From positions 1,098 to 65,097 of the forward strand of contig DASVRL010000422.1 of NCBI GenBank assembly GCA_036388635.1: DNA of 64,000 bases. Reading direction: 5' to 3'. Each line of letters starts with the position of its first letter. Positions within the stretch are counted from its first letter, which is position 1. A program made the position numbers and the translations under genes. Of this stretch, positions 1 through 64,000 are shown one piece after another. The notes below the pieces were generated by a model that made no database searches, was not told where the DNA came from, and worked only from the letters and a program-made list of their open reading frames with translations. This DNA is from Pyrinomonadaceae bacterium (GTDB lineage Bacteria; Acidobacteriota; Blastocatellia; Pyrinomonadales; Pyrinomonadaceae).

Positions 1-1
1 C

Positions 2-469
2 GTCAAGTATTTTCAGGTGCAGGACTTTGAATGCAAAGAGCTGCCGGAAAATTATTTTACGTATATGTTTTCGTTCGGCTGTTTGTGCCACGTTTCGTTT
101 GAAGGCATCAGCGAATACGCCCGAAACATTTTTCCGAAGCTTCAGGCAGGCGCAAATTGTTTCTGGCTGGTCGCCGACAGAAAGAAATACAACGAGTTTG
201 TCGAAACCGAGCAAAAATTCGACATCTGGCAGGGCTTAGCGCCGAAACGAAAAAAGCTCGCGCCCGTGCGGATAGTTTTCGAGACGGTTTCCAAAGTGAC
301 GAAACCGACTTTCCGCAAAGTGGACGATTTTGCCGACGGTCAGGGTCACTGGTATGACGCGGGCGCGGAAAGAACGTGCGAGATGCTCGAAAAAATCGGT
401 TACAAGGTCGTTGACCCGGACGTCGGAACCAGCCCGCGCGACCCGATTATTCATTTTATAAAACCATAG
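2..469 (+). CDS. hypothetical protein, 5'-partial (open at window edge)
   Basis: The frame is open from nt 2 with no stop before 467-469. The listed ORF start at 17 is an internal GTG. I cannot name any motif with confidence. Confidence 0.5.
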   Translation, partial: VKYFQVQDFECKELPENYFTYMFSFGCLCHVSFEGISEYARNIFPKLQAGANCFWLVADRKKYNEFVETEQKFDIWQGLAPKRKKLAPVRIVFETVSKVTKPTFRKVDDFADGQGHWYDAGAERTCEMLEKIGYKVVDPDVGTSPRDPIIHFIKP

Positions 470-486
470 AATTTTGAAATAAAACT

Positions 487-1365
487 ATGCCAAGTTTATT
501 AGATATGCGCCGGCGCATTAAGTCGGTCAAAAATACGCAGCAAATCACCAAAGCGATGAAAATGGTCGCGGCGGCGAAGCTCAGGCGCGCGCAGGACCGC
601 GTGACGGCGGCGCGCCCGTTTGCGCAGAAGATGTCGCAAGTTCTCGGCGGCTTGAGCGCCAGAATCGGCGAAGATTTTTCGCACCCGCTGCTGGACGCGC
701 GCGGCGACGAAAAATATTTGATTGTTATCGTCACCGCCGACAAAGGGCTGGCGGGCGCGTTTAACGCCAACGTTATCAAAGCGGCGCAGGCGTTTATGAA
801 AGAAAACGCCGGGAAATCGACTCAAATGATGCCGGTCGGCAGAAAAGGACGCGATTTCTTCAAACGCCGCGAAATCGCCTTTCTCGAAGAATACGTCGGC
901 TTGACCGGAAAGGGTCGCATCGAATACGCCGAGGCAGTCGAAATCGCGCAGAACGTCATCAGAACTTTCACCGAAGACGAGTCGATTGACAAAGTCTTTC
1001 TGGTTTACAGCGAATTCAAATCCGTTCTGTCGCAAAAGCCGTCTGTGCAGCAATTGCTTCCGATTCCGAAAATAGCTGGCGAAGAAGCGCAGACGACCGG
1101 CGCGCAATCCGAATATATTTACGAGCAGCCGCCCGCCGAAATTTTCGGACGCCTGCTGCCGAAACAGGTCGAAACGCAGATTTACAGCGCGATTCTCGAA
1201 TCAATCGCTTCGGAACAGGGCGCGCGCATGACCGCAATGGACAGCGCGTCGAAAAACGCGGGCGAGCTTATCAGCTCGCTAACCCTGAATATGAACCGCA
1301 TCCGTCAGGCGGCGATTACGAAAGAAATTATCGAAGTCGTTTCCGGCGCGGCTGCGGCTCAGTAA
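487..1365 (+). CDS. atpG: F0F1 ATP synthase gamma subunit
   Basis: The N-terminus MPSLLDMRRRIKSVKNTQQITKAMKMVAAAKLRRAQ and C-terminus NRIRQAAITKEIIEVVSGA match the conserved coiled-coil termini of F1 gamma. The 292-aa length is typical. Confidence 0.93.
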   Translation: MPSLLDMRRRIKSVKNTQQITKAMKMVAAAKLRRAQDRVTAARPFAQKMSQVLGGLSARIGEDFSHPLLDARGDEKYLIVIVTADKGLAGAFNANVIKAAQAFMKENAGKSTQMMPVGRKGRDFFKRREIAFLEEYVGLTGKGRIEYAEAVEIAQNVIRTFTEDESIDKVFLVYSEFKSVLSQKPSVQQLLPIPKIAGEEAQTTGAQSEYIYEQPPAEIFGRLLPKQVETQIYSAILESIASEQGARMTAMDSASKNAGELISSLTLNMNRIRQAAITKEIIEVVSGAAAAQ

Positions 1366-1374
1366 AATCCGGTT

Positions 1375-1842
1375 GTGGACAGCTTGACTAAAGCAAAATG
1401 GCGCGGGCGAATTTTTCGTTACGCGCCTTTAATTTTGTGGATTGGCGCGATTTTCGTTGCTTCGTCGAATACGGGTTCGATGTCGAATACCTCGCGCATT
1501 ATTCGCCCGCTGCTGGAGTTTTTTTTTCCCGGCACACCCGAAGAAATTCTCATCGTTTATCACGGCTACATTCGCAAATTCGCGCATTTTGCCGAATACT
1601 TTGCGCTGGCTTTCCTGGCAGCGCGCGCTTTTTCCGGCTCTTCCCATAAAATCCTGCGAAATTACTGGTTTATTTTTTCGCTGGTTTTAGTCGTCTCGGT
1701 GGCGACCGCGGACGAGACCAACCAGAGTTTTCTCGCTTCGCGGACCAGTTCCGTCTACGATGTTTTGCTCGACAGTTCGGGCGGCTTGACGATGATTTTA
1801 TTTTTTTGGCTTTACCGGTATTTCTTTTCCAAAAAAAATTAA
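1375..1842 (+). CDS. VanZ-like family membrane protein
   Basis: 155 aa with several hydrophobic helices and a KFAHFAEYFALAFL-type motif typical of VanZ-like proteins. GTG start 9 nt after the atpG stop. Confidence 0.7.
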   Translation: MDSLTKAKWRGRIFRYAPLILWIGAIFVASSNTGSMSNTSRIIRPLLEFFFPGTPEEILIVYHGYIRKFAHFAEYFALAFLAARAFSGSSHKILRNYWFIFSLVLVVSVATADETNQSFLASRTSSVYDVLLDSSGGLTMILFFWLYRYFFSKKN

Positions 1843-1929
1843 TTGCTTAATTTCAATCGCTTTTCCCTTTTCATTCCCGAAACTTTATGCGATATTTTTC
1901 GTTAAGAAATACAAAGGAGAAATTATAAA

Positions 1930-3111
1930 ATGGGTATTTTCGACAAAGTTAAGGAAGCCGCGATGAACCAGTTTATCGAAGTCATCGAATGGCTCGATAA
2001 TTCGGGCGATACGATTTTGTATCGCTTTCCGGTCGCCGGTCAGGAAATCAAAAACGGCGCGCAGCTTATCGTGCGCGAATCGCAGGCGGCGGTTTTCGTT
2101 TTTGAAGGTCAGGCGGCTGACACTTTCGGTCCCGGTCGCTTCACGATTGACGGCGGCAACACGCCGATTCTCTCGAAACTCGGCGCGTGGAAATACGGTT
2201 TTAACTCGCCGATGAAATCGGAAGTTTATTTTGTTAACACCAAGCAGTTTACCGATATGAAATGGGGCACGGCAAACCCAATTATGCTGCGCGACAACGA
2301 TTTCGGCATCGTGCGCCTGCGCGCTTTCGGCGGTTATTCGATGCGCGTCGTCGACCCGCAGACTTTTATCAAGGAAGTCGCCGGCACCAATGCGCATTTT
2401 CAAACCGACGACATTGACGCGCAACTGAAACGCGGCATCGTTTCGGAATTTTCCGACGCCATCGGCGAAATGAAAATACCGGCTTTGGATTTGGCGGCGC
2501 AATACAAGGAACTCGGCGAAGCGATTCGCGCCAAAATCAACGAAGATTTTCGCACTTACGGAATCGAAGTCACGAAATTCTACGTCGAAAACATCAGCTT
2601 GCCGCCCGAAGTCGAAGCGGCAATCGACAAACGCAGCTCGATGGGCGCGCTCGGCAATGCCGAACAGTATATGAAATTTCAGGCGGCTGACGCGCTGCGC
2701 GACGCGGCGCAGAATGAAGGCGGCGGCGCGGGCTTGGGCGCCGGCTTGGGCGCGGGTTTTGCGGTCGGCAACCAGATGGCAAACGTTTTCGGCGGTCAGC
2801 AAGGCGGCGGTCAGGGCAGCGGCGGCGGCGGTCAGCAGCAAACCGTGCAGCCGCAGGCGCAGATGATTCCGTGTCCGAATTGCGGAAAATCGAACGTGTC
2901 GGGAACAAAATTCTGCGGCGAATGCGGCGGCAAGATGGAAGTCGCCAAAGTTCCCTGCGTCAAATGCGGCGCGGAACTCCGCGAAGGCGCGAAATTCTGT
3001 TCGGAATGCGGTTCGAGCCAGGCGAAAGCGAAATGCACGAACTGCCAGGCGGAACTCGCTGCGGGCGCAAAATTCTGTCCCGATTGCGGAACGAAGACGG
3101 AAGACAGTTGA
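1930..3111 (+). CDS. SPFH/band-7-like domain protein with three C-terminal zinc-ribbon units
   Basis: The N-terminal ~260 aa look like a YdjI-type SPFH domain. A Gly/Gln-rich linker (GGGAGLGAGLGAG...GGQQGGGQGSGGGGQQQ) follows. After it come three CxxC-x11-13-CxxC units (CPNCG..CGECG, CVKCG..CSECG, CTNCQ..CPDCG). SD-like AAAGGAGA lies upstream. Confidence 0.7.
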   Translation: MGIFDKVKEAAMNQFIEVIEWLDNSGDTILYRFPVAGQEIKNGAQLIVRESQAAVFVFEGQAADTFGPGRFTIDGGNTPILSKLGAWKYGFNSPMKSEVYFVNTKQFTDMKWGTANPIMLRDNDFGIVRLRAFGGYSMRVVDPQTFIKEVAGTNAHFQTDDIDAQLKRGIVSEFSDAIGEMKIPALDLAAQYKELGEAIRAKINEDFRTYGIEVTKFYVENISLPPEVEAAIDKRSSMGALGNAEQYMKFQAADALRDAAQNEGGGAGLGAGLGAGFAVGNQMANVFGGQQGGGQGSGGGGQQQTVQPQAQMIPCPNCGKSNVSGTKFCGECGGKMEVAKVPCVKCGAELREGAKFCSECGSSQAKAKCTNCQAELAAGAKFCPDCGTKTEDS

Positions 3112-3204
3112 TAACTGATAACTGATAACTGATAGTTAAAAACAAAAAGCGAGAACTCAATAAAGAGTTCTCGCTTTTTTCAGTTATCAGTTATCAACTA
3201 TCAC
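3108..3204. repeat. palindromic heptamer-array element, family A copy 1
   Basis: The left arm is GATAACT x3 plus GATAGTT (3110-3137). The right arm is AGTTATC x2 plus AACTATC (3182-3202). Together they enclose a GC-rich terminator hairpin. The element is closely related to 8574-8648. Confidence 0.85.
3148..3180. terminator. bidirectional intrinsic terminator between convergent genes
   Basis: The stem is AGCGAGAACTC (3148-3158) pairing with GAGTTCTCGCT (3165-3175). It is followed by a T-run (to 3180) and preceded by an A-rich run, so it can terminate both strands. Confidence 0.85.
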
Positions 3205-3939
3205 TTATCCCACCAGTTTGCCCAGATAATAGGGCAGCATTTTGCGCCACCAGACCCAATCGTGATTGACGTCGTGTCCCCAGACGTCGAGCCAGTGCGG
3301 AATGCTTTTGGACTTGAGCAGTGCGGAAAATTCGCGGCTTCGGTCGGGCGCTTCATATGCGCCTTGTCCGGTCGCGACGATGATTGAATCGGCTTTTTTC
3401 AGGCGCGGCAGGTGGTAATCGTCGTTCAGATTTTTCAGATACATCATCGGATTGTTGAAATAGACGTTGTCGTCGTAATAATTTTCCAGATAATTGTAAA
3501 TGTTGTAGCTGCCGCTCATCGCAATCGTGCCGCGAAAATTATCGGAGTGTTTGAAATAAGTGTTTGCCGCGAGCAGTGCGCCCAAAGAGGCGCCGGTCGT
3601 TAAAGGTTTGGCGTCGGCTCCGCATTCGTTGCGAATCAGGGGCAAAACCTCCTGCATAATGTATTTGTCGTAACGCGAAAGCATTTCGACCTTCCAAGCC
3701 GGATGCGATTCCTTGTTTAGCAGGCTGTAACGGTTGACCGAATTAATCGAATAAGCGCGAATCTTGCCGCTTTCGATAAAATCCTTAATCGCGTCAATCA
3801 GATAAAATCTCTCGTATTCGAGATAATCGGCGGCGGCGGTCGGAAACATCAAAAGCGGAACGCCCGCCTCGCCGTAAGCCACCAGCGGCATATCCATATT
3901 TAAATTGTGGCTATACCACGAAGTCGTATCACGTCGCAT
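3205..3939 (-). CDS. esterase family alpha/beta hydrolase
   Basis: 244 aa. Carries a GASLGA (GxSxG) nucleophile elbow. The overall pattern resembles putative-esterase family proteins (esterase D/enterochelin-esterase-like fold). Confidence 0.7.
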   Translation of the reverse strand: MRRDTTSWYSHNLNMDMPLVAYGEAGVPLLMFPTAAADYLEYERFYLIDAIKDFIESGKIRAYSINSVNRYSLLNKESHPAWKVEMLSRYDKYIMQEVLPLIRNECGADAKPLTTGASLGALLAANTYFKHSDNFRGTIAMSGSYNIYNYLENYYDDNVYFNNPMMYLKNLNDDYHLPRLKKADSIIVATGQGAYEAPDRSREFSALLKSKSIPHWLDVWGHDVNHDWVWWRKMLPYYLGKLVG

Positions 3940-4094
3940 AAAATATTCAGCTCCAGAAGTTTTGTCGTAAAACCTAGATTATATAAAACTTGTCGGGTAT
4001 TTGACGAATTTTCGCTCCTTGAAATTCAAAGGAGCATAAAGAATTTTCTTTACGCTCCTTTGTATTCGGCTGCGAAAAACCTTTCTTTCAGATT

Positions 4095-5096
4095 TTATTT
4101 CGCCACGGTAATCTCGCGCGTCGTCGAATTATAGCCGCCGTTGTCTACCAGGTTTCCGTTTTTATCGATTAGTTCGACCTTGATGCTGTGTTTGCCGTTC
4201 GTCCAGCCCGAAAGCCAGATCGGCTGCCATTTGTCGATAAATTTCCCTTCGCCGCCGTCAACCGAATAACGCACGCGATATTCGCCGCCGTCGCCCGCGA
4301 GCTTGGCGTTTGCCAGCCAGAAATCAATCATAATCGCGTCGGCGTCCGCGCCTTTGTATTCGCCTTTCGGGCGGCTGTAGGTCAAAAGCGGTTTCGTTTT
4401 ATCGACCGCGCCCGCCGTCGAGTTCGCCATATCCTTGCCTTCGGGCGGGGCGGAATTAGCATTGGTCGGGTAATTATTACTAACATTATTTGCCGCATTA
4501 ACATTCGACATTTGCTGTCCAGAACTGGTCGTGGTCGGCTGGTTAGCGTTCGCGCCGCCGTTGGTCACGGTGAATTTCACCATCTGAAACGCGCCTTCCG
4601 TTTTATAGCTTTCGTGCCACGGGCGCGATGGGAAAACGCGCAGAGTGTGCTCGCCGTTGGCGACGTTTCGCAGCTCGAATTCCTGGTCGAGATTGTAATA
4701 GGCTTCATACGGCTGGTTGTCGAGAATAACGTGAATATGATTGCCCATCTGCGTCGCCATATCTTTCATCGGCTTGTAGCCTTTTAAATCTCCGCTCAGA
4801 TTCAGCTTCACTTTAACGGTCGAGCTATTGACGGTCGATCCGTCGGCGGGCGAGGCGATTTTCAAAGCCGGCGTCGCCTGGTCTTGCTCGCCGCGCTGCG
4901 TCATCATTTCCTGAATCTTCGGCGGGCGCGGCACTTCGCTTAAATTCTGTGCGGCTGGCGTCGCCGGAGTTGCATTGACGTTGTCGACAACTCTCATATT
5001 TCCGTTCGTGTTCGTATTAGTGTTCGTCGCCGGCGCGCCGCAAGCCGCGAAAATGCCGACCGCGATTAAAAATGCGAATAATTTCGTAAATTTCAT
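4095..5096 (-). CDS. lipoprotein of unknown function with two beta-sandwich-like repeats
   Basis: I chose the ATG at 5096 because AAGGAG lies 7 nt upstream. The signal peptide has a lipobox (IFAAC). An Asn/Thr-rich linker is followed by two similar ~100-aa modules. Confidence 0.65.
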   Translation of the reverse strand: MKFTKLFAFLIAVGIFAACGAPATNTNTNTNGNMRVVDNVNATPATPAAQNLSEVPRPPKIQEMMTQRGEQDQATPALKIASPADGSTVNSSTVKVKLNLSGDLKGYKPMKDMATQMGNHIHVILDNQPYEAYYNLDQEFELRNVANGEHTLRVFPSRPWHESYKTEGAFQMVKFTVTNGGANANQPTTTSSGQQMSNVNAANNVSNNYPTNANSAPPEGKDMANSTAGAVDKTKPLLTYSRPKGEYKGADADAIMIDFWLANAKLAGDGGEYRVRYSVDGGEGKFIDKWQPIWLSGWTNGKHSIKVELIDKNGNLVDNGGYNSTTREITVAK

Positions 5097-5250
5097 AATT
5101 CTCCTTATTCTTCTCAAAACGTGGTTACCAATAAAGTTAGCGAGCTTTGCTTCTCAAGCGGGAAATTTTCTTTATGAATATTCGACAATTACAATCACGG
5201 GCAAAGAATATTTCTCCGGCTTGAAAATCAAAACTCGCCAAGAAGATTTT

Positions 5251-5940
5251 TCAAACTTCGGCGGCGACTACTACTACTGCCGATTGCCGCAGTTCTTCAA
5301 ACTTTTCGAACCCGAAAACATCGACAAAGTTTTTGATTATTCTGTCTTCGACTTCGGCGAGCGTCAGTTCGCGTCCCAGAATCTTTTCCATCGAAGTTAC
5401 GGGTTCGCCCTCGCACGCGATAATCCAATTAAAAAAACTCAAATCCGTGTTGACGTTCAGCGCAAAGCCGTGCGTCGTCACCCAGCGTTTCAGATGCACG
5501 CCGATTGCCGCGATTTTTCCGTCGCGCGTGTGGACGCCCGTTAGACCTTCGAGGCGAAACGCTTCGATGTCGAAATCCGCCATCGTGCGAATCAAAACTT
5601 CCTCGACGTCGCGCACATATTTATGCACGTCCTCGCGGTCGGGCGATAAATTTATAATCGGGTAGCCGACGATTTGTCCGAGCCCGTGATACGTCACCTT
5701 GCCGCCGCGATTCGTTTCATAAACCGCAACGTCCAGAGATTTTAAAACTTCCGCCGTCGCCAGCACGCCCGCTCGTTTAGCGCTTCTGCCCAAAGTAAAA
5801 GTATGCGGGTGTTCGAGCAGAAAAAGCGTGTCGGGCGCTTCGCGCGCGATAACGGCTTGTTCGGTTTGTTTCTGCAGATTCAGCGCCGCATCGTAATCGA
5901 TGCGACCGAGACGGCAAACTTTTAAAGGTCTTTTATTCAT
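5251..5940 (-). CDS. lipB: lipoyl(octanoyl) transferase
   Basis: Carries NRGGKVTYHGLGQIVGYPI and the downstream catalytic-Cys region IIACEGEPVTSM. The 229-aa length is typical of LipB. Confidence 0.9.
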   Translation of the reverse strand: MNKRPLKVCRLGRIDYDAALNLQKQTEQAVIAREAPDTLFLLEHPHTFTLGRSAKRAGVLATAEVLKSLDVAVYETNRGGKVTYHGLGQIVGYPIINLSPDREDVHKYVRDVEEVLIRTMADFDIEAFRLEGLTGVHTRDGKIAAIGVHLKRWVTTHGFALNVNTDLSFFNWIIACEGEPVTSMEKILGRELTLAEVEDRIIKNFVDVFGFEKFEELRQSAVVVVAAEV

Positions 5941-6068
5941 CTTTGCTTATGTTAAGATTTTACTTGATGCTATCTGAAAATAAAACTTGCCGTTCGGCGG
6001 CGAACTTATGCGCCGCTAATTTGAGATTTCAAACGCGTTTACCGAACGGCGAATCTTTAAGAGGAAAA

Positions 6069-6617
6069 ATGAATAAAAAATCAATTTTAATAAAATCGTT
6101 TGTTGTTCTGGTTTGTCTGGTTAGTTTAAGCCTGTCGGCGGCGGCGCAGCGGCGCAAAACGCCCGTGCGGAGAACGACGCCGAAAGCGACGCCGACTTCT
6201 GCCGTTTCGACACCGAGCAATATGCTCGAAATCAAAACCGGCGCGGAAAAGGTTTCGGTTCAGATTAAAAACGTGACGAAGTTTATTTATGTGCTCGGCG
6301 GCGTGGCTAAAGGCATCGAGGATATTGACAAGGAAGCGCGTTCGGGAAAAATTTCAAGGGCGGTCGTCGATAAAAACTCGCAGTATAAACAAAACGTCAT
6401 TCAAAGCATCAGAAACCTGCGCGCCGGTCTGGCGGCGCTCGAAGTCGAGTTTCGCACGAAGCCCGCGCTGAGAAATTATCTGGCTAATATTCAGGGAATC
6501 TCCGATATGTCGGGCGTCGCCGAAGACCAGGCGGTCGGCGGGCAGTTTACCGAATCGGGCAGAACGCTGCTGGCGGTCGTGGAAAAATTGTCGGACACGC
6601 TGGCGGCTTTGCCGTAA
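6069..6617 (+). CDS. secreted hypothetical protein
   Basis: The internal ATG at 6069 is preceded by GAGGAAAA. It has a signal peptide (MNKKSILIKSFVVLVCLVSLSLSAAAQ). The longer listed ORF (from 5943) would abut the lipB start at 5940 and has no SD. Confidence 0.6.
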   Translation: MNKKSILIKSFVVLVCLVSLSLSAAAQRRKTPVRRTTPKATPTSAVSTPSNMLEIKTGAEKVSVQIKNVTKFIYVLGGVAKGIEDIDKEARSGKISRAVVDKNSQYKQNVIQSIRNLRAGLAALEVEFRTKPALRNYLANIQGISDMSGVAEDQAVGGQFTESGRTLLAVVEKLSDTLAALP

Positions 6618-6620
6618 ATT

Positions 6621-6665
6621 AGTCGAGAGTCAAAAGAAAAATCTTCCGGCTCTCGACTTTTTTTA
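6621..6665 (+). terminator. intrinsic terminator between convergent genes
   Basis: The stem is AGTCGAGAG (6621-6629) pairing with CTCTCGACT (6650-6658), followed by a T-run. Confidence 0.7.
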
Positions 6666-7331
6666 AGGTTTTTTAAACTCGGCGACTTTCTTTTCCGGCG
6701 CGCAGATTTCAGTTGTTTTTTCGGCGGTCAGCGCGGATTTTTTATCTTCGGTCGGTAAACCCAGTCTTTGCCTGATAAACGTTTCGGCTTCGGCTTCAAT
6801 TAATTCGCCGTTGACGATGAAGGCTTTATTCAGCAAAACGTCGCCTTTCTTCTCCAGTTTTTTCGGTTCGAGAAAGATATTCCAGGGCGAACCCCAGTTG
6901 CGCGTGTCGCCCGTCGCTTTGCGATACTCGTAGTGCAGAGTTTTCTGTTTCGCGGCGGTCGAATCTGATTCGTAAACGACGGGAAAAGTAATCTTGAAGC
7001 TTTCGAGACTCGCTTTCATTTTTTCGACCGTGTCGTATTCGCCGACGCCGACCACTTCAAAACCGTTCGCCTTGTATTTTTCGTAAAGCTTCTGCGCGAT
7101 GGGCGCTTCATTGCGCCAGTTCGGGCACCACGGCGCAAAGTAAACGACCATTACCAGCTTTTTGTCTGCCGCAAAACTGCGCAGATTTATTTCCTTTTCA
7201 TCACGAACCGATTTGTAAGTCCAGTCTTTGTATTGAACGTCCTTTTCCAGAATCGGCGCTTGCTCGCCCGTCTGCGCCGAGGCAAACACGAAACTTAAAA
7301 GCAGAATTGCGATAGATAAAAGCGTTTTCAT
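6663..7331 (-). CDS. TlpA/redoxin-like thioredoxin-fold protein, secreted, monothiol
   Basis: It has a signal peptide and the thioredoxin-fold motif FAPWCPNW. The second Cys of the usual CxxC is replaced by Trp. Confidence 0.65.
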   Translation of the reverse strand: MKTLLSIAILLLSFVFASAQTGEQAPILEKDVQYKDWTYKSVRDEKEINLRSFAADKKLVMVVYFAPWCPNWRNEAPIAQKLYEKYKANGFEVVGVGEYDTVEKMKASLESFKITFPVVYESDSTAAKQKTLHYEYRKATGDTRNWGSPWNIFLEPKKLEKKGDVLLNKAFIVNGELIEAEAETFIRQRLGLPTEDKKSALTAEKTTEICAPEKKVAEFKKP

Positions 7332-7490
7332 TTTTTTTGATAAACTCCCTGCGGTTAGACTAACTTTTCAGATGCCGAAAAACAAGTAAAAGTTAACTTT
7401 AAACTCTCGAAGCTATTACGCGCTTAATCGAGCCAAAGTTTAAAATGCAAAATTAAATTTTTCTTCCGTTTTCCGTTTTCCGGCTTACCT

Positions 7491-7973
7491 TCACCGCCTG
7501 CCGAACCAGTAAACGCAGTTCAGATAAATGCCCGTCAGCGCCGACAGGCTTGCCAGCAGCGAGAAAACGATTAAAAGCGTCACCTGCCAGCTTCCGGCAA
7601 AAAAATAAAAATGCGCCTCGCGGAAAAATCTGGTTTTCCACGTCGGCGGCTTGGACATCTGCGCTTCGCCGGTTTCGGCGTCGATAAAAATCGAATCCGC
7701 GCCCAGCCCGCCGATTGATTGATACTGCGGTCTGCCGTCTTTCATCAACAAAGTCAAAGCCGTCGTCGGCAATTGTTTTCCCGCCAGTTCGGCGGCTTTT
7801 TGCATCGCTTCAGGCGGCGCGATTTTCACGCGCGAAGCATCGATTTTTTCCACGCTGCCGCCTTCGACCACGTTCGGCAAAGCATACAAAAAACCGCTCA
7901 AAGCCCACGCCAGAACGGGAATCGAAACGAAAAGCCCGAGCCACAGATGTAGTTTGTAAATAAGCTTTTGCAT
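7491..7973 (-). CDS. PepSY-associated transmembrane protein
   Basis: I chose the ATG at 7973 (MQKLIYKLHLWLGLFVSIPVLAWALSG), a typical PepSY-TM N-terminus, and there is a C-terminal TM helix. The longer listed ORF runs into a palindromic repeat. Confidence 0.65.
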   Translation of the reverse strand: MQKLIYKLHLWLGLFVSIPVLAWALSGFLYALPNVVEGGSVEKIDASRVKIAPPEAMQKAAELAGKQLPTTALTLLMKDGRPQYQSIGGLGADSIFIDAETGEAQMSKPPTWKTRFFREAHFYFFAGSWQVTLLIVFSLLASLSALTGIYLNCVYWFGRR

Positions 7974-7984
7974 ATTTTTGAAAC

Positions 7985-8109
7985 CACAGATTAACACAAC
8001 GCAGAACGCGGAGCGATGAATGATAAACGATGAATGCAATTTCAGCATTTCGACTTCTGCGTTCCGCGTTGCACGTTCCGCGTTCCGCATTCATCTGTGA
8101 TAATCTGTG
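7985..8109. repeat. mosaic palindromic element, family B copy 1, in a divergent intergenic region
   Basis: The outer inverted ends are CACAGATTA (7985-7993) and TAATCTGTG (8101-8109). The interior has tandem GCGTTCC-like units. The 24-mer at 8004-8027 matches 10173-10196 at 22/24 positions. Confidence 0.8.
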
Positions 8110-8150
8110 ATTTCGTTTCTTTTTGTAAAATTAGGAGATTTTCTAAAACA

Positions 8151-8579
8151 ATGAGCAATCAATCGACCGTCGCCGATATTTTCCGCCGCGCACTGGAAAT
8201 CAGACAAGCCAATCCGAACGGCTCTTACAAGGACGTCAAATCGCAAATCGTCAGCGAATTCGGCGGAAAGTCGTTTCCGTCAACCGCCAGTTTGACGATT
8301 CCCGAGTACGACAACATCGCGCCCGAAGAAGATTGGACTGCCGGTTTGCCGATTGTCCTGCGCGGCATTCAACTGGAAGATTGGAGTGAGGTGGCGCACG
8401 GCATTATCATCAGCCTCGAACAGGTCGAAAATTACCCGAAAGAATCCGGGCGGGAAGACGACCCCGACAAAGAATGGCGCAACCGGCATAAGGGCATTGC
8501 GGAAGCCGAAGAAAAAAATCTGAGCAAATGGATGCCGGAAGAATTGCTGGCGGTCGCGAAAAGAAACGTCAAAAGTTGA
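8151..8579 (+). CDS. hypothetical protein
   Basis: The ATG at 8151 is preceded by TTAGGAGA. The composition is acidic and globular. I recognise no motif. Confidence 0.6.
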   Translation: MSNQSTVADIFRRALEIRQANPNGSYKDVKSQIVSEFGGKSFPSTASLTIPEYDNIAPEEDWTAGLPIVLRGIQLEDWSEVAHGIIISLEQVENYPKESGREDDPDKEWRNRHKGIAEAEEKNLSKWMPEELLAVAKRNVKS

Positions 8580-8648
8580 TAACTGATAACTGGTAGTCGA
8601 TAGTTTCGTCTTTCACTATCAGTTATCAGTTACCAATTATCACTTACA
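8574..8648. repeat. palindromic heptamer-array element, family A copy 2
   Basis: AGTTGATAACTGATAACTGGTAGTCGATAGTT (8574-8605) matches 3106-3137 at 28/32 positions. The right arm CAGTTATCAGTTACCAATTATCACTTACA (8620-8648) matches 3181-3209. The element fills the gap between a stop codon and the next ATG exactly. Confidence 0.85.
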
Positions 8649-9266
8649 ATGAAAATCCTGATTATCGAAAACGAAACGCTCGTCCGCGTCGGCATCTGCA
8701 CGATTTTAGAAAGGGAAAAAGATTTTGAGATTGTCGGCGACGCGCGAACCAGCGCGGAAGGTTTTCGTTTGTTTCAGGAAAAACTACCGGACGTGACTTT
8801 GATGAGCCTCCGCCTTCCCGAATCGTGTGCCGTTGACGAAATCGGAAATTTTCTCGAATATGCGCCGAAAGCAAAAATCATTATTCTCGCCTCGCACGCG
8901 GGCGACGCCGAAATCAATCGCGCGCTGATGGGCGGCGCCTACGGCTATATCCTGCGCAATATTTCCGAAAGCGAATTGATCAAAGCGATTCGCACCGTAG
9001 CGGCGGGCAAAAAATATATTCCCGGCGAGATTGCCTCTATCTTGAGCGAAAATCTGGGGCAGGAAACGCTCACGCCGAGCGAGCAGCGCATTTTGGAAAT
9101 GATTGTCGCCGGACAATCGAACAAGGAAATCGCTTTTGAATTGAGCGTTTCCGAAAATACCGTTAAAACGCACATCAAAAACATCTTCGAAAAGCTAGCC
9201 GTCTCCGACCGCACTTCCGCCGCCACCTCCGCTATCAAACGCGGCTTAGTCAGATTTGAACAGTAA
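8649..9266 (+). CDS. LuxR/NarL-family regulator with a degenerate (pseudo-)receiver domain
   Basis: The C-terminal LuxR HTH is present (LTPSEQRILEMIVAGQSNKEIAFELSVSENTVKTHIKNIFEKL). In the receiver domain the acidic pair is E-N (ILIIENETL). The phospho-acceptor position reads LMSLRLPE, so Ser replaces Asp. The conserved Lys position reads YILRN. Confidence 0.8.
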   Translation: MKILIIENETLVRVGICTILEREKDFEIVGDARTSAEGFRLFQEKLPDVTLMSLRLPESCAVDEIGNFLEYAPKAKIIILASHAGDAEINRALMGGAYGYILRNISESELIKAIRTVAAGKKYIPGEIASILSENLGQETLTPSEQRILEMIVAGQSNKEIAFELSVSENTVKTHIKNIFEKLAVSDRTSAATSAIKRGLVRFEQ

Positions 9267-9270
9267 GCAG

Positions 9271-9345
9271 TTCGAATGCGGAGTGCGGATTTGCCGTTAT
9301 CGAAAGACCAATCCGCATTCCGCATTCGCATCACCCGAAAGGGTG
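9271..9345 (+). repeat. tandem-unit hairpin downstream of the regulator gene
   Basis: A 19-bp stem, CGAATGCGGAGTGCGGATT (9271-9289) pairing with AATCCGCATTCCGCATTCG (9309-9327), has one mismatch. A second small hairpin, TCACCC-GAAA-GGGTGA, follows at 9330-9345. Confidence 0.75.
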
Positions 9346-9434
9346 AGAAAAATCTCGCCCGGTTTGATGATTTCAAGACAAACTTTTTCTAGTATTCTAA
9401 AAACATAGAATTTTTGGAATAGAGGGAAAAATCA

Positions 9435-10136
9435 ATGATTAAAATCAGACGAGCAAACGAACGCGGGCACGCCAATTACGGTTGGCTGGACACTTATCAC
9501 ACCTTTTCATTCAACACCTATTACGACCCGAGTTTTATGGGCTTTCGCACATTGCGCGTCATAAATGAAGACCGCGTGGCGGCGGGCGAAGGCTTCGGCA
9601 CGCACGGGCACGCGAATATGGAAATCATTACCTATGTGACCGAAGGCGCGCTGGCGCACAAAGATTCGACGGGCGGCGAAGAAACGCTGCGCCCGCACGA
9701 AGTCCAGCGAATGACCGCCGGAACCGGCATTCGTCACAGCGAATTTAACCCGTCGGAAACCGAGAGCACGCATCTTTATCAGATTTGGATTCTGCCGGAA
9801 AAAGAAGGTTTGACGCCCGGATACGAACAGACGTATTTTGCGCCCGAAGAGAAAAAAGGAAAGCTGCGGCTGGTCGCCTCGCGCGCGGGCACTGACGGCT
9901 CGGTGAAAATCAACCAGGACGTTTCGCTTTACAGCTCGATTCTGGCGACGGGCGAAGAGGTTTCGCACAATTTGGCGGAAAATCGTCACGCGTGGATGCA
10001 GGTCGTGAAAGGAAAACTGGAAATCAACGGCGAGACTTTAAAGACAAGCGACGGCGCGGCAATCAGCGACGAGCGAGAATTGAAAATCAGAGCGCTGGAA
10101 GATGAAACGGAATTTCTGCTTTTCGATTTGAATTAA
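9435..10136 (+). CDS. yhhW: pirin-family protein (YhhW-like quercetin 2,3-dioxygenase type)
   Basis: It aligns along its whole length with my recollection of E. coli YhhW. Shared blocks include RRANERGHANYGWLDTYHTFSF, GFGTHGHANMEIITYV, GTGIRHSEFNPS and LYQIWILPE. Confidence 0.88.
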   Translation: MIKIRRANERGHANYGWLDTYHTFSFNTYYDPSFMGFRTLRVINEDRVAAGEGFGTHGHANMEIITYVTEGALAHKDSTGGEETLRPHEVQRMTAGTGIRHSEFNPSETESTHLYQIWILPEKEGLTPGYEQTYFAPEEKKGKLRLVASRAGTDGSVKINQDVSLYSSILATGEEVSHNLAENRHAWMQVVKGKLEINGETLKTSDGAAISDERELKIRALEDETEFLLFDLN

Positions 10137-10172
10137 TTAAAGAAATTTCAGACGCGGTAATTAGAACGCGAT

Positions 10173-10238
10173 GAACGCGCAGCGATGAATGATGAATTCC
10201 TTATTCCGCCTTCATCGCTGCGCGTTCACGCGTTTTTC
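10173..10238 (+). terminator. intrinsic terminator; family B-related hairpin
   Basis: A perfect 17-bp stem, GAACGCGCAGCGATGAA (10173-10189) pairing with TTCATCGCTGCGCGTTC (10211-10227), is followed shortly by a T-run (10232-10238). Its left arm is homologous to 8004-8027. Confidence 0.8.
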
Positions 10239-10270
10239 TTTATCCTGTTTATTTTTTCTATAATGATTTT

Positions 10271-11257
10271 ATGAAAGCAGTTTACGTTAAAGAATTCGGC
10301 GGAATCGAAAATCTCGAAATCCGCGAAGTGGAAAATCCGCCGCCGCCTGCCGGAAAGGAAGTTTTGGTCAAGGTTAAAGCTTCGGCATTGAATCGCGCTG
10401 ACCTTTTACAGCGGCGCGGGCTTTATCCGGCACCGCTCGGTTTTCCCGAAAGAATTTTAGGTTTGGAATTTGCGGGCGAAGTCGCCGAAACGGGCGAAAA
10501 TGTGTCTGATTTCAAAATCGGCGACAGAATTTTCGGCATTACGGCGGGCGGCGCGCAAGCCGAATTTTTACTGACCGACGAAAGTCTTCTGGCGCGGATT
10601 CCGGAAAACTTAAGTTTCGCCGAAGCCGCCGCCGTTCCCGAAGCTTTTATCACCGCCCACGACGCCCTTTTTACGTTAGGCGAGCTGAAATCGAATGAAA
10701 CGCTTTTGATTCACGCCGTCGGCTCGGGCGTCGGGTTGGCGGCTCTGCAACTGGCAAAAGCGCGAAATATTAAAACCATCGGAACTTCGCGAACCGCCGG
10801 CAAACTCGAAAAATGCAGAGAATTCGGGCTTGACGAACCGATCTCGGCTCGGGGCGAAACAAACTTTGCAGAAATCATCAGAGAAAAAAATCAGGGCAAA
10901 GGCGTTGACGTAATTTTGGATTTAGTCGGCGCAAAATATTTTCAGGCAAATCTGGAAAGCTTGAATTTAAAGGGCAGGCTCATTTTAGTCGGCACGACCG
11001 GCGGCGCGCAAGCCGAATTGAATTACGGCGCGGTGATGCGGAAACGCCTGAAAATTATCGGAACCGTGCTGCGCCCGCGCCCGACGCCGGAAAAAGCCGA
11101 GGCGACGCGAAAATTTGCGGAAGAAGTCGTGCCTTTGCTGGCAAACGGAAAAATTAAACCGAACGTCGACAAAGTTTTCCAGCTCGAACAAATCCGCGAA
11201 GCGCACGAATATCTGGAGTCAAACGCGAGCTTCGGAAAAGTCGTTTTGGAATTTTAG
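10271..11257 (+). CDS. NAD(P)H:quinone oxidoreductase (MDR/zeta-crystallin, PIG3-like)
   Basis: 328 aa with the medium-chain dehydrogenase pattern. Motifs seen are VKVKASALNRADLLQRRGLYP, the Rossmann motif HAVGSGVGLAALQLAK and a C-terminal GKVVLEF. Confidence 0.85.
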   Translation: MKAVYVKEFGGIENLEIREVENPPPPAGKEVLVKVKASALNRADLLQRRGLYPAPLGFPERILGLEFAGEVAETGENVSDFKIGDRIFGITAGGAQAEFLLTDESLLARIPENLSFAEAAAVPEAFITAHDALFTLGELKSNETLLIHAVGSGVGLAALQLAKARNIKTIGTSRTAGKLEKCREFGLDEPISARGETNFAEIIREKNQGKGVDVILDLVGAKYFQANLESLNLKGRLILVGTTGGAQAELNYGAVMRKRLKIIGTVLRPRPTPEKAEATRKFAEEVVPLLANGKIKPNVDKVFQLEQIREAHEYLESNASFGKVVLEF

Positions 11258-11285
11258 CCGGGAGCGAAGAATTAGCCGCGAAAAA

Positions 11286-11424
11286 ACACGAAAAAGCGCG
11301 AAAGAATAATTAAGAAAAATTAGCGGCGAACAATACGAATTGCGCAAATTGTTTTTTATTTCTTCTATTCGTGTTATTCGTCGCTATATTTTCTTAATTA
11401 TTCTTTTTGTGTTCTTTCGCGCCT
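11286..11424. repeat. long imperfect palindrome between convergent genes
   Basis: A perfect 15-bp pair, GAATAATTAAGAAAA (11304-11318) with TTTTCTTAATTATTC (11389-11403). Further arm pairs include AGCGGCGAACAATACGAAT with ATTCGTGTTATTCGTCGCT. The flanking modules appear in permuted order in the two arms. Confidence 0.75.
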
Positions 11425-11432
11425 TTTCGCAG

Positions 11433-11699
11433 CTAATCTTTCCGCCCCGAAATTCGCGCTGCGGCTTCGTCCGTGATGATACACAAGCCGGAGATATTCT
11501 GTTTTTGCAGTTTTTCCAGCCATTTTTGCGCTTCCGCGTAAGGCAAACCGTGAACGGCGACCGATTCAAAGCTCACGACCGACCAGCGCGGCTCGTTCAG
11601 CTCGCTGGAAACCTCGTTCTCGGTTTCGGCGGCTGGCGCGTCCGATTTTTTGTTCTTTTCAGATGTCATTTTCGTCATCTTTGCGCCTGACTTTAACAT
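11433..11699 (-). CDS. small hypothetical protein
   Basis: The 88-aa ORF has a globular-looking C-terminal half (RWSVVSFESVAVHGLPYAEAQKWLEKLQKQNISGLCIITDEAAARI). The overlapping plus-strand ORF (11340..11690) is low-complexity and runs through the palindrome. Confidence 0.5.
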   Translation of the reverse strand: MLKSGAKMTKMTSEKNKKSDAPAAETENEVSSELNEPRWSVVSFESVAVHGLPYAEAQKWLEKLQKQNISGLCIITDEAAARISGRKD

Positions 11700-11800
11700 A
11701 ATATCCCTTTGATTGTAAAAGTTTTAACAGAGTTGCTTTCTCAAAAAACGCACGCTCGTTACATCTCTAACACGTTTAAGTTATAATTCTGTTAACAAAA

Positions 11801-12871
11801 ATGAATTTCACCGAAACAATTTTTTTGACCGGCTTTCCCGGCTTTATCGCCGGCAGGCTCGTCGAGCGGCTGGCAAAACCCGAAACGCAGTTTTTTCTGC
11901 TCGTGCAGGCGCCGCTCGTCAAAAAAGCGATGCACGACATCGAAATCATCGCGCTCGCCAACAACGTTCCGCTCGAAAATTTCGCCTTGATTGAAGGCGA
12001 TATTACACGAAAAAATCTGGGAATTTCAGATGAAGATTCGGAAACCATCCGGCGCGAGACGACCGACGTTTATCATCTGGCGGCGATTTACGATTTGGCT
12101 GTGCCGCGCGACATCGCGCTGCTCATCAATGTCAGAGGCACGAAAAACGTCAACGAATTTGTTAAATCGCTGCCGAATCTGCGCCGCTATAATTACATTT
12201 CGACCTGCTATGTCGCCGGAAAACGAAAAGGCGAAATTCTGGAAACCGAGCTGGAACACGACGCCGGTTTTCGCAATTTTTACGAAGAAACGAAATATCT
12301 GGCGGAAATCGAGGTCGAGAAACTGAAAAGCGAATTGCCCGTCACGATTTTTCGCCCGTCGGTCGTCGTCGGCGATTCCAGAACTGGCGAGACGGCAAAA
12401 TACGACGGAATTTATTATCTGATTCAGTACCTGCGAAAGTTTCCGGCGATTCTGCGTTTTATAAATGTCGGAAATTCTTCGGTCAGGCTCAATCTCGTCC
12501 CGGTCGATTTCGTCGTCGAGGGCATCGCGGCGCTCGCCAAAGACGAAAATGCGACGGGAAAAACCATTGCGCTCGCCGACCCGAACGCCTTGACGACCGA
12601 GCAGCTTTTCGATGCGATCAGCGAAGCGCTGACCGGTAAAAAATCGTTGATTAAACCGCCGCCGAAATTAGTGGAAAATAGCCTGCTGCTGACGATTTCA
12701 CCGGCGCTGACCGGCTTGCCGCATTCGGGCGTGCCGTATTTTTTTCTTTCGCAAACTTACAATACAAAGGTCGCCGACGAGCTGCTCTCGGCGCACGATA
12801 TAAGCTGTCCGAATTTTTCGTCTTATGTAAAAAATCTGCTCAAATTCGTCGAAAAAAATCCGAGGCTTTAG
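11801..12871 (+). CDS. SDR-family NAD-dependent epimerase / thioester-reductase-like protein
   Basis: It has the N-terminal Rossmann motif FLTGFPGFIAGRLVERL and a YxxxK region (YEETKYLAE). The 356-aa length fits. Confidence 0.75.
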   Translation: MNFTETIFLTGFPGFIAGRLVERLAKPETQFFLLVQAPLVKKAMHDIEIIALANNVPLENFALIEGDITRKNLGISDEDSETIRRETTDVYHLAAIYDLAVPRDIALLINVRGTKNVNEFVKSLPNLRRYNYISTCYVAGKRKGEILETELEHDAGFRNFYEETKYLAEIEVEKLKSELPVTIFRPSVVVGDSRTGETAKYDGIYYLIQYLRKFPAILRFINVGNSSVRLNLVPVDFVVEGIAALAKDENATGKTIALADPNALTTEQLFDAISEALTGKKSLIKPPPKLVENSLLLTISPALTGLPHSGVPYFFLSQTYNTKVADELLSAHDISCPNFSSYVKNLLKFVEKNPRL

Positions 12872-12942
12872 AAATCTTTACAATCGCTAAAGCATATTTT
12901 TCGCCCGGCGAAACATCATAACCAGTAGCTTTGAGGAAAATT

Positions 12943-14073
12943 ATGCTTTTGTCACGAGTCAAATTCCCGTTTTTCGTTCTCGGATTACTTTTCGTTTTTT
13001 CGACCGGCAGCCTTCAGGCGCAATCCGGAAATACGCGTCAGGCGCAGCCGACGCCGACGCCGCCCGAACAAGTCGAAAGAGTCGAGACGGAAGAAATCCG
13101 GCTCAATATCTCGGCTTTTGACGCCAACGGAAAATTCGTTTCCGACCTGCGCATCGAAGATTTGGTTATCAACGAAGACGGGCGGCTGCACCAGGCGACG
13201 AGCGTCCGCCGGACGCCGGCAAACGTTTTGATTCTGCTGGATGTCGGCAACGAAATCGCGTATGCGAAAAGAAGAGCGGCGACGGCGGCGGCGGCGCGAG
13301 GTCTGGTCGGCGCTCTGCGCGAAACCGATTCGGTCGCCGTTATGCAGTACGGCGATAAAGTGGAAATTTTGTCCGAATGGACGCAGGATAAAACGGCGCT
13401 TTTAAACGCGCTGAACGATAAAAAACTCGGCTACGGCAAACGCTCGGTTTTTAATCAGGCGCTCGCCGCGGCGGTCGATTTTTTCCGAAAAACGCCGCTC
13501 GAAAATCGTCATCTGGTTTTAATTTCCGACGGCGTGGATACTTATAACGATTTGCGCTCAAAGAATCTAGCCATCAAAAATCTGCTCTCGTCCGACATCA
13601 ACGTCCACGTCATCAGCTACACCAAGCTTCAGCAAAATGCGATTACGATGCCGAAAACTCTGAAAGGCGGCGGCGGCAGACCAAAAGCCAATAATCTGCC
13701 GCCGGGCGCGGAAATCCCCATTCACGGCTCGACGCCGACTTATACGATAGCCACGCTTAATCTCGACCGCGAAATGATTCGCAAGCGACAAGAGCAAATC
13801 GCGCAGCTGAAAACCAGCGAAAAGCTTCTGGCGACGATTGCCGAAGACACGAACGGCGAGATTTTTCTGCCGGAAACCGTCGAGGAAATGGTCGATAAAA
13901 CCGCGCAGCTGGCAAAAAATATAGATTCGCAATACGTCGTCACCTACACGCCGAAACGCGCGCTGAACGAAGCCGACGACGGCGAAGTGCGCGTTATCGA
14001 AGTTTCTTCCAGACGCGCCGGAATCGACATTCTCGGTCGCCGAAAGCTGGTCGTCACAAACAATAAAAACTAA
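12943..14073 (+). CDS. secreted VWA-domain protein (acidobacterial VWFA-type architecture)
   Basis: The ATG at 12943 has GAGGA 5 nt upstream. It has a signal peptide. The VWA core shows LILLDVGNE...SVAVMQY...LVLISDG. Confidence 0.75.
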   Translation: MLLSRVKFPFFVLGLLFVFSTGSLQAQSGNTRQAQPTPTPPEQVERVETEEIRLNISAFDANGKFVSDLRIEDLVINEDGRLHQATSVRRTPANVLILLDVGNEIAYAKRRAATAAAARGLVGALRETDSVAVMQYGDKVEILSEWTQDKTALLNALNDKKLGYGKRSVFNQALAAAVDFFRKTPLENRHLVLISDGVDTYNDLRSKNLAIKNLLSSDINVHVISYTKLQQNAITMPKTLKGGGGRPKANNLPPGAEIPIHGSTPTYTIATLNLDREMIRKRQEQIAQLKTSEKLLATIAEDTNGEIFLPETVEEMVDKTAQLAKNIDSQYVVTYTPKRALNEADDGEVRVIEVSSRRAGIDILGRRKLVVTNNKN

Positions 14074-14103
14074 AACCGAACCTTTTCGAACGACGCGAGA
14101 CTG

Positions 14104-14172
14104 ATGATAAAAAAACTCGCCTTCGTTTCAGTTTTAATTTTAACTTTTTATGCCGAGGCGTTTGCTCAGTAA
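14104..14172 (+). pseudogene. orphan signal-peptide stub (remnant of a truncated secreted-protein gene)
   Basis: The ORF reads ATG..TAA and encodes only MIKKLAFVSVLILTFYAEAFAQ. That is a complete Sec signal peptide ending at an AxA-like cleavage site, followed at once by a stop and the start of the AT-rich DNA. Confidence 0.55.
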
Positions 14173-14467
14173 ACTTCTGTGAGATCGCTCATATCTTGAA
14201 AAACGCCTTCTAACAAAATCAACAACTTAGAAATTGAAATTGCGCATAATGTGAAAAAACTGTAGCGCATAAAGTGAAAATTTCTGCTATTTTAAGCGCA
14301 TATATTGAAATTTTCTTTCCAATGAAGTTATCAATTCTAATGGGGGTTTAAATAGATAACTGGTTTAAGTGAGGATGAAATATTTAATTAATTATTAAAA
14401 TAATCTGAAACGGATTATTATTTTTGGAAATAGTTATAATTACTGAGGATGATTCGGTAAACGGTTC

Positions 14468-14498
14468 AAACGAGAGCCAACTATGCTCTCGTTTTTAT
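14468..14498 (+). terminator. plus-strand intrinsic terminator inside the islet
   Basis: The stem is AAACGAGAGC (14468-14477) pairing with GCTCTCGTTT (14485-14494), running into TTTTTATT. No plus-strand ORF of 60 aa or more lies upstream. Confidence 0.6.
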
Positions 14499-14518
14499 TC
14501 ATTGAAATATGCTGTTTG

Positions 14519-14767
14519 TTAAACAACCCGTTTGTTTATTAGAGATTCTCGATAACTTTTTTTAGCATCAGCCACTATTTTTTTGGTAGTTTCGGGAGTT
14601 CCTCTTAGCATAAGACCAAGTTTGTTAGGAAGGTCTACTCCAAAAATGTCGCCTCTATTTATTATCCTTGCTGAGAAGTCGCGCCGATTTTTGCCTATTT
14701 GCACGGAAATTCGAGCATTATTTCCGCCTGCTACTACTTTTATTAATTTTACTCTTTTATAAACCAT
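14519..14767 (-). CDS. 82-aa basic protein, translationally coupled partner of the C39-like peptidase
   Basis: The ATG at 14767 is preceded by GGAGGAGAGG and lies 19 nt inside the upstream ORF. The N-terminus MVYKRVKLIKVVAGG ends in Gly-Gly. The protein is rich in Lys and Arg. Confidence 0.6.
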   Translation of the reverse strand: MVYKRVKLIKVVAGGNNARISVQIGKNRRDFSARIINRGDIFGVDLPNKLGLMLRGTPETTKKIVADAKKSYRESLINKRVV

Positions 14768-15270
14768 CTTAAAATCACCTCTCCTCCCCAATGTTGCTTA
14801 AAATCTTCAAACGTCATTTTATAACTTGTCTGGTCAAAGGGATCTTTGATTTCGATGAAATCATCTTCAGATACGTTTTCTATAATTACTGCGTGTCCTA
14901 AGAAGGACATTGGTTCCAGTAAAATTACACTTATTGGCTTTTGACTTAATACAGCATCAATACATTCTACATCAGCGGTAAATCCTTGCCACTCTTTACC
15001 ATCATCTGTATCCTTATCAAATGTATTCAAACATCGCGCTAAATTAGCGATATATGTCGGCTCACCAATTATAGCACGAATTTTTTCTTGAGATACTGAA
15101 ATTCCTCGTGTCTTTAATAGCATTTCGCCAACTGCTGAAACGCACGAAATGCCAGTTGTTTGCTTAACAATCGTTTCATCAGTTGTTTCTTCATATCTTT
15201 TCCAGCTACCACCTGCTCCACTTTCCATATTTTGAGAATTTTCAAGAATGTCCACATTAGAGCGTTTCAA
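14749..15270 (-). CDS. free-standing papain-fold / peptidase C39-like cysteine peptidase
   Basis: The motifs occur in the order and spacing of C39 domains. They are Q-x5-C (QTTGISCVSAVGEMLL), a His strand (FLGHAVII) and IEIKDPFDQ...FEDFKQHWGGEV. There is no signal peptide or TM helix. Confidence 0.65.
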   Translation of the reverse strand: MKRSNVDILENSQNMESGAGGSWKRYEETTDETIVKQTTGISCVSAVGEMLLKTRGISVSQEKIRAIIGEPTYIANLARCLNTFDKDTDDGKEWQGFTADVECIDAVLSQKPISVILLEPMSFLGHAVIIENVSEDDFIEIKDPFDQTSYKMTFEDFKQHWGGEVILRWFIKE

Positions 15271-15596
15271 ATATTAAAATATCTAGACTGCCTTTACAGT
15301 GATAAAAAGTCAACGGGGACGCTCATATGAGATTTTTGCAGAAAACTACAATTCCAAATTTAGTGTCAATTTCTCAGTTAACACTAAATTTATTTCAAAC
15401 TAACAACCATTCAACTTTTATAATTAAGGTTGGACTTTCAGTAGAAAAAATAATCGACGATGAAATAGAATTATATAAATAGGAAAAATTCCAATATACA
15501 GTATTATATTTCCCATTTTCATTTTATGCCCTAACTAACATACGCGTCCTCTCTGATCTCACAACTTCGCCTAAACCTTACTCCACTAAAATCCGC

Positions 15597-15630
15597 TTGA
15601 CATTTTTTAGAATTAGAATTATTCTAAATC
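15597..15630 (+). promoter_or_regulatory. sigma-70-type promoter with overlapping Fur-family (PerR-like) 7-1-7 operator
   Basis: TTGACA lies at 15597-15602 with a 17-nt spacer to TATTCT at 15620-15625. A perfect palindrome, TTAGAAT-T-ATTCTAA, lies at 15613-15627. An extra TTAGAAT half-site sits at 15607-15613. Confidence 0.7.
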
Positions 15631-15644
15631 TAACTTAGGACACA

Positions 15645-16049
15645 ATGAGCGTATCAGTAAATATAAAAGATTTAGGTTTGACCCGGCAGCGCGAGGTCGT
15701 TTTGCAGGTTATCCGCGCTGCCGAAGAGCATCTGACGGCAAACGAGGTTTTCGACAAAGCCAAGCAGCTTTTGCCGAGCATCAGTTTCGCGACGGTTTAC
15801 AATTCGCTGCGTTATCTGAAAGACGCCGGGCACATCGCGGAAATCAGCTTCGGCAACGGCGCGAGCCGTTTTGATTCGATGACTTCCAGGCACGACCACG
15901 CCATCTGCACCAAATGCGGGAAGCTGGTCGATATGGAAATAGAGCTTCCGCCGGAAGTCGTTAATTTCGCGGCGGAATTTTCCAAATTCAAACTTGAATC
16001 CATCGAATTAACTCTGCGCGGATTATGTCCTAATTGCAGTAATACTTAA
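15645..16049 (+). CDS. Fur-family transcriptional regulator (PerR-like by context)
   Basis: 134 aa with a winged-helix N-terminus. The metal-site motifs are HDHAICTKCGK and CPNC. It lies directly upstream of a peroxiredoxin gene. Confidence 0.85.
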   Translation: MSVSVNIKDLGLTRQREVVLQVIRAAEEHLTANEVFDKAKQLLPSISFATVYNSLRYLKDAGHIAEISFGNGASRFDSMTSRHDHAICTKCGKLVDMEIELPPEVVNFAAEFSKFKLESIELTLRGLCPNCSNT

Positions 16050-16075
16050 TTTTAACAAATCAAGGAGATTTTTTT

Positions 16076-16663
16076 ATGGCGACAGCTACAGGAACAGCGA
16101 CGGAAAATACTGCGACGACGACTTTGGCGAAAGTCGGACAACCGGCGCCGGATTTTAATATGCCTTCGACCAAGAATATGGAAACGCTGGCGGAAAACGT
16201 CAAGCTTTCCGATTACAAAGGCAAATGGTTGATTTTATTGTTTTACCCGCTCGATTTTACATTCGTCTGCCCGACGGAATTGACCGCTTTTTCGGACAGA
16301 CTCGACGAACTGACCGGCATCGGCGCGGAAGTTATCGGCGTTTCGACCGATTCGGTTCATTCGCATCGCGCGTGGATTAAAACGCCGCGCGACCAGAACG
16401 GCGTTGCGGATTTGCAATATCCGCTTGCCTCGGACACGGGCGGCAGACTCGCGGCGAAATACAACATTCTGGTGGAAGAAGAAGGCATCGCGCTGCGCGG
16501 ACTTTTCATTATCAATCCGGAAGGCATTCTGCAGTATGCGGTCGTTCACGATTTGAACATCGGACGCTCGGTTGACGAAACGCTGCGCGTTCTGCAAGGA
16601 TTGCAAACCGGCGGATTGTGTGCGGCTGACTGGACGCCCGGACAGGAAAACTTAAAAGTATAA
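16076..16663 (+). CDS. typical 2-Cys peroxiredoxin (AhpC/Tsa family)
   Basis: It has the peroxidatic motif FYPLDFTFVCPTEL and the resolving-Cys region GGLCAADWTPG. SD AAGGAGA lies upstream. Confidence 0.9.
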   Translation: MATATGTATENTATTTLAKVGQPAPDFNMPSTKNMETLAENVKLSDYKGKWLILLFYPLDFTFVCPTELTAFSDRLDELTGIGAEVIGVSTDSVHSHRAWIKTPRDQNGVADLQYPLASDTGGRLAAKYNILVEEEGIALRGLFIINPEGILQYAVVHDLNIGRSVDETLRVLQGLQTGGLCAADWTPGQENLKV

Positions 16664-16680
16664 CTTTTAGAACAGGTTAC

Positions 16681-16726
16681 AAGAGGCGAGAGAACAGCGA
16701 TATTCTTTCGTCTCTTACTTTTTTTA
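16681..16726 (+). terminator. intrinsic terminator after the peroxiredoxin gene
   Basis: The stem is AAGAGGCGAGAG (16681-16692) pairing with CTTTCGTCTCTT (16705-16716), including two G-U pairs. A T-run follows at 16719-16725. Confidence 0.75.
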
Positions 16727-16935
16727 TGCATAAGTGGAAAAATAATTTATGCGAACAAGCGGGAAGAAACGCCTGCTGCCAAGGTCTGGGGCTAAGCTCG
16801 GATAATCAGGAAAACGCGCAGACAGCGTAAAATTTATTTACTGAAGCCCTTTTGTAGCGCGGCGTAATTGTTGTAAGACAAAAGGCTTCTGCCGGAAAGG
16901 CTATTTTATATTTTTATATTAAGAGGTGATTTAAT

Positions 16936-17415
16936 ATGCCGATGAGAATTGGAGACGCGCGCCCGTCGTTTGAAGGCGCGACCGAGTGGCTCAACGAATT
17001 GCAGGAAACCGCCGACGATTATGTCAACGGTCAGCCGACGCTCGTTTATTTCTGGGCGACGAGCTGCGGAATCTGCAAGGAAAATATGCCGAAATTGCAG
17101 GAATTAAAAGCGAAATTTAAAGACCAGGGCTTGCGCACGGTGGCGATTCATATGCCGCGCTACGAAGCCGACACGGATTTGGAAAAAGTCAAAGCGACCA
17201 TTGCCGAACATTGCATTGACGACGTCTGCGCCATCGACAACCAGCACAAATTAAAGGAAGCCTTTCTGAACGAACAGGGCTGGGTTCCGGTTTATTATCT
17301 GTTTGACGCGGACGGAAAATTGAAATCGCGCGCGGCGGGCGAATTCGGCGTCAACGTTTTGAACGGCGCGCTCGAAAAAATGTTTCCCGCGCAGTCCAGC
17401 GAAGCAAACGCTTAG
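16936..17415 (+). CDS. thioredoxin-fold thiol:disulfide oxidoreductase (TlpA/YkuV-like), cytoplasmic
   Basis: It has the motif YFWATSCGICKENMPKL (CxxC), no signal peptide, and SD AAGAGGTGA upstream. Confidence 0.8.
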   Translation: MPMRIGDARPSFEGATEWLNELQETADDYVNGQPTLVYFWATSCGICKENMPKLQELKAKFKDQGLRTVAIHMPRYEADTDLEKVKATIAEHCIDDVCAIDNQHKLKEAFLNEQGWVPVYYLFDADGKLKSRAAGEFGVNVLNGALEKMFPAQSSEANA

Positions 17416-17467
17416 TTTTACAAAAACAGGCGCAAACGCCAGAGCAGCGCCGGAGCGTTTTTTTGAA

Positions 17468-17524
17468 CGAAAAGTGAAAAGTGAAAAGTGGATAGTGAAA
17501 ACACTATTCACTTTTCACTTTTCG
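17468..17524. repeat. heptamer-array hairpin between convergent genes (possible terminator)
   Basis: CGAAAAGTGAAAAGTGAAAAGTGGATAGTG (17468-17497), an AAAA loop, then CACTATTCACTTTTCACTTTTCG (17502-17524). The arms are built from GTGAAAA units around a GATAGT/ACTAT core like family A. Confidence 0.8.
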
Positions 17525-17559
17525 ACACACTCCGGCGCTGCCGGCGTTTCTGCTTTTAT

Positions 17560-18936
17560 TTAATCGCAGCTGCAATCGCAGCATCCGTCGCAACCGCAAT
17601 TATCACAACACCCGCTGCAACAATTGCAGCCTTCACAACAGCTGCTACTGCCCTCGCCGCCGCAATCGCAGCAGCAACATTCGCAAGAATCGCACCAACC
17701 TTCACCGCCGCCCGAATCGCCGCTGCTTCCTTTTCTGAGTTTCTTTTTGCGACCTTCTTTGGTTAAAAGCTCTTCGGGATTTTCCATCAAAATCGTTTTT
17801 GGAAAAGCCAGAACCGACCCGAAAATTGCGCCGAGAAACATCAGGTTAAAACTCAAATCAAAACATTCGCGCGCCGATTTTGCATCTTTCGTCTGCGCGG
17901 GCGCAACGAGGGCAAAGGCAAACACGAAAATAAAAACCAGCGGCATCTGCCACGAAAACCCGCCCGCCATTTTGCGCGCCGCTCGCGCCGCGTTTTGCCA
18001 CCTTTCCGAAAAACTTTGTTTACGTCCGGGCGGGCAAGCTTTTTTCGTTTTCAAAACGGGCAAGGATGTTTTCAGTTTTCTTTGCAGATTCTGCTTGAGA
18101 CGCGAGACAAAAAGCGTTTTTTGATTTTCCGCAATTGGTAATTTGTAAATTTCGGCGGTGATTTCGCTTTCCAGTTTCTGCAAAATCGAAATGATTTTTC
18201 GCTTGATTTCAGCCGGAATTTTTTCTTCATCCTGGCGAAACGCGGCGCGAATCGCATTGAATTGTTTGCGCCGGAAATCTTTCTCGTAATCTTCAAAAGC
18301 GTCGAGCAGGTAAATCAATTTTCCGAAGCGAAAACCGATTTCCGCAGCCGAATTTTCAAGCCGGCTTTTGCCGGTTAGCCTCGCGCCTTCGCCGAAAAAA
18401 ATCGCGGTCGCCTCGGCGGTCGGGCGCGAAAGCTCATTTAAAATTTCGCCCGGAGTTTTGTTCGATTGCCGGGAAGCGGTCTCGATTGTTTCCTGAGCGG
18501 ACAAAATTTTCCGAACCGTTTCAAACGGAAATTTCCATTCCTCCAGCTTTCTTTGCGCCTTTTGAAAACTGTTCGAGAAAGTTTTTCGCGCGATTTTGCC
18601 CGCGCGGGAATTTTCATCCGTGATTTTGTCGGCAAGCTTGAATTCGGCGAGGATGAGATTAGCCGTTGCCGCAAATTCGAGCGGCAGAGGCATCTCGTTT
18701 TTCGGCAAACTCAAACAATTGTAAGATTGATAAGCGCTCTGCCAATCCCGTACATTTTCGTCATTGAGACTCGTTAAAAGCTCTGCCAGAAAAACCGTGT
18801 CGTGATTAAGCAGAAATCGCGATTTTTGCCCGTAAAGACTGCCGATGGTCTTGCACGTTCCGCAATAATGAAGCCGCCGGAAATTTTTCTCCGCGTCGGA
18901 CATTCCGCATTTTTTGACCCGCATCAAGCCGAACAT
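17560..18936 (-). CDS. DUF5685-like membrane protein with a hyper-cysteine acidic C-terminal tail
   Basis: The N-terminus MFGLMRVKKCGMSDAEKNFRRLHYCGTCKTIGSLYGQKSR matches the pattern I recall for DUF5685. Two TM helices lie near residues 330-390. The last 45 aa (WCDSCECCCCDCGGEGSSSCCEGCNCCSGCCDNCGCDGCCDCSCD) contain 20 Cys. Confidence 0.7.
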   Translation of the reverse strand: MFGLMRVKKCGMSDAEKNFRRLHYCGTCKTIGSLYGQKSRFLLNHDTVFLAELLTSLNDENVRDWQSAYQSYNCLSLPKNEMPLPLEFAATANLILAEFKLADKITDENSRAGKIARKTFSNSFQKAQRKLEEWKFPFETVRKILSAQETIETASRQSNKTPGEILNELSRPTAEATAIFFGEGARLTGKSRLENSAAEIGFRFGKLIYLLDAFEDYEKDFRRKQFNAIRAAFRQDEEKIPAEIKRKIISILQKLESEITAEIYKLPIAENQKTLFVSRLKQNLQRKLKTSLPVLKTKKACPPGRKQSFSERWQNAARAARKMAGGFSWQMPLVFIFVFAFALVAPAQTKDAKSARECFDLSFNLMFLGAIFGSVLAFPKTILMENPEELLTKEGRKKKLRKGSSGDSGGGEGWCDSCECCCCDCGGEGSSSCCEGCNCCSGCCDNCGCDGCCDCSCD

Positions 18937-18944
18937 TTTTCACC

Positions 18945-19478
18945 TCAGAAATTAAGAGAATCCCAGATTCCCCTGAAAACAGTTCCCAAAATATACAAGC
19001 TTACTAAAATCGAGCCGACCAGAATGGCGATTAAAATCAGGATTACCAGCAGCACGAAAATATAATCGCCCGCTGTGCCCTTGTCTTTTCCCGTCGCGCG
19101 TTCGCGAATCAAATCCATATTCTGCTTGTTCGATTTCCAGAAAAAATCGAACGCGTCGCCCAGAAACGGAATCGCGCCGACCACATAATCGAGCCCGATA
19201 TTGAAAGCCATCCGGAGCAGCGTGATTTTCGGCACGCCGTAGCGCACGCCGGCGACGAGAATATAAAACGAAAGAAGCGACGTCGCCATATCGCCGACGT
19301 TCGGAACCAAGCCGATCAGCGCGTCAAGCCCGAAACGCCAGCCGACGACCGGAATTTTCACCCAATCGTCGAGATAGCGCGAAAGGCTTTCCAGACTTTC
19401 TTCCAGCTCGATTCGTTTGCGTTCTTCTTTTGATAAGCCGAAAGCGTTTCGTTTTTGAATTTCTTCCTGTAATTTCAT
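18945..19478 (-). CDS. DUF4112 domain membrane protein
   Basis: It has the motif DDWVKIPVVGWRFGLDALIGLVPNVGDMATSLLSFYIL and a C-terminal TM helix. Its stop lies 8 nt upstream of the next start, so the two genes are likely one operon. Confidence 0.7.
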   Translation of the reverse strand: MKLQEEIQKRNAFGLSKEERKRIELEESLESLSRYLDDWVKIPVVGWRFGLDALIGLVPNVGDMATSLLSFYILVAGVRYGVPKITLLRMAFNIGLDYVVGAIPFLGDAFDFFWKSNKQNMDLIRERATGKDKGTAGDYIFVLLVILILIAILVGSILVSLYILGTVFRGIWDSLNF

Positions 19479-19505
19479 AGTTTCAATAAATCGCGTTGAG
19501 ATTTT

Positions 19506-19937
19506 CTAATTTCCACTCGTTTTCATCACGAACAAAGAAAACGAAACGTTTTCCAGATGTCCTTCATAATAATCACGCCGCGAAACCCAATACGAGAGCG
19601 AAATTTTATCGGCGGAATCCTCTCTTCCGCCGATTCTCCAGTTTTCAATTTTGTATCTGGTTTCATTTTCCAGAAATTGATTCTTCCGGTCGTCGCTCGT
19701 GTCGTTTAAGTATGGAATTATCGCTTCCGTGTTGCCGTTTTTTAATTCTCGCAAAACTTCCTCAGCCATTTTTTCCGGCTGTTTATTACGAAAGGGATTC
19801 ATCAAACAATAATCTCTCGGTCGAATCGAGTCGTCGAGAGAAGCGCACAGGAGCGCCGGGCGGGAATTTCGCTGCAAATATAAAAGAAGAGAAACGGCAA
19901 TAAAGAAAATCAAAATTGATATAACGACTTTTTTCAT
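19506..19937 (-). CDS. membrane-anchored hypothetical protein
   Basis: It has an N-terminal TM/signal anchor (MKKVVISILIFFIAVSLLLYL). Its start overlaps the stop of the upstream gene by 4 nt (19934-19937). Confidence 0.55.
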   Translation of the reverse strand: MKKVVISILIFFIAVSLLLYLQRNSRPALLCASLDDSIRPRDYCLMNPFRNKQPEKMAEEVLRELKNGNTEAIIPYLNDTSDDRKNQFLENETRYKIENWRIGGREDSADKISLSYWVSRRDYYEGHLENVSFSLFVMKTSGN

Positions 19938-22153
19938 TTCTTTCTTTGCCTTTTCGCTGCCGGGCGAAAAACGCTTTCCATAATCTGCACTTTCAAAATT
20001 TTATCGCCGCGCGCCAGATTATCTACGATTTTCATGTCGCTTTCGTTCACTCGACCGAAAACCGTGTAGCCGCCGTCCAGATGCGGCGTCTGCGAATGCG
20101 TCACAAACCACTGCGAGCCGCCCGTGTCTTTCCCGGACAGAGCCATTCCGACCGCGCCGCGCTCGTAAGGAATCGGGTTGATTTCGCAGCGAATCTGCCA
20201 GCCCGGACCGCCGTTGCCGTCGCCGCGCGGGTCGCCGTCCTGCATCACGAAATTCGGGACGACGCGATGAATCGAAACGTTGTTGTAATAACCCGAGCGC
20301 GCCAGCTTAATGAAATTATCGACCGCGAGCGGCGCGTCTTCCGGGAAAAAGTCAATCGTGAACGCGCCTTTTTCGGTCGTCACGACGGCTTTCACCTGCC
20401 CGTTTTTGCGCGAAACGGCGCGCGTGTAATCGGCTGGCGTATTCAGGATTTGTCCGAGCCGCGAGCCGTAGCCGTACGGCAAAACTCTTTCCTGTCCCTT
20501 GCCGCTGGCGACTTCCAGCATCGTCGGAATGCCGGGCGAGTCTTTTTCCAGATCTTTCGTCCGCAAAAGCTCGAAGGCTTTTTTGCGAACGATGTAATCT
20601 TTGGAACTAAGCGCAATCAGAAGATTGCCGGTCGATTTGCTGCGGTCTAATTTGAACAGCGCGTCCATAATCGCCAGCAGCGCGTCGTTGTAATCGCCGT
20701 CGGTCAAAAGAGCCTTCGTAAAAGCGCTTTCCAGAGCCTTGAAATTTTCTTCCGTCAACGGTCGCTCGGCGATAAGCTCGGCGGCGGTCGCGCGCAGGAA
20801 AACGTCTGGATTCTCCATCTGAGCGCGCAAAATTTGGTCGAGATTGTCCGGTTTGAGAGCCGCCAGAGCGCGCAGCATATCCGGCAAAGCCTTCATCATT
20901 TCGTGCCGATAAGCAGTTTTCACGCCCGTAATGCTGCCGCTGAGATACGAAGTTAAAGTTTCGCCCGCGCGAACTTTCAGCGAAACGTTTTCCGAATTCC
21001 CGAAATCGCCCAAGCCCTGCGCGTAAGCCGAGGCGACGCGCCAATTCGCGTAACCGTTATTTTTCGTTTTGAATTCCGTCAAATATTTTTCCGGCGCGAC
21101 GCGGGCGAAAGCGATTTCCGTTTCGGGCGATTGAAATTTATCGAGCTCACGGAAATTTCGTAAAAACTCCAGCGCGCCTTCGTCGTTTGAATTCGGCAAA
21201 AGCCTGCCGAGCGTCGCGGCAATTTCCAAAAGTTCGTTTTTCTGCCACGGATTCGCATTTTTCGCCTTCGCCAATGGATAAGCATCGAGAAGCTTGTTTC
21301 CGTAATCCAGCAAAGGCGCGACGGCTTTTTTGTCTTTTAAGCTGCCGAGCGCGCGAATAGCGCTGACGCGGACGCGCGAATCCTGATCTTTCGCCGCCGC
21401 TTCGATCAAAAGCGTCAACGCAGTTTTGTCTTCCGCGATTCCCAAAATTCGCGCCGCATTTGCCCGCGCTGTCGGCTCTTCGTCGGAAACGAGCATCGCG
21501 CGCAGCGGTTCGTTGTAGTTTTTGGCGCGCAGCCGCGCCAGAGTGTTACCGGCGTCGGCGCGAATCTGCGCGTCCGGGCTGGCGAGAAATTTTGATGCGA
21601 CAAAATCGCCTTTCGCGGGGCGCGTTCGCAAAATGGCGGTTAAGCCGAGCAGAATCAGTTGTTTGTCCGGTCTGGGCTGGCGCGCTTCAAACTCGACGGC
21701 GTCGATAATCGCTTCGGCGAGCTCGTCGGATTTCTTTTTGTCGGCGGCGGCGATGGCGGCTCCGATTTTTCCGGCGGCTTCGAGACTCCGCGCTCGCACA
21801 ACGGCGGAGTTTTTTTCGTTTTTGAGCGTTTCCAAAACGGCGTCCGCGCCTTTTACCGATTCGATTTCGCCGACGGCAAACGCCGCCATTGCGCGAACGG
21901 CGTCCGAATCTTTGTCCAGCAGATTGATCAGCGCGGGAATCGAGCGTTCGTCGCCGATTCTCCCGGCGGCGAGCGCGGCACGAGCGCGAATCTGCGCGTC
22001 CGGGTTCAGCAAAAGATTTTCCAGCGTTTTGTCATAGCGGCGCTCGTCTTCGGCGCGGACGATTTGCACCAGCACGGCGGTCGGAATCTGGGCAAACGCG
22101 GTTTGCGAAAAACAAACAAAGATGGCGAAGAAAATTAATAGAAGTTTTTTCAT
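19934..22153 (-). CDS. secreted HEAT-repeat protein fused to a cyclophilin-type peptidyl-prolyl isomerase
   Basis: It has a signal peptide (MKKLLLIFFAIFVCFSQTAFAQ). About 550 aa of HEAT/PBS-lyase-like repeats (RARAALAAGRIGDERSIPALI...) follow. The C-terminal PPIase core shows FHRVVPNFVMQDGDPRGDGNGGPGW...SQWFVT. Confidence 0.85.
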   Translation of the reverse strand: MKKLLLIFFAIFVCFSQTAFAQIPTAVLVQIVRAEDERRYDKTLENLLLNPDAQIRARAALAAGRIGDERSIPALINLLDKDSDAVRAMAAFAVGEIESVKGADAVLETLKNEKNSAVVRARSLEAAGKIGAAIAAADKKKSDELAEAIIDAVEFEARQPRPDKQLILLGLTAILRTRPAKGDFVASKFLASPDAQIRADAGNTLARLRAKNYNEPLRAMLVSDEEPTARANAARILGIAEDKTALTLLIEAAAKDQDSRVRVSAIRALGSLKDKKAVAPLLDYGNKLLDAYPLAKAKNANPWQKNELLEIAATLGRLLPNSNDEGALEFLRNFRELDKFQSPETEIAFARVAPEKYLTEFKTKNNGYANWRVASAYAQGLGDFGNSENVSLKVRAGETLTSYLSGSITGVKTAYRHEMMKALPDMLRALAALKPDNLDQILRAQMENPDVFLRATAAELIAERPLTEENFKALESAFTKALLTDGDYNDALLAIMDALFKLDRSKSTGNLLIALSSKDYIVRKKAFELLRTKDLEKDSPGIPTMLEVASGKGQERVLPYGYGSRLGQILNTPADYTRAVSRKNGQVKAVVTTEKGAFTIDFFPEDAPLAVDNFIKLARSGYYNNVSIHRVVPNFVMQDGDPRGDGNGGPGWQIRCEINPIPYERGAVGMALSGKDTGGSQWFVTHSQTPHLDGGYTVFGRVNESDMKIVDNLARGDKILKVQIMESVFRPAAKRQRKK

Positions 22154-22279
22154 TTTCGGATTACGGATTCTCTCGGAATATCGAGAATTATTTTACAACA
22201 CATCGGGAAATTTAAAAGAAAAACGAGCGCAGCTTTTGAATTTGCGCCCGCACCGGATTTTATCTTCGTCGATTCGTTT

Positions 22280-23218
22280 TTATTTTATCTTAATATTTTT
22301 GACTTCGACTTTGCCCTGTATTTCGGGCGGCAGAACAATCTGCGGAAGGCTTTCGCCGTTTTCGTTTGGCGCGAATACGATTTGCAGCTCGTCGGCTCGG
22401 AGGTCTTCCAGAATCGAGCGCGCGCCGAACAGCAAAACGGTCGCATTTTTTGTTTCGGTTTCTGTTTTATAGGGCACGACAAACAATCTTTCGGTGCGTT
22501 TTTCGCCGATTCTGAAGGTGACGTCGACAATCGTATCGAGCAGCGTAATTTTAGGATTGACAACGTTTAAGCCGATTTGTCGCTGGGTAAAATCCTGTTT
22601 GTGATTATCGAGCGTAATTTTTTCGGTGGAAATTGAATCGAGCGAGTTGACGAAGCTTTCCGGTCCGCGCACGCGCACTTTTGCCGGCACGACCATCTGC
22701 GCGTAAATCTCGAAACCGTCGGCGGTATTGCCTTCGATTTCCGGCTTGACCGAAATTTCGCGTTCTTCGACTCTTTCCAGCTTGACGGCGATTTTGCCGG
22801 GCTGAATCTCGTCGATTTTTAAGCCGCTCGGCAGCTCGACGTTTATGTTTTCCGGCGTCAGCTGAATGGTTCGCTCGCCCGCCGTGACGTCCGTCAAATC
22901 AATGGAAACAACCAAATCTTCGCTTCTGAGGCGCGAAATTTTCGTTTTGTCGCCGGTGACAACGATATCGACTTCTTTCAAAGGCGAGTTGGTGGCGTCC
23001 ATATCGCTCGAAAAATTCAGAATCAGCGGGACGCTGTTCAATCGCCGGGAAGTCGGTTTTTGCAGTCCGGTGACGCCTAGCCACAATGCCGCCGTGATGC
23101 CGAGCGCCACGAGTTTCGTGCCCCAGTCTTCGAGAAAGACGCGGCGAATCGCGCGGCGAAAAAATATCTGCCGCTGCTCTTTTTCGAAAAATTTCTCGGT
23201 CGGAAACGAGAAAAGCAT
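22280..23218 (-). CDS. cdaR: YbbR-domain protein (CdaR-like regulator of diadenylate cyclase)
   Basis: It has a TM anchor followed by repeated YbbR-like beta modules, and lies immediately downstream of cdaA. The start is uncertain. The listed TTG at 23239 falls inside a repeat element, so I chose the ATG at 23218. Confidence 0.7.
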   Translation of the reverse strand: MLFSFPTEKFFEKEQRQIFFRRAIRRVFLEDWGTKLVALGITAALWLGVTGLQKPTSRRLNSVPLILNFSSDMDATNSPLKEVDIVVTGDKTKISRLRSEDLVVSIDLTDVTAGERTIQLTPENINVELPSGLKIDEIQPGKIAVKLERVEEREISVKPEIEGNTADGFEIYAQMVVPAKVRVRGPESFVNSLDSISTEKITLDNHKQDFTQRQIGLNVVNPKITLLDTIVDVTFRIGEKRTERLFVVPYKTETETKNATVLLFGARSILEDLRADELQIVFAPNENGESLPQIVLPPEIQGKVEVKNIKIK

Positions 23219-23223
23219 AGTCG

Positions 23224-23315
23224 TAAATGCAAAATTCAAAACGCGAAAGGCAAAATGCCGGAGTAAAATTTCAGATTTGATTTTGGCTTATTCATTTTGC
23301 CTTTTGCCTCTTGTA
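23224..23315. repeat. tandem-unit palindromic element, family C copy 1 (cdaA-cdaR spacer)
   Basis: TAAATGCAAAATTCAAAACGCGAAAGGCAAAATGCC lies at 23224-23259. The stem is AAGGCAAAATG (23247-23257) pairing with CATTTTGCCTT (23293-23303). The right arm has TTTTGCC x2 plus TTTTGCT. The element is related to 24952-24989. Confidence 0.75.
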
Positions 23316-23321
23316 TTTTGC

Positions 23322-24167
23322 TTATCCAATCGTGATTTCCGATTCGGCTTCCTTCATCGTCTTGGTCGCCTTTCGTTTTCTTTCGATGACGGGAATATCC
23401 ATCGCGTTTAAAAGCAGGCTGCGCAGCTGGTTGGTGTCCAGGTTTCGCTTCATCCGCCCGCCGTCGATAAAAGAAATCAAGCCGGTTTCTTCGGAGACGA
23501 CGATTGAAACGGCGTCGGTGTCTTCGGTAATGCCGATGGCGGCGCGGTGGCGCGTGCCGAGCTCGCGCGAAATGCTCGGATTTTTCGTCAGCGGCAAAAA
23601 GACGGAAGCGGCGACGATGCGCTCGCGCTGAATAATGACCGCGCCGTCGTGCAGCGGCGTGGACGGATTGAATATCGTCACGAGCAAATCGTAAGTCAAC
23701 TTTGCGTCGAGCTGGACGCCCGCATCGCTCAGATTTCGCAAGCCGACGTTTCTTTCCAGAACAATCAACGCGCCGATTTTCTCCGATGAGAGCGTCGTCG
23801 CCGCCAGCACGACTTCATCGTAAATCGTTTCGCCGAGCTGCCCGCGCTGGCGCCGAAAAACGGGAAAGCGCAGCTGGTTGCCGAAATAAATCAAAGCCTG
23901 CCGGATTTCCGATTGAAAAAGCACGATGACCGCGACGCCGACATAAAGCAGCGCGCCGCGCAAAACGAATTCGAGCGTCGCCAAATCCTGCGCGACCGCC
24001 AGCCAGTAAAGCAGACCGAGCGTGACCATTCCGACCGCCATCGGCATACCGCGAGTGCCGCGCAAAAGTTTGAGCAGGACATAGACAATGATGAAAACCA
24101 GCACAATGTCTATCGCGTTTCGCACGGTGTTAAATGCCGGAAGATATTCGCTAACAGGCGTCTGCAT
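23322..24167 (-). CDS. cdaA: diadenylate cyclase (c-di-AMP synthase), membrane-bound CdaA type
   Basis: It has three N-terminal TM helices. The DAC-domain motifs are LHDGAVII and GTRHRAAIGITEDTDAVSIVVSEETG. Confidence 0.9.
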   Translation of the reverse strand: MQTPVSEYLPAFNTVRNAIDIVLVFIIVYVLLKLLRGTRGMPMAVGMVTLGLLYWLAVAQDLATLEFVLRGALLYVGVAVIVLFQSEIRQALIYFGNQLRFPVFRRQRGQLGETIYDEVVLAATTLSSEKIGALIVLERNVGLRNLSDAGVQLDAKLTYDLLVTIFNPSTPLHDGAVIIQRERIVAASVFLPLTKNPSISRELGTRHRAAIGITEDTDAVSIVVSEETGLISFIDGGRMKRNLDTNQLRSLLLNAMDIPVIERKRKATKTMKEAESEITIG

Positions 24168-24302
24168 TATGGAAAATTCGGATTTTTGTTGCGTGTTTCA
24201 GATGCGAAATCCGGCGCACCCGAAACTAAAAACTAAAACGACCGCCTTCGTTTTGAAGTTCGACCAAGCGTTTGAAGTTGCCAAAGAAACTTTTTTTTCG
24301 CG

Positions 24303-24884
24303 TCAGCCGATATGCTGCGGCATCGGCAACGGCACGTTGCTATCCTTTTGGCGCGCCGTTTCCAGAAATATCATATCAACTTTCGGCTCGGCTTTTTTTA
24401 TCGTTTCTTCAATTTCCGCAATCGTTTGAATGATTTCGTTATTCGTCAAATCGTCTTTTAGGTTGACGTGAGCGTTGACCAGAATTTGCTTTGGCGCAAG
24501 GTGCATCGTCAACAATTCGACGACATCGACCACGTTTAGATGCGATTTGACGGCTTCGAGGATTTTCGCGCAGTTTTTCGCCGTCGCCGCTTCGCCCAAA
24601 AGAAGTCCACGCGAAGAACGTGCCAGATAGAAAGCGACAATCGCCAGCACGACGCCGATGGTGATGGAAGCGATGCCGTCCCAGAGTCTGCCTTCATACG
24701 GCGGAACGGGATATTGACCCAAAAGCAAGCCGACCGCCGCAATCACAAAGACCTGGTTCGTCGTGTCCGCCAGCGAGTGCAGCGATTCCGCCATCAATCC
24801 CGCCGAGCCGGTGAGCAACGCACCGATAAATTTCAAAATCGTGATTAACCCATTTGCAACTAAAGCGCCTAAAACGGCAAGCAT
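24303..24884 (-). CDS. cation diffusion facilitator-like protein, unusually short
   Basis: It has a CDF TM1-2 signature (ILKFIGALLTGSAGLMAESLHSLADTTNQ) and a C-terminal cytoplasmic domain. At 193 aa it appears to lack the central helices. Confidence 0.6.
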   Translation of the reverse strand: MLAVLGALVANGLITILKFIGALLTGSAGLMAESLHSLADTTNQVFVIAAVGLLLGQYPVPPYEGRLWDGIASITIGVVLAIVAFYLARSSRGLLLGEAATAKNCAKILEAVKSHLNVVDVVELLTMHLAPKQILVNAHVNLKDDLTNNEIIQTIAEIEETIKKAEPKVDMIFLETARQKDSNVPLPMPQHIG

Positions 24885-24951
24885 TCAATAGCTCCTTCTA
24901 ACAAATATAATTTTATTGATTATGTGACAAAAAGAAGGGAAACCGCAAAAA

Positions 24952-25048
24952 GCAAATGCAAAATTCAAAGTGTAAAGTGCAAAATGTCGGGATTTAAGAT
25001 TGAGGATTCAGAATCAAATCGCTTTTTTCATATCGCGTTTTGCGTTTT
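24952..25048. repeat. tandem-unit palindromic element, family C copy 2
   Basis: AAATGCAAAATTCAAAGTGTAAAGTGCAAAATGTCGG (24953-24989) matches 23225-23261 at about 30/37 positions. The right arm CGCGTTTTGCGTTTTGAATC lies near 25033-25052. Confidence 0.7.
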
Positions 25049-25063
25049 GAATCTGGCGTTAAT

Positions 25064-26167
25064 TCAGCTTCTTTTTCTGATTTTGCCGCGCTGGAGAAAG
25101 CCGACCAGCTCGCCGTTTTCGTCAATCACGCCGAGCGCGCCGATGCCGTTGGCGCGCATCAATTCGCGGGCGTCGGCAACGGACGAAGTATTTTCGACAA
25201 AATAATCGGTCGTCACCGGACGCATTATTTCCAAAATCTGTTTTTTATGCCAATCCTCGCGCGGAATCTTTTTCAAATCCGCCAGCGTCAGGACGCCGTA
25301 AAGCTGCCGGTCGCGTGCCACCAGAAAAACGCTCTGGCGATGAACGGGCAAAATATGGTCGATAAAATGCAAAACGCTGGCTTCGGGCGCGACCGCGACC
25401 GGCAGAGTCATCGCTTCTTCGACCGGGAAATTTTCGTTTTTGGAAGCCTGTTTAATAATTCCCGTCGCCGCGTCCAGCAGAAAAAGCCCGACCAGCACCG
25501 TCCAGATTCCGGTAAAAAAATCGCCGCGCAAAAATGAAATATACAATCCGACGCTGATCAGAGCGATAGCGATAATTTGCCCGGCGCGCCCGGTCGTAAT
25601 GGTCGCTTCGTTTAAATCCGTGCCGCGCCGCCACAAAAAAGCGCGCAAAACGCGCCCGCCGTCCAGCGGATAACCCGGAAAAAGATTGAAAATCGCCAGC
25701 AGCATATTGCCGAAAAACAACATCGTCAAGAGCGGCGTGAGAATATCGGTCTGGAGAAAAAGCGAAAGTCCGGCGAGCAGCAAAAACACCAGCGCCAGCA
25801 GAAAACTGGCGAAAGGTCCGGCAATCGCGATGCGAAACTCGGCGCGCGGCGTATCCGGCTCGCGCCGGAAGCGCGCCAGACCGCCGAACGGATGCAGAAC
25901 GATTTCTAAAACCTCGACGCCCTCGCGCCGCGCCGTAAAAGCGTGCGCCAGCTCGTGAAACAGTATCGAAGCAAAAAAAACGAGCGTCGAGATAAAAGCC
26001 AAAACGAGACGAACGGCGAAGTTTTCAATCAGTTCGGCGGGAATATTTACCGCCGTCAAAACGGAAATCAAAATCAAAACGCCAAACCAGCGATAATCGA
26101 CCCGCACGGGAATATCGAAAACGTGCGCGACCAGAAGCTGGCGTTTGGAAAACTCGATTACATTCAT
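25064..26167 (-). CDS. site-2 protease family (M50) metalloprotease with CBS pair
   Basis: It has the HELAHAF (HExxH) motif in a TM helix, multiple TM segments and a second metal-ligand region (PLDGGRV). The C-terminal ~130 aa look like a CBS pair. Confidence 0.85.
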   Translation of the reverse strand: MNVIEFSKRQLLVAHVFDIPVRVDYRWFGVLILISVLTAVNIPAELIENFAVRLVLAFISTLVFFASILFHELAHAFTARREGVEVLEIVLHPFGGLARFRREPDTPRAEFRIAIAGPFASFLLALVFLLLAGLSLFLQTDILTPLLTMLFFGNMLLAIFNLFPGYPLDGGRVLRAFLWRRGTDLNEATITTGRAGQIIAIALISVGLYISFLRGDFFTGIWTVLVGLFLLDAATGIIKQASKNENFPVEEAMTLPVAVAPEASVLHFIDHILPVHRQSVFLVARDRQLYGVLTLADLKKIPREDWHKKQILEIMRPVTTDYFVENTSSVADARELMRANGIGALGVIDENGELVGFLQRGKIRKRS

Positions 26168-26377
26168 CTTTTACTGGTAAGGATAAATTATGAATGAGAT
26201 AAGTCGAAATAGTCTAGCTTCGGTCTATCTTTATAATTTTTATTTGGATTGGAAAATTAATGAAATGCGCGCTGATATTAAGAGGCGGAATTGATGCTAA
26301 ACGATATCTGGCATCAATTCCGCCATAAAGCGGACGACGTATCCGGCGCGTATTTTTATCGTCAGCGCCGTTTGTAT

Positions 26378-26802
26378 CTACGGGACGAACGCCGCCGGAA
26401 TCGGTTTGTCGCCGGTCGCTCCGAATTGGACGGCGCGAAACTGGTTGTTCGAGCTTTGCACTATATACCAGTTTCCGCTGCGGAAAACGGCAATATCGGT
26501 TTTCTCGTCGCCGTCGTAATCGGCTGCCACCGGAATGTCGCTGGCAATTCCGAACTGGATGGCGTGGTGCCCGGACTGAAACGAGCCTGCGACAAAACGG
26601 CGGGAAAAGTCGCATTGAGCGCGCCGTCGCGCAAAGCCGCATCAACCGGCGACGGCAGAAGAAGATTTTGAGATTTGACTGTCGTTTCCGGTGGAAAAAC
26701 AAAAGCCAGCAGCGCCAGCACGACGAGCGCCGCGCGCGAAGAACGCGAAGAAGACGCAGAATAAGCGCCGCGCAAAAATAACTTACTGATTTGATACAAC
26801 AT
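26378..26802 (-). pseudogene. FG-GAP/VCBS-repeat secreted protein, apparent -1/+1 frameshift
   Basis: The signal peptide and first ~75 aa are in one frame (listed ORF 26461..26802). The FG-GAP-type repeats are in another frame ending at 26378-26380 (QFGIASDIPVAADYDGDEKTDIAVFRSGNWYIVQSSNNQFRAVQFGATGDKPIPAAFVP). That frame has no usable start. The frames meet near the AAA run at 26579-26581. Confidence 0.6.
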
Positions 26803-27065
26803 AATTTTAAATATTTTTTTGTTCGTCTGAAATGAGAAAAAGTGAGCTTGTTTTGTGTAACGGCAAGTATATTTTAGATAAATTTTAAAAGCAATCGCTT
26901 TCTTTCAGTGAAGTTACTAAATAAGTGTCGTTAAGATAAATCCCGATGAGTTCGTTTTATGGCGCGAAAAAGTTTCGGCTTACGGTGTGTGAAATTTAAC
27001 CTGCGGCGGAGCTTGCGGATGAAAAAACAATCGTTAAATTTTTCGGATTATTTGTTTTTCTTTTT

Positions 27066-29963
27066 TTATTGATTTTGAGAATTGTCGAGCAGCCAAATGT
27101 CCGATTGATTGGAAAGAGCCGTGTAATAAAGAAGGCGTCCGTCGCGGCTGACGAACGGCGCGCGAATATGTTCGGGCTGGTGTGAAAATATTTCCTTTAT
27201 TTTTTTTGTTTCGGTATCGGCGATGTAAATTTTATTTTCCCGCACGAAAACGAAGCGGCGGCTGTCGGCGAGCCACGACGGAATCATATCGCCGTCGGCG
27301 GGTTCGTCCGAGAGTCGTTCGAGACGTTTTGTTTCCAGCGAATAAAAGCCGACAACGTATTGTTCGAGCGGAAAAACTCCGACGATTTTTTTGCCGTCGG
27401 GCGACCAATCCCAGGTGGTCAGGCGATTTTCGATTTCCGGCGGCAAAACTCTCTGCGGCGATTGCTCCTGCCAGTTTTTTGTTAAATCAATCTGCCACGA
27501 CTGCTTATCGTTCGTGTAAATCAAATGTTTGCCGTCCGGCGACCAATTCGGAAAAGATGAGCCGAGCTTGGGCGTGTATTCAAAAGTGACCTGCCGCAGA
27601 TTGCTGCCGTCGGCGTCGCAAACCCAGATTTCCATTCCGATGTTTCGGTCTGAGGCGAAGGCGATTTGTTTGCCGTCGGGCGACCAGCGCGGGTAACGGT
27701 CAAACGGCGCGTCGTTGGTGATGTCGCGCCAATCGCTGCCGTCGCGGTTGACGACCACGATGTCGTCCTGCGTGCGCCGCCTCTGGTGCATCACGAACTG
27801 CCTGCCGTCGGGCGACAATTCCGCCCGCACGATGACGCGGTCGCCGCGCGTTATCCAAAACCAATCGCCGACGGTTCGCTCGTTCAGCGAATCGAACTCG
27901 ACGCCCTGAATGTTCGATTGACTGTCGGTCTGCACGTAAATCATCCGCTTTCCGTCGCGCGAAAAATTCAGATGGCGGCTGTATTTCGAAGGCGAAACAA
28001 TCGGTTCCGGCGCTGAAAGGGCTTCGCCGGTCGTCTGGTCAATCGCCACGCGCCAGAAATTCAAGTTCCCGTTTTTATCGGAAACGAAATACAAAAACTT
28101 TCCGTCCGGCGACCAGACCGGATTCCAGTTCGACGTGGCAAAATCCTTGGTAATAACGACCGGTTCGCCGCCGCCCGCCGGAATTGTGGCGATGTCGCGG
28201 CGCGCTAAAGTTTCCGGATAATACCAGTACGCGATGCGTTTTCCGTTCGGCGACCAGGCGGGAAACGTCGCTTCTTCTTTGAGCAATTCGCGTTTGGCTC
28301 CGGTTTCGACGTTAATAATCCATAAGCCGTTATTGTGTCCGCTGCGGACGTTCGGCGCGGAAAGTCCGAACGTCCCGACGACGATTTCCGTGCCGTCCGG
28401 CGACCACGAAGGCTGATAACCGAAATCGGCGACGCGACGCTGGTTTTCGCCCGACGCGCCCATAACATATATGCCTTCCGGCTCGCGCTCGGAACGAAAG
28501 GCGATTTGCTCGCCGTTCGGCGAAAAAGCGGGCTGCGTGTCGTCGGCTGGCGAATCTTTTGTTAAGTTTGTCGCGTTTTTTCCGCCGACGCGCTGAATGT
28601 AAACGTCAAATTTCCCGCCTGTCTCTGCGGCATAAACAAAGGATTTGCCGTCGGGCGAGAGCGCCGGAAAATATTCCGTCCCCTGCCGGTCGGTCAGCTG
28701 GATGTTCGTCGCTTTGCTCCAATCAATCGCGGCGGTTTGATTTTGCCGAAAGACAAAAAACCAGATGCCCGCCGCGCCGATTAAAGCCAAAAGAAAAACG
28801 CCGAGCGCCGGAATCAGATAATTTCTCCGCGTCTTCTCTGCGGCTTCTTCGCGTGTGCCGCGCGTTCCGCTTGCGCTTTCGAGCGAAGGTGACGAATCAA
28901 TCTCGCGGCGGACGCGCTTCAAATCGGCGCGCAGGTCCGACGCGCTTTGATAGGAAAGCTCCGCGTCCTTTTCCAGAGCTTTGCTTAAAATTCTATCGAG
29001 CTCGGCTGGCAGATTCGGTTTGAGTTCGGTAACAGGCGGCGGCTCTTCGGATAAGATTTTTTGAAACGTCGATTGCCGCGTTTCGCCTTTGAACGGATTG
29101 ACGCCCGTCAGCATTTCGTATAAACAGACGCTGATGCTCCATAAATCCGTGCGATGGTCGACGCGGTCGTCCGCAACCTGTTCGGGCGACATATAGGCGG
29201 GCGTGCCCATAATGATACCTTTCTGCGTGTAGTTTGAAAGGCTTTGCTGAAATTCGGTATTTTCGACGAGCTTTGCCAGACCGAAATCCAGGACTTTGAC
29301 GTAACCGTCCGGGCGCAGCATTATATTTTCCGGCTTAATGTCGCGGTGAATGATTCCGGCTTTGTGCGCGGCTGAAAGCGCTTCGCAGGTTTGCGAGACG
29401 ACCGAAAGCGTCCGTTTGAGCTGAGCGCCGCGATTTATCAAATCTCTGACCGTTTCGCCTTCGACGTATTCGGTGGCGATATAATTGATTCCGTCCGCGC
29501 TGCCGACATCGTGAATCGTCACGATATACGGGTGATTCAGAGCCGAAACGGCAAGCGCCTCGCGCTCGAAACGTTTGACTCTTTCCTCGTCCGTCAGAAA
29601 TTCGGCGGGCAAGATTTTCAGCGCGACCTTGCGGTTTAATTTCGAATCGAGCGCCAGATAAACTTCGCCCATACCGCCCGCGCCGATCGGCTTTTCTATT
29701 TTATATGTCCCGAATTGCCTGCCGACGAGCGAAAAATGCGCGTCGCCCGCTTCTTCGGCGAGTTCCCGCGCCATCAGCTTCATCGCCGAATTTTCCATAA
29801 ACTCTTCCGCTTCGGCTTGGGCTTCTAATAAGCCCAGAACTTCGGTCTTTAATTCGACGTCGGCGCCGCATCTTTCCGACAAAAACGCTTCGCGCCCGGC
29901 GCCTGGAATCTCCAGCGCCTCGGCGAAAATCTCGTCAATTTGTCTGTAACGGGCGGCATTCAT
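27066..29963 (-). CDS. Ser/Thr protein kinase with TM segment and C-terminal TolB-like PD40 beta-propeller repeats
   Basis: The kinase motifs are HRDIKPENIML, DFGLAK and GTPAYMSPEQ. There is one TM helix (LIPALGVFLLALIGAAGIWFFVF). Repeated PD40-type units (SPDGK.. / WSPDG..) follow. Confidence 0.9.
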   Translation of the reverse strand: MNAARYRQIDEIFAEALEIPGAGREAFLSERCGADVELKTEVLGLLEAQAEAEEFMENSAMKLMARELAEEAGDAHFSLVGRQFGTYKIEKPIGAGGMGEVYLALDSKLNRKVALKILPAEFLTDEERVKRFEREALAVSALNHPYIVTIHDVGSADGINYIATEYVEGETVRDLINRGAQLKRTLSVVSQTCEALSAAHKAGIIHRDIKPENIMLRPDGYVKVLDFGLAKLVENTEFQQSLSNYTQKGIIMGTPAYMSPEQVADDRVDHRTDLWSISVCLYEMLTGVNPFKGETRQSTFQKILSEEPPPVTELKPNLPAELDRILSKALEKDAELSYQSASDLRADLKRVRREIDSSPSLESASGTRGTREEAAEKTRRNYLIPALGVFLLALIGAAGIWFFVFRQNQTAAIDWSKATNIQLTDRQGTEYFPALSPDGKSFVYAAETGGKFDVYIQRVGGKNATNLTKDSPADDTQPAFSPNGEQIAFRSEREPEGIYVMGASGENQRRVADFGYQPSWSPDGTEIVVGTFGLSAPNVRSGHNNGLWIINVETGAKRELLKEEATFPAWSPNGKRIAYWYYPETLARRDIATIPAGGGEPVVITKDFATSNWNPVWSPDGKFLYFVSDKNGNLNFWRVAIDQTTGEALSAPEPIVSPSKYSRHLNFSRDGKRMIYVQTDSQSNIQGVEFDSLNERTVGDWFWITRGDRVIVRAELSPDGRQFVMHQRRRTQDDIVVVNRDGSDWRDITNDAPFDRYPRWSPDGKQIAFASDRNIGMEIWVCDADGSNLRQVTFEYTPKLGSSFPNWSPDGKHLIYTNDKQSWQIDLTKNWQEQSPQRVLPPEIENRLTTWDWSPDGKKIVGVFPLEQYVVGFYSLETKRLERLSDEPADGDMIPSWLADSRRFVFVRENKIYIADTETKKIKEIFSHQPEHIRAPFVSRDGRLLYYTALSNQSDIWLLDNSQNQ

Positions 29964-29966
29964 CCT

Positions 29967-30527
29967 TTATGTCTGACTCAGTTCACGATAAAGCCACGCT
30001 TTTGCCCTCGACCATTCGCGCATTACCGTGACGCCGGAGATTTTCAGGACTTCCGCCGTTTCTTCGACGCTCAATCCGCCGAAAAATTTCATCTCGACAA
30101 TTTTCGCTTTGCGCTCGTCCCAATCGGCGAGTTTGTTTAAGGCTTCGTCGAGCGCGACTAAATCGGCGGACTTCGCGGTTAGGTTAAAGGCTTCGTCCAA
30201 AGAAATCTGCTGCATTTTGCCGTCTTTCGATTTTGGTCGGCGGCGGGCGAAATCAACCAGAATTTTTCTCATTAAATTTGCCGAAACGCCGAAAAAATGC
30301 GCCCGATTTTCCCACCGGACGGCTTTCCAATCAATCAGGCGCAGATATGCTTCGTTGACCAGCGCGGTCGTTTGCAGCGTGTGCCCGTCGCGCTCGCGGC
30401 GCATATAGCTTTTGGCTAAGCGGTGCAGCTCGGCGTAAATCATCGGCGTTAATTCTTCGAGCGCGGCAGCGTCGCCGCCGCTCCATTTTTTGAGGAGTTC
30501 GGTTACGTTTGGATTCTCTGAAGCCAT
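29967..30527 (-). CDS. ECF-type sigma-70 factor of the Ser/Thr-kinase-associated class
   Basis: The N-terminus is VTELLKKWSGGDAAALEELTPMIYAELHRLAKSYMRRERDGHTLQTTALVNEAYLRL. The region 4 HTH is GGLSVEETAEVLKISGVTVMREW. Its stop lies 3 nt before the kinase start. Confidence 0.85.
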   Translation of the reverse strand: MASENPNVTELLKKWSGGDAAALEELTPMIYAELHRLAKSYMRRERDGHTLQTTALVNEAYLRLIDWKAVRWENRAHFFGVSANLMRKILVDFARRRPKSKDGKMQQISLDEAFNLTAKSADLVALDEALNKLADWDERKAKIVEMKFFGGLSVEETAEVLKISGVTVMREWSRAKAWLYRELSQT

Positions 30528-30763
30528 TTTCGCTTATGAATTCGACGGTCAAAATGAGGAAACGCGCTCGAAACAAGTGTCTTGTTTATCGTAATTACGC
30601 ACTGGAGTTCGCGCGCGTTTCGGCAAAAACTAAAAATTCAATTTAACACAGTCGAGGCGAAACGAAAAATATTTTTTCTCCGGCGTGATAGGTTTTGGCG
30701 AACTCCGACGCCATAGCTATCGAACGGCGGAAAACGCGCCGAATTTATACAAAGGAGTTAATT

Positions 30764-32044
30764 ATGAAAAATCTAAAATTTTTAATCGCGTTGATAGTTT
30801 TCGGATTGCTGCTCAATCCGACCATCGCTCCGGCTCAGACGGTCGGATTAAACACGCAGGCAGATACAATTAAATTCGACAAAGGAAGTTTTGAAACGGT
30901 AATCAAAAGAAATTTTGACCGCAGAGTGATGGGCTATCAGGTCATTTTGCTGAAAAAAGGGCAAATCGTTTCCGAGCTGGCTGACGGGCTGGCGCGCAAC
31001 CCGGCTGACGGCAACGTGAAAATGACCGTCAACACGCCCGCCAATATCGGCAGCACGGTGAAATTTTTCGGCGGCACGGCGCTGCTGCAAAAGTTTCAAA
31101 AAAACAACGAAATGGACGCGTGGCTAGACAAAGAAGTATACAAATATTTTCCCCAAATCTGGCAGGATGAAATGCACTTCAGCATCAAGCAAATCAAGTT
31201 TCGGGATTTGCTTCAGCACAAAGGCGGCTTTATCCACAACGACCCGGACCCGAGTATTAAAGTTTATTTCGATTACCTGAGAAAAGGCGTGACCAGCGAC
31301 CAGACCCAAACCTACGCCTACGGCAAAAGAAACTACGCCAACGCCAACATTACGACCATCGGTTATGTGCTGGCGGCGATTAATAATCCGTTGCTTTTAA
31401 ATATGGTCAATAAAAAAATCGCCGACAAAAATCTCAAAGCCAATGACCCGGAAATCCAAGCTTTATTGGGTCAGAGTTTTGAAAATTATATGAAAGCGAA
31501 AATTTTCAGCCAGATAAATCCGGCGATTTCGCCGAGCTGCGACGCGCCGAACGAATACCCGAAGAAAAACATCGTTTACGCGAAAATGTATAACCTGCCG
31601 ACGACGGCGACGGCGGGCGGCGAATACTCTTCAAAAACCAACGGCGGCGCGTGTCACGCGGCTGGCGGCTGGTATATTACGGGGCGCGAGCTGGCGGCGT
31701 ATGTGGCAAATTACGCTGCGTCCGACGAGATTGTTACGACGGCGACGCGCGATTTGATGTTTGACGACGATGCGGCGCAAGAGCGTCTGGTTTGGTCTAT
31801 GATCGAGCCTGACGGCAGTCTTCTGAAAAACTTCGGCTGGAACACTTCGCCTTATATGGGCGGCGACCACCCGGTCGGAACGAGCAAAGCGCACGCCACG
31901 ATAGTCAAGCTGCCGAATGATTATTACGCCGTCGGAATCATCAATTCCGATATTTTGAACAACCAGGGACAAGCCGGCGGTTCCAGGCTTCTGACGCAGA
32001 ATATCATCGAAGCGTTTAAAGCCGGCGTTGCCGCGAATTTTTAA
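30764..32044 (+). CDS. secreted serine hydrolase (beta-lactamase/transpeptidase-like fold)
   Basis: The ATG at 30764 has AAAGGAG upstream. It has a signal peptide and an S-x-x-K motif (IGSTVK). Confidence 0.65.
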   Translation: MKNLKFLIALIVFGLLLNPTIAPAQTVGLNTQADTIKFDKGSFETVIKRNFDRRVMGYQVILLKKGQIVSELADGLARNPADGNVKMTVNTPANIGSTVKFFGGTALLQKFQKNNEMDAWLDKEVYKYFPQIWQDEMHFSIKQIKFRDLLQHKGGFIHNDPDPSIKVYFDYLRKGVTSDQTQTYAYGKRNYANANITTIGYVLAAINNPLLLNMVNKKIADKNLKANDPEIQALLGQSFENYMKAKIFSQINPAISPSCDAPNEYPKKNIVYAKMYNLPTTATAGGEYSSKTNGGACHAAGGWYITGRELAAYVANYAASDEIVTTATRDLMFDDDAAQERLVWSMIEPDGSLLKNFGWNTSPYMGGDHPVGTSKAHATIVKLPNDYYAVGIINSDILNNQGQAGGSRLLTQNIIEAFKAGVAANF

Positions 32045-32224
32045 CGGCAGGTAAAGCGCAAAGGAAATAGAGCGTCGATAACACGGATAAATCAGATTTA
32101 CACTGATTTTAGCTCTAAGCTAAAGCCCCGTTAAGACGAAACCGAGTTATGACCCAAAGCGCGCATTATTTATCAAGAGAATTATAATCTCACTCGATTT
32201 GAAGTGAATTTTCAATTTTCCAAA

Positions 32225-32258
32225 AGAAGGCTTCGCACTATTTTCGGCGAAGCCTTCT
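32225..32258 (+). terminator. putative terminator hairpin nested in AT-rich inverted repeats
   Basis: The 12-bp stem is AGAAGGCTTCGC (32225-32236) pairing with GCGAAGCCTTCT (32247-32258). An outer inverted pair, TTTTCAATTTT (32209-32219) with AAAATTGAAAA (32270-32280), flanks it. The T-run is weak. Confidence 0.5.
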
Positions 32259-32579
32259 TATTAAAATTTAAAATTGAAAAACATAAAACACAATTTTATC
32301 TGACAAAAGCGCCAGGCGCCGGCATATGCCCGTTCGTGCCGAACTGAAAGATTGAAAAATAAGGGCAAACAAAATAATCTGTCTCATATAAGTTCCTACT
32401 CAATATCGGAGCGCAATATAATAGAAGAAGGAGCCGCCGGACAAAATAGTTTGTGATTAGATTAGTTAAAATGCAGTAGTTAAGAATTTAATCGGACAGT
32501 TAAGTTATTTCCGGTAGAAATCCAGGTAAATAAATAGTCTCAAAAACCGCGCTTTTGGAGACGGCTAAGATAAAGAAAA

Positions 32580-33086
32580 ATGAAAGATAATAAAAAGGAC
32601 AAAAAGATTCGCCGGTTAATGGGCATTGCGTTGTGGCTGGTTATTACTGCGGCAACCGGTTTTGAGCAATCAATCTTCGCCCAATCGAACGACAAATCCG
32701 AAACGCCGAAAGCGGATGCCGTCGTCTACGTTTACCGTTACAAGCAGTTTATCGGCTACACGGTCGAACCGTCCGTTTATTGTAACGAAGTGCAGCTCGC
32801 CCGCATGGATAACGGACGTTATTTCAAGGTCGTTCTCAGTCCCGGCACATATACTTTTCGCTCAAACGATAAGCAATCCGGTATCGAGATGGAATTGAAA
32901 AGCGGCGAGCAGTATTATATGAGAGTAGAAATAGCGCAGGGTTTATGGAAGCAATACGGCAGACTTGTCCTGATGGCGAAGGAACAGGGTTCCTACGAAA
33001 TCAAAAAGCTGAAACCGCTCGGCAAAAATAAAATCAAAGACCATAAAAGGGTTGTCGTCGTCGACGACGAGCAAAAACAGAAATAA
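32580..33086 (+). CDS. DUF2846-like membrane-anchored protein
   Basis: It has a signal anchor, then VVYVYRYKQFIGYTVEPSVYCNEVQLARMDNGRYFKVVLSPGTYTFRS. This pattern is typical of DUF2846. Confidence 0.6.
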   Translation: MKDNKKDKKIRRLMGIALWLVITAATGFEQSIFAQSNDKSETPKADAVVYVYRYKQFIGYTVEPSVYCNEVQLARMDNGRYFKVVLSPGTYTFRSNDKQSGIEMELKSGEQYYMRVEIAQGLWKQYGRLVLMAKEQGSYEIKKLKPLGKNKIKDHKRVVVVDDEQKQK

Positions 33087-33190
33087 CAATCAAGCCGCCT
33101 CTCCAAAACGATGCTTTTCGAGACCTTCTTCAACGATAGTTTTCACCGGATTTTACCTCTGAAAACCGCTTCGAGATAAAGTAGATTCTG

Positions 33191-33385
33191 ATGATTGAAT
33201 ATACGATTTATTGCGACGTTTGCGGAGAAATGATTGACATTCAGTCGGGAAGCGCTCGCCAAGCCAGAAAAAAAGCCAAAGCAAAACGATTACTCGTTCG
33301 CATTCTTCGCAAAGACTATTGCCCGAAATGCGCCGAGAAACTTCAAAATGAAGGAGAAATTGACAGCTCTCCGGCGAACAATTAA
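33191..33385 (+). CDS. small zinc-ribbon protein
   Basis: 64 aa with CDVCG...CPKC (CxxC x2) and a basic middle. Confidence 0.45.
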   Translation: MIEYTIYCDVCGEMIDIQSGSARQARKKAKAKRLLVRILRKDYCPKCAEKLQNEGEIDSSPANN

Positions 33386-33668
33386 ACGCGGGAAAGCGGC
33401 GCCGGCGAGTAGCTAATCAGTTTTAAAATACTTTTTAAAAATTTTATGACGCAGTAAAAAGTAGTATTATTTGTGTCAGGTGTCGGAAACGACTCTTTCT
33501 GAGATTGAAGAGAGACGGGAAAAAAGAAAAGATTAGCTGAAACGGATGCTTGAGTCTTTTCCGGGTAGTCGCTTTTGAAATCTTTCCGCCGAAATATAAT
33601 ACTCTGTGTCGCGGCTGGTGATAATCAAAGTTTGAGAAATCAGGGCAAACGGGTGTATAAAAATTATA

Positions 33669-34106
33669 ATGCTCAGCAATCGGACAGAAGACAATTTCGT
33701 TTCTAAAGACACGTCGAACGAATCGGTGATGAGCTGGACAATCGACTATGAAGATGACCGCCGTTTCGTGCGGGTCGTCGCGCGCGGCGTTTACAATATC
33801 GACGACCATATGCGGATGCTCGAAGATGTCGTGACGCGCGATTTCTGGACGCCCGGAATAAACCTGTTGCTTGACGAATCGAATCTCGACTATAGAGGCA
33901 TCACCCTCGAACAACTGCGCGAAGCCGCCGCCAGGCGAGTCAGTTTTGACGCGCGCATCGGGAGCAGCAAAACAGCCGTCGTGCTTAACTCGCTGACCGA
34001 CTTTGCCCGTGCTCGCCAATACGAATTGATTACGAGCGGAAAAATATCGGCGAAAATAGAAATTTTCCGCCAGGCAGACAAAGCCCTCGAATGGCTGCTC
34101 GCTTGA
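33669..34106 (+). CDS. hypothetical protein, STAS/SpoIIAA-like appearance
   Basis: The composition is globular and ends in a ...IEIFRQADKALEWLLA motif common in STAS-like small domains. The start may be the ATG at 33729 (MSWTIDY). The overlapping 249-aa minus-strand ORF looks like a shadow ORF. Confidence 0.5.
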   Translation: MLSNRTEDNFVSKDTSNESVMSWTIDYEDDRRFVRVVARGVYNIDDHMRMLEDVVTRDFWTPGINLLLDESNLDYRGITLEQLREAAARRVSFDARIGSSKTAVVLNSLTDFARARQYELITSGKISAKIEIFRQADKALEWLLA

Positions 34107-34330
34107 TTTCCGTGAGCGGTCGATTGTTGTTTCGCTTAAAATAAAATAAGAATCTCTGATAAAACGTCTCGAAAACGCCCGATTAAAACACAATCTGAAC
34201 AGTTTTTCAGAAACGACGACGCTTTTGAAACTGCCGAAGTAAATTTGCCGACGGCGCGCTGAATTCAGAGTTTTCTCGATGCTATTCGGAATTTATCGAT
34301 AGTCCGACCGGAGAAGCAACAAAAAATCTT

Positions 34331-34765
34331 ATGAACAATAGCGAGCCGCTCCGTTTCCGTCTGGTCGCCTGCCGCGAAGCGCTCGACGACGGCAAACAGT
34401 GGAGCTTCTATCTGATGAACGACAGCCGCCTTCGAATCGATTCCGCCGTCCTGTATGAAATCGGCTACGAGTGGGGCGACACCGGCAGCAGCGAGGCGGC
34501 TAATATGCTTATCAACGCTCTCGATTCCGGCGCGCACGCGCTTATCTGGCGCGACGACGGCAGCGGCGCCGAACTGCGAATGCAAATGTTTCTGCGCGTC
34601 AGGATTTCCAATCGCGAGATGAAACTGGATTTCGAGTTTCCCAAACTCTACCTCCAGAGGAATCTGAAAATGGTGGACGAACTCGGTAAACCGGGCTGGC
34701 AGGTCAATGCCGAAGGTAAATTTGATACGGGTATGGAAAATGAACCTTTCGGCGGCTCCGGCTGA
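34331..34765 (+). CDS. hypothetical protein
   Basis: A 144-aa ORF with balanced composition. The antisense ORF 34265..34819 is Arg/Ala-rich and less protein-like. I recognise no motif. Confidence 0.45.
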   Translation: MNNSEPLRFRLVACREALDDGKQWSFYLMNDSRLRIDSAVLYEIGYEWGDTGSSEAANMLINALDSGAHALIWRDDGSGAELRMQMFLRVRISNREMKLDFEFPKLYLQRNLKMVDELGKPGWQVNAEGKFDTGMENEPFGGSG

Positions 34766-35226
34766 TTTCGAAATCCGTCGAATATCTAAAATTTCATTCA
34801 ATTCCGCCGATCGCGTCACATAGCCTTTATCGGGATTTCAGCTGTCGAAACGACACAGCCGATACGAGTTACGAAATCAGGTCTGACATTGTTGCTTTGC
34901 TGCCGAACGATTCGCCTTTTTGCGGCGTGAAGTTATGGTTTTTCTGAAAAAAATCAGCCGACAATTTTGAATATTAATCGCATTAAAGTTTGATTTTATC
35001 TAATTCCGAATAGTCTGATTTTCTCATAAATGTTTATTTGGTAATGGCGGATAGCGTCGTCTGCCTTCCTCTTTATTTCCACGCTGGCTGGTAATAATAT
35101 GTCTCGATTTTGATGTAATCAACTGCTCGTGCTGGTGGTATAATACAAACACTAAAACCGGAAAATACAGGACTATTTATTTGTTAAAGAATTTTCCGAC
35201 AGAACTGTTAACAGGAGAAATTCAGT

Positions 35227-38085
35227 GTGAGGACTTCATCAAAATCTCAAAGTTTAGACTCGCCAAAACAAGAAAGCCGGAATGAATCTGAAACTCTGAT
35301 TATTGAGCCGTTGAATGACGTTTTAAGCTTTCCCGCGCAGCTGCTGAATACAATCGAGCAGTCCGTTATTGCGACGGATTTGGACGGGATTGTTATTTAT
35401 TGGAATCGTTTTGCCGAGCATCTCTACGGCTGGTCAGCCGCCGAAGCGACGGGGCGCAATATAATCGAGCTGGTATCGCCGCAGCCGAGTCTTCAGGAGG
35501 CAGAGCAGATTATGGCTCAACTGCGCCGTTCAAAAAGTTGGACGGGCGAGTTTATCGCGCGGCGCAAGGACGGCACTTCGTTCCCGATACAAAGCGTTAA
35601 CTCGCCGATTTATGATGATAACGGAACATTGGTCGGCATCGTCGGAATTTCTCATGACATTACCGAGCGCAAGAAGACGGAAAAAGCTCTCGTCGAAAGC
35701 GAAAACAAATATCGAACATTGCTCGGGCAAGCCTCCGACGGCATTCACACCTACGACTTTCAGGGAAATTTTCTGGAAGTGAACTCAAAGCTCTGCGAAA
35801 TGCTCGGTTACACTTCCGAAGAATTGATGCGGCTTAATGTCAAAGACCTCATTACTCCGGAAGATCTCACTGCCGACCCGATTCGTTTTGACGAGCTGCG
35901 AGCCGGAAACACGCTCCTCAGAGAGCGACGGCTGATTCGCAAGGACGGAACGCTGTTTCCGGCGGAAATCAGCGGAACGATGATAAAGGACGGCGTGCTG
36001 CAAGCCATTATTCGCGACGTCACAGAGCGAAAACGCGCCGATGAGGCGCTGCGCAACAGAGAAAACCAGCTGCGCCTTATCACCGACGCCATCCCGCTGC
36101 TGATTTCTTACGTCGATAGAAAACATCGCTACCGCTTTGTGAATCGAAGTTATACGGAATGGTTTGGAAAGTCGCGGGAAGAAGTCGTCGACAAACACCT
36201 TTCCGAAGTTTTGGGCGAGGCGGCTTATCAATCGCTTTTACCCGAGGTCGAAACGGTTTTATCCGGCACAGAAGTCGTCTTCGAGCGTCTGGTCCCGTAT
36301 AAATCCGGCGAAAGATTTATCCGCGTTAATTACATTCCCGAATTCGCTTCGTTAACCGGCGAGGTCAAAGGCTTTCACGCCTTCGTGCAGGACATCTCGG
36401 AAAGCAAGCGGGCGGAAGAAGCATTGCGCAAAAGCGAGGAATGGCTGCGGAGTATTTTCGAGGCGTCGCGCGACGGAATCGTCGTTGAAGACGATGGAAA
36501 AATCATTTACGTTAACGAATCTTACGTCCGCCTGTTCGGCTATGATGCGCCCGAAGAATTAATCAATCAACCCGTCGCGCTCGTCATTTCACCCGAGGAT
36601 ACCGAGCGCGTCCTGGACTTCGGCAAGCGCCGCCTACGCGGAGAGTTGCCGCCGTCGGAATACGAGTTCAAAGGCAAACGAAAGGACGAAACCCTGATAG
36701 AGGTTGAAGCTTCCGTCTCGATTACCGTTATCGCCGAGCAGACATACATCACGACTATGATTCGTGACATCAGCGAGCGCAAACGGGCGGAGAGGTTGCT
36801 GGAGGCGCAAAAACAATCGCTCGAACTGGTGGTTAAAGGAGTCCCGCTGGTTGAGGTGTTGACCTATCTGGCGCAAGTCGTCGAGCAGCAGGCGGAAGGC
36901 GGCGCAATTGCCTCTATATTGATGCTCGACGAACACGGGCGCTTGCGCAACGGCGCTTCGCCGAGCCTGCCGCAGCATTATCTGCAAAAGATTGAAGGAC
37001 TTAAGGCGGAGCCTCACGTCGGCACTTGCAGCGCCGCTGCGGCTTTAGGAAAAATCGTCGTGACGCCCGACATCGGCGCCGACCAAAAATGGAACGGATT
37101 GGCGCATCTGCCGCTCGAACTCGGCTTACAAGCCGCCTGGACGATGCCCATCAGCGCGCGCGACGGGCGCGTTCTCGGGACGTTCGGAACATACTTCCGG
37201 GAGCGGCGCGAGCCGACCGGGCTGGAACGTCAAGTGGTCGAGATTCTCGCGCGGACGGCGGCGCTTGCCATCGAGCGCAAGCAGGACGAAGACGAGCTGC
37301 GCCGCTCGCACAAAGAACTGGAAGTTCGCGTGCGCGAGAGAACCGAGGATTTACAAAAAGCCAACGAAGCCTTGCAAACGGAAATTCAGGAACGACGGCA
37401 GGCAGAGGAAGCCCGGATAGAAGTTTTGCAACAGCTCGTCAACGCGCAGGAGGAAGAACGCCGCCGCATCGCGCGCGATTTGCACGACCAGCTCGGACAG
37501 CAATTAACCGTGCTCCGGCTTAATCTGGAGCTGCTTAAAAGAATGTGCCGTGACGCGGAGATGTTTGAAAAAATCGGTGAAGTCCAAAAGGTCGCCCGCC
37601 AGCTCGACGCCGACGTGGATTTCCTGGCGTGGGAGATGCGCCCGTCGGCGCTCGACGATTTAGGGATTGCGGCGGCGCTGGACAATTACGTCAGGCAATG
37701 GTCGAAGCATTTCGGAACCCCGGCGGAATTTAACGCCGACCGTTTCGGCAAAATTACGCTGGCGCACGAAACTGAAACGAATCTTTATCGAATCACGCAG
37801 GAAGCGCTTAACAACGTCTCCAAACACGCGAAAGCGCGCGGCGTCAACGTCCTGCTCGAACCTCGCGGCAATTCTCTGATGTTAATTATAGAAGATGACG
37901 GAGTCGGTTTCGAGCCGAATAAGCATACTCTTAAGGAAAAGGGCGTTAGTATGGGGCTGATTGGAATGCAGGAACGCGCGGCGCTCGTCGGAGGAACGCT
38001 GGAAATCGAATCCGCCGAAGGCAAGGGCACAACTATCTATGCCAAGGTTCCGATTTTAGCCTTCGGGAATGGAGAAAAGGAATGA
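35227..38085 (+). CDS. multi-PAS / GAF sensor histidine kinase (HisKA_3 type)
   Basis: GTG start with AGGAG 9 nt upstream. Four PAS-like modules each end in ...DITERKR/DISERKR. A GAF-like module follows. The kinase boxes are H (LHDQLGQQLTVL), N (EALNNVSKHA) and G (EDDGVGF...GMGLIGMQERA). Confidence 0.9.
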   Translation: MRTSSKSQSLDSPKQESRNESETLIIEPLNDVLSFPAQLLNTIEQSVIATDLDGIVIYWNRFAEHLYGWSAAEATGRNIIELVSPQPSLQEAEQIMAQLRRSKSWTGEFIARRKDGTSFPIQSVNSPIYDDNGTLVGIVGISHDITERKKTEKALVESENKYRTLLGQASDGIHTYDFQGNFLEVNSKLCEMLGYTSEELMRLNVKDLITPEDLTADPIRFDELRAGNTLLRERRLIRKDGTLFPAEISGTMIKDGVLQAIIRDVTERKRADEALRNRENQLRLITDAIPLLISYVDRKHRYRFVNRSYTEWFGKSREEVVDKHLSEVLGEAAYQSLLPEVETVLSGTEVVFERLVPYKSGERFIRVNYIPEFASLTGEVKGFHAFVQDISESKRAEEALRKSEEWLRSIFEASRDGIVVEDDGKIIYVNESYVRLFGYDAPEELINQPVALVISPEDTERVLDFGKRRLRGELPPSEYEFKGKRKDETLIEVEASVSITVIAEQTYITTMIRDISERKRAERLLEAQKQSLELVVKGVPLVEVLTYLAQVVEQQAEGGAIASILMLDEHGRLRNGASPSLPQHYLQKIEGLKAEPHVGTCSAAAALGKIVVTPDIGADQKWNGLAHLPLELGLQAAWTMPISARDGRVLGTFGTYFRERREPTGLERQVVEILARTAALAIERKQDEDELRRSHKELEVRVRERTEDLQKANEALQTEIQERRQAEEARIEVLQQLVNAQEEERRRIARDLHDQLGQQLTVLRLNLELLKRMCRDAEMFEKIGEVQKVARQLDADVDFLAWEMRPSALDDLGIAAALDNYVRQWSKHFGTPAEFNADRFGKITLAHETETNLYRITQEALNNVSKHAKARGVNVLLEPRGNSLMLIIEDDGVGFEPNKHTLKEKGVSMGLIGMQERAALVGGTLEIESAEGKGTTIYAKVPILAFGNGEKE

Positions 38086-38738
38086 GTGAAATCCGCGTCC
38101 TGATCGCCGAGGACCATAAGACGGTGCGTCAGGGACTAAAAATGATAATCGAAGCCGAAGCCGATATGACGGTCGTCGGCGAGGCGGGTGACGGAAACGA
38201 AGCCGTGCGCCTGGCGAGCGAGCTTGTGCCCGACGTCGTGGTGATGGACATTTCAATGCCGAAATCGAACGGCATTAAAGCGACGGCTGGCGTTAAAAAA
38301 GTCGCCCCCGAAATTAAGATACTGACGCTGACGCGCCACACCGATAAAGCGTATTTGCGGGAATTAATTGAGGCGGGCGTCGACGGTTACGTTCTCAAAC
38401 AGAGCGAGTCGGACGAGCTGCTGCGCGCCATCCGCACCGTCGCGGGCGGCGGCAATTATCTCGACCCGGCGGTTTCGGATAAAGTTTTCGACATCGTCAC
38501 GGCAAAGCAGTCCAAACAGCGCGGCGAGATTCGAGAGGCGATTTTAAGCGACCGCGAGGCGGAAGTTCTGCGTTTAATCGCGCGCGGCTACAGCAACAAG
38601 GAAATCGCCGCCCGGCTCGAAACCAGCGTTAAAACCATCGAATCGCAAAAAGCCTCCGCCCTGCAAAAACTCAATATCAGCGGGCGCAATGAAATCGTCA
38701 GCTACGCCATTCTCCAGGGCTGGCTCCGGGATAATTAG
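38082..38738 (+). CDS. NarL/LuxR-family response regulator (canonical receiver)
   Basis: It overlaps the kinase gene by 4 nt. The receiver motifs are canonical: IAEDH, VVVMDISMP, LTLT and YVLKQ. The LuxR HTH is LSDREAEVLRLIARGYSNKEIAARLETSVKTIESQ. Confidence 0.92.
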   Translation: MSEIRVLIAEDHKTVRQGLKMIIEAEADMTVVGEAGDGNEAVRLASELVPDVVVMDISMPKSNGIKATAGVKKVAPEIKILTLTRHTDKAYLRELIEAGVDGYVLKQSESDELLRAIRTVAGGGNYLDPAVSDKVFDIVTAKQSKQRGEIREAILSDREAEVLRLIARGYSNKEIAARLETSVKTIESQKASALQKLNISGRNEIVSYAILQGWLRDN

Positions 38739-38801
38739 CGGCTTTGATAAACGACTTTTGTCCGCCGCTTCAAAATAATCTTCAATTTTATTTTTTCGAT
38801 T

Positions 38802-38850
38802 GAAAAGGGTTTTCCCGCAAAAATGTTAGGGAAAATCCTTTTCTATGTTT
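38802..38850 (+). terminator. putative terminator hairpin after the two-component operon
   Basis: The 15-bp stem is GAAAAGGGTTTTCCC (38802-38816) pairing with GGGAAAATCCTTTTC (38829-38843), with one mismatch. A T-rich tail follows. Confidence 0.45.
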
Positions 38851-39324
38851 CTCATCTTCCTGATATATATATTTTTCCCCAAATGAGATAAATAAATCAC
38901 ACGTTTACTGAGGAGCTAAAGCAAGAGTTTTTACTTGGGTAAAAGCCTTGAGAAATCGCGGGCAGGCGCCGGGCAAAGGCAGGCTCAAACTTGAGGAGAG
39001 CCTTTGCCGGTTAGGCTCTTTATCTTTTACCGCTATCTTATTTTGTCACGGTAAAGGTCAGTTTTAAAAGGTGAATTCATCTTTTTCGGCGTCGTGTGCG
39101 GTTTTGCTCTCCGCTCGGAAAGAGAGCGAATTTTCGGATGTTTGGCGGATATGAAAATAATTTTATTTTCTCTTTATTATTTCAGGCTGCGTTTGGGCGC
39201 GATGCTGGGTTTGCGCCGGACTTTCAACCCGCTGGATTTAAGTTGGCGCTGGAAGGACTGGCAGCACAGGCGCGCAAGACGGCGCAGAGAGCAGCGTTTT
39301 TAGTAGAGAAACGAATCGGGATTT

Positions 39325-39630
39325 ATGAACAAGCAGGTTAACAGTCGGCAAACGAATCAAAGCTCGGAGTCTTTTACAATTCTCCAGAGAATCGGTCAAG
39401 CCGAAAAAAGCGCCGTCAAAGACTGCGTCCACACTTACGGAAATTTGGTTTGGGCACTGGCAAAAAAGTTCGCGCCGTCTTCGGAAGAAGCCGAGAAAGC
39501 GGCGGCGGACATTTTTAATGACATCTGGGCGCGGGCGGCGTTTTACGATTTGGCGAAATGCAGTGAAGAAAACTACATCCTGCAAATTGTGCTCCGCCGC
39601 TTGATTAGACCGTCAATCGACAGAAAATAA
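39325..39630 (+). CDS. sigma-70 region-2-only protein (truncated ECF-like sigma)
   Basis: The 101 aa read ILQRIGQAEKSAVKDCVHTYGNLVWALAKKFAPSSEEAEKAAADIFNDIW, an ECF region 2.1-2.2 pattern. No region 4 HTH follows in any frame downstream. Confidence 0.55.
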   Translation: MNKQVNSRQTNQSSESFTILQRIGQAEKSAVKDCVHTYGNLVWALAKKFAPSSEEAEKAAADIFNDIWARAAFYDLAKCSEENYILQIVLRRLIRPSIDRK

Positions 39631-40055
39631 ATGTTTTCTGCCGGTTGACGGTCGACGCGTTTTGGAAGCTCTGAAAGCCGGCGGCAAAACGCCGGGCTTG
39701 GCAGCTTTAATATGATTTCAACCGAATTTCCTTTTGATAATTAAATTTTGTAAAAATGTGAATCCGAATTTCGTCAGCCAGCGAATTGTTTGTCAAAGGG
39801 ATATTAGACGTAAAAGCTTGCGACTTAAATTAAGAAAATTATCTTTTCCTTCTTCCTTCGTTTTTCGTCGGGTTTGGAATGCCTGAACAATTTCATTTAG
39901 TTCAGGTCGTAAGCGTAATTTGCCGCTCGAGAGGCGGGCGGCGAGGTCAAAGTTTAAAGGTATCGAAGTGTTACCTTACTCAGCCGGGATTTAAGCTTTG
40001 GCAGTGTCGAGCTGAGCAAACACTAAGAATATTAGAACATTGGGAGGATTAGTAA

Positions 40056-41711
40056 ATGCGAAAAACAACGCGAACTCTTTTTACGATGGCAATCGCCGTC
40101 GTGACGGCTTCGTCACTACTATTAAGCGAATTCCGCGGAACACAGGTGGCACAGGCATCCAGTCACCGCGAAGCGCCGTTAATCAGTCTTGACGCGTCGG
40201 CAGATAACACGGACGTTTATGCGTTCGTCAGCCCCGACCGGGCAAACTCGGTGACCTTGATAGCCAATTTCATACCGCTTGAAGAGCCTTCAAACGGTCC
40301 CAACTTTTACAAATTTGACGACAACGTGCTTTATCAAATCAGATTTGATAATAACGGCGATGCGAGGCTCGACCTGGCTATCCAGTTTCGCTTTCGCACG
40401 GTCGTCGGCAATGGCGACACTTTTCTGTATAACACGAACACGATCGACAACCTTTCCGACCCGGATTGGAACGTCAAACAATTTATGGATGTGACGGCTC
40501 TGATTCGTCAGGGCGACCCGAACACGCCGACTTTTACCACCTTCAATCTGGGAACGAATCTGCCGACGCCGCCCGTCAATATCGGACCGCGCTCGACGCC
40601 GAATTATGAAACCAATCTGGCGGAAGCTTCGATAAGCACGATTCCGACCGGCGCGGGCGACATCAAGGTTTTTGCCGGTCAGCGCGACGAAGGTTTTTAT
40701 ATCGACACCGGCTCGGGCTTTGACCTGCTCGGCTTGCGCCCGTTCAATCCGGCGCATTTAGCTCCGCTGCCGGCTTCGAACGGCGTGGATTTTTTAGCCG
40801 GCTATAACGTTCACTCGATTGCCATTCAGGTTCCGACGCAATTACTAACGGCGACCGGACAGCTTCCGACGGGAGCGAGCGACCCGAATGCCATCATCGG
40901 CGTTTACTCGACGGCAAGCCGTCCGGGAACGCGCGTTCTGAACACGAACGGAACGGCAACAACTACCGGCGACTGCTCGTCGGGTCTGACGCCGAATGCC
41001 GGCTGCGTGCAGGTCTCGCGTCTCGCCAACCCGCTGGTCAGCGAATTATTTATCCCGCGCGGCACTTCGGAAACCGTTTCCGAAAACGACAAGGATTTAT
41101 ACAACGCTCAACTGCCCGCAACCGACATTAATCGCGACGTTTACATTCGCGGTTCGGCACAGCGTCCGGTCGAGCCTGTAAATTTGATTAATTTGCTGTA
41201 TCCGCCCGTGCTGGATGCGCCGACTTCGGGTCGTAACGACCTGGTCAGAGTCTTCTTAACCGGCGTGCCGGGAGTTACGCGTCCGCCGGTGGTTGCCGAC
41301 CCGAACGACCCCGGTGCCGGACTCGGCGCCGTTCCGTCCGATTTAATGCGTCTTAACGTCGCCGTTCCGGCGACACCGTTCGGCTCGCAGAATCGTCTGG
41401 GCGTTATCGCCGGAGATTTGGCGGGTTATCCGAATGGGCGACGTCCGGGCGACGACGTGACCGATATCAGCTTCCGCGTTGCTGCCGGCGTCTTGCTGCC
41501 GGGCAATGCCTGTGCCGGCGGCACGGCGAACTGTAATCAAGCGCCAAACAACCAGTTGGGCGACGGCGTGAATGAAAACGACCGACCGTTCCGTATGTCG
41601 TTCCCGTATCTGGCATCGCCCTGGAGCGGCTACGAAAATCCGTATCACGGACGCACCGGCTCGGCTGACACCACGACGCCGGGAACGACTTTTGCGACAC
41701 CGCGCCCGTAA
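40056..41711 (+). CDS. secreted DUF4331 domain protein
   Basis: It has a signal peptide, then ASSHREAPLISLDASADNTDVYAFVSPD, the hallmark N-terminus of DUF4331. SD GGGAGGA lies upstream. Confidence 0.8.
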   Translation: MRKTTRTLFTMAIAVVTASSLLLSEFRGTQVAQASSHREAPLISLDASADNTDVYAFVSPDRANSVTLIANFIPLEEPSNGPNFYKFDDNVLYQIRFDNNGDARLDLAIQFRFRTVVGNGDTFLYNTNTIDNLSDPDWNVKQFMDVTALIRQGDPNTPTFTTFNLGTNLPTPPVNIGPRSTPNYETNLAEASISTIPTGAGDIKVFAGQRDEGFYIDTGSGFDLLGLRPFNPAHLAPLPASNGVDFLAGYNVHSIAIQVPTQLLTATGQLPTGASDPNAIIGVYSTASRPGTRVLNTNGTATTTGDCSSGLTPNAGCVQVSRLANPLVSELFIPRGTSETVSENDKDLYNAQLPATDINRDVYIRGSAQRPVEPVNLINLLYPPVLDAPTSGRNDLVRVFLTGVPGVTRPPVVADPNDPGAGLGAVPSDLMRLNVAVPATPFGSQNRLGVIAGDLAGYPNGRRPGDDVTDISFRVAAGVLLPGNACAGGTANCNQAPNNQLGDGVNENDRPFRMSFPYLASPWSGYENPYHGRTGSADTTTPGTTFATPRP

Positions 41712-41723
41712 ACGCAAAACTGT

Positions 41724-41757
41724 AAAGAAGGCTGATGCGGTTTTTTTAGCCTTCTTT
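41724..41757 (+). terminator. possible terminator hairpin
   Basis: The stem is AAAGAAGGCT (41724-41733) pairing with AGCCTTCTTT (41748-41757). The T7 run is in the loop rather than after the stem. Confidence 0.35.
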
Positions 41758-41794
41758 AGCTTCAAAAAGAAGTAAGAAATAAAATTCGTGGGCG

Positions 41795-43171
41795 TTGTTT
41801 GCAGTTGAAATGCCGCTCACGAATTTATATTCATTGTTTCCAAACGATATGCGTAAAAATTTCCTGACAATCTTTGGCGGCGTCTTTATCGGAGCAGTTG
41901 TCGCTTTTATAATTATAGCTGTTTCCAAGACCGCCGCATCGCGCCCCGAAGCCGGGCTTTTACAGCCCGTCAAAACCGAGCGGGCGACCGTGACTGACCG
42001 GAGTATCAAATCGGCTCAAGCCGTGATTGAAAAAATTCCCGATAACCCGCAAGGCTACAATATGCTCGCCGCCGCGTTTATGCAGAAAGCGCGCGAGACC
42101 GGAGATTTTAGTTTAAACGCGCGCGCCGAAGAATCAATCAAACATTCTTTTCGCGTCGCGCCCGACAATTACGAAGGAACGAAGCTGCAAGCGGCGCTGC
42201 TGCTTAATTACCATCGCTTTGCGGAGGCGCTCGAAGCCGCCGAGCGCGCCCGGAAAATTAATCAGCGAGACCCCGAAGCGTACGGCGCGATGGTCGATGC
42301 GCTGGTCGAGCTGGGCGATTACAAAAGCGCCGTCGACGCCGCGCAGAAGATGGTCGACTTAAAACCGAATACGGCTTCTTATTCGCGAATCTCTTACCTG
42401 CGCTCGCTTCACGGCGATACGAAAGGCGCAATCGAGGCGATGAAAATGGCTGTCGAATCCGCCAGCCCGCAAAATCCCGAAACGGTCGCGTGGAGCCGCG
42501 TTCATCTGGGCGATGAATTGATGAACGACGGTCAACTGAAGGAAGCGGAGCGCGAATACGACCACGCTTTATATTTGTTTCCCGAATATCATCCGGCGCT
42601 TGCCGCCAAAGCTCGCGCGCGGTACGCGGCGGGCGATTTCGACAACGCAATAATATTTTATAAACGCGCCGCCGAGCGCGTGCCGCTGCCCGAATACATC
42701 GCGCCGCTCGGCGATTTATACGCCAAACTCGGTCGCGCCGACGAAGCGAAACAACAATACGAGCAGGTCGAGTTTATCGAAAAAATGGGCGCCGGCGCTG
42801 AAACTTACTCGCGTCAACTAGCTTTATTCTGGGCGGACCACGACCTGCGTCTGGACGAAGCCTTAGCCGCCGCCGAGCGCGAGCGCGCCGCGCGCAGCGA
42901 CATTTATACTTACGACGTTCTCGCCTGGTGTCTCTACAAAAAAGGACGCTTTGAAGAGGCGAAGACCGCCGTCAATGAAGCCCTGCGATTGAATACGCGC
43001 GACGCCCGCCTGCTTTATCACGCGGGAATGATTTCGCTGGCAAACGGCGATAACCAAAAAGGCGCGGACTATTTGAAACGGGCTTTGGCGATTAATCCGT
43101 TTTTCGACATTCTTCAGGCGGAAGCGGCAAAGGAAAAATTGAACTCGCTCAAAGGCGCGCAGGCGTTTTGA
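41795..43171 (+). CDS. membrane-anchored tetratricopeptide-repeat protein
   Basis: It has an N-terminal TM helix (FLTIFGGVFIGAVVAFIIIAV) followed by about 10 TPR-like units. The start is uncertain between TTG 41795, ATG 41810 and ATG 41849. Confidence 0.8.
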   Translation: MFAVEMPLTNLYSLFPNDMRKNFLTIFGGVFIGAVVAFIIIAVSKTAASRPEAGLLQPVKTERATVTDRSIKSAQAVIEKIPDNPQGYNMLAAAFMQKARETGDFSLNARAEESIKHSFRVAPDNYEGTKLQAALLLNYHRFAEALEAAERARKINQRDPEAYGAMVDALVELGDYKSAVDAAQKMVDLKPNTASYSRISYLRSLHGDTKGAIEAMKMAVESASPQNPETVAWSRVHLGDELMNDGQLKEAEREYDHALYLFPEYHPALAAKARARYAAGDFDNAIIFYKRAAERVPLPEYIAPLGDLYAKLGRADEAKQQYEQVEFIEKMGAGAETYSRQLALFWADHDLRLDEALAAAERERAARSDIYTYDVLAWCLYKKGRFEEAKTAVNEALRLNTRDARLLYHAGMISLANGDNQKGADYLKRALAINPFFDILQAEAAKEKLNSLKGAQAF

Positions 43172-43243
43172 AGGCGTTCCCGAACAAAATTTTAACGGCG
43201 GTCGATTCATACGGATTTCCGCCGCTCCAAGAAAATTTATTTT

Positions 43244-43744
43244 TTGAGAATGAACACGATGGTTAGAAAAAAAATCACGCTAGCGCCGGTCATCATTTTA
43301 ATTTTAACGGCAATTGTTTTGTCAGGCTGTGCCAAACAGGCGGAGTCGCAAGCGACTAAAACCGACAGCATAAATAAAGCGCCGACGGCGGCAAATAACA
43401 ACATTTCCGCTAATCCGCCGAATGCTCCGGCAGCGCCGGTCAATAATGTTTCTACCGCGACGACTGCCGCCGTCAGGGATAATAGAAAGCCTTCGCCTGC
43501 CGTCAAAGAACCGACGCCGCAGATTGGCAGCGGCGGCGATGATATGTCTTTGTTTACGCAGGCGCGCGGCGCTTTAAGCCCGGATAAAGAATTGTTTAAT
43601 GCCGTCATTATTGAAATCAAGGAAGGCAACGTGACCTTAAACGGCAAGGTTTCGAGCGAAGCCCAGAAGGCGAAAGCCGTGCAGCTCGTCCAGGGCGTTA
43701 AAGGAATCAAAAGCGTCAAAAATAATTTACGCGTTTCCTCGTGA
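43244..43744 (+). CDS. BON-domain lipoprotein
   Basis: It has a lipobox (VLSGC) and a low-complexity Ala/Asn/Pro linker. The C-terminal BON pattern is NVTLNGKVSSEAQKAKAVQLVQGVKGIKSVKNNLRV. Confidence 0.75.
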   Translation: MRMNTMVRKKITLAPVIILILTAIVLSGCAKQAESQATKTDSINKAPTAANNNISANPPNAPAAPVNNVSTATTAAVRDNRKPSPAVKEPTPQIGSGGDDMSLFTQARGALSPDKELFNAVIIEIKEGNVTLNGKVSSEAQKAKAVQLVQGVKGIKSVKNNLRVSS

Positions 43745-43809
43745 GTAAAAAAAAGGCTCGCGTAATTATAAAAGTCGAGCCGAAACAAGCAAGGAGGGAA
43801 AACAGACCG

Positions 43810-44412
43810 ATGCGAAAAATGATTTTAGTTATAATGCCCGCGCTTTTGTTAATCACATTAGCGAGCGCCGGCGCCAGCGCCCAAGGCACGGAAAAAAAGG
43901 AAACCGAGAAAACCACGACGATTGATGCCTGGCGTCAGGCGCTGCCGGACGGCAACCAATCCGCCAACACGCCGCCGACCGTCGCGATGGACGACGCGAA
44001 AGATAATGTGGAAAGCGAAGAAACTCCGGCGCAGATTGAAAAAAGAATTCTCGACCTCGAAAGAAGATTGATGGAAGCCTTGAAACTGCGAGATTCGGCG
44101 ACGCTCAAACGTTTTCTCGCCGATGATTTCGTCCTCGCCGGAATGAATTTGACGGGAAGCGCGGCGCAGACGGATAAGACTCGCTACATCGAATGGGCGC
44201 TCAAAAATTTAGAGCTTAAGTCCTACAATCTGGAAAAAACTACGGTGCGCGTGCATTCGTCGACGGCAATCGTGACGTTTAACTATAAACGACAGGCAAG
44301 CATCGCCGGCGCGCCGGCGGACGGAGATTTTATCGTGACGGATGTCTGGGTCAAGCGCGGCAAGCGCTGGCAGGCAGCGTCGCATCACATCAGCCCGTTG
44401 CCGAAACCGTAA
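43810..44412 (+). CDS. secreted SnoaL-like / DUF4440 (NTF2-fold) protein
   Basis: The ATG at 43810 has AAGGAGGGA upstream. It has a signal peptide. The C-terminal ~120 aa have a DUF4440-like pattern (LADDFVLAG...VWVKRGKRWQAASHHISPL). Confidence 0.65.
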   Translation: MRKMILVIMPALLLITLASAGASAQGTEKKETEKTTTIDAWRQALPDGNQSANTPPTVAMDDAKDNVESEETPAQIEKRILDLERRLMEALKLRDSATLKRFLADDFVLAGMNLTGSAAQTDKTRYIEWALKNLELKSYNLEKTTVRVHSSTAIVTFNYKRQASIAGAPADGDFIVTDVWVKRGKRWQAASHHISPLPKP

Positions 44413-44470
44413 CGAAACCGTTCGCGCCCGGTTGACCGCCCGGACTTTCCGGCAAATAAATTCTGTTTTT

Positions 44471-45982
44471 ATGTCATCGCGTAAATCTAATATGTGGAAC
44501 AAAATAAGCCTGATTATTCTTTCTCTGTTCGCCTTTGCCGTTTCTTTAGACGCTCATCCGCTGGGGAACTTTACCGTCAGCAATTATTCGCGAATCGAGC
44601 TTGAAAAAAATCAAATTCATCTGCGCTGCGTTCTGGATATGGCGGAAATCGCCGCTTTTCAGGAATCGCAGCAAATCGACGCGGACAAAAACAAAGTGCT
44701 TTCAAGCGAAGAACTCGGCGCTTATCTGGAAAAACTCACGCCCGAATACCTCGCCAATCTGAAACTTTTCATCGACGACCAGCCTGTACAAATTCAAACC
44801 GCGGCAAAGAACATTTCGCTTCCGCCGGGCGCGGGAAATCTGCCTACGCTGCGGGTCGAATGGGATTTCGCGGCGGAAATTCCCGCCGGCGCAGCGAGCG
44901 CGATTCGTCGCCTGCGATTTGAAAACGCCAATTACAAAGAGCGTCTCGGATGGAATGAAATCGTGATTAATCGCGCCGCCGGCATCAATGTTTTCGACAG
45001 CAGCGCCTTCGGCAGCGCGCTGACCGACGAATTGAAAGCTTACCCCGAAGATATGTTGAGCGCGCCTTTAACGGAAAGAGCGGCGGAGCTTTCTTTTACC
45101 GGCGGCGCAACTGTTCCCGCCGACGCTAAAGCGCTGCAAAATCGTAACGGAAGCGCCAGCGCGCCCGTCCAGAAAGACAGTCTCGCCGACTTGATTTCGG
45201 TGCGCGAAATCACGCCGGCAATCGTTTTGTTCGGCTTGGCTCTAGCCTTCGGTCTGGGCGCGATGCACGCGATGTCGCCCGGACACGGCAAAACGGTCGT
45301 CGGCGCGTATCTGGTCGGCTCAAAGGGAACCGTCAAACACGCGGCATTTTTGGGTTTGACGGTGACCATCACGCACACGCTCGGGGTTTTTGCGCTCGGA
45401 CTCATCACTCTGTTTGCGACGCAGTTTATACTGCCCGAGCGAATTATGCCGTTTCTGAGCTTCGTTTCGGGCTTGCTGGTGCTGTTTATCGGTCTGACGC
45501 TTTTCAAGGAAAGACTCGTTTCCGCGCTCGGTTATAAAACAACTCATCATCACCACGACCACGGCGATGCTCACGAGCACGGTCACGAACACGGCGACGA
45601 GCATCACCATCACGACCATCACGGCGCGTTGGTTCATACACACGACGGGCAGACGCATTCGCATCTGCCGCCGGAAGCGGTGACGTGGAAAAGCCTGCTC
45701 GCGCTCGGCATCTCGGGCGGACTGCTGCCTTGCCCGTCCGCGCTGGTTTTAATGCTGGCGGCGATTAATCTAAACCGGGTCGGCTACGGGCTTCTTCTGA
45801 CTTTGGCTTTTAGTTTCGGTTTGGCGGCGACTTTAATGTGCGTCGGTTTGGCTTTTCTTTATCTGGGAAAACTGCTTGACCGTCCTTCGATTGGCAGCAA
45901 TCCGATTGTCAAAGCTTTGCCGGTTTTCAGCGCGATGGTTATCGCCGGCGTCGGCGCTGTAATTTGTTACAACTCGCTCTAA
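44471..45982 (+). CDS. RcnA/NicO-type nickel/cobalt transporter with a large N-terminal periplasmic domain
   Basis: The ATG at 44471 follows the previous stop. It has a signal peptide and a ~260-aa extracytoplasmic domain. The transporter signature GAMHAMSPGHGKTVVGAYLVG follows. The His-rich loop is HHHHDHGDAHEHGHEHGDEHHHHDHHGALVHTHDGQTHSH. Confidence 0.75.
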   Translation: MSSRKSNMWNKISLIILSLFAFAVSLDAHPLGNFTVSNYSRIELEKNQIHLRCVLDMAEIAAFQESQQIDADKNKVLSSEELGAYLEKLTPEYLANLKLFIDDQPVQIQTAAKNISLPPGAGNLPTLRVEWDFAAEIPAGAASAIRRLRFENANYKERLGWNEIVINRAAGINVFDSSAFGSALTDELKAYPEDMLSAPLTERAAELSFTGGATVPADAKALQNRNGSASAPVQKDSLADLISVREITPAIVLFGLALAFGLGAMHAMSPGHGKTVVGAYLVGSKGTVKHAAFLGLTVTITHTLGVFALGLITLFATQFILPERIMPFLSFVSGLLVLFIGLTLFKERLVSALGYKTTHHHHDHGDAHEHGHEHGDEHHHHDHHGALVHTHDGQTHSHLPPEAVTWKSLLALGISGGLLPCPSALVLMLAAINLNRVGYGLLLTLAFSFGLAATLMCVGLAFLYLGKLLDRPSIGSNPIVKALPVFSAMVIAGVGAVICYNSL

Positions 45983-46006
45983 TTAAACCGGGCAAAGGGA
46001 GAAACG

Positions 46007-46726
46007 ATGACGACATCGACTATCACAATTTTATTTCTTGGTTTTCTTCTCGGGCTGAAACACGCGGTGGAAGCTGACCATCTGGCGGCGGTTTCGACCA
46101 TCGTGACGGAAAGAAAAAGCCTTTTGAGTTCTGCGCTGGTCGGCGGCGTCTGGGGATTGGGTCATACGATTTCCCTGCTGGTCGTCGGCGTTTTTGTCTT
46201 ACTGCTCGATTTTCGTATCAGCGAGCGAACCGAAAGTATTCTGGAATTATTCGTCGGCGCGATGCTCATTTTTCTGGGCTTGAATGTGATGCAGAAAATA
46301 GCGCGCGGCGGGACGCTGCATCTGCACAAGCACGAACACGGCGGACGCGTTCACGTCCATCCGCATTTACACGACGAGCAGGCAACGCCGGACGAGCCGC
46401 ACGCGCATCACGGGCTTTCTCTCAGTCCTCGTCCTTTGTTCATCGGATTGGTTCACGGGCTGGCGGGCAGCGCCGCTTTAATGCTGCTGGTGCTGCCGAC
46501 TATCGAGTCGCGTCCGGTAGGCTTGCTTTATATTATTATTTTCGGCTTAGGTTCAATCGCCGGGATGATGCTGATGAGTTTGCTGGTCAGCCTGCCGCTT
46601 CAGCTCACCGCGCTGCATTTTAATCGCGCCAACCTTTGGCTGCGGGTTTCGGCGGGTTTGTTCAGCATCGGATTCGGTCTGTGGATCGTTTACGAAAAAG
46701 GTTTTGCCGACCATCTGAGCGGATAG
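46007..46726 (+). CDS. NicO/UreH-like high-affinity Ni/Co transporter-family membrane protein
   Basis: It has the motif GLKHAVEADHLAAVSTIV (HAxxADH signature). The His-rich loop is HLHKHEHGGRVHVHPHLHDEQATPDEPHAHHG. Six or more TM segments are apparent. Confidence 0.75.
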   Translation: MTTSTITILFLGFLLGLKHAVEADHLAAVSTIVTERKSLLSSALVGGVWGLGHTISLLVVGVFVLLLDFRISERTESILELFVGAMLIFLGLNVMQKIARGGTLHLHKHEHGGRVHVHPHLHDEQATPDEPHAHHGLSLSPRPLFIGLVHGLAGSAALMLLVLPTIESRPVGLLYIIIFGLGSIAGMMLMSLLVSLPLQLTALHFNRANLWLRVSAGLFSIGFGLWIVYEKGFADHLSG

Positions 46727-46893
46727 GTTTTAAACGACTTGTCGGTAGCAAACTCTCTTTCGATTAAGCTTCCGGCTTTCTCGCGCGGTTGCGCTGTTTC
46801 GGTTAAAATGGCGTCAAGCTGAATAATAAGTTACTCTAAAATCCAAAGTTGAAATGTTAAAACAAATCTCGACGGTCAAAATTAATTGTAAAA

Positions 46894-48009
46894 ATGCCGT
46901 ATAAAATTCCCGTCGCCGCTCCTTCTTTAATCGGCAACGAAAAGGAGTATGTCAACGACTGTATGGAATCCGGGTGGATTTCATCGGCGGGCAAATACAT
47001 AGAATTATTCGAGGCTCGTTTTGCCGAATTCTGCGGCGTCCGCCACGCCGTCGCCTGCTGTAACGGGACGATCGCGCTGCATCTGGCGCTGGTCGCGCTG
47101 GGCGTCCGCCAGGGCGATGAAGTTATCGTTCCGACCCTGACTTTTGTCGCCACCGCCAACGCCGTGACTTATTGCGGCGCGACTCCGGTTTTCGTCGATT
47201 CCGAAGCAGAAACGTGGAACTTAGACCCGGCGCGCGTCGAAGCCGCGATTACGCCGCGCACGAAAGGCATCATCGCCGTTCATCTATACGGTCATCCGGC
47301 GAAGATGGACGAGTTAAAAGAAATCGCCCGCCGCCATAACCTGTTTTTGCTGGAAGACGCGGCGGAAGCTCACGGCGCGTCTTACAAAGGACAAACAATC
47401 GGCTCAATCGGAAACGCCGCCGCTTTCAGCTTTTACGCCAATAAAATCATCACTACGGGCGAAGGCGGAATGGTCGTCACCGATGACGACGCTCTGGCAG
47501 AGCGGGCGCGGATTCTGCGCGGTCAGGGAATGGATTCAAAGCGCCGCTACTGGTTTCCGGTCATCGGCTATAACTACCGGATGATGAATCTGCCCGCCGC
47601 CATCGGTCTCGCCCAGCTTGAGAAAATTGACGAACAGCTCGCAGCGCGAAAGCGTATCGCCGCGTTATATCGAGAAAAATTACAGGATGTCGGCGGTCTG
47701 ACGTGGCAGAATGAGAACGCGTGGGCGCGCCACGTTTACTGGATGTTCAATGTCGTTCTGGAACCGGGCGTTTGGGCGACGCGCGACGACGTAATGGAAA
47801 TGTTAAGCCGTCGCGGAATCGAAACCAGACCCGTTTTCTACCCGATGCATTCTTTGCCGCCTTATATTGATTCCGCCCGCGCCGAAAAATTTCCGGTCGC
47901 CGAGAGTTTGGCGCGCAACGGAATCAGCCTGCCGACCTGGGCGGGATTAAAAAGCGAAGATATAGATTATATTTGTAACGCTCTGCGGCAGTGTAAAATT
48001 AAAGTTTAA
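46894..48009 (+). CDS. DegT/DnrJ/EryC1-family PLP aminotransferase, GDP-perosamine synthase-like
   Basis: It is co-linear along its length with my recollection of E. coli O157 RfbE/Per. Shared blocks are IPV..PSL.G.EKEYVN.C..S.WISS.G.YI..FE, NGT.ALHLAL.ALG...GDEVIVPTLT, GEGGMVVT, IGYNYRM.N..AAIGLAQLE and ETRPVFYP.H..P.Y. Confidence 0.75.
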   Translation: MPYKIPVAAPSLIGNEKEYVNDCMESGWISSAGKYIELFEARFAEFCGVRHAVACCNGTIALHLALVALGVRQGDEVIVPTLTFVATANAVTYCGATPVFVDSEAETWNLDPARVEAAITPRTKGIIAVHLYGHPAKMDELKEIARRHNLFLLEDAAEAHGASYKGQTIGSIGNAAAFSFYANKIITTGEGGMVVTDDDALAERARILRGQGMDSKRRYWFPVIGYNYRMMNLPAAIGLAQLEKIDEQLAARKRIAALYREKLQDVGGLTWQNENAWARHVYWMFNVVLEPGVWATRDDVMEMLSRRGIETRPVFYPMHSLPPYIDSARAEKFPVAESLARNGISLPTWAGLKSEDIDYICNALRQCKIKV

Positions 48010-48073
48010 CGGGCATTGAGAATCTGGAAGTTTCTAACCGGAGAATAGAAATCAGTTAATAATTCATCGCTTT

Positions 48074-48883
48074 ATGGCGTCAGCGGCGAAAGCAAACAGC
48101 AGTCGGAAAATCTTTTCAATCGTTCTCGCCACATATAATTGCGGGCGGAAGGTTGAACCGACTATCGAATCGATTCTCGGTCAAAACAAAGATTTATTTG
48201 AATTGATTGTCCTTGACGGCGCTTCGACCGACGACACGCTGGACTGCATAAAGAAATATGAAAGCGATTTAACCCTGATTTCCGAAAAAGACGCAGGCGT
48301 TTACGACGCCTTTAACAAAGGGATAGATTTGGCGACCGGCGAATATTTATATTTCATCGGCGCGGGCGACAAATTGCGCGAAGGCGTTTTAGAGACCGTC
48401 AGCGAATTTTTGCCGCTCGAAGTTACGGCTTTCGTTTACGGCGACGCTTACGTGGTAAAAGAACAAATTCATTACGGCGGCGAATACGACGAGTCGCGCC
48501 TGCAAAAGCAGAACATTTGTCATCAAGCCGTATTTTATCACCGCGACATTTTCGCGCTTCTAGGGAAATACGAGCTGCGATACAGCATTTTTTCCGACTG
48601 GGCGTTGAACTTAAAATGCTTCGGGAATCGCCGCATCCGCAAGCAGTATCTCGAGCGCGTCATCGTCGATTTTGAAGGCGGCGGCTTAAGCTCGACCGAC
48701 GGAGACGCCGATTTTAAAAAAGATTTTCCGCGCCTGGTCAGAAATTATCTGGGTCTGAAATCTTATATTGCTTACCGGTCGCCGCTGGTTTCGTCCGGTA
48801 TTTATTGGAAAATATATTTTCCGTTTGTGAGACCTTTAGTCAGCGCGCTTCGAAAGCTGAAAAACGGCAGGCGCGAATCGTAG
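48074..48883 (+). CDS. glycosyltransferase family 2
   Basis: It has FSIVLATYNCGRKVEPTIESIL..LIVLDGASTDDT and a DxD-like region (GAGD). Confidence 0.8.
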   Translation: MASAAKANSSRKIFSIVLATYNCGRKVEPTIESILGQNKDLFELIVLDGASTDDTLDCIKKYESDLTLISEKDAGVYDAFNKGIDLATGEYLYFIGAGDKLREGVLETVSEFLPLEVTAFVYGDAYVVKEQIHYGGEYDESRLQKQNICHQAVFYHRDIFALLGKYELRYSIFSDWALNLKCFGNRRIRKQYLERVIVDFEGGGLSSTDGDADFKKDFPRLVRNYLGLKSYIAYRSPLVSSGIYWKIYFPFVRPLVSALRKLKNGRRES

Positions 48884-48895
48884 TATTATATTTTT

Positions 48896-49363
48896 GTGAC
48901 GACGTTTAAGAAATCGCTGTTAATTCGTCCTCTCCAGCCCGGCGATGCCGCTTCGGTCTCGGATTTTATGCGCTCGCAGCCCGCTGAATATTCAAGATTT
49001 TTTTACGCGTTCGGCTCGGACGAGACGATGATTGCGGAAATTTTGTCCGCCTGCCGCGCCGACGTTTACTCGGGAGTTTTCTGGCAGGAAAATCTGGTCG
49101 GAATATTTATGCTGCGCGGCTGGGACGCGGGCTTTGAAATTCCTTCCTTCGGAGTTTTGATTGACGAAAAATATCGCGGCGGCGCATTTATGCGCCTTAC
49201 GCTCGACACCGCCAAGCTGATTTGCCGGCTGTCGGGCGCGAAGCGGCTGATGGCGAAAATTCATCCCGATAACGTAAGCCCACGCGGCGCGAGTCGGCTG
49301 GGCTTGCGTCAAACCGGCGTCGAAGAATCGACCGGCAATATAATTTATCACCTGGAACTCTAA
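48896..49363 (+). CDS. GNAT-family N-acetyltransferase
   Basis: 155 aa with a GNAT motif A-like region (IDEKYRGGAFMRLTL). The GTG start is uncertain. Confidence 0.6.
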   Translation: MTTFKKSLLIRPLQPGDAASVSDFMRSQPAEYSRFFYAFGSDETMIAEILSACRADVYSGVFWQENLVGIFMLRGWDAGFEIPSFGVLIDEKYRGGAFMRLTLDTAKLICRLSGAKRLMAKIHPDNVSPRGASRLGLRQTGVEESTGNIIYHLEL

Positions 49364-49367
49364 AAAT

Positions 49368-50618
49368 TTGACGGTTATGCGTTTACTCAAATTAGGCATT
49401 TATCACTCAACCTACCTGCGAGATTTTTACGCGGAGCGTGCTGAACTGGAAACGCAAACCTATTCAATCCAGCACAAGATAATAATAGATGATTGTTTCG
49501 GCTCGTCCGATTTCTGGACGCGAAGCTTAAACAAGCTGAATTACCAAACCGCCGACCTCATCGCCAACGCCGAACCTTTGCAAAAACAATGGGCGCGCGA
49601 AAATGATTTTAGTTTTGACGATAAAAACTGGCTTTTCGAAATCGCCGCCGCGCAGATTGTAAAGTTTCGCCCCGACGTGCTTCTGGTCGCGGATTACTCC
49701 ACTTTTACCGCCGATTTTCTCAGAAATATAAAACGCGAATGTCCTTCCGTCCGGCTGGTTTTGGGCTGGTGCGGCGCGCCGTATAATGACGCGTCGGTTT
49801 TCGGCGAGTGGGATATAGTGCTGTCGTGCATCCCGGAATTAGTCAATGATTTCCGAAGCCAGGGACACCAATGCTTTCACGTCAATCACGCTTTCGCGCC
49901 GCGCATTTTGAACCAGCTCGATTCGATTTTGCCGACGTCCGTCGATTTTGCGTTCGTCGGCTCGATTTTAAAGCAAAGCCGTTTTCACATCGAGCGCGAA
50001 CGGATTTTGTCCGAACTGGTCAGGCACACGGATTTACAAATCTGGTCGGAAATAAAAAGCCCGTCTTTGAAGCAGCAGCGAAACGGTTTTGTCCGCCGGA
50101 AAGCCTCGCAAGCGGTGGCGGCGGCAAAAACGGCGGGCGTGCCGCAGGATTTAATAAATGCGCTCCCGCTCGTGCGAAGACTCACAAATGGGAAACCGTC
50201 TCAAATAGCCGAGCAGGATATCGACGCGCAGATTGCCCGCCGGACGCGCCCGCCGGTTTTCGGCGTAAAGATGTTTCAGACGCTTCGCCGGAGCCGCGTC
50301 GTGCTGAATACGCACATCGACGTTTCTCCATCAAACGCGTCTAATATGCGTCTTTTCGAGGCGACCGGCGTCGGAACTTGTCTGCTGACGGATTGGAAAG
50401 AAAATCTGGCTGAGTTATTCGAGCCCGATAAAGAAGTGCTGACTTACAGTTCGGCGGCGGAATGCGTCGAAAAAATCAGATATATTCTCGCGCGCGAAGA
50501 CGAACGCCGTGCCATCGCCGCCGCCGGACAGCGCCGCACCCTGCGCGAGCATAATTTCGATAACCGGGCGGCTCGGATTGACGAAATCATCAAGGAATAT
50601 TTTGCGGCTCACAGGTAG
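49368..50618 (+). CDS. CgeB-like glycosyltransferase (Glyco_trans_1_2 C-terminal domain)
   Basis: The C-terminal pattern is NMRLFEATGVGTCLLTDWKENLAELFEPDKEVLTYSSAAECVEKIRYIL. The start is TTG 49368 or ATG 49377. Confidence 0.65.
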   Translation: MTVMRLLKLGIYHSTYLRDFYAERAELETQTYSIQHKIIIDDCFGSSDFWTRSLNKLNYQTADLIANAEPLQKQWARENDFSFDDKNWLFEIAAAQIVKFRPDVLLVADYSTFTADFLRNIKRECPSVRLVLGWCGAPYNDASVFGEWDIVLSCIPELVNDFRSQGHQCFHVNHAFAPRILNQLDSILPTSVDFAFVGSILKQSRFHIERERILSELVRHTDLQIWSEIKSPSLKQQRNGFVRRKASQAVAAAKTAGVPQDLINALPLVRRLTNGKPSQIAEQDIDAQIARRTRPPVFGVKMFQTLRRSRVVLNTHIDVSPSNASNMRLFEATGVGTCLLTDWKENLAELFEPDKEVLTYSSAAECVEKIRYILAREDERRAIAAAGQRRTLREHNFDNRAARIDEIIKEYFAAHR

Positions 50619-50655
50619 AAAATACGCCCGATAAAGCGGATGAAACCGGAATCTG

Positions 50656-51957
50656 ATGAAACCGATAGCGAAGGTCGAAAATTTAAGTAAAGAGTATCAA
50701 CTCGGAAATCGCGCCGCGTCCGATACCACTCTAAGAGATGCTCTGGCAGGAATTCTTCGCGCGCCGCTGGAGGTTTTTTCTCGCCGTAATCGAAAAGAAC
50801 GCAAGATGTTCTGGGCTTTACGCGACGTCAGTTTTGAAGTCGAGCCGGGCGAAGTGGTCGGCATCATCGGGCGCAATGGCGCGGGCAAATCCACCTTGCT
50901 GAAAATTTTGTCGCGCGTGACGAAACCGACCGGCGGGCAAGTTGAGTTATACGGTCGGACGAACAGCCTTCTGGAAGTCGGCACGGGTTTTCATCCCGAA
51001 TTGACCGGGCGCGAAAACATTTTCGTCAACGGCGCGATTTTGGGAATGAAACGCCGGGAAATCGAGCGAAAGTTTGACGAAATCGTCGCCTTTGCCGGGA
51101 TTGACGAATTTTTGGACACCGCCGTCAAGCATTATTCGAGCGGGATGTACGCGCGGCTCGCTTTTTCGGTCGCCGCGCATCTGGATTCCGAGATTTTGAT
51201 TATCGACGAGGTTTTGTCGGTCGGCGACGCCGAGTTTCAGAAAAAATGTCTGGGCAAGGTAGGCGAAGCGGCGAGCGCCGGTCGGACGATTTTTTTCGTC
51301 AGTCATAATATGGCGGCGGTCGAAAATCTGTGCCGTCGCGGAATCGTTCTGGAAAAAGGAAAAGTCACCTTTATCGGCAAACAAACCGAGGCTATCTCGC
51401 ACTATCTGGCAAAAGCGGACAAAAATCTTAAAATGGATTTGAGCCGACAGCCTGACCGCACCGGCTCGGGCGAGGTGCGAGTGACCGCGATTGAAATCAG
51501 AGATACGCGCGGCGTTCAGCTTGCCGCGGCAGCTTCCGGTCAGGACATCGACATCTGTTTTCACTTTGAAACCGCGCCCGGTTACAAAAAAAAGAACGTG
51601 ATGATGGGTTTTATGGTCAGAACTTACTGGGACGTGCCGGTCTTTCTCCAGCACAACCGTTTAACGCGCGACGAGTGGAATGCCCTGCCGCCGAAAGGCG
51701 TTTTCATCTGCCGCATTCGTCGCCTGCCTCTGCCGCCGACGAGCTATCGTCTGGGCTTCAGCGTGATGTACGACGATGAATATCTCGATAGGATTGACGA
51801 CGCCAGCGAGTTAACCGTCACGGACGGAGATTTTTACGGTTCGGGCGAAGTCCCGCCGGTCAGTCACGGCTGCTGTCTCGTGGACGCGGAATGGCGGCTT
51901 CTGGATTCCGATTCGGCAGCGGTTTTCGGAACTGAAAAAGCCGAACTCGAAGCGTGA
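50656..51957 (+). CDS. polysaccharide ABC exporter ATP-binding protein (Wzt/TagH-like) with C-terminal extension
   Basis: It has Walker A (GRNGAGKST), the signature SSGMYARLAF and Walker B (ILIIDEVLSVGD). An additional beta-rich C-terminal domain of ~180 aa resembles Wzt carbohydrate-binding modules. Confidence 0.85.
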   Translation: MKPIAKVENLSKEYQLGNRAASDTTLRDALAGILRAPLEVFSRRNRKERKMFWALRDVSFEVEPGEVVGIIGRNGAGKSTLLKILSRVTKPTGGQVELYGRTNSLLEVGTGFHPELTGRENIFVNGAILGMKRREIERKFDEIVAFAGIDEFLDTAVKHYSSGMYARLAFSVAAHLDSEILIIDEVLSVGDAEFQKKCLGKVGEAASAGRTIFFVSHNMAAVENLCRRGIVLEKGKVTFIGKQTEAISHYLAKADKNLKMDLSRQPDRTGSGEVRVTAIEIRDTRGVQLAAAASGQDIDICFHFETAPGYKKKNVMMGFMVRTYWDVPVFLQHNRLTRDEWNALPPKGVFICRIRRLPLPPTSYRLGFSVMYDDEYLDRIDDASELTVTDGDFYGSGEVPPVSHGCCLVDAEWRLLDSDSAAVFGTEKAELEA

Positions 51958-51964
51958 GCTGAGA

Positions 51965-52723
51965 TTGATGATAAATATTCTGAATTCCCTTAAACGGCGA
52001 ATCCGAAATTTCGATAAGACGCCCGAAACTGCATCTTATGCGGAAGTCGAGCGCGCCGAGCAGATTTTTTATCTGGAATATCTGCGCGAAGGGATGACGG
52101 TTTTTGACGTCGGCGCAAACGTCGGCGAACTGACTTTGCTTTTCTCGCGCTTTACGGCGGGCGCGGGCGACGGAATTGTTCACGCTTTCGAGCCGAGCCG
52201 AGCCGCTTTTGAACGGCTGGAAAACGTTTGCCGCGCCGCGAATCGTCAAACGGTCGTTCTGAATAATCTGGCGCTGGCGGATAAAAAAGGTTTCATTCGG
52301 CTGCACGTTTACGAGGACGATTATCTGAGTTTTAATTCGCAGGCGGCGCGACCGCTGAAGGATTACGGGCTGGAAATTGAGCCGGTCGGAATCGAGCAAG
52401 TGCCCGCGACGACCGTTGACGATTATTGCGCCGACAAGGGAATTGAACAAATCGATTTGCTGAAAATTGATACGGAAGGCGCGGAATTGCAGGTGATGAA
52501 AGGCGCGCGAAAAATGTTAGAGTCCAAACGTATAAAATGCGTGACTTTCGAGTTCGGGCAAACCACTTTCGATATGGGAAACCGCCCGGAAGAGATAGAA
52601 GATTTTCTCGGAGAAATGAATTACAGCGTTCGCAATATCGTCAAAGGCAATCCGGTTTTTCCCGGACGCGAGAGCGTCAAAACGGCTAAATTTTCGATGC
52701 ACGTCGCCGTGCCGCGAGCATAA
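51965..52723 (+). CDS. FkbM-family SAM-dependent methyltransferase
   Basis: It has VFDVGANVGELTLLFSR and IDLLKIDTEGAELQVMKGA, which are FkbM hallmarks. Confidence 0.85.
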   Translation: MMINILNSLKRRIRNFDKTPETASYAEVERAEQIFYLEYLREGMTVFDVGANVGELTLLFSRFTAGAGDGIVHAFEPSRAAFERLENVCRAANRQTVVLNNLALADKKGFIRLHVYEDDYLSFNSQAARPLKDYGLEIEPVGIEQVPATTVDDYCADKGIEQIDLLKIDTEGAELQVMKGARKMLESKRIKCVTFEFGQTTFDMGNRPEEIEDFLGEMNYSVRNIVKGNPVFPGRESVKTAKFSMHVAVPRA

Positions 52724-52777
52724 AAGTCAATCGTTAAGGCTAATAATTGGCTTGTTTACCGCAGATTTATAATACGG

Positions 52778-54088
52778 ATGATTCGTTTAAAACCAACTGC
52801 CGAAACATCGCACGAATGCCCGCGCTGTCGTTTGAAACTCGCGCCGGACGGCTGGCTGATAACCGGAATGCGTAATCTCGCCGACCTTCGCTGTTTGCAG
52901 TGCGGCGAGGAATTTTACGGCGATTTGCCTTCGGGACAGGCATTATACACGCCGATTTTATTAAATAAATCGAGCGGCGCGATTTACGACTACTACAGCG
53001 TCGGCTGGTTCGCCGATTGGCTGCGCGATGCTTACGCTCGACGAACAAACGAGCCGCTTCGCTTTGAGATAAAAAAGTTTGCGAAAATCGAAAAAAAAGT
53101 GGTCTTGCTGAACTGTCTGGACACGCTTTACGGTCACAGCCTGCTGAAACTGCTCAACGCGCAATATTATATAAATCGCTCGGACGTGAGCTTAATCGTG
53201 CTCGCGCCGCCTTTTCTCGAATGGTTGCTGCCGGACGGCACGGCGCAGGCGTGGATTGTCGATTTGCCGCTGCGGCGCGGAACGGAGTGGAACGATTGGC
53301 TGGCGCACAAAATAAACGAGCAGCTTGAACCGTTTCAGGAGGTTTTCTTGAGCCTCGGTTTTTCGCACCCGCACGCCGACGATTTCGAGATTGAGCGATT
53401 TACCGGAATAAAACCTTTTTCGCTCGAAAATTGGTCTGAGTCCATCAATAAACCTTGTGTAACTTTTATCTGGCGGGACGACCGTTTGTGGGAAACGACA
53501 GCAGGCGGCGAATCTCAGAATCGTTTCGGGAAAATAAAAGGGCGATTCGGCAAACGTCGGGAACGAACCGAAGACCAGCTGCAAAAAGTCATACGATTCG
53601 CCGAATGCCTGCGCGCCGAAATTCCGGCGCTGGATTTTGCCGTCGCGGGAATTGGCGAAGCGAGCGGATTGCCAAATTGGATTTCCGATTTAAGATTAAA
53701 AAATTTAGACGCCGCCGCCGAACGCGCCTGGTGCGAGCGTTATGCTCGAAGCCACGTCGTCGTCGGCGTTCACGGCTCGAATATGCTTTTGCCGTCCGCG
53801 CACGCGGGCGCGGTTATCGAACTCATTAATGAAGACCGTTGGGGAAATTTTCTGCAGGATATTTTGTTTCGACCGTCGGATTTTCGCGAGATGTTTTTTC
53901 GTTACCGCTTCGTGCCGCATTCGACCGCGCCCGACGAATTAGCCCGGCTCGCGGCTTCGGTTTTGCGTTACGAAGACTTCCGGCGATTGATGAGTCCCGA
54001 ATTTTGCCGGCATCGGGAAAACTATGATTTCAGACGATTTCAGTCGGCGCGCGGCGGCGGGCAAATCGATGAGGAGACACGAGGTTAA
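52778..54088 (+). CDS. uncharacterised protein: N-terminal zinc ribbon plus GT-B-like two-lobed body
   Basis: The zinc ribbon is CPRC-x21-CLQC. Later segments VVLLNCLDTLYGHSLLKLL and HVVVGVHGSNMLLPSAHAGAVIELI recall the N- and C-lobe motifs of GT9-type glycosyltransferases. I can assign no family. Confidence 0.45.
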   Translation: MIRLKPTAETSHECPRCRLKLAPDGWLITGMRNLADLRCLQCGEEFYGDLPSGQALYTPILLNKSSGAIYDYYSVGWFADWLRDAYARRTNEPLRFEIKKFAKIEKKVVLLNCLDTLYGHSLLKLLNAQYYINRSDVSLIVLAPPFLEWLLPDGTAQAWIVDLPLRRGTEWNDWLAHKINEQLEPFQEVFLSLGFSHPHADDFEIERFTGIKPFSLENWSESINKPCVTFIWRDDRLWETTAGGESQNRFGKIKGRFGKRRERTEDQLQKVIRFAECLRAEIPALDFAVAGIGEASGLPNWISDLRLKNLDAAAERAWCERYARSHVVVGVHGSNMLLPSAHAGAVIELINEDRWGNFLQDILFRPSDFREMFFRYRFVPHSTAPDELARLAASVLRYEDFRRLMSPEFCRHRENYDFRRFQSARGGGQIDEETRG

Positions 54089-56019
54089 TGTGCGGCATTA
54101 GCGGAATCGTCACGCGGGAAAAAATGTCCGCCGATTTGTCGGCGGCGGTTTCGCGTATGAACGCGGCGCAGATTCATCGCGGTCCGGACGGCGCGGGCGA
54201 ATTTTCTGCCGAACACGTCAAGTTGTCGATGCGCCGCCTTTCCATTATTGATTTGGAAGGCGGCGCGCAGCCTCTCTATAACGAAGACAAATCGCTCGCT
54301 TTAATTATCAACGGCGAAATTTATAATTACCGCGAGCTGCGCGACCGTTTAAAAAAATCGGGACATGCATTTAGCACCGAAACGGACGGCGAAGCGATTC
54401 TGCATCTTTACGAGGAGAATGATTCGAATTTCATCGAGCACCTGCGCGGGATGTTCGCCTTTGCTCTGTGGGACTCTAAGCGGCGGCGTTTGATTCTCGC
54501 CCGCGACCGGATGGGCGAAAAGCCTCTGTATCTTTTCGAGCAGGACGGCGCGCTGGTTTTCGCGTCGGAATTAAAGGGCTTGCTGCATTCGGGTCTCGTG
54601 CCGTTCGAATTGAATCCGCACGCCGTCAATCTTTATTTTCATTATCAATACGTGCCCGAACCGCTGACGCCGCTAAAAGGAGTGCGAAAGCTGGACGCCG
54701 CGCATCTTCTCACGGTGGATGTCGAAAATTGGCGGCTGGAAGAAAAAAAATACTGGCGAATGGAAGATGCGCCGCCGCTGCCGGTCGGCGAGCCGGGCGA
54801 CGTGATCCGGGAAAAGCTCGAAGAAGTCAGCCGGTTAATCGTGCGCTCAGACGTTCCGGTCGGCGTTGCGTTGAGCGGCGGCTTGGATTCGAGCGTGGTG
54901 GCGGCTTTCGCCGCGCGCGAACACGATAATCTCTGCGCCTTCAGCGTCGGTTACGCCGGACGACCCGACTGCGACGAACGCGAAGATGCAGCGGCGCTGG
55001 CGAACCATTTAAATTTGCCTTTTCACGAAATCGAACTCGATACCGAAACGATCGTCGATTTTTTTCCTGAGCTTAATTACTGGCGCGACGACCCCGTTGC
55101 CGACATCGCCGGTTTCGGCTACTACGCCGTGATGAAGCTGGCGCGCGAGCAGGGCGTCCCGGTGCTGTTGCAAGGGCAGGGCGGCGACGAGCTTTTCTGG
55201 GGCTACCCGCAGCTGCGCGACGCCGCGCGCGAAACGCGTTTGAAAGCCGCGCTGCTCGGCAGTCCGTTTTCCCAGGCGCTGCGGCAAACCTTGATGCTCC
55301 GTCTTCCATATTATCGTTCGGAACAAACCGTTTCTTCGTGGGCGCGAGATTTCGCTGGACTGCGTTCCGGCTGGCGCAGCGTCCGTCGGCGGCGCGAAAA
55401 TCCGGCGCGAATGATTTTTTACGATTTATCGCCGGATTTTGCGAGCGCGGCGGCGCAGATGCGGAATTTTTACGGCAAGAGTTTCGTCGAACAGGTTAAC
55501 GATAGCGATGCCGGAGAAATATTTACTTTTCCCGGCGGCTGGTCGCCGGCGGAAACCGCTTTGACTAAATTGATTTGTGATACATACCTGCGCGAAAACG
55601 GCATCACGCAGGGCGACCGTCTGGGAATGGCTTCTTCAGTCGAGATGCGGCTGCCGCTCGTCGATTATAAGTTTGTCGAAACGGTTGTCGGTTTGCGAAA
55701 AAGGCATTCGGATTCGTCGCTTCCGCCGAAACACTGGCTCAGGCAGGCTGTCAAAGACGTTTTGCCGGAATGGGTTTTAAATCGACCCAAACGCGGTTTC
55801 GCCCCGCCGACGCGCCAGTGGCACGACGCGCTTTTTGCCGCTTACGGCGAATCTCTGCGCGACGGTTATCTGGTGCAGTCAGACGTTTTAAATCGAGAAA
55901 GCGCGGCGCGTCTCGCCGAAGGAGAATTTCCGCTTGAGGCGACCAGCCCGCTGTCTTTCAAAGCGCTTGTCCTGGAACAGTGGTGTCGCCGGATGCGGCG
56001 GATTATTCCGACAAATTAA
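54088..56019 (+). CDS. asnB: asparagine synthase (glutamine-hydrolysing)-family amidotransferase
   Basis: It has the MCGISG N-terminal nucleophile and the PP-loop SGGLDSS. At 643 aa, its start overlaps the previous stop. Confidence 0.88.
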   Translation: MCGISGIVTREKMSADLSAAVSRMNAAQIHRGPDGAGEFSAEHVKLSMRRLSIIDLEGGAQPLYNEDKSLALIINGEIYNYRELRDRLKKSGHAFSTETDGEAILHLYEENDSNFIEHLRGMFAFALWDSKRRRLILARDRMGEKPLYLFEQDGALVFASELKGLLHSGLVPFELNPHAVNLYFHYQYVPEPLTPLKGVRKLDAAHLLTVDVENWRLEEKKYWRMEDAPPLPVGEPGDVIREKLEEVSRLIVRSDVPVGVALSGGLDSSVVAAFAAREHDNLCAFSVGYAGRPDCDEREDAAALANHLNLPFHEIELDTETIVDFFPELNYWRDDPVADIAGFGYYAVMKLAREQGVPVLLQGQGGDELFWGYPQLRDAARETRLKAALLGSPFSQALRQTLMLRLPYYRSEQTVSSWARDFAGLRSGWRSVRRRRENPARMIFYDLSPDFASAAAQMRNFYGKSFVEQVNDSDAGEIFTFPGGWSPAETALTKLICDTYLRENGITQGDRLGMASSVEMRLPLVDYKFVETVVGLRKRHSDSSLPPKHWLRQAVKDVLPEWVLNRPKRGFAPPTRQWHDALFAAYGESLRDGYLVQSDVLNRESAARLAEGEFPLEATSPLSFKALVLEQWCRRMRRIIPTN

Positions 56020-56038
56020 TTTGAATTTTCAGGCAGTA

Positions 56039-57337
56039 ATGCAGCTTTTGAAGAAAAAATTACGTATCGCCATCAACGCGCAGATTCCGCTCGGCAGCGG
56101 CACGGGCGGCATCGAAACCGTGCTGCGCGCCCTGACTTCTCTCGGGCGTTTGGGCGACGGCGAAGAGGAATATGTTTTTATCGGTCACTGGTCTGACCCG
56201 GATTGGCTGAAGCCGTTTTTGGGCGAGCGCCAGACGATAGTTTCCGCGCCGCGTCCGAAAGAAAATAAACCGACCGCCGCCGAAACTTTTAAACGCTCGT
56301 TAGGCAGCCTGCGCCCGCTCGCCGGTCGAGTCAAGCGAGTTTTCGCGCCGCCGCAATCGCGCGCGCAGCCGCCTCCGACCCGGATTTCTGTTCCCGTCTC
56401 GGATGGATTTTACGAAAGTCTCGGCTGCGACGTAATTCATTTTCCTTATCAGGACTATGTTTACTGCAAAGTCGCCACGGTTTATAACCCGCACGATTTA
56501 CAGCATCTTCACTATCCGGATTTTTTCTCGCCCGCAGAAATTGAAAGGCGCGAGATTGTTTATCCGGCGGCTTGCCGCGCCGCCGAGACGGTCGTCGTCG
56601 CTTCCGGGTTCGTCAAACAGGATGTAATGCAAAGTTACGGCGTCGCGGAAAATAAAGTTCAGGTCATTCATTGGGCGCCGCCCGAAACGAATTTAGAAAA
56701 GTTTTCAGTAGACGAAGCGCGGCTTTTGTCGGCGAAATATGAACTGCCCGCCGCGCCGTTTGTGCTTTATCCGGCGATGACCTGGGAACATAAAAATCAC
56801 ATCAGATTGCTCGAAGCCATCGCGCTTTTGCGCGAGCGTGAGAATTTGCGAATAAATCTCGTCTGCACCGGACATAAAAACGCTTTCTGGACAAACATTG
56901 AGCGGCGACTCGGCGAACTGCGACTGGAAGAGCAGGTTAAATTTACAGGCGTCGTCTCGCACCGCGAGTTAAGCGCGCTTTATCTTCGAGCGCAGTTCGT
57001 CGTCATCCCGACGCTGTTCGAGGCGGCGAGCGCGCCGCTCTTTGAGGCGTGGCAGCACAATGCAGCGGCGGCTTGCTCGTCCGTCACCTCGCTGCCGGAA
57101 CAGGCGGCTGATGCGGCGCTGCTTTTCAACCCGTTTTCCGTCGAAGAAATCGCCGATGCTTTAAAACGAATGGCAACCGACGAAGGCTTGCGCCGCACGC
57201 TTCGCGCCAAAGGAACCAGACGCCTGGCGGATTTCAGCCTCGAACGCACGGCGAGAGCTTACCGGGCGGTTTACAGAAAAATCTCGCGCGCAGCATTAAG
57301 CAATGAAGATAGGCGAATTCTTTCGTTGCCGGTATAA
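56039..57337 (+). CDS. glycosyltransferase family 4 (GT-B, GT1 clan)
   Basis: I chose the ATG at 56039, after the asnB stop. The C-terminal region has the E-x7-E-type motif (FEAASAPLFEAWQHNAAAACS). Confidence 0.8.
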   Translation: MQLLKKKLRIAINAQIPLGSGTGGIETVLRALTSLGRLGDGEEEYVFIGHWSDPDWLKPFLGERQTIVSAPRPKENKPTAAETFKRSLGSLRPLAGRVKRVFAPPQSRAQPPPTRISVPVSDGFYESLGCDVIHFPYQDYVYCKVATVYNPHDLQHLHYPDFFSPAEIERREIVYPAACRAAETVVVASGFVKQDVMQSYGVAENKVQVIHWAPPETNLEKFSVDEARLLSAKYELPAAPFVLYPAMTWEHKNHIRLLEAIALLRERENLRINLVCTGHKNAFWTNIERRLGELRLEEQVKFTGVVSHRELSALYLRAQFVVIPTLFEAASAPLFEAWQHNAAAACSSVTSLPEQAADAALLFNPFSVEEIADALKRMATDEGLRRTLRAKGTRRLADFSLERTARAYRAVYRKISRAALSNEDRRILSLPV

Positions 57338-57402
57338 TATTATAATAAAAGGGAGCGGCAAAATTTATTACCTCCCGTAAAATCGGCGTTTCGGTAAATA
57401 TT

Positions 57403-58449
57403 ATGAAAAAGGCTTTAATCACGGGCGTGACCGGGCAGGACGGCTCTTATCTTGCCGAGCTTCTGCTGCAAAAAGGCTATGAAGTTCACGGCATCATCCG
57501 GCGCGCGTCTACCTTTAATACCGAGCGGATTGACCACCTCTATCAAGACCCGCACGAGCGGGAGAAAACGTTTATTCTTCATTACGGCGATTTGGCGGAC
57601 GGGACGAGTTTGAGGCGGATTCTGGAAAAAATTCAGCCGGACGAGATTTATAATCTGGGCGCGCAGTCGCACGTCAAGGTTTCCTTCGAGCAGCCCGAAT
57701 ACACCGCCGATATTGTCGGGACGGGAACGCTGCGACTGCTCGAAGCCGTGCGCGATTCGCTCACAGGCAACGGAAAGGAAATTCGTTTTTACCAGGCAGG
57801 TTCTTCGGAAATGTACGGCGGCGCGCCCGCTCCGCAAAATGAAAAAACTCCCTTTTATCCGCGCAGCCCGTATGCCGTCGGCAAAGTCGCGGCGCACTGG
57901 TTTGCCGTCAATTACCGCGAATCTTACGGAATGTTTATTTGCAACGGCATTCTTTTCAACCACGAATCCGAGCGGCGCGGCGAAACGTTTGTCACTCGTA
58001 AAATTACGCGCGCACTGGCGCGGATTAAAACCGGTTTGCAGGAAAAGCTTTATTTGGGCAATCTCGACGCCGTCCGCGATTGGGGACACACGGCGGATTA
58101 CGTCGAGGCGATGTGGCTGATGCTGCAACAGCCCGAACCGGACGATTACGTCGTGGCGACCGGCGAAGCGCATTCGGTGCGCGATTTTCTCGACGAAGCT
58201 TTCGGTCTGGCACAGCTCGACTGGCAGGATTACGTCGAGATAGACGCCGGATATTTTCGTCCGGCGGAAGCGAATTATTTACTGGGCGACGCGACGAAAA
58301 TCAGAGAAAAACTCGGCTGGCAGCCGAAAATCAAATTTAAGGAACTGGTCAGATTAATGTACGAACACGACCTTGAGCTGGCGCGGCAGGAAAAAGTTTT
58401 AAAGGACAACGGTCACGTCGTTGCGCTGAGAGGCAGAGTCAATGCTTGA
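57403..58449 (+). CDS. gmd: GDP-mannose 4,6-dehydratase
   Basis: It starts [47 protein letters not shown]. It also has SSEMYG and YAVGKV (YxxxK), and [17 protein letters not shown]. Confidence 0.95.
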
Positions 58450-59470
58450 AAAAGACGACAAAATATTTGTTGCCGGTCATCGGGGCTTGGCTGGCTCGGC
58501 GATTTTGCGCAGGCTCGAAACCGAAGGCTTCGGGCGGATTCTGACCCGCACGCGCGCCGAGCTGGATTTAACCGTTCAAGCGCAGGTCGAAAATTTCTTT
58601 GCGGCGGAGAAACCCGAAATCGTCTTTCTGGCAGCCGGAAAAGTCGGCGGCATCTGGGCTAACAACTCGCAGCCGGCGGACTTTATCCGCGATAACCTTT
58701 TGATACAAACGAACGTCATCGATGCGGCGCATCGTCACGGCGTAAAGAAATTTATTTTCCTCGGCTCGTCCTGCATTTATCCGAAGCACGCGCCGCAGCC
58801 TCTGAAGGAAGAATACCTTTTAACGTCGGCTTTAGAGCCGACCAACGAGGCTTACGCGATTGCTAAAATCGCCGGAATAAAAATGTGTCAGGCTTATCGC
58901 CGGCAATACGGATTCGGCAGCATCTGCCTGATGCCGACCAATCTGTACGGAACAAATGACAATTTCGATTTGGCGAATTCGCACGTTCTGCCCGCGCTTT
59001 TGCGAAAGTTTCACGAAGCGAAAACGAACGGTTATGAGACGGTCAAGATATGGGGAACCGGAACTCCGCAAAGAGAGTTTCTGCACGCGGACGATTTAGC
59101 CGACGCCTGTCATTTTTTGATGCGGCAGCCGTCGGAAACGCTTAATGCCGCCGCGCCCGACGGAATTATTAACGTCGGCGTCGGCGAAGACGTCAGCATT
59201 CTTCAGTTGGCGGAAATTATCAGCCGGACGGTGGAATTTCGAGGCAGTTTGGAGTTCGATTCGACGAAACCCGACGGAACTCCGCGCAAACTGCTCGACG
59301 TGTGCCGCCTCGCCGGTCTCGGCTGGAAAGCGAAAATTTCCCTGAGCGAAGGCATCGCTCAGACGTATCGTTGGTATAAAGAAGCGTTTGGGCGTGACAA
59401 TCGGGAATCAGAACAGGAATCCAATCAAATAAATTCCCACCACGAACAAAATCGAATCGGGGTTTATTAA
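58442..59470 (+). CDS. fcl: GDP-L-fucose synthase (GDP-4-keto-6-deoxymannose 3,5-epimerase/4-reductase)
   Basis: It has [36 protein letters not shown] and NLYG.NDNF. It overlaps gmd by 8 nt and has a ~25-aa polar C-terminal extension. Confidence 0.92.
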
Positions 59471-59725
59471 AAGCCGAACTGAACGAAATTACGAAACCGG
59501 AGAATTTGTGTTAATAAAATCGCTTTAATAATTGAATCCGTTTTTAGTTTTTCGGCGAATTTACCAATACGGTTAATTGCGACCAAATTTACGAATAAGT
59601 AAACTTTTGTGCAAAAGCCCCGATAATAGTCAATGACGAGAGACGGCGAGTGTTTCAGTTAGTTTAATAACAGCAGCAAATATGTGGATTGACGAAGATA
59701 TTTGAAATAGTGTTGAGGAGAATTA

Positions 59726-60895
59726 TTGAGCCGGAGTCTTTTTCGATTTGCGTTTGTCAGTTCCTGCACCGATTTCTGGGGCGGGAGCGAAGAGCTTTGG
59801 GCGGGAGCCGCGCATATCTTTGCTGCTGCCGGGCATCGGGTGCGGGCTTTCAAGACCAATGTCGACCGCCGCGCGAAGCAGGTCATTAAACTCGAATCGG
59901 CAAATTGCCCGGTGGAGGATTTACAAGGTCTGCCGCCGAAACCGCTCCGGTTAATCAACAGATTTCTGCCGCATGACCGGCAGCATCTTCATAAAAACTA
60001 CGCTCAAAAATCGCTGGATAAAGCTTTGCGAAGCTTTCAGCCCGATTTGACCGTCGTTTCGCAGGGAATAAATTTCGACGGCGCTTATCTGGCGGAAGTT
60101 TGCCGTCGGCGGAAGCTTCCATACGTCGTCGTGGCGCAAAAAGCGGTCGATTTTTTGTTTCCGGCGGACGAAGAGCGAGCCAGTGTCCGCGCGGTTTACG
60201 AAGCGGCGGTAAAATGTTTTTTCGTCTCGCGGCATAATCTGAATCTGACCGAGGAGCAAATCGGCGCTGCGCTGCCAAACGCCGAAATCGTCTTTAATCC
60301 GTACGCCGCGCCGTTTGAAAATTTATTGTCGTGGAATGATGCAGGCAGCGGCAAAATCAGGCTCGCCTGTGTGGCGCGGCTGTTCATAATCGATAAGGGG
60401 CAGGACATTCTGCTGCGCGTTCTCGCTCAGGAGAAATGGAAAAAACGCGAGCTGGAAGTCGTGTTTTACGGCGAAGGTGTTAACAAACAAGCGCTCGCGG
60501 AAATGGTTCGTTTGCTGGAAGTTCGCAACGTAAAATTCGCGGGCTATGTCGCGGACGTCGAGCAAATCTGGAAGGAAAGCCACGCGCTGGTCTTGCCTTC
60601 CCGCAGCGAAGGATTGCCGCTCGCGCTGGTCGAAGCGATGCTGTACGGTCGCCCGTCGATTGTGACCCGCGTCGGAGGAATGGCTGAAGTCGTCGCCGAT
60701 AATGTGACGGGTTTTATTGCCGCCGCGCCGACGGCGGAAGCCTTTGACGAAGCGCTCGAGCGGGCGTGGGCGCAGCGACGCGATTGGCGGCAGATAGGAA
60801 TGCGCGCTGCCGATTCGATTAGAAAAATTGTTCCGCCTGACCCTTGTCGGCGGTTTGCCGATAAGCTGGCTGAGCTGACGAAAGAATTAAACTGA
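59726..60895 (+). CDS. glycosyltransferase family 4 (GT-B)
   Basis: TTG start with GAGGAG 5 nt upstream. The motif is LVLPSRSEGLPLALVEAMLYGRPSIVTRVGG (E-x7-E). Confidence 0.8.
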   Translation: MSRSLFRFAFVSSCTDFWGGSEELWAGAAHIFAAAGHRVRAFKTNVDRRAKQVIKLESANCPVEDLQGLPPKPLRLINRFLPHDRQHLHKNYAQKSLDKALRSFQPDLTVVSQGINFDGAYLAEVCRRRKLPYVVVAQKAVDFLFPADEERASVRAVYEAAVKCFFVSRHNLNLTEEQIGAALPNAEIVFNPYAAPFENLLSWNDAGSGKIRLACVARLFIIDKGQDILLRVLAQEKWKKRELEVVFYGEGVNKQALAEMVRLLEVRNVKFAGYVADVEQIWKESHALVLPSRSEGLPLALVEAMLYGRPSIVTRVGGMAEVVADNVTGFIAAAPTAEAFDEALERAWAQRRDWRQIGMRAADSIRKIVPPDPCRRFADKLAELTKELN

Positions 60896-60908
60896 CCGAC
60901 TCTTTAAA

Positions 60909-61910
60909 ATGAATCATAAACTGGTTTCCGTTATTATCCCGACATTTAATCGCGCCCCTGTCGTGGTCGAAGCCATCCGCAGCGCGCAAGCCCAGAGCTA
61001 CCCGGCAAAACAGATAATCGTCGTCGACGACGGCTCGATTGATGACACCGCGCGGGCGGTCGCGCAGTTTGAAGGCGTCGAGTATTACCGCCAGGAAAAC
61101 AAGGGACAGGCGGCGGCGCGCAATTTAGGCTTGCGTTACGCCAAAGGCGAATACATTGCCTCTCTGGATTCGGACGACGTCTGGAACGAGGAATTTCTGA
61201 CCGACAGTATTAATTGTCTGGAAAAACACGAATTGGATTTCGTTTTTCTCAATTGGTCGAGCTCGGACGGGAAAGAAAATTTTCTGGATTTCTGGGAGCG
61301 CAAGAAAAAGTGGCGAAATTTTACCGAGAGTCAGGACAAGCAGTGGTTTTTGCTGAATCCGGGGCAAGTTCGCCGGTTGTATCTGGAAACTTGCCCGTCG
61401 CCTTCTTCGTCGCTTTTGATTCGTCGCCGCTCACTGATTTCCAAATGGAACGAAGAGATGATTATTGCCGACGACTGGTTTCTGATTTTGGAAATGGTGC
61501 TTTCCAAACCCTGCCGCGCCGCTTTCACCCTTTCGCCCTACTGGTTAAAGCGGGTCTTCGACGACAACATTTACGACGGCAAAGAGCTTCTGGAAATCAG
61601 CAAAAATCTCGGACTGCACGACGAGCGTTTAATGGCTCAGCGCTTTAGCTCGCAATTAACGCCGGAAGAAAAAAACATTCTCCGCGAAAGATTGATTCAT
61701 CATCATCTTAACTTCGGGCGATTAAGCTGGAAATTTGAAGGCATCTCAAAAAATGTGCTCATCGGCGTCGCCGCCGCTTTCGCGCTGGCGCCCGTCGGAT
61801 TCGGCGTCTATATTACGAAAATATTTATAGACCACCTTAAAAATCGCCGGAATGTGGAAACTCTGCCGAATGCGGCGACGGCTAAAATTTTCCGTCCCGA
61901 AGAAGATTAA
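60909..61910 (+). CDS. glycosyltransferase family 2 with C-terminal TM helix
   Basis: It has VSVIIPTFNRAPVVVEAIRSAQAQSY..IIVVDDGSIDDT and a DSDD (DxD) motif. Confidence 0.85.
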   Translation: MNHKLVSVIIPTFNRAPVVVEAIRSAQAQSYPAKQIIVVDDGSIDDTARAVAQFEGVEYYRQENKGQAAARNLGLRYAKGEYIASLDSDDVWNEEFLTDSINCLEKHELDFVFLNWSSSDGKENFLDFWERKKKWRNFTESQDKQWFLLNPGQVRRLYLETCPSPSSSLLIRRRSLISKWNEEMIIADDWFLILEMVLSKPCRAAFTLSPYWLKRVFDDNIYDGKELLEISKNLGLHDERLMAQRFSSQLTPEEKNILRERLIHHHLNFGRLSWKFEGISKNVLIGVAAAFALAPVGFGVYITKIFIDHLKNRRNVETLPNAATAKIFRPEED

Positions 61911-62026
61911 GCGGTTATCGCAAGTGAATTTTTACTCCGCTCCGCAAAGCGCTCGCTGGGCAAATGCTATTAACAGAAGAAGCGCTTTCGCCGGCGCTTT
62001 TTCCGATTATTCGACATCACCGCTTT

Positions 62027-63100
62027 CTAGGCTTCAAACGGAACTTCGGCGTTTTGTAAAAGGTTGGGTTCGTTGCGCGTTACTTTTTCGAGCAGGTTCG
62101 GCTCGTCAAACATCTGCAAAAGCCCGCGAACCGTAGCGTAGCGCGGCTCGTCGGAAATGAGAAAAGGCAGATTTACTTTTTCGCGGAGATACTGGTCGAT
62201 GCCGTCGAGCAGCGCGCCGCCGCCGGTTAAAATCACGCCGCGGTCGAAAACGTCGGCAGCGACTTCCGGGCGCAGTTCCGTTAAAGTATCGCTGATGATT
62301 TGAGCGACGCGGCGAATAATGGCTTCGATAACCGGATAAATTTCTCCGGCGGTGATTTCCACCGCGTTCGGGCTGCCGGTCTGCACGTCGCGCCCGCGCG
62401 CGATGGTCGATTTGGCTAAATCCTGCGGCAGAATGGCAGAGGCGAAATCGGTTTTCAGTTTTTCGGTCGTCTCCTCGCCGATTTGCAAGCCGCGATGACG
62501 GCGAACGTGATTCGCCAGCGCGAGATTGATTTCGTTGCTGCCGATGCGTTCGGCGCGCGCGTGAACGACGTTTCCTTTGGCGACGATGGCGATATTGGTC
62601 GTGCTCGCGCCGAGGTCGACGACCGCCGAAGCGCGTTTGTCGCGCGGAGAAACGCCCGCGCCGAAAGCCGCCGCCAAACCTTCCTCCATCATAAAGACTT
62701 TGCCGATGTGCGATTCTTCAGCTGCGTGCATCAGAGCGCGCTGCTCGACGTGCGTCACTTCCGAAAGCATACTCATCACGGCTTGCGTCGAAACCTGCGA
62801 GCCGCCCGATTTCGATTTGCGCACAAAATAGGCGAGCATTTTTTTCGTCCGTTCAAAATCCGCCACCACGCCGCCGCTCAAAGGCGCGATGACCACGACA
62901 TCGCGACCTTCGCGTCCCTGCATGTCGTAGGCTTCCTGCCCGTAGGCGACGATTTCTTCGGTCAATTCATTGACGGCGACCAGCGACGGCTCGTCCAAAA
63001 CAATATCTCGCCCTTTGACGGCGATAATCGTGCTGGCGGTGCCCATGTCGATCGCCATCGAATCCGTAACCAAATTTCTGAGTGATGCTATTCCCTTCAT
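62027..63100 (-). CDS. MreB/Mbl-family actin-like ATPase (divergent, no mreCD nearby)
   Basis: It has IDMGTASTIIAVKGRDIVLDEPSLVAV (phosphate 1), VVDLGASTTNIAIV (phosphate 2) and GVILTGGGALLDGIDQYL (adenosine motif). Confidence 0.8.
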   Translation of the reverse strand: MKGIASLRNLVTDSMAIDMGTASTIIAVKGRDIVLDEPSLVAVNELTEEIVAYGQEAYDMQGREGRDVVVIAPLSGGVVADFERTKKMLAYFVRKSKSGGSQVSTQAVMSMLSEVTHVEQRALMHAAEESHIGKVFMMEEGLAAAFGAGVSPRDKRASAVVDLGASTTNIAIVAKGNVVHARAERIGSNEINLALANHVRRHRGLQIGEETTEKLKTDFASAILPQDLAKSTIARGRDVQTGSPNAVEITAGEIYPVIEAIIRRVAQIISDTLTELRPEVAADVFDRGVILTGGGALLDGIDQYLREKVNLPFLISDEPRYATVRGLLQMFDEPNLLEKVTRNEPNLLQNAEVPFEA

Positions 63101-63190
63101 AGAGGCTGCTTTTCCTAATAAACTCGTAATAACTGAAATTTTCTGTTTTGGGAGAGTTTTTTCAGAAAATTTCGATTCGCTAATTCTAAC

Positions 63191-64000
63191 TCAACTCCAT
63201 TTTACTTCAAACAGCGAGACGGGCTGCAAGCGATTTTTTACCTGCAGAGGCTCCTGCGGTTTTAAAGAAACCGGCTCGTTGCACGCCTTGGCGGTCGCTT
63301 CGCTGATTAAGATTTGCCCGCCTTGCGCGTTTGATTCGAGTCTTGAAGCCAGATTGACCGTATCGCCGATTGCCGTGTATTCACTTCGCTTGTCCGAACC
63401 GATATACCCGACCGTCGCGACGCCGGTATGAAGCCCGATGCCGACGCCGATTTGATTAAAACCCTCGTTTTTCAATTCTTCGTTCAGCGTCTGGATTCTT
63501 TTCTGCATCGCCATCGCCGCGTGCAGAGCGTTTTTCGCATCGTCGGGCGTGGCGGTCGGCGCGCCGAAAAGCGCCATCAAGCCGTCGCCCGTGTATTTAT
63601 CGAGCGTTCCGCCGTGCGCGAAAATTATCTCGCTCATCGCCGAAAAAAAGCGATTTAAAAGCCCGACAATCCTTTCCGGATTTTCGTTCTCGGAAATCGC
63701 TGTAAAGCCGCGAATGTCGGCAAACAAAACCGTAATTGTCTGGTTGACGCCGCCCAGACGAAACGAATCCGGATTTTCCAGCAGCTGTTTGACGACGTAT
63801 TCGGGCATAAAACGGCTGTAATTCGCCCGCGCCACTTCTTCGCGCGCTAGGCGTTTATGAGCTTTGACGGTTTCTACCGTGACGGCGGTTTGCGCCGCGA
63901 CCGCGCTGATCAGCTCCAAATCTTCCTGGCTGAAGGCGGCAAACGGGTCGAGACGGTCGGCGTAGACGACGCCGTGAACGTTCGATTCGGTTATCAAAGG
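63191..64000 (-). CDS. class III adenylate/guanylate cyclase domain protein, N-terminus beyond window
   Basis: It has VLFADIRGFTAISE, GDGLMALFGAP and YTAIGDTVNLASRLE. The upstream part (GAF-like) runs off the right edge of the window. Confidence 0.88.
   Translation of the reverse strand, partial: PLITESNVHGVVYADRLDPFAAFSQEDLELISAVAAQTAVTVETVKAHKRLAREEVARANYSRFMPEYVVKQLLENPDSFRLGGVNQTITVLFADIRGFTAISENENPERIVGLLNRFFSAMSEIIFAHGGTLDKYTGDGLMALFGAPTATPDDAKNALHAAMAMQKRIQTLNEELKNEGFNQIGVGIGLHTGVATVGYIGSDKRSEYTAIGDTVNLASRLESNAQGGQILISEATAKACNEPVSLKPQEPLQVKNRLQPVSLFEVKWS

Follow-up and report, generated by a model that had tools for sequence, protein, structure and literature searches.

A free-standing C39 peptidase gene and its basic partner in a Pyrinomonadaceae bacterium, probably a detached toxin-immunity cassette of the Cpe1/StbD-CT family

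The window, a stretch of 64,000 nucleotides from a Pyrinomonadaceae bacterium, carries on its minus strand two overlapping genes encoding a small cysteine peptidase and a basic partner. The longest open reading frame of the peptidase, 173 aa at 14749-15270, opens with TTG at 15270 and is present as given in the first-pass annotation; according to the family alignment the real start is rather the ATG at 15228, which gives a gene of 159 aa (14749..15228) with a product beginning MESGAGGSW. The partner gene (14519..14767, minus strand) encodes 82 aa from an ATG at 14765-14767 and overlaps the end of the peptidase gene, with its TAA stop at 14749-14751, by 19 nt. A Shine-Dalgarno sequence, GGAGGAGAGG (14778..14787, minus strand), is found 10 nt ahead of the partner ATG and is coded within the conserved W-G-G-E-V codons of the peptidase. 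Both reading frames, the overlap and this ribosome-binding site had been described before, and the coupled translation proposed for the pair is judged correct. A similar motif precedes 23 of 29 partner starts among the homologous loci and none of the 29 starts of standalone peptidases; none was seen upstream of the peptidase ATG in the window either. The sequence TGTTACAAT was observed as a candidate extended -10-like motif linked to transcription of the peptidase gene.

A terminator-like hairpin (AAACGAGAGC-N7-GCTCTCGTTT, 14468..14494) lies 25 nt beyond the stop of the partner gene. Its stem matches the window once, where 0.06 matches would be expected, and the same stem is found 3' of the partner genes in the homologous loci L009, L029 and L033. 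The partner is strongly basic, as first described (pI 11.1, net charge +13), and the peptidase is acidic (pI 4.6, net charge -12); these opposite charges would be compatible with a tight complex between the two.

The pair is the only content of a low-GC islet (about 14000..15650) with 30-37% GC against about 50% in the flanks; the impression of foreign-looking DNA is borne out. Pfam searches of the neighbours identify a VWA-domain gene on one side of the islet and a Fur/AhpC redox operon on the other, with a redoxin also among the neighbours. No carrier, T6SS, CDI or phage gene and no MuF domain were found within the 64 kb, and the C39 domain does stand alone. When the whole islet was compared by blastx with carrier-fused relatives, no buried carrier pseudogene appeared, only a relic of about 4-12 linker codons upstream of the peptidase domain. 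A search for an islet-free allele, guided by the neighbouring Fur protein, returned other contigs that are 100% identical across the islet. Endolysin matches in PHROGs were insignificant, and Rfam gave only sub-threshold eukaryotic miRNA models on the islet, which were taken as chance.

The peptidase passes the Pfam Peptidase_C39 model (PF03412) with 30 bits, the cut-off being 22, and the Gln/Cys/His/Asp residues from which a C39 enzyme had been proposed are conserved in the family alignment of 41 sequences (A1) that is the source of the conservation given here for peptidase residues. The presumed oxyanion-hole residue Gln23 (Q-x5-C; codon 15160..15162) and the catalytic Cys29 (codon TGC, 15142..15144) are each conserved in at least 90% of the sequences, the latter aligned with Cys183 of StbD and Cys362 of Cpe1. 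The catalytic His112 in the GHAV strand (codon 14893..14895) and Asp129 (IKDPFDQTSYKM; codon 14842..14844) are invariant and aligned with His258 and Asp275 of StbD. All four codons are on the minus strand, and the catalytic roles of Cys29, His112 and Asp129 were transferred by alignment from the published StbD and Cpe1 residues.

The closest structures in the PDB are toxins. With phmmer the peptidase matched StbD-CT of Citrobacter rodentium (8ssk, 8ssm; E 1.4e-18) and Cpe1 of E. coli ATCC 11775 (9l5u; E 6.6e-17), and with a profile the same two were found at 1.5e-30 and 9.5e-29, the PCAT exporter domains (PCAT1) reaching just 0.03. The AF2 model of the peptidase (pLDDT 91.5) gave C39 structures in Foldseek, the best being 8ssm_A, 8ssk and 9l5u with 31-33% identity and TM 0.80-0.92; ComA and PCAT1 followed at about 20% identity and TM about 0.7. 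Taken together, the E-values (1e-18 and 1e-30 against 0.03) and the identities (31-33% against about 20%) place the peptidase with the toxin clade rather than with exporter peptidase domains. The exporter domains of PCAT1, ComA and LahT have the fold, the catalytic residues and the Pfam family in common with it, but they occur as parts of ABC transporters and act on double-glycine leaders, a context that the window pair lacks. A FapD-like role in amyloid maturation was rejected, the NCBIfam match being far sub-threshold (16.8 bits against 330).

The N-terminus of the peptidase carries a conserved glycine motif, G-A-G-G-N/S-W, with the codons of G4-A5-G6-G7 at 15208..15219 on the minus strand. 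At least 90% of the sequences of A1 share G4, A5 and G7, and the motif sits about 22-25 residues N-terminal to the catalytic Cys. It aligns with StbD residues 173-179 and with the StbD sequence KGGAGGNW, and judged by this alignment it matches the auto-processing site of StbD-CT (KGG/AGGNW, the slash marking the cut). StbD-CT is reported to process itself at GG/AGGNW, with cleavage after Gly158 (bioRxiv 10.64898/2026.05.07.723447). At P2 of the equivalent site StbD has Gly, whereas the clade of the window peptidase has Ser, Val or Ala, with Ser in the window copy.

The partner was modelled with AF2 on A3, the thinner of its alignments. The model (pLDDT 80) has four strands (residues 6-14, 17-24, 27-38 and 41-45) followed by two helices (48-54 and 58-80). 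When it was compared by Foldseek with 350,542 PDB chains, the top four matches were the immunity proteins Cpi1 (9l5u_C/D) and StbI (8ssm_C/D), with TM 0.60-0.68 and E 0.008-0.03, 9l5u_C being the best. An hhalign match of the partner to StbI was colinear and full-length over 79-81 columns (P 0.003-0.006), and the motif [DE]G.K[IV].[FL]P is common to StbI and the longer members of the partner family. Similarity to Cpi1 or StbI was not detected at the phmmer or hmmsearch level against the PDB, where matches of the partner profile to Rpl5 and designed proteins were dismissed as spurious. The predicted structure suggests that the partner shares the small alpha+beta fold of the Cpi1/StbI immunity proteins, in which two helices pack against a curved antiparallel sheet, the match being at the fold level only. 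A word-indexed protein search with the 82 aa returned only the partner itself, and its homologues were gathered through gene neighbourhoods and then with a profile. Their mean identity is about 28%; the partners thus diverge fast, as immunity proteins do, and this is counted toward their identity as such.

Of the two readings first offered for the pair, one made it a protease with a double-glycine substrate. A dedicated C39 maturation peptidase would then cut the partner, as a substrate or pro-peptide, after the Gly-Gly at residues 14-15, in the manner of bacteriocin or RiPP leader processing. It is the case that C39 enzymes cleave after Gly-Gly, that the partner reads VVAGG and is hydrophobic at positions -4 and -7, and that the two genes are translationally coupled. 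The segment itself is present, but it is not a conserved feature: GG occurs in the corresponding region of 3 of 51 partner homologues, and the nearest homologue reads KGSGEK there. In the model the segment is strand 1 and a hairpin turn of a folded domain (pLDDT about 80-87), the Gly-Gly lying in the turn that joins strand 1 to strand 2. The partner fold is furthermore matched by toxin immunity proteins, the enzyme resembles toxins far more closely than it does exporter or leader peptidases, and no ABC exporter or RiPP genes adjoin the pair in the window, nor is an exporter found beside the examined homologues. This reading is regarded as largely refuted and highly improbable.

The pair is conserved as a unit. 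The peptidase has 88 close homologues, and 563 proteins out of 1.84 billion matched in a profile search; each of the 32 toxin loci scored has a small ORF that begins before the toxin gene ends. These numbers set the pair well apart from a chance ORF. The relatives are mostly from Acidobacteriota (Blastocatellia), with several copies per genome and tandem pairs in one locus (L006).

In other relatives the domain is the last, C-terminal part of longer proteins, which reach 2747 aa. The carriers are of three kinds, namely Phage_Mu_F proteins (L009, P0090, P0095 and P0100), RHS/TcdB/PT-TG proteins (L048, P0121 and P0225) and CdiA proteins with Fil_haemagg/PT-VENN/DUF637 domains (P0122 and P0137). 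The nearest carrier-fused relatives are the MuF proteins, not T6SS proteins, with the Rhs and CdiA carriers more distant. The domain of L009 is 53% identical to the window toxin, and its gene is flanked by an SPP1-type portal gene and by scaffold and capsid genes. The GAGGNW motif is found at the domain boundary in carrier-fused relatives as well. Upstream of standalone copies remnants of the MuF linker (DFVGWKNDKRFGRSVYRKPL..VLQSKPM) can be recognised.

The first-pass annotation recognised neither of its two readings as a described system. This is incorrect, as the pair corresponds to Tox-PLC39 (PMC3482391), Cpe1-Cpi1 (PMC12136450) and StbD-CT/StbI (bioRxiv 10.64898/2026.05.07.723447), with EvpQ (PMC7991086) as a free-standing precedent. 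Tox-PLC39, described by Zhang et al. 2012 (PMC3482391), likewise has a C39/ComA-like papain fold with a C-H-D triad and occurs at the C-terminus of polymorphic toxins. It was listed for Bacteroidetes, Chloroflexi and Firmicutes only, with delivery by T2SS, T6SS or PVC and no immunity family assigned (PMC3482391). By comparison with that listing the present relatives are mostly Acidobacteriota (Blastocatellia), their carriers are MuF, Rhs and CdiA proteins, and an immunity fold is defined.

StbD-CT is a homologous C39 domain (33% identity, TM 0.80-0.89) that has its Cys, His and Asp at the same positions and likewise contains the N-terminal AGGNW region; a small immunity gene, with a product of the same fold class, lies directly downstream. 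Unlike the carrier-less window toxin, StbD-CT is part of a CdiA-like protein whose entry domain depends on YajC. A second cysteine of StbD (Cys187), for which a part in redox control has been discussed, corresponds to Val in the window toxin. StbI is an acidic protein of 95 aa with five strands, in contrast to the 82-aa, very basic partner with four. Cpe1 (31% identity, TM 0.80-0.92) is fused to a PAAR-like (DUF4150) T6SS carrier, unlike the free-standing window copy with its nearest fused relatives on MuF. The immunity genes of the Cpe1 family encode 79-239 aa and are highly divergent, like those of the window clade (PMC12136450). The survey of that family was limited to T6SS- and CDI-linked genes (PMC12136450). 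MuF proteins are themselves known as polymorphic toxins (PMC5576092; PMC3482391), and the nearest fused relatives are such Phage_Mu_F proteins ending in the toxin domain; the immunity gene comes next, inside a portal-MuF-scaffold-capsid module of which the window has neither the MuF domain nor phage genes. A term search of the main text of the MuF paper (PMC5576092) turned up no mention of C39, papain or Acidobacteria.

The pair is very probably a detached toxin-immunity cassette of the Cpe1/StbD-CT family (Tox-PLC39). The other reading first offered, a toxin with its immunity protein, is in this way strongly supported by the homology to StbD-CT and Cpe1, by the Cpi1/StbI-like fold predicted for the partner and by the fused relatives, in which the domain ends MuF, Rhs and CdiA toxins. 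The absence of a carrier and the position of a 1.6-kb low-GC islet among housekeeping genes lead to its description as horizontally acquired and detached. In the mechanism proposed, the 159-aa toxin would act as a C39 cysteine peptidase through Gln23, Cys29, His112 and Asp129. StbD-CT and Cpe1 cleave GyrB and ParE at HAGGK (bioRxiv 10.64898/2026.05.07.723447; PMC12136450), and the 31-33% identity to these characterised toxins suggests GyrB/ParE as the target here as well, a specificity that is extrapolated to the window toxin. The characterised immunity partners act at an exosite, without plugging the active site (bioRxiv 10.64898/2026.05.07.723447; PMC12136450); by analogy, the coupled 82-aa partner may bind the toxin in this mode and block the engagement of substrate. 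In the nearest relatives that have a carrier, the domain serves as the warhead at the C-terminal end of a MuF head protein of a prophage, and self-cleavage at GAGGNW would set it free. The present main role of the cassette is probably immunity against incoming toxins of the same type, and possibly it also serves as a reserve warhead for recombination.

Within the same molecular family a second reading differs only in active delivery. The toxin could be a cargo effector of a T6SS encoded elsewhere, loaded non-covalently on Hcp, VgrG or PAAR, with the partner as its immunity protein. EvpQ of Edwardsiella piscicida provides the precedent: a free-standing papain-like protein of 173 aa, encoded on a low-GC, horizontally acquired island 513 genes away from the T6SS that secretes it (PMC7991086), and likened to the window toxin by description. 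Its protease domain is one of the two seeds that define the Cpe1 family, and some members of this family are separate genes near carriers, with T6SS-associated homologues in Acidobacteriota (PMC12136450). Catalytic triads intact in standalone copies, in about 88 clusters, also favour delivery of an active enzyme. Unlike the acidic window toxin, EvpQ is a basic protein (pI 9.3), and its secretion into host cells by a T6SS has been demonstrated. No T6SS, VgrG, PAAR, Hcp or adaptor gene was found in the window or within the 10-20 kb surrounding six further standalone loci, and the nearest carrier-fused relatives being MuF proteins argues against this reading too. Export as free T6SS cargo, by analogy with EvpQ, is possible, and a T6SS-cargo role as the explanation of the pair is considered rather unlikely.

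A further reading is that the toxin is never exported, the pair being a TA-like addiction or abortive-infection module in which a gyrase-cleaving protease is held by a less stable partner. Such a module would stabilise the islet or a plasmid, or kill infected cells. The toxin has no delivery domain or signal sequence, and gyrase is a classic target of TA toxins (CcdB, FicT). Single copies are scattered among unrelated housekeeping genes, with more than one copy in a genome. Standalone pairs occur on Gloeothece plasmids, in one case on a plasmid of 22.6 kb where the pair adjoins an integrase and a TIR-domain gene. The partners moreover have a conserved small-residue C-terminal tail (..L-Q-A-A), found in 44 of 51 partners compared with 11 of 271 background ORFs and resembling ssrA-type degrons; Cpi1 and StbI are without it. 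One possible function of the tail is to render the immunity protein labile, in the manner of an ssrA degron. Alternatively it could mimic the GyrB cleavage product (..V-L-H-A-G) and dock in the S4-S1 subsites, in which case the active site would be plugged in addition to the exosite mechanism known in this family.

The order of toxin then immunity gene and the carrier-fused relatives are, on the other hand, hallmarks of polymorphic toxins, and the partner has the predicted Cpi1/StbI fold with no DNA-binding domain recognised in a Pfam search; type II antitoxins usually bind DNA and regulate their own expression. PADLOC gave no match to the cassette. The end of the window partner itself, ..NKRVV, is a weak match to the tail motif, and a strong Shine-Dalgarno sequence on the immunity gene with none on the toxin fits simple over-production of immunity. 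An addiction or abortive-infection module is accordingly regarded as improbable for the window pair, and the more general proposal, that the free-standing cassettes, which are common in Blastocatellia and occur on cyanobacterial plasmids too, are not weapons but addiction or anti-phage modules controlled through the ..L-Q-A-A-COOH tail, is put forward as a speculation of low probability.

A detached toxin-immunity cassette remains the preferred reading, and a pair flagged as an unrecognised protease and substrate is in this way explained by a recently characterised family of C39 toxins that inactivate DNA gyrase and topoisomerase IV, and by their immunity proteins. A modest addition to knowledge is that the family reaches deep into Acidobacteriota (Blastocatellia), where its nearest carrier is a phage MuF head protein and not a T6SS or CDI protein. 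Copies without a carrier are scattered through the chromosomes by the dozen, with MuF linker relics in decay, and the immunity proteins of this clade appear to be shortened or extended versions of the Cpi1/StbI fold that share a conserved tail at the C-terminus. If the carrier-less copies do turn out to be addiction modules, they would link polymorphic toxins to TA systems by way of a new gyrase poison.

The longest open reading frame (ORF) of the toxin lies on the minus strand at 14749-15270 (173 amino acids, TTG start) and the partner ORF is found at 14519-14767 (minus strand, 82 amino acids, ATG start). The TAA stop of the toxin (14749-14751) is located 19 nt within the partner ORF, and the partner ATG is preceded at 10 nt by GGAGGAGAGG (14778-14787; Shine-Dalgarno region listed as 14778-14790). 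The composition profile gives a GC content of 30-37% over approximately 14000-15650 versus about 50% on both flanks, with a VWA-domain gene on one side and the Fur/AhpC/redoxin cluster on the other. The toxin matches Pfam Peptidase_C39 with 30 bits (threshold 22). The ORFs, the overlap and the upstream GGAGGAGAGG, with positions read from the sequence, together with the drop in GC and the Pfam match, confirm the first-pass annotation of a C39-type peptidase with an overlapping partner. A DUF5685 gene (17560-18936, minus strand, 458 amino acids), encoding a strikingly Cys-rich C-terminal tail (..CDSCECCCCDCGGEGSSSCCEGCNCCSGCCDNCGCDGCCDCSCD), adjoins the Fur/AhpC/redoxin cluster.

Alignment of the family places the toxin start at the ATG at 15228 instead of the TTG, giving a protein of 159 amino acids that begins MESGAGGSW. 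The annotation of the start is inconsistent across the family. The database entry for the window toxin itself has 168 amino acids, while in two other samples of the same species (L068 and L069) the identical gene is called from Met36 (124 amino acids), which removes the catalytic Cys region.

The database search gave 88 close toxin homologues of 150-190 amino acids with 38-66% identity. An alignment of 41 toxin sequences shows no variation at His112, at Asp129 or in the GEML and DQT..Y motifs, and Cys29, Gln23 and the N-terminal G-A-G-G-N-W are conserved in at least 90% of the sequences. Sequence searches of the PDB identified the antibacterial toxins StbD-CT of Citrobacter rodentium (8ssk, 8ssm, 12aj) and Cpe1 of E. 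coli (9l5u). E-values were 1.4e-18 to 6.6e-17 with the toxin sequence as query, and the profile gave 9.5e-29 and 1.5e-30; exporter C39 domains gave E-values no better than about 0.03. The AlphaFold2 model is confident (pLDDT 91.5) and its best Foldseek matches are again StbD-CT and Cpe1 (31-33% identity, TM 0.80-0.92), whereas the exporter-type domains PCAT1, ComA and LahT rank below them (about 20% identity, TM about 0.7). Cys29, His112 and Asp129 align with Cys183, His258 and Asp275 of StbD. In StbD-CT, cleavage in cis between KGG and AGGNW separates the toxin from the entry domain (bioRxiv 10.64898/2026.05.07.723447), and from the alignment the GAGGNW motif of the toxin is probably the counterpart of this auto-processing site.

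A direct database search with the partner gave no match beyond the partner itself. A small overlapping ORF of 81-130 amino acids is nevertheless present 3' of the toxin in every homologue inspected. At each of the 32 loci scored, its ATG precedes the end of the toxin ORF by 3-21 nt. Partners of near relatives are clearly homologous: the one at locus L001 is 37% identical to that of the window, with GIFGVEFP..LGLMLR common to both. Identity in the partner family overall is about 28%, as is typical of immunity proteins. In the AlphaFold2 model (pLDDT 80) two helices come after four strands, and its top four matches among 350,542 PDB chains are the immunity proteins Cpi1 (9l5u_C/D) and StbI (8ssm_C/D), with TM 0.60-0.68 and E-values of 0.008-0.03. 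The partner profile is colinear with StbI over 79-81 columns (P 0.003-0.006), the StbI sequence being obtained from an orphan locus on a Salmonella plasmid. The longer members of the family share with StbI and Cpi1 the C-terminal strand motif [DE]G.K[IV].[FL]P. At that orphan locus (L065, CP074295.1, 2686-3694) a CdiA-CT fragment nearly identical to the C39 domain of StbD is followed by an unannotated StbI homologue of 95 amino acids (E 3.7e-52 to 8ssm_C), both embedded in an array of small hypothetical genes.

Two readings had been offered for the pair, a protease with its substrate and a toxin with its immunity protein. The second stands, on the homology to StbD-CT and Cpe1 and the Cpi1/StbI fold. 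The first does not: the Gly-Gly of the partner, taken to end a leader-like segment, occurs in only 3 of 51 homologues and is placed by the model in the hairpin turn between strands 1 and 2, and it was rejected as a site of leader cleavage. Where the system does conserve glycines is in GAGGNW, on the toxin and not on the partner.

The toxin profile gave 563 matches among 1.84 billion representative proteins. In the longer proteins (up to 2747 amino acids) among the best 150 of these, the domain ends a few residues from the C-terminus. Carrier domains identified by Pfam in longer matches and GTDB loci are Phage_Mu_F (MuF; L009, P0090, P0095 and P0100), RHS, TcdB and PT-TG (L048, P0121 and P0225), and Fil_haemagg, PT-VENN and DUF637 of CdiA type (P0122 and P0137). 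A further protein of more than 1826 amino acids in a Proteobacteria MAG (L043, JAJPJO010000070.1, 3-5483) combines a Zeta-toxin kinase, an EDR1/CTR1-type peptidase-like domain and a C-terminal C39 toxin, and is followed by a two-repeat immunity-like ORF.

The closest carrier-fused relatives of the window toxin are the MuF fusions; L009 is 53% identical and has the gene order portal, MuF::toxin, immunity, scaffold, capsid. Its linker, ending in DFVGWKNDKRFGRSVYRKPLMTVLQSKPMKV directly before GAGGNW, has a relic in the standalone protein P0002 (MKDFIGWRNDKRFGRSVYRKPLASVLQSKPMQS before GAGGNW), shorter pieces in P0040, P0043 and L013, and a faint trace in the window (VDILENSQNMES before GAGGSW). 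The standalone copies thus retain decaying MuF-linker relics. The favoured explanation for the carrier-less window copy is that it is an orphan or immunity-providing cassette derived from MuF prophage toxins. A survey of 40 proteins distributed across the 64-kb window revealed no gene of phage, T6SS, CDI or ABC-exporter type. The alternative that the toxin is a free T6SS cargo effector has a precedent in EvpQ of Edwardsiella piscicida, a protein of 173 amino acids whose gene sits on a low-GC island, distant from the T6SS (PMC7991086).

The standalone form is found mostly in Acidobacteriota (Blastocatellia, Pyrinomonadaceae and Chloracidobacterium groups), next to housekeeping genes that differ at each locus. 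Four loci come from a single MAG: three standalone copies (L016, L022 and L025) and the MuF fusion L009. L006 (5001-6592) has tandem toxin-immunity pairs (160 + 86 and 150 + 104 amino acids), located directly 3' of pyruvate-dehydrogenase-type genes. A third possible use of the window copy is as a toxin-antitoxin-like addiction module. Standalone pairs are also present on two Gloeothece plasmids (L066, NC_011732.1, Gloeothece citriformis pP742404, 2980-3794; L067, NC_014534.1, 3986-4785), each with a carrier-less toxin of 163 amino acids and an overlapping partner (108 and 103 amino acids, respectively). One of these pairs is on a 22.6-kb plasmid, with a site-specific integrase on one side and a TIR-domain gene on the other, a setting that hints at a role in addiction or defence.

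A Shine-Dalgarno sequence precedes the toxin ATG in none of 29 standalone loci and the immunity start in 23 of 29, where it is formed by the conserved W-G-G-E-V codons of the toxin, an arrangement expected to yield more immunity protein than toxin. The unit ends with a terminator-like hairpin, AAACGAGAGC-N7-GCTCTCGTTT (14468-14494), found once in the window with 0.06 expected. The same stem is found 3' of the immunity gene in L009, L029 and L033 and 5' of the toxin in L018, and looks like a terminator moving together with the cassette. In the non-coding AT-rich stretch downstream of the cassette, three direct repeats GCGCATAA[A/T]GTGAAAA (14242-14316, spacing 23 and 31 nt) could be protein-binding sites. 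On the other side, some 130 nt before the toxin ATG, a near-perfect palindrome AAATTTAGTGTCAA-N8-TTAACACTAAATTT (15356-15391) may serve as operator or terminator. The motif TGTTACAAT, resembling an extended -10 element, is found 8-9 nt before the toxin ATG in L001, L002, L009, L013, L016, L018 and L057, and is lost from the window copy. It is kept inside the MuF fusion L009, coding V-L-Q-S, and may act as a promoter within the gene, from which toxin domain and immunity protein would be transcribed without a leader.

In the immunity proteins of this clade the C-terminal tail is conserved as ..[L/P]-Q-[A/T]-[A/V]-COOH. Among 51 partner homologues (L001-L035, P0237-P0257) 44 end in [ATVIG][AV], compared with 11 of 271 background ORFs, and 27 end in AA; L, M, I, V or P is found at -4 in 48 and Q at -3 in 29. 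Synonymous codons of the tail vary, indicating constraint on the protein level. The window partner fits weakly (..NKRVV, 14519-14530), and StbI and Cpi1, in contrast to the family, end earlier without the tail. As a lead, the tail resembles ssrA-type degrons and also the GyrB cleavage product, ..L-H-A-G in the E. coli GyrB sequence.

The window pair is very probably a detached toxin-immunity cassette of the Cpe1/StbD type, an identification based on homology, fold, catalytic residues, coupled pairing, carrier-fused relatives and linker relics. StbD-CT and Cpe1 cleave GyrB/ParE at HAGGK; by analogy, at 31-33% identity, the window toxin would cut at this site too, and its immunity protein would prevent it from binding the substrate. 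The net charges of the two proteins are opposite (-12 and +13). Immunity proteins of StbD-CT and Cpe1 bind an exosite and leave the active site unplugged (bioRxiv 10.64898/2026.05.07.723447; PMC12136450). The pair had been considered an undescribed system, but matching systems are published as Tox-PLC39 (PMC3482391), Cpe1-Cpi1 (PMC12136450) and StbD-CT/StbI (bioRxiv 10.64898/2026.05.07.723447); with these and the free-standing EvpQ, the window pair joins a known kind. What goes beyond that literature is the MuF-carried form with a large expansion of carrier-less copies in Blastocatellia, a shortened, four-strand variant of the immunity protein, and its strongly conserved C-terminal tail.
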